Under the pieces are notes generated by a model. That model made no database searches. It saw only the letters and a list, made by a program, of their open reading frames with translations, and was not told where the DNA came from. From Solirubrobacteraceae bacterium (GTDB lineage Bacteria > Actinomycetota > Thermoleophilia > Solirubrobacterales > Solirubrobacteraceae): a stretch of 24,115 nt of DNA. The stretch is from contig DATMJM010000239.1 in assembly GCA_035553935.1 (NCBI GenBank), positions 1 to 24,115 on the forward strand. The letters are read 5' to 3'. Made by a program: the position numbers and the translations under genes. This document shows, one piece after another, positions 1 to 24,115 of this stretch. Positions within the stretch are counted from its first letter, which is position 1; each line of letters opens with the position of its first letter.

Positions 1-309
1 CCGCACGATCTCGTTGTCGATCTCGACGAAGTCGCCGGTGTCGGGAAGGGAGTGGCGGAAGTCGTGCAGCAGCTTTCTGAGGTTCGTCCGCGCCTGACGT
101 TCGTCGGAGTCGGGCCAGAGCTCGAACGCGAGTCGTGAGCGGTGCTGCAGGTCTCTCCGCAACGCGATCACCGCCAGGAACCGCTGCAAGCGAAGAGCAT
201 CGAAGGCGCGAAGGCGGCGCCCGTCCAAGACGACTTCGACGGCACCGAGCAGTCGGACCTCCAGCGGCGCCGGCAATTCGCCACTGACCCTGATCCCGTC
301 AATCGGCAT
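1..309 (-). CDS. SARP/BTAD-family transcriptional regulator, N-terminal part (runs off the left edge)
   Basis: Manual translation from ATG at 309: MPIDGIRVSGELPAPLEVRLLGAVEVVLDGRRLRAFDALRLQRFLAVIALRRDLQHRSRLAFELWPDSDERQARTNLRKLLHDFRHSLPDTGDFVEIDNEIVR. The LxVRLLG and LWPD..AR.NLR..L patterns are typical of SARP winged-helix domains. SD GAGGAG upstream. Not in the ORF track. Confidence 0.85.
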   Translation of the reverse strand, partial: MPIDGIRVSGELPAPLEVRLLGAVEVVLDGRRLRAFDALRLQRFLAVIALRRDLQHRSRLAFELWPDSDERQARTNLRKLLHDFRHSLPDTGDFVEIDNEIVR

Positions 310-577
310 ATGGCTCCTCTGGCAGCGATCCAAGTTATCCCCCCGGCCCGTGTCGACGACAAGCCGACCGGCATGTTGGCGTTGTCGACACCATGGCGCC
401 CCGTGCCGCGTGACCGGGCCGCCCGCCGTCGCCCCTCCGGCTCCCGGCGACCCAGCCCGGTCTTCCGCGCCCACGGCTGCGCCGACGCGCCGGCCGCGCC
501 AAACGCACCGGCACCCGACCGGACCCCCCGGCTCTGACACGAGACCGCCCGCGGCGAACGCTCCAGCCGAGCCGCTG

Positions 578-830
578 CCCGACCTCGTCATCACCTTCCT
601 CGGCGACGACAGCGTCACGGTCGCAAATACCGAAAGCGCGCCCGCCGGGCCGTTCGTCGTCGCCGTCTCGTCCGTCGGCAGCTTCACGTTTGCCGGGCTC
701 GCGCGCGCGAGGAGGCAACCAGGAAGTGGCCCGCCGGCGCGGTGCGGTGACGGTCTTCGCGGATCGCGCGAACAGCGTCGCCGAGTGCGACGAGACGAAC
801 AGCCAGCGCTCCGGCAACAGCGCCTGCTGA
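578..830 (+). pseudogene. Frameshifted CARDB/Ig-like domain remnant after a Pro-rich linker
   Basis: PDLVITFLGDDSVTVANTESAPAGPFVV…GLA (frame of 578) and VTVFADRANSVAECDETN (747-830, a different frame) match the start and end of CARDB-type domains (PDL.V … D..N.V.E.DE.N). Confidence 0.5.
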
Positions 831-897
831 GTCGACCGCCAGCGTAAGGATGGCCGCCGATGCGGGTCTTACTCGAAACGCACGAGGAGGCTCCGCC

Positions 898-1026
898 ATG
901 ATCACGCCAAAGGTCACCGAGATCCGCCGCCCGCTCGAATCGGTGACGCGCGACCCGTTCTCCGCCCCGCCGCCGTCGCCTGACGGCGCTGGCCACTTGC
1001 CCTCTTCGCGTGGTCGCACCGCGTAG
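898..1026 (+). CDS. Putative 42-aa small protein or gene fragment
   Basis: GAGGAGG at 884-890, 7 nt before ATG898. MITPKVTEIRRPLESVTRDPFSAPPPSPDGAGHLPSSRGRTA*. No recognisable family. Confidence 0.3.
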   Translation: MITPKVTEIRRPLESVTRDPFSAPPPSPDGAGHLPSSRGRTA

Positions 1027-1246
1027 CGCTCCGTCTCCAGCTGGCTGATCAGGCGCGGTCAGCTGTTGTCCGAGATCCGCGAGGGGCTTGGTTCTCAATC
1101 AGGCCCTCGAGATTCGGCGCCCTCCCGTCCGCGCTGCTCCTCGAATCGGCCGCGGGCGCTCGGGCTCCGGCCAGAGTTGCTCCACCGCCCAGCTTCTTGC
1201 TGACCATCCGAACCCTGGCGGGGATGTCGAGTCCGACCAGCGCGGG

Positions 1247-2518
1247 CTACCGGCTGAGTGGTCTGCTGAGCGCCATGATGGCGACGTCGTCGCGCAGCGG
1301 CTGTTCGAGGCGCTTGAGCTTGTCGATGACTCGATCGATGATCTGGTCGGCAGCAGTGCGCGAGGCGCTGCACAGCGACTGCGCGAGCCAGTCCTCGTCG
1401 ACTCGCGCGCCGTCGAGCCGGGTGTCGAGCAGACCGTCGCTGTAGAGGACGATCGCGTCGCCTGGCTGGAGATCGATCTGGCAGCTGTCGAACGTCACGT
1501 CGCGAAAGGCTCCGAGCATCGCGCCTCGCGTGTGCACCGGCTCGGCGGTGCGGCCGGCGCGCAGCACGAGCGGCGGTGGATGCCCGGCCACCGCAAGTTT
1601 GACCGTCGGGCCGTTGCGGCTGATGTCGATGTCGCCGTAGACCGCGGTGCACATGTCTTGGCCGTCTTGCATGAGCAACGCCGTGTTGAGGTCCCGCAGT
1701 ACGGCTGCTGGGTCTTCGTTGTGCATCGCGGCAGTGCGCAGGGTGTAACGCGCGAGCGAGGTGAGGCTGGCGGCCGCGGGACCCTTGCCGCAGACGTCGC
1801 CGAGAAAGAACCCCCAGCGTTCGGCCTCGAGCGAGAATAGGTCGTAGAAGTCACCGCCGACCTCAGCCTCCGAGAACGGCTGGTAGTGCACCGCGATCTG
1901 TAGACCCGGAACGTCGGGCAGCGTCGGTGGAGAGAGGCTGCGCTGAAGCGTCCGGGTCAGGCGCTCGGCGTAGTGCTGCTGCTCCAGCGCCTGATGGCGC
2001 GCGTCTCGTTCACGGCGCAGCTCGCGCATCGCGGCGAGACGCAGCTCGAGCTCGTCCATGACGATCGCCGCCAGGTCACGGAGCGTCTGCATCTCCTGCT
2101 CGGTCACCGTGCGCGGCTTGACGTCGATGACGTTGACGGTGCCCAGGCGATAGCCGTCCGAGGTTGTGATCGGAGCCGCCGCGTAGAAGCGCACGCCCAT
2201 CTCCCCGTGGATCAGCTCATTGCTCGCCACACGGGGATCGGTCAGGCCATCGCTGATGACGTAGACGTCGTCCTGCAAGATCGCCGACGCGCACAGGCCG
2301 GGCACGCGCGGGATCTGCACGACGTCAAGGCCGGCGCATGCCTTGAACCAGATGCGATCCTCATCGACGATCGTCACCGTCGCGATCGGCACGTCGAAGA
2401 ACCGCGCCGCCAGCGCGCAGATGCGATCAAACGCGCCGTCGGGAGGAGAGTCGAGGATGTCGTAGCGCCGCACTGCCGTCAGGCGGTCGGCTTCAGCCGG
2501 ATCCGGCGCTGCTTGCAT
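1247..2518 (-). CDS. GAF-domain PP2C/SpoIIE-family (RsbU-like) serine phosphatase
   Basis: N-terminal GAF (E..RL.AVRRYDILD.PPDGAFDRI, RFYAAAPI, LGTVNVID..PR), coiled-coil linker, PP2C motifs VGGDFYD, GDVCGKG, AGHPPP, LYSDGL, DDVAIM. Confidence 0.95.
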   Translation of the reverse strand: MQAAPDPAEADRLTAVRRYDILDSPPDGAFDRICALAARFFDVPIATVTIVDEDRIWFKACAGLDVVQIPRVPGLCASAILQDDVYVISDGLTDPRVASNELIHGEMGVRFYAAAPITTSDGYRLGTVNVIDVKPRTVTEQEMQTLRDLAAIVMDELELRLAAMRELRRERDARHQALEQQHYAERLTRTLQRSLSPPTLPDVPGLQIAVHYQPFSEAEVGGDFYDLFSLEAERWGFFLGDVCGKGPAAASLTSLARYTLRTAAMHNEDPAAVLRDLNTALLMQDGQDMCTAVYGDIDISRNGPTVKLAVAGHPPPLVLRAGRTAEPVHTRGAMLGAFRDVTFDSCQIDLQPGDAIVLYSDGLLDTRLDGARVDEDWLAQSLCSASRTAADQIIDRVIDKLKRLEQPLRDDVAIMALSRPLSR

Positions 2519-2524
2519 CAGGTC

Positions 2525-2530
2525 ACGCTA
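2525..2530 (-). promoter_or_regulatory. -10 hexamer TAGCGT 6 nt before the ATG (leaderless transcript candidate)
   Basis: The minus strand reads TAGCGT-gacctg-ATG(2518), with no SD. Confidence 0.55.
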
Positions 2531-2826
2531 CCGCACGGCCGCAGAGCGACCGCACTGCTGAGAAGTCGGCAGACGGCGATATCCGCCGTGCATCCGCGGC
2601 ATGCGGCGGTGTCCGCTGCGGCGGGTTGTCGACGTGCCGACGATCAATCGCTCTCAGGCGACCTCACCCAGGATCCAGTGATCATGCGGCGAGCTGCAGC
2701 GCGCCGGGCGCGGAGCCGCACGAGCGAGTCGCGCTCGTTGCCCGAAGGTGTCGATCTCGGCGGCAACGCAGATCAGCGCCTCGGTGTCCGCTCACCGGTT
2801 GGGAAAGCCGTTCGCAGAGGGGAGCG

Positions 2827-3864
2827 CTACGGGACGTTCGCCGGGACGAGTATCCCGCGGCCTTGCAGCCGGCCGTTGTCCAGGTCGGCCATCGCGTCGT
2901 TGATGGCCTCCAGCGGATAGGTGGTCGTGTGCAACGTGACCTTGCCCTGGGCGGTCAGCGTCATGAGGTCCTGGAGGTCGACGTACGTCCCGACGAGGTT
3001 GCCGATGAACGAGATCTCGCGCGAGATGACGTCGATCGTCGGGATGTCGATGTTCTGCCCGTAGCCGATGACGTAGTAGAAGCCGCCGTCCTCGATCATC
3101 GCGACACCGTCTTGCACCGCGCCGTTCTCGCCGACGAAGTCGATGATCGCCTGGGCGCCGCGGCCGTCTGTCAGCTCGCGCACTGCGTCGATGTGCGAGC
3201 CGTCGACCTTGACGGTGTGGTCGGCCCCGAGATCGCGGGCGAGCTCGAGGGCCGGCTCGGACGGGTCGACGACGATGATCTCGGTCGGCGTGTAGGCCTT
3301 CAGGCACTGGATCCCGATATGGCCCAGGCCGCCGGCGCCGATCACCACGGCGCGGGTGCCCGCGCCGAGGACCGGGATCGCCTTCTTGACGGCATGGATC
3401 GCGGTCAGCCCGGCGTCGGCGAGCGCGGCGATCTGCGCCGGTTGCAGGGAGGGGTCGAGCTTGACGACCGAGCGCGCGCTCGTCAGCAGCAGCTCGGCGA
3501 AGCCGCCGTCGCGGTTGATGCCGGGAAAAGATCCGTTGTGGCAGTGCATGTCGTCGCCGGCGCGGCATGCCCGGCACAGGCCGCAGGTGATGAACGGGTG
3601 GACGATGACCGTGTCTCCGACCGTGACGTTCGTGACCGCCGATCCGACCTCGTGGATCCAGCCGGCGTTCTCGTGACCGGGTGTATAGGGCAGCTGGACC
3701 TGGGACTTCTCGGCCCACTGGCCCTCCTGGATGTGCAGGTCGGTGCGGCACAGCCCGGCGGCGCCGATCCGTACGACGACGTCGAGCGGGCCGCTCGCCT
3801 CGGGCTCGTCGACCTGGTCGAGCCTCAGGGGATCATGGTACGCGTGCAGGCGGGCAGCCTTCAT
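2827..3864 (-). CDS. adh: Zn-dependent NAD(+) alcohol dehydrogenase (MDR family; secondary-ADH-type Cys/His/Asp site)
   Basis: GLCRTD, GHE, structural Zn CGLCRAC…HC, third ligand Asp in ALADAGLTA, Rossmann GAGGLG, acidic VVDPS. Start ATG3864 with SD GGAGG; ATGA overlap with the upstream gene. Confidence 0.95.
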   Translation of the reverse strand: MKAARLHAYHDPLRLDQVDEPEASGPLDVVVRIGAAGLCRTDLHIQEGQWAEKSQVQLPYTPGHENAGWIHEVGSAVTNVTVGDTVIVHPFITCGLCRACRAGDDMHCHNGSFPGINRDGGFAELLLTSARSVVKLDPSLQPAQIAALADAGLTAIHAVKKAIPVLGAGTRAVVIGAGGLGHIGIQCLKAYTPTEIIVVDPSEPALELARDLGADHTVKVDGSHIDAVRELTDGRGAQAIIDFVGENGAVQDGVAMIEDGGFYYVIGYGQNIDIPTIDVISREISFIGNLVGTYVDLQDLMTLTAQGKVTLHTTTYPLEAINDAMADLDNGRLQGRGILVPANVP

Positions 3865-4556
3865 GTCGGGGCCTCCTCCAGGTCGGCAGGGTCGTAGCGG
3901 ACGCGCAGCAGCGAGCGGCAGATGGCACCGTTGCTCTCGAGGCTCGTTCGGATCAGCCGCGCGATGCGCAGCCAGTGGCGCAGGTCGGCGGCGGCGATCG
4001 CCCGGCCGTCGGGCAAGACGAACGCGGCCGCCTCGTCGTCGCACGGGATCCCGAGCTGCTCGCGCAGCTCGAGGCAGCGGCAGGCGTCCGGGTCGTGGGG
4101 CAGGTCGGCGACGCGGCGTGCCGTCACCTCCTCGGGCGTCGCGCCGGCGGCGAGCAGTGCCTCGCACAGCCGCGACTGGCGGGCCACGAGGGCCTTGCGC
4201 CGAAACAGCCGCCGGAGCGTGTCCAGCTCGCCCTCCGTCTCTCCGGGGAAGGCCTGCGCGAACGCCTCCCCGCGGCTGACGGCGGCATTGATCTCGTCAT
4301 CGGTGCAGTGATCCTCGAGCAGGACGGCGACCTCGCGGACCTCCGACACGCGACTGACCGCGTCGCGCGCGTCGGAGGCCATGAGAAACGCGAAGTTCGG
4401 GGCGCACTGCGACGTCGGCAACCGCAGACGGACGTCGACGTCGCCCTCGGCCGACACGTCGCAGGAGGCGACGAACTGCAGCGACGTGATCGGCTCGTCG
4501 AGCTCGGGATCATGGACGGTCCCGAGCGCATCGAGGACGCGCTCGCGAATGCTCAT
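3861..4556 (-). CDS. DUF59/MIP18-like metal-sulfur cluster assembly factor with C-terminal extension
   Basis: MSIRERVLDALGTVHDPELDEPITSL.FV…LRLPTSQCAPNFAFLM (DUF59 signature DPE, Cys). ATGA overlaps at both ends. Confidence 0.9.
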   Translation of the reverse strand: MSIRERVLDALGTVHDPELDEPITSLQFVASCDVSAEGDVDVRLRLPTSQCAPNFAFLMASDARDAVSRVSEVREVAVLLEDHCTDDEINAAVSRGEAFAQAFPGETEGELDTLRRLFRRKALVARQSRLCEALLAAGATPEEVTARRVADLPHDPDACRCLELREQLGIPCDDEAAAFVLPDGRAIAAADLRHWLRIARLIRTSLESNGAICRSLLRVRYDPADLEEAPT

Positions 4557-5608
4557 GGGCCGCCCTCGACCAGCTGCGCGTCCTCGCGAGCCGCCGGCTC
4601 CCCGGCATCGGCGGGCAGCCGCAACTCCTGCGGCACGTCGATGCCGTAGAGCTTGGCGGCGTTGAGCCCCAGCATCTTCTTCTTCGAGGCCGTCGTGACC
4701 GCGGGGTAGTCGGAGAACTGCTCGTCGTCCGGATAGTCCCAGTCCACGAAGCCCTCGACCTGCCACTTGGGCTCCCAGATGGCGTAGTCGCTGCCGAACA
4801 GCATCTTGTCCTCGCCGACCCAGAACAGCAGTTCGCCCATGACCTTCGAGAAGAAGCGCGGGCGCGCGTGCATGAGCGCTCCGATGACGACGGCCAGCCC
4901 CGCGTAGACATTGGGCTCCTGTGTCGCCATGAAGCAGAAGTCCTCGATCCGCGGGAGTCCCACGTGCTCCACGATGAAGTTCAGCTCGGGGTAGCTGGTG
5001 GCGGCGTAGTCGACGTCGCGGACGTCGAAGGCATCCTTGTCGAGCGGCCAGATCGTCGGTCCCTTGTGGACGTGGATGTTGACGATCCCGAGCTCCAGGC
5101 ACTTCTCGAAGAACGGCGCCGCCTCGGGATCCTTCAGCGACCACCCGCGGGAGCCATCGCGCCACTCGGCCGTGTAGAGCTTGACGCCCTTGAGCCCGTA
5201 TCGGCGGGCGTCCTCCTCTAGCCGGCGCAGGCCGGCCTCGCCGTCGCGCGAGTCCCAGCGCCCGTTGACGATCAGCCGGTCCGAGTGCTTGTCGGCGAGC
5301 CGGGCGCAGCGCTCGGTCGTGTTGAAGCCGTCGATGTACCACTCCTTGAGGTACGTCGGGTTGAAGATGCCGACATCGACGTGCCCCTCGTCGAAGACGT
5401 CCTTGACGAAGTCCTCCTCGGAGTACTTCTGGAACCTCTCGATCGGCCAATGAGTCGCCGCCGGACCGAGCCCCTGGTAGGCATGGAAGCACTCGATCCA
5501 GCCCCTGGCGTACTTCTCCTGACCCTTCACCCAGTTCTCAGGGCTCGCGTCCCAGAAGTGGACGTGGCCGTCGACAACGAAGTACTTCTCCCCGTCCTTC
5601 TCGTACAC
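4553..5608 (-). CDS. Amidohydrolase-2 family metallo-protein
   Basis: Start GTG5608 after SD GAGGAG; MYEKDGEKYFVVDGHVH (HxH), HVHKG, EHVG, FGSDY. Confidence 0.93.
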   Translation of the reverse strand: MYEKDGEKYFVVDGHVHFWDASPENWVKGQEKYARGWIECFHAYQGLGPAATHWPIERFQKYSEEDFVKDVFDEGHVDVGIFNPTYLKEWYIDGFNTTERCARLADKHSDRLIVNGRWDSRDGEAGLRRLEEDARRYGLKGVKLYTAEWRDGSRGWSLKDPEAAPFFEKCLELGIVNIHVHKGPTIWPLDKDAFDVRDVDYAATSYPELNFIVEHVGLPRIEDFCFMATQEPNVYAGLAVVIGALMHARPRFFSKVMGELLFWVGEDKMLFGSDYAIWEPKWQVEGFVDWDYPDDEQFSDYPAVTTASKKKMLGLNAAKLYGIDVPQELRLPADAGEPAAREDAQLVEGGP

Positions 5609-5944
5609 CCTGTTCTCCTCTCCTAGGGTCCCTGCGCACGTTACTCCGGCACCGGCTGCGAAGTCCAAGCCGATGTGTGCTTTCCCGCTCAGCGCCTGCG
5701 GGGGCCGCCCCAACCCAGACGCGAGCACACCACAGGTGCACCTCGGCTTTGCGACCACAGCCACTCGCTGATCACGGAGTCCAAGGATGCGCCTGCGCGG
5801 TGGCGCGCCGTCATCCGAGGGATCACGCGCTGAAGACCTTAGGTGCATAACTCACCCTTGTATCGGCCTTCGCCACGCGGCTACGGTGCGCCTGGAGGCG
5901 CGGCCGCGGAGCCGCGACGGGGGCAGCGACAGTGGGGGGACGGC

Positions 5945-8521
5945 ATGACTTCGACGGGCGACTGGCGGCATCGCCGGACGATGACGGCGGCAGCGATCGC
6001 ATCCGTTCTCGCCGCAGGATGCGCGATCGCCGGGATCACCGCCGCGACCGCGTCCGCCGACCTGCCCCGGACGTACGACGTGCAGCGCGTCGACTCGCCG
6101 ATGCCCGTGCAGAACGGTCGCTTCGCGCTGAGCATGGTCAACGTCGGGGATGTCAACCGCGACGGCGAAGACGACGTGCTGACGGGCACCGACAAGCACG
6201 GGACCGTGCTGGGCACCGGCCAGGTCAACGTGGTCAGCGGGCAGGACGGCGCGACGCTGCGCCAGTACGCGCTTCCGGATGTCGACGTGCCCCCGTCGCC
6301 TGCCGGAGGGGACCGTCCCACGGGCTTCGGCGCCGCCGTCGCCAAGCTCGCCGACGTCGGCAGCTGCCCCGGCTTCGCCGGTGCGGCGGGCACGGCCTGC
6401 ACGGCCGCGACGGTCGGTCCCCGCGACGGCGTGGCCGAGCATCTCGTCGCCGCCAGCGGCGTCGACGTCGACCCGGCCACCGGCGCCCCCGACCCGGCTC
6501 TGAACAACAACCTCGGCGTCATCTATGTCTTCGACGGCGCCAGCGGCGCGCTGCTCAAGCGCCTGCTGATGCCCCCCGCCGATCGCGCGGCGACGGTCGC
6601 GGCAGGCGTCGATCCGCGCTACGGACGCACGCTGATGTCGCCCTCCGGCCAGCCGCCCTGCGCCGGCTTCGGCGGTCTCGCGACACCCGAGAACCAGTGC
6701 CCGTACCCGCCCGCCTCGCGCGCGGCGGTCGGCGATCTCGACGCCGGCGGCGCCGACCTCGGCGACGTCGTCGTCGGCGCGACCGACTACCGGGAGACGC
6801 AGGCCACGGCGCACCCGGAGTCCGAGTGTGCGACGCAGACGTTCGTGCCGGCGCGGCCGTGCGCCTCCGCCGGCCGCCTGTACGTGTACCGCGGCGAGGA
6901 CGTCGCGGGCAGCGACCCGAGCGTCCCGCTCGGCGGCGGCGCCGACGTCACGACGATCCGGAGCCCTCTGGCGCAGCCCGACGACCCGGCGCCGCTCAGC
7001 CGCTTCTCGGTGACCGAGGAGTTCGGGGTGCTGCTGATCCCGGTCGGTGACGCCGGCAGGTGCGCGGTGACGCCCGCGCCGATCGCGGGCGCGCGGTGTG
7101 GCAATCCCGGCAGCAACCTCGCCGACGGGATTCCCGACTTCGCCGTCGCGGCCAGCAGCGTGAACCTCTACGGCTTCCCGGAGGTCGGCGCGGCGGTGCT
7201 GCTCGACGGAGCGACGCTCACGGTCATCAAGACCACGCCGAATCCCGAGCCGCGCCCCGAATCGGCGTGGGGACTCACGCAGAACGGCGTCGTCGCTCCG
7301 GCGATCGGCGACGTGACGCGGGTCGCCGGTCCGGACTTCTACGTCCCCGAGATCCAGTACGCGGGGCGCTTCACGGCGCAGGGACGCGGGTTGGTCGTCG
7401 ACGGGGCGCCATCCACCCAGGGGTCGTTCCGCGAGTTCCCGGTTCGCTTCGAGGACCCGACGCCGCACACCGGCGAGCAGTTCGGCGCCAGCGCCGGCGG
7501 CGTGGGCAACCTTGCCGGCGACAGCCGGCGCGAGCTCATGATCGGCGCGATCGGACCGCACAACCCCGGCACGAACCCGCAGGTCGTCAACGACCTGCAC
7601 ATCTTCGATCCGGCCACGGGCACGGCGCTGCAGACGATCGCCGCTCCGGATCAGCAGGGCGGCGAGGCGTTCGGCGTCTCGCTCGCGCCGCTGGGAGACC
7701 TCAACGACGACGGCTTTTTGGACTTCGCGGTCGGGGCCGGCTTCTACGAACTGCTGGGCATCCGGGGCGCCGGGCGGATGTACATCTTCCGCAGCGACAA
7801 CACACCCGCTCCAGCAGGCCCGCCTGCGACCGCGCCGCCGGCTGGCGGAGGCGCGCCGACGATCGCGGTCGCCGGACGCACCGTGGAGCTCGAGGCCAGC
7901 CGCGGCGTCGTACGCCGAGGGTCTCGCGTCGCCCTGCGCGGAGCCGTGGAGGCCTTCGCCAACCAGGCGGCATGTCAGAGCAGGCAGCCCGTCGAGCTGC
8001 AGGCGCGGCGCGCGGGCACCGCGCGGTATACGACGATCGCGCAGCTGGTCAGCGACGCCGACGGCGGCTTCACGACGACGATCACGGCGGACGCCACCGC
8101 GCGCTACCGCGCACGGCTCGCGCAGACCGCCGCATGCCTGGGCGCAGTCTCCAACAGCGAGACGGTCGCGGTGCCGCCTGCGGTGACCGCGGTCACGACC
8201 GTCGCGCGACTCACCGCGGCGCGCGTGGTCCGGCTGCAGCTGCGCTGCCCGCGCGGCAGCCTGTGCTCCGGCACGGTGAAGCTGCGGACGGCGGCCGCGG
8301 TCGGCCGGCCCGGCGGCGCGCGCCGGCGCATCACGCTGGGCACGCGCGGATTCCAGATCCCGGGCGGCCAGCGACGGACGACGCGGCTGCTCGTGTCGGT
8401 GGCGACGGCAAGAGCGCTGCGCACGGTGCGAAGCGTGCCGGTCAACGTCTTCATCACGAGTCGCGACGCGGCTGGGCGTGCCGTCTTCAGCCGCGACCGC
8501 CTGACGCTGCGCACGCGCTGA
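5945..8521 (+). CDS. Secreted FG-GAP/integrin-alpha-like beta-propeller protein with C-terminal Ig-like domains
   Basis: Signal peptide (RHRRT…AAIASVLAAGCAIAGITAATASA), repeats such as GDVNRDGEDDVLTG, FGASAGGVGNLAGDSRRELMIGA, FGVSLAPLGDLNDDGFLDFAVGAG, GRLYVY/GRMYIF, Pro/Ala linker, basic beta-rich C-terminus. Start could be ATG5945 or ATG5981. Confidence 0.88.
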   Translation: MTSTGDWRHRRTMTAAAIASVLAAGCAIAGITAATASADLPRTYDVQRVDSPMPVQNGRFALSMVNVGDVNRDGEDDVLTGTDKHGTVLGTGQVNVVSGQDGATLRQYALPDVDVPPSPAGGDRPTGFGAAVAKLADVGSCPGFAGAAGTACTAATVGPRDGVAEHLVAASGVDVDPATGAPDPALNNNLGVIYVFDGASGALLKRLLMPPADRAATVAAGVDPRYGRTLMSPSGQPPCAGFGGLATPENQCPYPPASRAAVGDLDAGGADLGDVVVGATDYRETQATAHPESECATQTFVPARPCASAGRLYVYRGEDVAGSDPSVPLGGGADVTTIRSPLAQPDDPAPLSRFSVTEEFGVLLIPVGDAGRCAVTPAPIAGARCGNPGSNLADGIPDFAVAASSVNLYGFPEVGAAVLLDGATLTVIKTTPNPEPRPESAWGLTQNGVVAPAIGDVTRVAGPDFYVPEIQYAGRFTAQGRGLVVDGAPSTQGSFREFPVRFEDPTPHTGEQFGASAGGVGNLAGDSRRELMIGAIGPHNPGTNPQVVNDLHIFDPATGTALQTIAAPDQQGGEAFGVSLAPLGDLNDDGFLDFAVGAGFYELLGIRGAGRMYIFRSDNTPAPAGPPATAPPAGGGAPTIAVAGRTVELEASRGVVRRGSRVALRGAVEAFANQAACQSRQPVELQARRAGTARYTTIAQLVSDADGGFTTTITADATARYRARLAQTAACLGAVSNSETVAVPPAVTAVTTVARLTAARVVRLQLRCPRGSLCSGTVKLRTAAAVGRPGGARRRITLGTRGFQIPGGQRRTTRLLVSVATARALRTVRSVPVNVFITSRDAAGRAVFSRDRLTLRTR

Positions 8522-8550
8522 CGTCACGGACGAGAAGCCGGCGGTCGCTG

Positions 8551-8772
8551 CTAGAACGTGAAGCGGCTCATGATGTTCCCCACGCGCTGCTCCGCTCGGC
8601 GGATGCTCGCGTCGAGCTCCTCGGCGTCGTGCTCGATCGGATGGCCGTTGGGGCACTCGAGCGTCGAGCTTCGCCGCGCCTCCCCGACCGTGCTGTGGAG
8701 CACGGCGCCGCAGGTGTCGCAGGGGAACTCCATGGCCTTGGCGTCCATGAAGCCTTCGGCGCTCGGTTTCAT
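8551..8772 (-). CDS. Small putative zinc-ribbon protein (CxxC…CxxxH) with C-terminal helix
   Basis: MKPSAEGFMDAKAMEFPCDTCG…LECPNGHPIEHDAEELDASIRRAEQRVGNIMSRFTF. TACACT lies 6 nt before ATG8772. Confidence 0.7.
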   Translation of the reverse strand: MKPSAEGFMDAKAMEFPCDTCGAVLHSTVGEARRSSTLECPNGHPIEHDAEELDASIRRAEQRVGNIMSRFTF

Positions 8773-8778
8773 GCGCCC

Positions 8779-8784
8779 AGTGTA
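8779..8784 (-). promoter_or_regulatory. -10 hexamer TACACT (leaderless candidate)
   Basis: The minus strand reads TACACT-gggcgc-ATG(8772). Confidence 0.55.
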
Positions 8785-8824
8785 AGCGGGGGCGAGCTCT
8801 TGCTCGCCCGGACCTATAGGAGGC

Positions 8825-9094
8825 ATGACCGCTCCCCGCTCCGCCGACGCCGAGGCCCTCGACGCGTTCGTCGAGCAGCTCATCGAGACCTCGTTCACGC
8901 TCATGACGTTCGCCAACGCCATCATGACGGACGCCGCGGAGCGCCGCTCGTCGCCCGACGCGCCGCCGATCCCCGACGTGCTGCGCAGCCTCCTGCTCGA
9001 CGCGGCGACGAAGATCGTCTGCCGCGACATCTACATCGTGCCGCGGCGCGCGTCACGCGGCCCGCCCCGGCGCCGCGCGCGCGGGCCGCACTGA
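8825..9094 (+). CDS. Hypothetical protein (89 aa)
   Basis: Protein-like amphipathic helices (EALDAFVEQLIETSFTLMTFANAIM; PPIPDVLRSLL); divergent from the zinc-ribbon gene across a 52-bp gap. Confidence 0.55.
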   Translation: MTAPRSADAEALDAFVEQLIETSFTLMTFANAIMTDAAERRSSPDAPPIPDVLRSLLLDAATKIVCRDIYIVPRRASRGPPRRRARGPH

Positions 9095-9108
9095 CGGCGG
9101 CTCGCGGA

Positions 9109-9114
9109 TAGCCT
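9109..9114 (+). promoter_or_regulatory. -10 hexamer TAGCCT 7 nt before GTG9122 (leaderless candidate)
   Basis: TAGCCT-gcgcgcc-GTG, no SD. Confidence 0.45.
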
Positions 9115-9121
9115 GCGCGCC

Positions 9122-10363
9122 GTGACAGACCAGGTCGCGGTGGCGCTCCCGCGCAGGGCGCTCCTGGGAAGCGCCGCGGGCAAGGGAATCGAGGCGCTCA
9201 CGCTCGCTGCCCTCGTGCTGCTCGTGCCGCGCGCGCTCGGTCCCGCCGACTACGGCGGCTTCGCCGTCGGCCTCGCCGTCGCCACCGGGATCGCGACGGC
9301 GACCGGGATCGGCGGGCCGGCGCTCTTCGCACGCGTGCTCGCGCCGCTGGACGGCACACGGCGCGGTGACGTCGCGCGGGCGCTCGTGCTGCGCATCGGC
9401 CGCACGCGCGCCGGGCTGCTCGCGGCGCTCGGCGCCGCGGCACTGGTCGGCGCGCTGCTCGCGCCCGGCTCCGTCGCGCCGCTGCACGTCGCGCTCGTCG
9501 GCGCGGCCGCGCTGCTCGGCACCGCCGCGACGCTGCTGTCGCAACTCGCGCTCGGCGTCGAGCGGAGCGTCGCGTGGAGCCTGCGCTACCCGCTGGAGAA
9601 CGGCGTCATCGTCGCCGCCGCGCTCGCGCTGCATCCGAGCGCCGGCCTGGACGGGGCGCTCGCCGCGATCGCGCTCGGCGCCGCCGCGGCGCTGGTGCTC
9701 GCAGCGGCGACGGCGGCGCCGGCGCTGCGCGGCGCCCGCCGCAGGGCGGACCTGCCGGCGGGCGCGCTGCGCTTCGCGCGGCTGCAGGCGGCGGGCGGCG
9801 TGCTGACGCAGGTCGTCCACCGCGGCGCCGCGCCGGCCTGCGCGCTCGCCGGGGCGGGAGCGGTCGCAACGGGGCACGCGGCCATCGCCGCCGGCGCGGC
9901 GCTCGCGATCACCTATGCCGTCGTGCAGACGATGCTCGTCGCGCTGCCCGGCGCCGCCCGCGCGCACACGAGCGATCCGCGCGCCGCCGAGCGCATGCTG
10001 CGGCGGACCGCCGTCTGGTGCGCGTGCGTAGCGGTGCCCGCCTGCGCGGTCGCCGCGCTCGCCGCCGAGCCGCTGCTCGCGGGCGCGCTCGGCGAGCAGT
10101 TCGGCGGCGCGGCCGGGGCGCTGCGGATCGCGCTCGCGGCCGCCGCGCTGGCGCCGTTGTGGGCGCTCGCCAACCAGCTCGCCGCGGTGCGTGCGCGGCC
10201 CGGCGCCGTGCTCGCGGGGGCGGCGGCCGGCGCGGCGGCGTTCGCCTGGACGGCCGTGCTGGCCGTGCCCGGCTCCGGAGCGAGCGGCGCGGCGGCGGCG
10301 ATGCTCGCGGGCGTCGCAGCCACGACCGCCGCCACGTCGGCCGCGCTGCGGAGGCGCGCGTGA
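9122..10363 (+). CDS. Wzx/MOP-superfamily polysaccharide flippase-like membrane protein
   Basis: Many hydrophobic segments; N-terminal LVPRALGPADYGGFA (R.LG...YG.F) and later LGEQFGGA..AL pattern typical of Wzx-type exporters. Confidence 0.7.
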   Translation: MTDQVAVALPRRALLGSAAGKGIEALTLAALVLLVPRALGPADYGGFAVGLAVATGIATATGIGGPALFARVLAPLDGTRRGDVARALVLRIGRTRAGLLAALGAAALVGALLAPGSVAPLHVALVGAAALLGTAATLLSQLALGVERSVAWSLRYPLENGVIVAAALALHPSAGLDGALAAIALGAAAALVLAAATAAPALRGARRRADLPAGALRFARLQAAGGVLTQVVHRGAAPACALAGAGAVATGHAAIAAGAALAITYAVVQTMLVALPGAARAHTSDPRAAERMLRRTAVWCACVAVPACAVAALAAEPLLAGALGEQFGGAAGALRIALAAAALAPLWALANQLAAVRARPGAVLAGAAAGAAAFAWTAVLAVPGSGASGAAAAMLAGVAATTAATSAALRRRA

Positions 10364-11175
10364 TCTCCGTCGTCGTGCCGACGTGCGACCGTCCCGCGGC
10401 CCTCCGGCGTTGCCTGGCCGCGCTCGCGCGCCAGGACGCCGAGGCCGACCTCGACGTCGTCGTCGTCGACGACGGCACCGCCGCCGGCGGGAGCGTCGAA
10501 GCGCCGGGCGCGCGCGTCGTGCGCGCCGGCGGCCGCGGCCCGGCCGCGGCGCGCAACCTCGGCGCGCGCGCGGCGCGCGGGAGGGTGATCTGCTTCACCG
10601 ACGACGACTGCGCGCCCGCGCCCGGCTGGGCGCAGCGGCTCGCGCGGGCCTGCGCGGGGGGCGGCGCGGCCGCCGGCGCGACGGTCGCAGACCCCGCGGC
10701 CGGCGCCTGCGCCGCCACCGCGCAGCTGCTCGCCAACACGCTCATGCTCACGTCGCGCGACGCGGCCACCGGCGGGCTGCGCTTCGCGCCGACGTGCAAC
10801 CTCGCCTGTCACGCCGAGACCTTCGCCGCGCTGCCGTTCGACGAGTCCTTTTCGCTCGCGGCGGGCGAGGACCGCGACTGGTGCGCGCGGCTCGTCGCGA
10901 CCGGCGCGCTGCTGCGCCACGTGCCGGACGCGGTGGTCGTGCATCGCCCGCAGCTCGGCGTTCGCGGGCTCGCCCGCCAGCAGCTGCGCTACGGCCGCGG
11001 GGCGATCGCCTTCCGCGACGCGGGCGGCGCGCCAGCCGGCCGCGCGTTCTACGGCCGGCTCGCGCGGGGCTGCGCGCGCGAGGGCGCCGGCGTCGCGGCG
11101 CTCGTCGCGCTCGCGCAGGCGTCGGTCGCGGCCGGCGCGGCGCTTGAGCTAGCGCAGCAGCGGCTCGCCCGCTAG
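10360..11175 (+). CDS. Glycosyltransferase family 2
   Basis: GTG10360 overlaps the flippase TGA; ISVVVPT.DR, VVVVDDG, AARNLG, CFTDDDC, GEDRDWC, QQLRYGRG. Confidence 0.92.
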   Translation: MISVVVPTCDRPAALRRCLAALARQDAEADLDVVVVDDGTAAGGSVEAPGARVVRAGGRGPAAARNLGARAARGRVICFTDDDCAPAPGWAQRLARACAGGGAAAGATVADPAAGACAATAQLLANTLMLTSRDAATGGLRFAPTCNLACHAETFAALPFDESFSLAAGEDRDWCARLVATGALLRHVPDAVVVHRPQLGVRGLARQQLRYGRGAIAFRDAGGAPAGRAFYGRLARGCAREGAGVAALVALAQASVAAGAALELAQQRLAR

Positions 11176-12651
11176 CCCGTCGCGCTGCACGCCGCAGACG
11201 GCGGCGACCGTCGCCGCGACGTCGGCGAGCCGCGGCGGGCGCCCCGGCTCGATCGGCTCGTGCGCGCCGGCGGCAACGACCGCCCACGCGTCGCCCGGCG
11301 TGTGGTTGCCCGAGCGTCCGCTGCCGGTGCCGCGCCGCATGACGTCCCCGAACCGCGGCGAGTGCACGCCCGCGAGCGTCGTCGCCGGGCGCTCGCTCCA
11401 CTGCACGACGAGGTCGGGCAGCTGTCCGGCGCGCGCGCCGGCATGGTGCTCGGCGACGCGGTCGACGCGCGCGACCGCCGGCGCTCCATCGGAGTCGACG
11501 AACGTCCGCAGGCCATCGCCGATGGTGTCGAGCAGCGCGTCCGCCTCGTTCGGGGAGACGATGCCGTCGCGCTCGCGTCCGCGCAGGTTCAGCCGGATGT
11601 AGCCCTGGTTGTCGGCGGGGTGGCAGAACGCGGCCGTCTGCGACCAGTCGATCCCGCGCAGCTCCAGGCGCGCCGTCAGCTCGAGCGCGACGCGATCGGG
11701 CAGCGCGCGGGCGATCGCGCCGCGCGCAGCGGGCGGGATCGCGGCGCGCAGGCGCCAGATCGCTCCCGCCCCTCCGTCGCCACCCGAGCGCAGCGGGCCG
11801 CCGTCGAGCACCGCTGCGAGCATCTCGGGCAGCAGGTCCGCGCGCGAGCTGTTGACGTCCATCCCGACGGCCGACGTGACGATGACGTCGGCGTCGCCGG
11901 GCAGCGTCTCCAGCACGCGGCCGAACGCGCTGTCGACGGCGCCGTAGACATCCTCGAGCGCCGTCTCGAGGAGCGCGCGGTCGCGGCCCGCCGGCTCCTC
12001 GGCGAGCTGGGAGAGGTCCCAGAACTGATGTCCGGCGAGATGCGCCGCGCTGAACGTCAGCCACGCGAGGTCGTAGGCGTCGCGCGCGAGCGCCTCGGTC
12101 GCGGCCGTGGCGACGCGCTCGGGCGCGGCGACGAGCTTGGCGCGCAGGCCGAGCAGCTCGCGCGCGGTCGGGCGGCCGAAGATCTCGGTCGCGTGCGGCC
12201 CGCGGCCGTGGCGCGCGGCGAGCTGCGCCCCCGCGTCGCGCGGCAGCGACCAGCGCGGCAGCACGACGCGGTCGCGAAAGCCCCAGCCGCAGACGTAGGT
12301 GCCGTTCCACTCGCCTGGCGGGCGGCTCTCGTACGGATCGATCGCCAGCGTCCGCAGCCCGGCGCGCGCGAGGCGCTCCCAGATCGCCGGCGGCGCCGGG
12401 AACGCCGTCATGTAGCGGGCGCGCTGCGCGGCGGCGTCCCACTGGAAGGGATAGAAGAGCCCGTGGTCGGCGAGCTCGATCCCGCTGTAGAGCGTGTGAA
12501 ACGCGCCCGCCGCGAAATGGTCGGCGGGCGTGTCGAGCGTGATGCGGCGACCGCGCTCGATCAGCCCCGCGAGCACCGGCAGGCGCCCGGTGGCGAGCAT
12601 GCGATCGACGACGGCGACGCTCGCCGCGTCGAACTGCAGCACGCAGATCAC
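11149..12651 (-). CDS. Alkaline phosphatase superfamily (NPP/phosphodiesterase-like) protein with atypical active site
   Basis: LQFDAA…GRLPVLAGL, HTLYSG…HG, LAGHQFWD, GYIRLNLRGRERDGIV, PDLVVQW, SGNH, PRLADVAATV. GTG start overlaps the upstream TGA. Confidence 0.85.
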   Translation of the reverse strand: MICVLQFDAASVAVVDRMLATGRLPVLAGLIERGRRITLDTPADHFAAGAFHTLYSGIELADHGLFYPFQWDAAAQRARYMTAFPAPPAIWERLARAGLRTLAIDPYESRPPGEWNGTYVCGWGFRDRVVLPRWSLPRDAGAQLAARHGRGPHATEIFGRPTARELLGLRAKLVAAPERVATAATEALARDAYDLAWLTFSAAHLAGHQFWDLSQLAEEPAGRDRALLETALEDVYGAVDSAFGRVLETLPGDADVIVTSAVGMDVNSSRADLLPEMLAAVLDGGPLRSGGDGGAGAIWRLRAAIPPAARGAIARALPDRVALELTARLELRGIDWSQTAAFCHPADNQGYIRLNLRGRERDGIVSPNEADALLDTIGDGLRTFVDSDGAPAVARVDRVAEHHAGARAGQLPDLVVQWSERPATTLAGVHSPRFGDVMRRGTGSGRSGNHTPGDAWAVVAAGAHEPIEPGRPPRLADVAATVAAVCGVQRDGLAGEPLLR

Positions 12652-13583
12652 GTGACCTGCACGCCCTCGACCGCAACCGCCTCGCCGCCGACCGCGTCCG
12701 AGCGGCGCGCGGCGTCGAGCACGCGCATCACGGCCGCGCCCTCGCCGGCGCTCGCCAGCGGGCCGGCGTCCGCGCCGCGCAGCGCGCGGCCGTAGGCCTC
12801 GAGCTGCAGCGTCAGCGAGCGCACGAGGGGGTGCGCCAGCGGCCGCACCCGCGCCGCGACCGCGCGCAGCCGGCCACCGCGCTCCGCGCGGGCCACGCGC
12901 CCGCCATCGGCGCGGCGAACCTCGACGAGCTCGTGGTGCGGGCGGTTGGTCGCGCACTCGATCTTGACCTCCGCGCGCGTCGTCGCGAGCACGAGTCCGG
13001 CGTGCTCGCGCGTGCAGTGCGCGCGCACCGCGAGCGGCAGCGAGCGCGTGAGGTAGAGGGCGAGGTCGACGAGGTGCGGCCCGAGGTCGAGCAGCGCGTC
13101 GTCGCCGCGCGCGACCGGCCGCCACGACTTGCGGCGGTAGTGCAGCACCATGTTCAGCTCGAGGTCGCCGTCCGCCGGCACGCGCCGGTCGAGCTCGACG
13201 CCCTGGTCGAAGCGGCGGTTGAAGGCGATCCACGGCGCGGGCGCCAGTGCAGCGATCCGCAGCGCGCCGGCGGCGTCGGGCGCGGGCGGCTTCTCGACGA
13301 GCGCGGCGAGGCCGGATCGCGCGGCGGCGGCGGCCGCCGCCTCGTGATCCTCGGGCGGCGTGCAGACGATGACGCCGTCGAGGGTGGTGGCGTCCAGCAG
13401 CTCGTCCGGCCGCGCGTGCGCCGAGGCGCCGAGCTTGCCGGCCACGAGCCCGCGGCGGGCGCGGTCGGGATCGGCCACCGCGACGATCTCGATGCCGTCC
13501 GCGGCGCGCGCCGCCGGCACGTAGCCGAGCTCGGCGAGCCGGCCGCAGCCGACGAGGCCCAGGCGAAGCGCGCCGCCGGTCAT
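12648..13583 (-). CDS. Gfo/Idh/MocA-family oxidoreductase
   Basis: RLGLVGCGRLA, VAVADP, VIVCTPP..H, LVEKP, FNRRF, DLGPHLVD. ATGA overlap with the upstream GT2. Confidence 0.92.
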   Translation of the reverse strand: MTGGALRLGLVGCGRLAELGYVPAARAADGIEIVAVADPDRARRGLVAGKLGASAHARPDELLDATTLDGVIVCTPPEDHEAAAAAAARSGLAALVEKPPAPDAAGALRIAALAPAPWIAFNRRFDQGVELDRRVPADGDLELNMVLHYRRKSWRPVARGDDALLDLGPHLVDLALYLTRSLPLAVRAHCTREHAGLVLATTRAEVKIECATNRPHHELVEVRRADGGRVARAERGGRLRAVAARVRPLAHPLVRSLTLQLEAYGRALRGADAGPLASAGEGAAVMRVLDAARRSDAVGGEAVAVEGVQVT

Positions 13584-14488
13584 GCCGTCGCCCGTCCGCG
13601 GCGCGCCCACAGCACGACGCCGGCGGGCACGGAGGCCACGGCCGTGAGGTGATGGACGAGGTGCAGCGGCACGCCGGCGAGCGCGAGGCGCGGCCCGCCG
13701 AGGCGCGCGAGCAGCGCATAGAAGCCGGCGTTGGGCACCATCATCGCCGCGACCGCGGCCGCCGCGAGGCGTCCTCGGCCAGTTGCCGCGGCGGCCAGCG
13801 CCATGACGGCGGCGCCCGCCGCCACGCGGTGGCGCCAGGAGAGGTTGAGCGCGCGGGCGCCGGCGCCGCCGCGTTCCAGGCGCAGCGCCACCCACGGCGC
13901 GCCGCGGGCGGCGAAGTCGGTGCGCAGCATCGACGCCAGCGTCCAGCGCTTGAGGTGCGTGCCGCGCGCCGCGGGCTCGAGCGCGATGCGGCGACCCGCG
14001 GCGTGCAGGCGCATGCCGAGCTCGACGTCCTCGATCGACGGCCGCGGGTAGCGGCGCGCGTCGAAGCCGCCGACGGCCTCGAACGCCTCGCGACGGATCG
14101 CGCCGATGCCCGCCCAGAACGTGCTCGCCGTGCCGGGCGATGACGTGTGCACGTGGTGGTGCAGGAGGTTGCGAAAGCGCGAGATCGCGGCCGGCGAGGC
14201 GGGCCGGTCGTCGTAGGCACCGAAGACGGCGTCGAGGCGCGGATCGGCGTCGAGTGCCGCCCGCAGCCGGCACAGCGCGTCGGGGTGGACCTCGACGTCG
14301 GCGTCGATGAACACGACGATCTCGCCCTGCGTCCGCGCCACGCCGGCGTTGCGCGCGGCGGCCGGCCCGCCGAGCCCCGGATCGGCCACGACCTCCACCT
14401 CGTGGGCCTGCTCCGAGCGCGCGAGCGCGGCCAGGCAGCGCGGCAGCGTGGGGGGCGCGTCGGTGGCTGGGATGACGACGGTCAGCAA
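13580..14488 (-). CDS. Glycosyltransferase family 2 with hydrophobic C-terminus
   Basis: LTVVIPA, AARNAG, VVFIDADV, GGFD, SIEDVELG. Start placed at TTG14488; the ORF track extends it to 14530 through the operator region. Confidence 0.88.
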   Translation of the reverse strand: MLTVVIPATDAPPTLPRCLAALARSEQAHEVEVVADPGLGGPAAARNAGVARTQGEIVVFIDADVEVHPDALCRLRAALDADPRLDAVFGAYDDRPASPAAISRFRNLLHHHVHTSSPGTASTFWAGIGAIRREAFEAVGGFDARRYPRPSIEDVELGMRLHAAGRRIALEPAARGTHLKRWTLASMLRTDFAARGAPWVALRLERGGAGARALNLSWRHRVAAGAAVMALAAAATGRGRLAAAAVAAMMVPNAGFYALLARLGGPRLALAGVPLHLVHHLTAVASVPAGVVLWARRGRATA

Positions 14489-14519
14489 GTTAGGAGAGCC
14501 TAAGTTAGAGTGGCCTAAC
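14489..14519. promoter_or_regulatory. Tandem DtxR/IdeR-like iron boxes in a 31-bp divergent intergenic region
   Basis: TTAGGAGAGCCTAA (14490-14503) and TTAGAGTGGCCTAA (14505-14518); 12/14 and 11/14 matches to TTAGGTTAGCCTAA, the first 14 nt of the DtxR consensus. Confidence 0.65.
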
Positions 14520-16016
14520 ATGGGAGGCACTTCACGGGAGCCGTTCGCCGTGCTCGGGGGCGGACCGGCGGGATTGACCGCAGGCTACGTGCTCGCGCGG
14601 GCCGCGCGTCCGGTCGTGGTGTTCGAGGCGGGCGATCAGGTCGGCGGGCTGGCGCGCACGGTCGTGCGCGACGGCTACCGGTTCGACCTCGGCGGCCACC
14701 GCTTCTTCACGAAGTCCGACGAGGTCCAGCGCCTGTGGCGGCAGGTGCTGGGCGAGGAGCTGCTCGTGCGCGAGCGGCTGTCGCGGATCTACTGGCGCGG
14801 ACGGTTCATCGACTATCCGCTGCGGCTCGCCGACGTCGTGCGCAAGGTCGGGCCGCTCGAGCTCGCGCGCTGCGGCGGCTCGTACGGCGCGGCGCTGGCG
14901 CGGCGGGCGCGGCGGCGCGCGCCGCAGACCTTCGAGGACTGGGTCTGCGACCGCTTCGGCCGGCGCCTGTTCGAGCTGTTCTTCAAGAGCTACACCGAGA
15001 AGGTGTGGGGCGTCCCCACGGCCGAGATCAGCGCCGACTGGGCAGCGCAGCGGATCCGCGCGCTGTCGTTTTCGCGCGTGGTTCGCGCGGCGCTGCTCAA
15101 GGACGGCGCGAACGTGCGCAGCCTCATCGAGGAGTTCCACTACCCGCGCCTCGGGCCCGGCCAGATGTGGGAGGCGATGGCGGCGGAGATCGTCGGCGCC
15201 GGCGGTCAGGTCCGGCTCGGCTCGCGCGTGTCGCGGATCGAGCTGCGAGACGAGCGTGTGGCGGCGGTGCACTGCGCGGGTGATCGAGTCGCGGTCGGCG
15301 ACGTCGTCTCGTCGCTGCCCCTGCGCGACGTCGTCGCGCTGGCCGACCCGCCGCCGCCCGACGCCGTGCGCCGCGCCGCCGCGGGGCTGCGCTACCGCGA
15401 CTTCCTCACGGTCGCGCTCGTCGTACGCGGCGAGGACCTCTTCCCCGACAACTGGATCTACGTGCACGACCCGGGCGTCCGCGTCGGGCGGATCCAGAAC
15501 TTCCGCGCCTGGAGCCCGGCGATGGTGCCCGACCCGGACCGCACCTGCGTCGGCCTGGAGTACTTCTGCTTCGAGGGCGACGACCTGTGGAACGCGAGCG
15601 ACGACGCGCTCGTCACACGCGCGACGCGTGAACTCGACGAGATCGGCCTGGCGTCCGCCGAGCGCGTCGAGCGCGGCCATGTCGTGCGCGTGCCCAAGGC
15701 CTATCCGATCTACGACGCTGACTACGAGGCGCGCGTCGCGACGATTCGCGGCTGGCTGGAGTCGATCACGAACCTCCAGCAGGTCGGCCGCAACGGGCTG
15801 CATCGCTACAACAACTCCGATCACTCCATGCTCACCGCCCTGCGCGCGGTCGAGAACGCCTGCGACGCGACGTCCCACGATCTGTGGGCGGTCAATGCCG
15901 ACGACGAGTACCACGAGGAGTCTCGCCCGCGCGTCCAGCCCTACCGCGACGCGCCCGAGACGCCGGCGCTGCGCGGAGGCGACGGCCTGGCGGTCGCCGG
16001 GCAGTCGATCGAGTAG
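14520..16016 (+). CDS. FAD-dependent oxidoreductase, UDP-galactopyranose-mutase-like (COG1232-type)
   Basis: GGGPAGL, GGLART, GGHRFF, YTEKVWG, FHYPRLGPG, LEYFC, PKAYPIY, GRNGLHRYNNSDHSM. Confidence 0.85.
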   Translation: MGGTSREPFAVLGGGPAGLTAGYVLARAARPVVVFEAGDQVGGLARTVVRDGYRFDLGGHRFFTKSDEVQRLWRQVLGEELLVRERLSRIYWRGRFIDYPLRLADVVRKVGPLELARCGGSYGAALARRARRRAPQTFEDWVCDRFGRRLFELFFKSYTEKVWGVPTAEISADWAAQRIRALSFSRVVRAALLKDGANVRSLIEEFHYPRLGPGQMWEAMAAEIVGAGGQVRLGSRVSRIELRDERVAAVHCAGDRVAVGDVVSSLPLRDVVALADPPPPDAVRRAAAGLRYRDFLTVALVVRGEDLFPDNWIYVHDPGVRVGRIQNFRAWSPAMVPDPDRTCVGLEYFCFEGDDLWNASDDALVTRATRELDEIGLASAERVERGHVVRVPKAYPIYDADYEARVATIRGWLESITNLQQVGRNGLHRYNNSDHSMLTALRAVENACDATSHDLWAVNADDEYHEESRPRVQPYRDAPETPALRGGDGLAVAGQSIE

Positions 16017-17233
16017 ACGCTCCACTCGCCGCTGCGGGCGACCGGCGTCGCCGCGGCGCGCACCTCGCGGCGCAGGCGCGGCGACGCCTGCAGGCCGACC
16101 ACGAACGCGCCCGACAGGCGCGGCGGCCTGCCGAAGCTCACGACGTGCGAGAGCGGCACGCCGAGCTCCCACGCCAGCGCCGTGCGCACGAGCGCGTCGC
16201 TCGTCGCCAGCCGCCCGCAGGCCAGCAGCCGGTCGCGGCCGACGGCGCCCGCGAGCTGCTTCAGGCGGTCGTGCGAGTCGCTGATCCGCGCCGCGCTGTG
16301 CCACGCGTGCGGCACCTCCGCGACGCGCCCGGGAAGGCCGACCGCCGTGACGGCGCCAGCGGCTGCGGCCAGCGCGACGAGCGCCGGCCGCGGCCGCGCC
16401 GCCAGCGCCGCCAGCCCCACTCCGCCGAGCACGCCGGGCTGCCGCGCTTCATGGCGCCCGCGGCGGTCGGCGAGCGCAGCGATCGCGAGCGGCCACGCGA
16501 CCGCGAGCGGCAGCGCGAGCGCCCAGCCGAGCGCCTCCAGCGGGTCGCTCGTCTGCGTCTGCGCCCGCGCGGCGCCAGCGCCGCCGGCGGCGAGCAGGTC
16601 CGGGGCGACCCACAGCGCCGGCACCAGGGCCGCCAGCGCCACCGCGAGCGGCCGCGTGCGCGGCTGCGCGCGCCAGCACCACAGCCCGTACAGCGCGAGC
16701 AGCGGGAGCGCCTCCGCGCGCAGGAGGGCGGCCAGCGCACCGAGCGCGAGCGCGGTGCGCGCGTGCCCGGCCAGGCCGGCGCGGACGGCCGCGAGGACGA
16801 AGGCGACGAGCAGCGGCTCGCCCATCCCGCCTGCGACCTGGCGGTTCCAGGGCGTGACCTCGTCGGACAGCAGGACGAGGCACACCGCGGCGAAGGCCCC
16901 GGCCGCCGCGCGCAGCGCGCGCGGCCTGCCCGCCGTCAGGTGGACGGCCAGCTCGGCGGCCAGCCCGAGCGACGCCAGCCACGCCGCGCGCACGAGCACG
17001 AGCCACAGCTCCGGAGCGGCGTCACCGGCGAGCGACAGCAGCGCGGCCAGCAGGACCGGCAGCGGCTTCCACGACGGCCCGGTCGTCATGTCGACGTCCA
17101 GGTCGGTCAGCTCGCGCCCCCACACGAGCCATGACCACGCGTCGTAGACCGGCTCGGCGGCGATCGCAAGCGAGGCGGCCGCGAGCGCCAGGCAGGCGGC
17201 GGCGGCGAGGAGGAGGAGTCGGCGGGTCGTCAC
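15941..17233 (-). CDS. Polytopic membrane protein, putative GT-C-fold glycosyltransferase
   Basis: PVYDAWSWLVWGREL…GPSWKPLPVLL loop after the first TM, GMGEPLL, LLRAEALP (L.RxE), multiple TM segments and a C-terminal soluble domain. Confidence 0.7.
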   Translation of the reverse strand: MTTRRLLLLAAAACLALAAASLAIAAEPVYDAWSWLVWGRELTDLDVDMTTGPSWKPLPVLLAALLSLAGDAAPELWLVLVRAAWLASLGLAAELAVHLTAGRPRALRAAAGAFAAVCLVLLSDEVTPWNRQVAGGMGEPLLVAFVLAAVRAGLAGHARTALALGALAALLRAEALPLLALYGLWCWRAQPRTRPLAVALAALVPALWVAPDLLAAGGAGAARAQTQTSDPLEALGWALALPLAVAWPLAIAALADRRGRHEARQPGVLGGVGLAALAARPRPALVALAAAAGAVTAVGLPGRVAEVPHAWHSAARISDSHDRLKQLAGAVGRDRLLACGRLATSDALVRTALAWELGVPLSHVVSFGRPPRLSGAFVVGLQASPRLRREVRAAATPVARSGEWSVYSIDCPATARPSPPRSAGVSGASR

Positions 17234-17244
17234 GACAGGAGGCG

Positions 17245-17258
17245 TTAGGCTGGCCTAA
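17245..17258. promoter_or_regulatory. DtxR/IdeR-like iron box
   Basis: TTAGGCTGGCCTAA: perfect 6-bp inverted repeat; 12/14 match to TTAGGCTAACCTAA; overlaps the -10 candidates TAGGCT/TAAGAT upstream of an Fe3+ ABC operon. Confidence 0.8.
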
Positions 17259-17309
17259 GATGCGCCCGCTGATCCAGGCCGTACCGACCCGAGGAGGAGA
17301 GCGCCGAGC

Positions 17310-18311
17310 ATGCTAATCCGTCGTCGCCTTGCGCCGATCACCGTACTTGCCGCCCTGCTCGGCGGGCTCACCGCATGCGGGTCGGGCGACGACGACGCGC
17401 TGACGCTGTACTCCGGGCGCATCGCACCGATCCTCAGCCCGGCGGTCAAGCAGTACGAGGACGCGTCCGGCTTCGACGTCAAGACCCGCTACGGCGACAG
17501 CCCGTCGCTCGCGGCGACAATCGTCGAAGAGGGCCGCAACTCGCCCGCGGACCTGTTCTTCGCGCAGGACGCGGGATCGCTCGATGCCGTCGAGAAGGCC
17601 GGCCTGCTGGTCAAGCTGCCGGCCGACATCCTGGCGAAGGTCGACCAGGGCTTTCGGTCGCAGGCCGGCGCCTGGGTGGGCGTGACCGGCCGCTCGCGGG
17701 TCATCGCGTACGGCCCCGACGTGGCGCGCTCCGAGCTGCCCGACTCGCCCCTGGAGCTGACCGAGCCGAAGTGGAAGGGCCGCGTCGGGTGGGCACCCAG
17801 GAACGCCTCGCTGCAGGGCTACGTCACGGCGCTGCGGCTCGTCGAGGGCGAGGACGTCGCGAGGAGGTGGCTCGAGGGCATGGTCGCCAACGACGCGCAG
17901 GTCTACGACTCCAACATCCCGGTGCGCGACGCGATCGCCAAGGGCGAGATCGACGTCGGCCTCATCAACCACTACTACGTCGCCGAGGCGCAGGCAGAGG
18001 ACCCCGACTATCCCGTCAAGGTCCACTTCCCGAAGGACGGCCTCGGGTCGCTCGTCAACGTCTCGGGCGTCGGCGTGCTCGCCTCCTCCGAGCACAAGGA
18101 CCGGGCGCTCGCGTTCGTGCGCCAGATGCTCTCGGCGCAGACGCAGCGCTACTTCTCCGACAGCTCGAAGGAGTACCCGCTCGTCGACGGCGTGCAGGCG
18201 CCCGAGGAGCTCATCCCGCTCGAGGAGATTCCGGCGCCGGACGTCGACCTCGCCCAGCTCGGCGACCTGAAGGGCACGCTGAAGCTCATGCGGGAGACCG
18301 GAGCGTTGTAG
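17310..18311 (+). CDS. fbpA: Fe3+ ABC transporter substrate-binding lipoprotein (FbpA/FutA/SfuA family)
   Basis: Lipobox LTA-C, TLYSGR, SPADLFFAQDAG, GRSRVIAY, GLINHYY (Tyr-Tyr iron ligands), EYPL; SD GAGGAGG. Confidence 0.92.
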   Translation: MLIRRRLAPITVLAALLGGLTACGSGDDDALTLYSGRIAPILSPAVKQYEDASGFDVKTRYGDSPSLAATIVEEGRNSPADLFFAQDAGSLDAVEKAGLLVKLPADILAKVDQGFRSQAGAWVGVTGRSRVIAYGPDVARSELPDSPLELTEPKWKGRVGWAPRNASLQGYVTALRLVEGEDVARRWLEGMVANDAQVYDSNIPVRDAIAKGEIDVGLINHYYVAEAQAEDPDYPVKVHFPKDGLGSLVNVSGVGVLASSEHKDRALAFVRQMLSAQTQRYFSDSSKEYPLVDGVQAPEELIPLEEIPAPDVDLAQLGDLKGTLKLMRETGAL

Positions 18312-18358
18312 GCGTGGACGCCGCGGCGCCAGCACGCGCGCTCGGCCGCCGGCTGCCG

Positions 18359-18413
18359 GCGCCGAGGACACGCCCCGGCGCCGGCAGCCGGCGCCGGGGC
18401 GTGTCCTCGGCGC
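18359..18413. repeat. Perfect 27-bp inverted repeat with 1-nt centre (55-bp palindrome)
   Basis: gcgccgaggacacgccccggcgccggc-a-gccggcgccggggcgtgtcctcggcgc, checked base by base. Confidence 0.95.
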
Positions 18414-18429
18414 GCGGCGCCCGCCGCTC

Positions 18430-19968
18430 GTGCTGCTGGCGCTCGGGCTCGCGGTCGGCCTCGGCGCGGCGCTGCCGGCGCTGTACCTCGTCGTCGCGGT
18501 GCTCGACGACGCCGGCGCGGCGCTCGACGCGGTGCTCACGGACCGCACCCTCGGCCTGATCACCCGCAGCCTCGGCCTCGCCGCCGCGGTCACGGCGACC
18601 GCGATCGCGATCGCGGTGCCGCTCGCCTGGCTGACGGTCCGCTCCGACCTGCCGGGGCGGCGCATCTGGGCGACGCTGCTGACGCTGCCGCTCGTCATCC
18701 CGAGCTACATCGGCGCGTACCTGTTCGTCTCCGCGCTCGGTCCGCGCGGCGCGCTAGCCGACCTCCTCGGCGTCGAGCGGCTGCCGTCGATCTACGGCTT
18801 CACCGGCGCCTTCCTCGTGCTGACGCTGTTCACCTATCCGCTGGTGCTGATCCCGCTGCGCGGCGCGCTGCAGCGGATGGACCCCGCGCTCGAGGAGGCC
18901 GCGCGGGTCATGGGCCGCGGCCAGCGCGACGTCTTTCGCAGCGTCGTGCTGCCCCAGCTCGCGCCGGCGATCGGCGCGGGCGGCGTGCTCGTCGCGCTCT
19001 ACGTGCTCAGCGACTTCGGTGCGGTGTCGATCATGCGCTTCAACTCCTTCACGCACGACATCTACGTCGCCTACCAGTCCGGCTTCGGCCGCACGGAGGC
19101 GGCGGCGCTCGGCATGGTGCTCGTGCTCGTCATGCTCGTCCTGTTCGCGGTGTACGCGCGCGTGCGCTCCGCGCGCGTGCTGCACCGCGCCTCGCCGGGC
19201 ACGCCGCGGCCGGCCGCGCCCGTGCGGCTCGGGCGCTGGCGCTGGCCGGCGCTGGGATTCTGCGCCGCCGTCGCCGGGATCGCGCTCGTGCTGCCGGTCG
19301 GCGTGCTCGCCTACTGGGCGACGAAGCAGGTCTCCAGCGGCCTGGAGCTCGGCGCGCTCGCCTCCAACGGCTGGCACTCGCTGCTGGCCGCGGCCGCCGC
19401 CGCGCTGGCGGCGAGCCTCGCGGCGATCGTCGTCGCGCTGCTGGCCGTCCGCTACCCGAGCCTCGTGACGCGGCTCGTCGAGCGCGTCGGCTACGCCGGC
19501 TACGCGCTGCCGGGGATCGTGGTGGCGCTCGCGCTCGTGTTCTTCACGACGCGCGTGGCGCTGCCGCTGTACCAGACGCTCGCGGTGCTCGTCTTCGCGC
19601 TGGCGATCCACTACCTGCCGCTCGCGGTGAGCCCCGTCGGCGCGTCGCTGCTGCAGGTGCCGCCGCGCCTGGAGGAGGCGGCGCGCGGCCTCGGCCGCAG
19701 CCCGCTGGCGGTGCTGCGCACGATCACCACGCCGCTCGTGGCGAGCGGCGTGCTCGGTGGCGCGGCGCTCGTGTTCCTGCACGCGCTCAAGGAGCTACCC
19801 GCCACGCTCCTGCTGGCGCCGATCGGATTCGACACGCTCGCGACCGACGTCTGGCGCCAGACGTCCTTCGGCTTCTTCGAGGCCAGCGCGATCCCGGCCC
19901 TGCTTCTGCTCCTGATCGCGGCGCCGCCTTTGTACCTTCTGAGTGCGAAGGGAAGCGTCGGGAGGTAG
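18430..19968 (+). CDS. fbpB: Fe3+ ABC transporter permease (two EAA modules); native 5' end probably GTG18314, now out of frame
   Basis: LPLVIPSYIGA, D.ALEEAARVMG, LSDFGAV, PPRLEEAARGLG, LKELPATLLL.P.GFDTLA. Confidence 0.92.
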   Translation: MLLALGLAVGLGAALPALYLVVAVLDDAGAALDAVLTDRTLGLITRSLGLAAAVTATAIAIAVPLAWLTVRSDLPGRRIWATLLTLPLVIPSYIGAYLFVSALGPRGALADLLGVERLPSIYGFTGAFLVLTLFTYPLVLIPLRGALQRMDPALEEAARVMGRGQRDVFRSVVLPQLAPAIGAGGVLVALYVLSDFGAVSIMRFNSFTHDIYVAYQSGFGRTEAAALGMVLVLVMLVLFAVYARVRSARVLHRASPGTPRPAAPVRLGRWRWPALGFCAAVAGIALVLPVGVLAYWATKQVSSGLELGALASNGWHSLLAAAAAALAASLAAIVVALLAVRYPSLVTRLVERVGYAGYALPGIVVALALVFFTTRVALPLYQTLAVLVFALAIHYLPLAVSPVGASLLQVPPRLEEAARGLGRSPLAVLRTITTPLVASGVLGGAALVFLHALKELPATLLLAPIGFDTLATDVWRQTSFGFFEASAIPALLLLLIAAPPLYLLSAKGSVGR

Positions 19969-19970
19969 CC

Positions 19971-21110
19971 ATGCCAACGACGAACGCCAACGGGGTCGCG
20001 AACGGCGGCGGGCTCGCTCCGCCGTGCGTGGGCCTGCGGCTGCACGGTGTGCGCAAGGCCTTCGGCGCCGTTCGCGCGGTCGACGGAGCGAACCTCGAGC
20101 TGCGCGCCGGCGCCACGTGCGCGCTGCTCGGCCCAAGCGGCTGCGGCAAGACGACGACCCTGCGACTGATCGCCGGCCTCGAGCGCCCCGATGCCGGCGA
20201 GATCGTCGTCGGCGGCCGGATCCTCTCGAGCGCGGACAGCTTCGTCCCGGCGGAGGAGCGGCGGATCGGGATGGTCTTCCAGGACTACGCGCTTTTTCCG
20301 CACATGGACGTCGCCGGCAACGTCGGCTACGGGCTGGGCCGCAGGCCCGATCCGAGCCGGGTCCGCGAGACGCTCGAGCTCGTCGGTCTCGGCGGTGCGG
20401 AGAAGCGCCCCGTGCACGAGTTGTCGGGCGGCCAGCAGCAGCGCGTCGCGCTGGCGCGCGCGCTGGCGCCGACGCCCGACCTCGTCCTGCTCGACGAGCC
20501 GTTCTCGAACCTCGACGCCTCGCTGCGCGACCGGCTGCGCCAGGAGGTCTCGCAGATCCTGCGCACGGCGGGCGTGACGGCGCTGTTCGTCACGCACGAC
20601 CAGGAGGAGGCGATGAGCATCGCCGAGACCGTCGCCGTGATGCGCGACGGCCGCGTGGAACAGGCGGGGACGCCCGAGGAGGTCTACCTGCGTCCGGCCT
20701 CGCGCTGGATGGCGGAGTTTCTCGGCGACATCGAGGTACTGCCGGGCGACGCCCGCGACGGCCGCGCCAGCTGCGAGCTCGGAACGCTGCCGGCGGGCGG
20801 CGTCGACGGCGCGTGCGACGTGCTAGTGCGGCCCGAGTCGGTCGCCATCGGCGTCAGCGGACCTGCCAGCGCCGCGCACGCGGAGGTCGTGACGCGGCGC
20901 TTCTTCGGCCATGACCAGCTCGTCGGGCTGCGCCTGGCGTCGGGGCAGGTCATCTGCTCGCGGCGGCTCGGCTATCCCGCGTGGCATCCCGGCGACCACG
21001 TGCAGGCGTGGATCGAGGGACCCGTCGAGGTGCTGCCACGTGCCAACGGTGCGGGGCCGTCAGCCTCCGAGCCGGACCTCGCCGTCGGCGATCACAACGA
21101 CGTCGCCTGA
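19971..21110 (+). CDS. fbpC: Fe3+/polyamine-type ABC ATPase with C-terminal TOBE-like domain
   Basis: GPSGCGKTT, FQDYALFPH, LSGGQQQRVALARAL, LLDEP, VTHDQEEA; SD GGAGG. Confidence 0.95.
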   Translation: MPTTNANGVANGGGLAPPCVGLRLHGVRKAFGAVRAVDGANLELRAGATCALLGPSGCGKTTTLRLIAGLERPDAGEIVVGGRILSSADSFVPAEERRIGMVFQDYALFPHMDVAGNVGYGLGRRPDPSRVRETLELVGLGGAEKRPVHELSGGQQQRVALARALAPTPDLVLLDEPFSNLDASLRDRLRQEVSQILRTAGVTALFVTHDQEEAMSIAETVAVMRDGRVEQAGTPEEVYLRPASRWMAEFLGDIEVLPGDARDGRASCELGTLPAGGVDGACDVLVRPESVAIGVSGPASAAHAEVVTRRFFGHDQLVGLRLASGQVICSRRLGYPAWHPGDHVQAWIEGPVEVLPRANGAGPSASEPDLAVGDHNDVA

Positions 21111-21923
21111 CACCCGCGGACGGTCGTCGGCCCACTCGCAGTCGATCCGGCTCGGGCGCCCCATCTCGACGCCCTGATGCACGACGAGCCGCTCGGTCGC
21201 CGGATCGCGGTCGCGCAGGTAGGCCAGCAGCGGCCCCGCCGCCGAGCCGGTGCCCGGGTCCTCGGTGACGCCGCGAGGATCGAGGAAGAAGCCGCGGGCC
21301 CGCGCGGCGCCGTGGTCGACGTCGAGGTCGGCGAGATAGAGGACCATCGCCCCGATCGGCTCGAGCAGGGCGCGGATCGCGTCCCGCTGCGGAGCGGCAG
21401 CGGCGAGCGCGGCGCGGTCCTTCAGCGGGACCATGAGGTGAGCGAAGCCGGTCGAGACGACCTGCGGCTCGAGCTGCGGGTCGGCGGCGGACACCGGCAG
21501 CCCGGCGGCGGCCAGGACGTCGGCCGGGCTCGGCCGCGCGCCGAAGTCCGGCGGCTCCTGCAGCATCGACGCCCGCGCGCGATCGCCGTCGAGCCGAACC
21601 TCGACGGGCTGCAGGCCGGCATGCGTCTGCTGGACATAGCGCGCCTTCTCGCGCCCGCTCGCACGCGCGACCGCGACAGCGGTGCCGAGCGAGGGGTGAC
21701 CGGCGAACGGCAGCTCGCCGGGCATCGCCCAGATGCGGTTGCGGTAGTCGGCGCCCGGCGCGGTCGGCGACTGCACGAACGTCGTCTCCGACAGCTGCGT
21801 CTCGCGCGCGAAGGCGAGCATCGTGTCGTCGTCGAGGCCGTCGGCGTCGTGCACGACGGCAAGCTGGTTGCCCGCCAGCGGCACGTCGGTGAAGACGTCG
21901 AGCCAGGTGAGGCGGCGCCGCAC
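21060..21923 (-). CDS. PhzF-family (DAP epimerase fold) isomerase
   Basis: DVFTD.PL.GNQLAV, LSETTFV, ELPFAGHPSLG, EDPGTGSAAG, QGVEMGRPS; GTG start at 21923. Confidence 0.93.
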   Translation of the reverse strand: MRRRLTWLDVFTDVPLAGNQLAVVHDADGLDDDTMLAFARETQLSETTFVQSPTAPGADYRNRIWAMPGELPFAGHPSLGTAVAVARASGREKARYVQQTHAGLQPVEVRLDGDRARASMLQEPPDFGARPSPADVLAAAGLPVSAADPQLEPQVVSTGFAHLMVPLKDRAALAAAAPQRDAIRALLEPIGAMVLYLADLDVDHGAARARGFFLDPRGVTEDPGTGSAAGPLLAYLRDRDPATERLVVHQGVEMGRPSRIDCEWADDRPRVSGDVVVIADGEVRLGG

Positions 21924-21936
21924 CGGTTGCTCGCGG

Positions 21937-22773
21937 TCAGTCGTCGAAGTTGAAATCGCGCGGGGGCCGCTGCTCGAACCAGAGGCGGTCGTGCTCGGGC
22001 GTCTCCTCGAGGAACTCCGGGGTCTCCTCGAGCAGGTCCTCACCGCCGGGCTCGTCGTCGGCGGGCACGATGTCGGGCTCGTGCGCGGCCGGCGGCGGCG
22101 CGTCCGGATACGCGACCGGCGGCGACGCCGGCCGGTCGTACGGCTCGCGATCGCGATCGCCGGCGGACGGCTGCTCCGGCTCCTCGGGCTCGATCCCGCG
22201 CTTGTGCCTGCGTCCGGGGCGCAGGCGCGAGAACAGCGAGGGCGGCTGCTCGGCCTCGTCGGCGGGCGGCTCCGGCTCGGACTCCGGCTTCCACGGCTCG
22301 CGCGCAGGCGGCGGCGGAAGCGGCGGCGGCTCGTAGGAGACGGGCTCGCGAGCCGGCGGGGGCGTTGCGGGCGGCGGATCGAGATCGAGGGGCTCGCGCC
22401 CGGGCGGCGTCGCCAAGGGCGGCGGATCCACGTCGGCGTCCTCCCGCGTCGGCGGCGGAATGACGGGCGACGGATCGGCGCCCAAGCCCTCCCGCCGCGT
22501 CGCGGCCTCGGGCGGCGGAGCGAGGTCCGCGGCCTCCCGCGTCGGCGGAGGAGTGACCGACGGCCGGTCGTGCGCGAACGGCGGCGGCGCTCCGGCCTCC
22601 TCCTCCGCGTCCTCGCCGGAGTCGAATGTGTCGGCCATCTCGGGCACGCCCTCGGCCGACCGGCGCACCGGGCCGAGCGCCTCGGTCTCCAGCCGGGCGA
22701 CCTCACCGGCGTCTGCGCCGCGGCGCCGCTTGAGCTCGAGATGCTCGCGGATGGCGTCGTCCAGCAGTCCCAT
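21937..22773 (-). CDS. Hypothetical protein with ordered ends and a long Pro/Glu/Asp-rich disordered linker
   Basis: MGLLDDAIREHLELKRRRG… at the N-terminus; …EDLLEETPEFLEETPEHDRLWFEQRPPRDFNFDD at the C-terminus; fits between flanking same-strand genes with 12-13 bp gaps. Confidence 0.82.
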   Translation of the reverse strand: MGLLDDAIREHLELKRRRGADAGEVARLETEALGPVRRSAEGVPEMADTFDSGEDAEEEAGAPPPFAHDRPSVTPPPTREAADLAPPPEAATRREGLGADPSPVIPPPTREDADVDPPPLATPPGREPLDLDPPPATPPPAREPVSYEPPPLPPPPAREPWKPESEPEPPADEAEQPPSLFSRLRPGRRHKRGIEPEEPEQPSAGDRDREPYDRPASPPVAYPDAPPPAAHEPDIVPADDEPGGEDLLEETPEFLEETPEHDRLWFEQRPPRDFNFDD

Positions 22774-22785
22774 CTCGCCGACAGC

Positions 22786-24114
22786 CTACCTCGCGCGGCC
22801 GTCGTCGTCGCCGTCGGCGCGCTCGGTCCTGTTCTTGCCGCTGCGCTTGGCTTTGTAGAGCGCCTTGTCGGCGGCATCCAGCAGCTTCTTGGCGTCCACG
22901 GCCGCCGGCAGCGCGGAGGCGACGCCGCAGCTCGTCGTGACACGCAGCATGCCTCGCCCGTCGAGCCGCGCGATCCGGAGCTGCCCGATCTGCTCGCGGA
23001 TGCGCTCGGCGCGGTTGAACCCGCCGTCGAGATCGGTTCCCGGCAGGATGACGGCGAGCTCCTCACCGCCGTAGCGCGCGGGGTGGTCGATCTCGCGCGA
23101 GGTCTCGCGCAGCACGCGGGCGACCTCGCGCAGGACGAGGTCGCCCTGCGGATGGCCGTAGGTGTCGTTGATGGCCTTGAAGTCGTCGAGATCGAGCAGC
23201 ACGAGCGCCAGGTCGTTGCCGATCCGCTTCGCGCGCTCGACCTCGCCGGCGAGCTCACCGTCGAAGGCGCGGCGATTGCTCAGGCCGGTGAGGTCGTCCG
23301 TCACCGACTCGCGCGTGGCGATCTCGTAGGACTCGACGTTCTCCATCGACCGCGCGACCTGCGCGGCGAGGTACGTCACCAGCTCGAGGTCGCTCGGGCC
23401 GAACGCCCGCCCGGCGCGCCACACGCTCTCCACGCCGATGATCTCTGCGCGTCCATCGGCGCTGCGCAGCGGCGTGGCGATCGCGTGCGCCGCATCCGCC
23501 GACGCCTGGCGCACGCCGCCGCTGTGCATCGCCTCCGCCTCGACCCAGTCGACGAGCGCCTCGAGGCCGTTGATCGTGCCGACGCGCGAGCGCTCCTGGA
23601 GCGCCGCGCCGCCGTTCAGCCGGATGCGGGCGCGACCGCCGTCGGCGCCGACGCCGTCGACGGCCGTCTGCACGACGAGCTCCAGCAGCGCGTCGCGATC
23701 GAGGTTCGCGCCGACCGCCTCGCCGAGGCGGCGCATCGAGCTCTGCACGCGCTCGCGCTCCTGCCCGAGCTCGCCGAGCCGCCGCTCGAGCTCGCGCGAC
23801 ATCTTGTTGAACTCGTCTCCGAGAGCGGCGAACTCGTCGCGGCCGACGGTCGGCACCTTCGCCGAGAAGTCGCCGCTCGCCAGCCGCCGCGCGGCCGCCA
23901 GGAAGGCCGCTATCTGCTGCTGCAGGGTGCGCGAGACCAGCACGGCGCATGCGATCGCCAGGAGGAAGAACCCGAGCAGGATCGCGCCGGCGAAGAGCTT
24001 GTCGTCGGTTGTCGACTTGCGGATCAAATCGGGGTCGCCGAGCGTGAAGACGCGGATCCTCTGGCCCGGGAAGGCCGATCGGTCGGCGAAGTTCTGCACG
24101 CGGTACACCGTGCC
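22786..24114 (-). CDS. Membrane diguanylate cyclase (TM-HAMP-GAF-like-GGDEF), 5'-truncated by the window edge
   Basis: HAMP (ARRLASGDFS.KVP..GRDEF..LG..FN.M), TDDLTGLSNRRAF, DLDDFKAINDTYGH..GD, I-site REID, RYGGEEL. Confidence 0.95.
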   Translation of the reverse strand, partial: GTVYRVQNFADRSAFPGQRIRVFTLGDPDLIRKSTTDDKLFAGAILLGFFLLAIACAVLVSRTLQQQIAAFLAAARRLASGDFSAKVPTVGRDEFAALGDEFNKMSRELERRLGELGQERERVQSSMRRLGEAVGANLDRDALLELVVQTAVDGVGADGGRARIRLNGGAALQERSRVGTINGLEALVDWVEAEAMHSGGVRQASADAAHAIATPLRSADGRAEIIGVESVWRAGRAFGPSDLELVTYLAAQVARSMENVESYEIATRESVTDDLTGLSNRRAFDGELAGEVERAKRIGNDLALVLLDLDDFKAINDTYGHPQGDLVLREVARVLRETSREIDHPARYGGEELAVILPGTDLDGGFNRAERIREQIGQLRIARLDGRGMLRVTTSCGVASALPAAVDAKKLLDAADKALYKAKRSGKNRTERADGDDDGRAR

Positions 24115-24115
24115 G

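Follow-up and report, generated by a model that had tools for sequence, protein, structure and literature searches.

Three palindromes in the 24,115-nucleotide window (the whole stretch of DNA that was analysed) are probably operators of a metal repressor of the IdeR/DtxR family, through which a group of glycosylation genes and the ferric importer operon fbpABC would be repressed together in iron plenty. A repressor would bind these boxes, one dimer to each 14-bp box, and its action there would be repression, not activation, with iron as the presumed effector. When iron is plentiful, an operon of a GT2 glycosyltransferase, a Gfo/Idh/MocA oxidoreductase and an alkaline-phosphatase-superfamily protein (AP), the gene of a UGM-like flavoenzyme, and fbpABC would all be off, as would probably the gene of a GT-C-fold glycosyltransferase. 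When iron is scarce, the same genes, again probably including GT-C, would be expressed together.

Candidate iron boxes in the two divergent gaps

A previous reading of this DNA from sequence only had claimed palindrome copies at 14490, 14505 and 17245, and all three were found at exactly those coordinates. Box 1 (14490..14503, TTAGGAGAGCCTAA) and box 3 (17245..17258, TTAGGCTGGCCTAA) are perfect copies of TTAGGNNNNCCTAA, while box 2 (14505..14518, TTAGAGTGGCCTAA) carries one mismatch to it (TTAGA); no strand is assigned to any of them. The window has 3 matches to the pattern TTAG-N6-CTAA where 0.01 were expected, a count reached in 0 of 100 shuffles, and a scan of the whole window gave no extra site with up to two mismatches to TTAGGNNNNCCTAA. 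Such AT-containing words are indeed rare, with only 200 TTAG words in the 3.48-Mb assembly of 72.8% GC. All boxes lie within two divergent gaps, as had been described. The first, of 31 bp, is bounded by the TTG start of GT2 at 14488 (- strand) and the ATG of the flavoenzyme at 14520 (+ strand), and the second by the GTG of GT-C at 17233 (- strand) and the ATG of fbpA at 17310 (+ strand). An 18-codon ORF at 17260-17316, one base past box 3, is shared by just 5 of 13 orthologous gaps and was dropped as a functional element.

A 14-bp IdeR/DtxR site for one dimer, TTAGGNNNNCCTAA, has been proposed from EMSA and crystal data (PMC8464063), and the three boxes fit this published consensus of inverted CCTAA quintets with a four-base spacer, box 2 with its one mismatch. 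The minimum for IdeR binding in each quintet is T at position 3 together with C at position 1 or 2 (PMC8464063); these bases are present in all six box quintets, including the weakest, the TCTAA of box 2, which has C2 and T3. The canonical 19-bp box of four quintets and two dimers is not matched (14, 13 and 13 of 19 positions by manual count, with the inner quintets absent). Of the earlier assignment to DtxR/IdeR/DmdR1 boxes, the operator type therefore stands, in its 14-bp form, and the 19-bp box does not: the units in the window are single-dimer units of 14 bp in tandem, at a 15-bp offset.

Distribution of the motif in the genome

A genome-wide scan for this motif revealed 10 perfect copies of TTAGGNNNNCCTAA in the 3.48-Mb assembly, compared with 0.39 expected from base composition, chiefly at siderophore, ferritin and ferric-uptake genes. 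In all 10 cases a start codon follows within 75 nt. Seven further copies have one mismatch; six of these have a perfect copy no further than about 50 bp away, four of them in tandem register. The iron-related targets of perfect copies are a siderophore operon with two IucA/IucC synthetases, a Peripla_BP_2 siderophore-binding protein, an ABC ATPase, three ferritins, and the glycosylation and fbp locus studied here. The other targets are a cNMP-binding/transglutaminase-like pair and a short signal-peptide ORF at a contig end. An iron box also precedes a second polysaccharide cluster, on contig C387; since the first enzyme gene of that cluster is served by a separate promoter, TACCAT-N8-ATG, the cluster was not counted as iron-regulated. 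The IdeR-controlling peptide PRI (2026 preprint) was also considered, and the small Cys-rich ORFs noted here showed no positional relation to it.

Promoter geometry

Each box contains a -10 hexamer. In box 1 it is TAGGCT (14497-14502, - strand), eight bases ahead of the GT2 TTG; in box 2 it is TAGAGT (14506-14511, + strand), eight bases ahead of the flavoenzyme ATG; and in box 3 it is TAGGCT again (17246-17251, + strand). The box anticipated in front of the Fe3+ ABC operon is box 3, a perfect copy 51 nt from the fbpA ATG and 11 nt from the GT-C GTG, and no TANNNT hexamer faces GT-C. Box and start codon are one base apart in three cases: GT2, the flavoenzyme, and the ABC ATPase that is divergent from the siderophore operon. 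The first gene of that operon has a box-N3-GTG arrangement. The three boxes of the window have a repressor geometry, which at GT2 and the flavoenzyme falls on leaderless promoters: each box covers the -10 hexamer and ends no more than one base from the start codon or the predicted transcript start, so occupancy by the repressor would block RNA polymerase.

The presence of a TANNNT hexamer in every box, at a suitable distance from the start codon, could also mean that the palindromes are promoter sequence alone, a -10 hexamer with a leaderless start context to which no regulator binds. This is extremely unlikely, because box-free leaderless promoters elsewhere in the genome have the form TANNNT-N7/8-start with no palindrome, and conservation is equal for the hexamer half and for the CCTAA half, a part without function in the promoter. 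Moreover, the motif occurs at only about ten loci, of which iron-uptake or iron-storage loci make up 7 of 9.

The direction of control can be considered from the same geometry. In mycobacteria, IdeR is a dual regulator, and the same motif is found upstream of three ferritin genes in this genome. It is conceivable on these grounds that the regulator activates the promoters in iron plenty, like IdeR at ferritin genes, and that the glycan is made in iron-replete cells. We regard this as very unlikely. At the glycosylation and fbpA promoters both the -10 hexamer and the start are overlapped by the box, which is where a bound protein obstructs polymerase, whereas the ferritin boxes stand 58-75 nt upstream of the start codon in two of three cases (31 nt in the third) and are followed by Shine-Dalgarno leaders. 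Co-regulation with an iron importer also argues for expression under iron limitation.

Candidate regulator and its metal

An IdeR-like paralogue is encoded in the genus (best PDB match IdeR 1fx7, 106 bits), its gene lying in this assembly as two pieces at two contig ends. It keeps the DNA-reading residues Ser37, Pro39 and Thr40 in a recognition helix S-A-P-T-V, and it is the likely regulator of the boxes. His79, Glu83, His98, Glu105 and His106 are retained; Glu is found at the positions of both Met10 and Cys102, and the primary site Met10/Cys102/Glu105/His106 is thus not matched. Met10 and Cys102 are the two ligands of the primary site by which DtxR/IdeR, which sense iron, can be told from MntR, which senses manganese. 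Therefore, the effector could be manganese, or iron and manganese. A second DtxR paralogue is MntR-like and intact in this assembly.

These features bear on the reading that the operators are real but that their repressor senses manganese, alone or with iron, so that the locus is metal-regulated rather than iron-regulated. The Met10/Cys102 pair occurs in neither paralogue (Glu/Glu in the IdeR-like and Asp/Asp in the MntR-like protein), the intact paralogue scores best against MntR models, and in genome G014 it adjoins an NRAMP gene. The motif, however, is located at genes for siderophore synthesis, siderophore binding, ferric-iron binding and ferritin and not at the MntR-NRAMP operon, and the MntR-like paralogue is without the Ser-x-Pro-Thr residues that read CCTAA. 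Manganese sensing is accordingly judged improbable, and iron is retained as the presumed effector.

Conservation of the boxes and of the locus

Phylogenetic footprinting of both gaps, another of the proposed checks, showed the motif to be conserved in orthologous gaps, with fixed half-sites and a drifting spacer. Among same-genus orthologues, the outer pentamers of box 1 are invariant around a variable N4 spacer in 14 of 15, and box 2 is kept as TTAGAGTG(C/G)CCTAA in 11 of 15. Box 3 reads TTAGGCTG(G/C/A)CC(T/G)AA in all 13 orthologous gaps examined (TTAGGGTG in one).

Across Solirubrobacterales and related Thermoleophilia, a box stands ahead of GT2 in 30 of 36 loci. Allowing one mismatch and at most 100 bp upstream of GT2, boxes were present at 19 of 23 close, 11 of 13 mid-distance and 9 of 32 distant loci, the last rising to 19 of 32 with two mismatches; background windows gave 0.2% (up to one mismatch) and 0.4% (up to two), and all loci in these counts come from related genomes and are statistically non-independent. 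In Acidimicrobiia, box-like sites lie between -35 and -10. In a Pseudonocardiaceae MAG a near-canonical 19-bp box is found. There, too, a ferric-binding-protein gene borders the module. Of five distant genomes compared, four have their best FbpA-like gene beside the module and the fifth has it about 6 kb away. The module also has a cultured carrier, Pseudonocardia zijingensis CGMCC 4.1545. From these comparisons, the predicted iron-box link to the GT2-Gfo-AP operon extends far beyond the genus, and the pairing of the putative glycosylation genes with the ferric importer is kept in three classes of Actinomycetota.

Several exceptions were also observed. The glycosylation boxes have decayed in G018, where CCTAA has become CCGCA, and were not detected in a few further loci. 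No box was found at GT2 homologues without Gfo-AP, or at flavoenzyme homologues (up to 65% identity) in other contexts. A natural variant in favour of the proposed control is G024, in which the glycosylation boxes are retained although fbpA and its box sit elsewhere in the genome.

Genes of the locus and their predicted product

GT2 (13580..14488, - strand) is the first gene of the box-fronted operon and encodes a protein of 302 aa with a hydrophobic C-terminus (Pfam Glycos_transf_2 and Glyco_trans_2_3). It is of the CrtQ/HpnI/MftF-like kind, in agreement with its ESM Atlas cluster, with weak NCBIfam matches to EpsD, MftF and HpnI and zero matches in a PDB sequence search. The Gfo/Idh/MocA NAD(P) oxidoreductase follows (12648..13583, - strand; Pfam GFO_IDH_MocA), its start overlapping the GT2 stop (ATGA), and then AP (11149..12651, - strand; 500 aa; Pfam Phosphodiest, E 4.7e-8), its start overlapping the Gfo stop (GTGA). 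AP is the best-conserved protein of the module, with 57-63% identity to orthologues in other classes, and it too had zero matches in a PDB sequence search.

Leaderless behind box 2 is the flavoenzyme (14520..16016, + strand), a 498-aa protein of the NCBIfam PRK07208 type (NF005548, 650 bits). It appears to be UGM-like from its matches to Aspergillus UGM (phmmer E 5e-24, profile E 5e-34), with the FAD Rossmann motif, the GGH loop and the substrate Arg/Tyr positions aligned, and from a Foldseek TM of 0.75 to the UGM fold. A literature search on PRK07208 found nothing. Within the module, this gene is present in Solirubrobacterales loci and in only one distant locus.

The GT-C-fold membrane glycosyltransferase (15941..17233, - strand; 430 aa) was classified by Foldseek from a structure model with pLDDT 79.6. 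Its top matches are ArnT, ALG12, AftA, PglB and AftD (ArnT and ALG12 in Swiss-Prot), and the first 40 of the top 43 PDB matches are GT-C enzymes, at a TM of about 0.55. The acidic residues Glu27, Asp31 and Glu41 of the first outer loop are invariant, and the protein of this assembly is without 29 residues present in all relatives. A Wzx-type flippase (9122-10363, + strand; ESM Atlas structure TM 0.9 to Polysacc_synt flippases) and a second GT2 (10360-11175, + strand; Pfam), which overlaps the Wzx gene at GTGA, have no box at their promoter (TAGCCT-N7-GTG). Both GT-C and the Wzx-type flippase are conserved members of the module. Five of seven glycosylation genes had been placed under the boxes. 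GT2, Gfo, AP and the UGM-like gene clearly stand behind them, but control of GT-C by box 3 is probable, not certain, because G024 keeps a GT-C gene without a box after fbpA left with its own.

The importer begins with an FbpA-family ferric-iron binding protein (17310..18311, + strand; PDB 7w3w, E 9e-74; Thermus FbpA, HitA and SfuA; Pfam SBP_bac_6/8), whose leader of about 50 nt has a GGAGGAG Shine-Dalgarno sequence. It is followed by a two-domain permease of FbpB type (18430..19968, + strand, start uncertain; two stretches of Pfam BPD_transp_1) and an ABC ATPase of FbpC type (19971..21110, + strand; Pfam ABC_tran and TOBE_2) that scores 262 bits against the NCBIfam ferric ABC ATPase, under the model cut-off. 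An ORF at 21177-21953 (+ strand) is spurious, the real gene being PhzF-like and on the - strand. In a 99%-identical contig, 32 bases are missing somewhere within 16455-19664.

The product of the pathway may be a glycoconjugate built outside the membrane, which would assist ferric-iron capture or modify the importer. More broadly, and as a tentative proposal, GT-C, the two GT2, Gfo/Idh/MocA, AP and Wzx could form a pathway that acts outside the membrane and is an ancient partner of FbpABC under IdeR-type control. Its product would be an envelope glycoconjugate that takes up Fe3+ and supplies it to the binding protein, or else the importer would itself be glycosylated. The grouping of GT2 with CrtQ/HpnI/MftF types, which glycosylate lipids or small molecules, and the AP-family and Gfo enzymes, which have no assigned substrate, would also suit a membrane glycolipid, or a small iron-binding compound that carries sugar, made under the same regulation. 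Such a product seems rather unlikely, as two conserved members of the module, the GT-C-fold enzyme and the Wzx-type flippase, work on lipid-linked sugars on the outer side of the membrane.

Significance

Published IdeR/DtxR regulons of corynebacteria, mycobacteria, streptomycetes and Saccharopolyspora comprise uptake, storage and some metabolic genes, with no conserved envelope glycosylation pathway in the literature searched; nor was a pairing of glycosylation genes with a ferric importer under iron boxes described there. In Thermoleophilia, Acidimicrobiia and Pseudonocardiaceae, by contrast, a glycosylation pathway beside a ferric importer would be wired to an iron repressor, suggesting an unstudied step in siderophore-free iron acquisition by monoderm soil actinobacteria. 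If the glycoconjugate captures Fe3+, or the importer is glycosylated, the pathway would be a siderophore-independent aid to iron acquisition. Additionally, a lineage with the 14-bp one-dimer site as its normal operator supports the 2021 redefinition of the consensus (PMC8464063).

Comparison with known systems

Similar to the actinomycete IdeR/DtxR/DmdR1 boxes, exemplified by the 14-bp half site of S. erythraea (PMC8464063), the boxes consist of inverted CCTAA quintets four bases apart, sit over iron-uptake promoters and upstream of ferritin genes, and are accompanied by a DtxR-family protein with Ser37, Pro39 and Thr40. Unlike the 19-bp box, in which two units overlap by 5 bp, the 14-bp unit is standard here and is frequently repeated in tandem with an offset of 14-15 bp, and the probable regulator differs from IdeR/DtxR by Glu at Met10 and Cys102. 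A glycosylation module was not found among the Saccharopolyspora erythraea IdeR targets in the text and two supplementary files of PMC8464063.

The glycosylation genes resemble ArnC/ArnEF/ArnT and GtrA/GtrB/GtrC in having a GT-C-fold transferase with best structural matches to ArnT, a membrane-associated GT2, a flippase-like protein and sugar-modifying oxidoreductases. The GT2, however, does not appear from its sequence to be of GtrB/ArnC type (no PDB sequence match), and the flippase is Wzx-type, to be compared with the small GtrA/ArnEF. The Salmonella arn operon is also iron-responsive, via PmrAB; control there is by a sensor of external Fe3+, whereas here it would be by a cytoplasmic repressor and expression would accompany low iron. 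With eukaryote-type UGM (Aspergillus fumigatus, Trypanosoma cruzi), the flavoenzyme shares a length of about 500 aa, the FAD Rossmann motif, the GGH loop, aligned Arg/Tyr positions and the fold (TM 0.75), a likeness known from sequence and fold at an identity of only about 20%.

The importer is similar to FbpABC/HitABC/SfuABC in its binding protein (E 9e-74 to a solved one), two-domain permease and TOBE-domain ATPase. It differs in belonging to a monoderm actinobacterium and in its link with the GT-C, GT2, Gfo and AP genes, which in three classes is physical and, by prediction, regulatory.

Distribution of the boxes

The three palindromes lie at the coordinates given in the sequence-only reading, as inspection of the sequence confirmed: box 1 at 14490-14503, box 2 at 14505-14518, and box 3 at 17245-17258. 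The window has 3 occurrences of TTAG-N6-CTAA (0.01 expected), and no additional TTAGGNNNNCCTAA-like site was found there at up to 2 mismatches. The assembly of origin is fragmented (680 contigs, 3.48 Mb, 72.8% GC, 80% complete), the window being all of contig C239. In the whole assembly, 10 perfect copies of TTAGGNNNNCCTAA were found against 0.39 expected, every one (10/10) with a start codon within 75 nt downstream. Of the 7 one-mismatch copies, 6 have a perfect copy no more than about 50 bp away, 4 of them at an offset of 14-15 bp. Further box sites belong to a siderophore operon encoding two IucA/IucC synthetases along with three decarboxylases and an aminotransferase, and to the divergently oriented ABC ATPase. 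Others stand at three ferritin genes, at the gene for a Peripla_BP_2 binding protein, at a cNMP-binding/transglutaminase-like gene pair on contig C505 (L006), and, at the end of a contig, at a short ORF whose start resembles a signal peptide.

At the C505 site (1922-1943), a CATG stands symmetrically on either side of the perfect box; one ATG starts the cNMP-binding protein, and the other starts a 7-codon mini-ORF preceding the transglutaminase-like gene. A small Cys-rich ORF, beginning MK.LVKPKKGCCKSKPRCKRCP and 59 aa long, is seen on contigs C387 (L004; 7153-7332, - strand) and C327 (L003; 10545-10787, + strand), with the last A of an iron box as its start and a ferritin gene divergent from it. 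No Pfam match was found for this ORF; the ORF/ferritin pair and its box are kept in genomes G007, G009, G014, and G024, and the ORF is a candidate uncharacterised iron-regulon member. Immediately 3' of it on C387 (544-7125, - strand) is a polysaccharide cluster (epimerase/dehydratase, Bac_transf priming transferase, ABC-2 exporter, and GT4), whose iron link is doubtful because a separate promoter, TACCAT-N8-ATG, precedes its first gene.

Promoter anatomy and reach of the proposed control

The 31-bp gap from the GT2 TTG (14488) to the ATG (14520) of the UGM-like flavoenzyme (14520..16016, + strand) is made up of two boxes plus three further bases. Box 1 reads TAGGCT-N8-TTG on the - strand and box 2 TAGAGT-N8-ATG, and box 3 contains TAGGCT; between it and the fbpA ATG is a leader of some 50 nt that includes GGAGGAG. 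The arrangement TANNNT-N7/8-start also occurs at box-free promoters of this genome (Wzx, the IdeR-like gene, and an epimerase gene), making leaderless transcription from such hexamers plausible. With a repressor bound at a box, both the -10 hexamer and the start would be covered. At other sites, the ABC ATPase shows box-N1-start and the first gene of the divergent siderophore operon box-N3-GTG; ferritin boxes lie 58-75 nt before the start codon at two of the three genes, preceding leaders with Shine-Dalgarno sequences, and 31 nt before it at the third. An 18-codon ORF (17260-17316, + strand), starting one base past box 3 and overlapping the fbpA ATG, was rejected as a functional element, as probably not functional, because it is found in just 5/13 orthologous gaps.

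Given their successive overlaps ATGA and GTGA, GT2, Gfo, and AP form one operon. Five of the 7 glyco genes had been placed under the boxes; four of them, the three operon genes and the UGM-like gene, lie behind boxes, and GT-C (15941..17233, - strand) is only probably controlled, since a box lies 11 nt from its start and since in other lineages GT-C is found between two boxes or downstream of fbp genes. Wzx and GT2b, to judge by their promoter sequence in the window, are not under box control.

Conservation of the boxes

The GT2/flavoenzyme gaps of 15 orthologues were stacked, including the unpublished genome G013, on which no result rests. Phylogenetic footprinting of both gaps in relatives supports the earlier proposal that DtxR/IdeR-type boxes link the glyco genes to Fe3+ uptake: both pentamers of box 1 are retained in 14/15 gaps, box 2 in 11/15, and box 3 in 13/13. 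The four central bases of box 1 are variable with one exception, which supplies the T of the hexamer. In G018, the fbpA box persists and both glyco boxes have decayed. In G024, the tandem glyco boxes persist, an FbpA-like gene and box are at another place, and GT-C has no box. In G009, the flavoenzyme is gone from the locus and boxes persist at GT2 and at GT-C/fbpA. The same three boxes exist on L176, a separate metagenome contig 99% identical to the window.

In an order-level sample of 150 genomes, a GT2 homologue followed by Gfo and AP was found in six genomes outside the genus, 5 of which have the upstream box; none was found upstream of GT2 homologues without Gfo-AP. Scanning with the AP protein returned full-length orthologues at 57-63% identity. 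They come from Acidimicrobiia (Iamiaceae, Ilumatobacteraceae, and Microthrixaceae among others), from Pseudonocardia, the cultured P. zijingensis among them, and from a Mycobacteriales MAG. GT2, Gfo, GT2b, and Wzx are present at most of these loci; many have GT-C, and many have an FbpC-like ATPase. Within 100 bp upstream of GT2, a box at up to 1 or up to 2 mismatches is present, respectively, in 19/23 and 21/23 close loci, 11/13 and 11/13 mid-distance loci, 9/32 and 19/32 distant loci, and 0.2% and 0.4% of background windows, counts that overstate independence because these genomes share ancestry. In Acidimicrobiia, a TTGACA-like -35 and a TAGAGT/TATAGT -10 enclose the box-like sequence, and a 19-bp box with two mismatches occurs in one Pseudonocardiaceae MAG. 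Among five distant genomes, the best FbpA-like gene adjoins the module in 4, and in the fifth the distance is about 6 kb; the one of these proteins that was tested resembles solved Fe3+ binding proteins (E 1e-60). In silico, the regulatory claim for the boxes is well supported.

Gene identities

The binding protein belongs to the FbpA family (E 9e-74), the ORF at 9122 is a Wzx-type flippase, and the GT2 clusters with CrtQ/HpnI/MftF types. The flavoenzyme, an NCBIfam PRK07208 member, is UGM-like on sequence, profile, and fold. A flavoenzyme paralogue in G008 (L024 and L034) is preceded, at a distance of about 100-140 nt, by four direct GTTAG repeats with a 10-bp period (GTTAGCGCGC GTTAGAGCGT GTTAGCGACC GTTAGAACGC), non-palindromic and distinct from the iron box. 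The 430-aa membrane protein is predicted to have a GT-C fold, with ArnT, ALG12, AftA, and PglB as best matches. Compared with L176, its gene is missing an 87-bp segment at 16437-16455 (29 codons that encode a predicted membrane helix), and a short stretch beyond this gap is in a different frame; the GT-C homologues listed all have the 29 codons and span 446-559 aa, most about 460. The deficit represents either a gene-disabling strain variant or an assembly error. A separate claim, that 32 bp are inserted where the permease begins, fits L176, which lacks 32 bases of the window within 16455-19664, probably at 18365-18396, and whose permease gene is called as starting 2 nt past the fbpA stop. The + strand ORF at 21177-21953 (window 21110-21950) was rejected as a high-GC artefact; the codon-position GC pattern and an open frame indicate a PhzF-like gene on the - strand.

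The most economical reading would be a lipid-carrier pathway with the GT-C transferase as the last step at the outer face of the membrane, and synteny suggests, as a hypothesis, a role in ferric-iron capture. No paper describing a link between iron boxes or a ferric importer and a glycosylation module was found in the literature searched.

Candidate regulator and comparison with IdeR

Near-complete relatives have two DtxR-family genes per genome. The first paralogue is MntR-like (best PDB matches 5zr4 and 8pvt), adjoins an NRAMP gene in G014, and has no Ser-x-Pro-Thr recognition residues. The second, with IdeR and DtxR as best PDB matches, retains Ser37, Pro39, and Thr40, with Glu replacing Met10 and Cys102; it is taken to be the candidate box-binding protein, and its metal is deduced from the regulon rather than from the ligand residues. 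In the present assembly its gene is divided between the ends of C110 and C629. No iron box was seen at this gene itself (C629 2430-2520; L041-L045 in relatives), where a conserved inverted repeat, CGATGCTAC...GTAGCATCG, brackets its TAGCAT-N7-ATG leaderless promoter.

Each IdeR subunit reads one CCTAA quintet, quintets 1 and 3 are bound by one dimer, and a two-quintet site suffices for binding; redefinition of the consensus as the 14-bp TTAGGNNNNCCTAA has been proposed (PMC8464063). The motif of this genome is identical to that proposed consensus.
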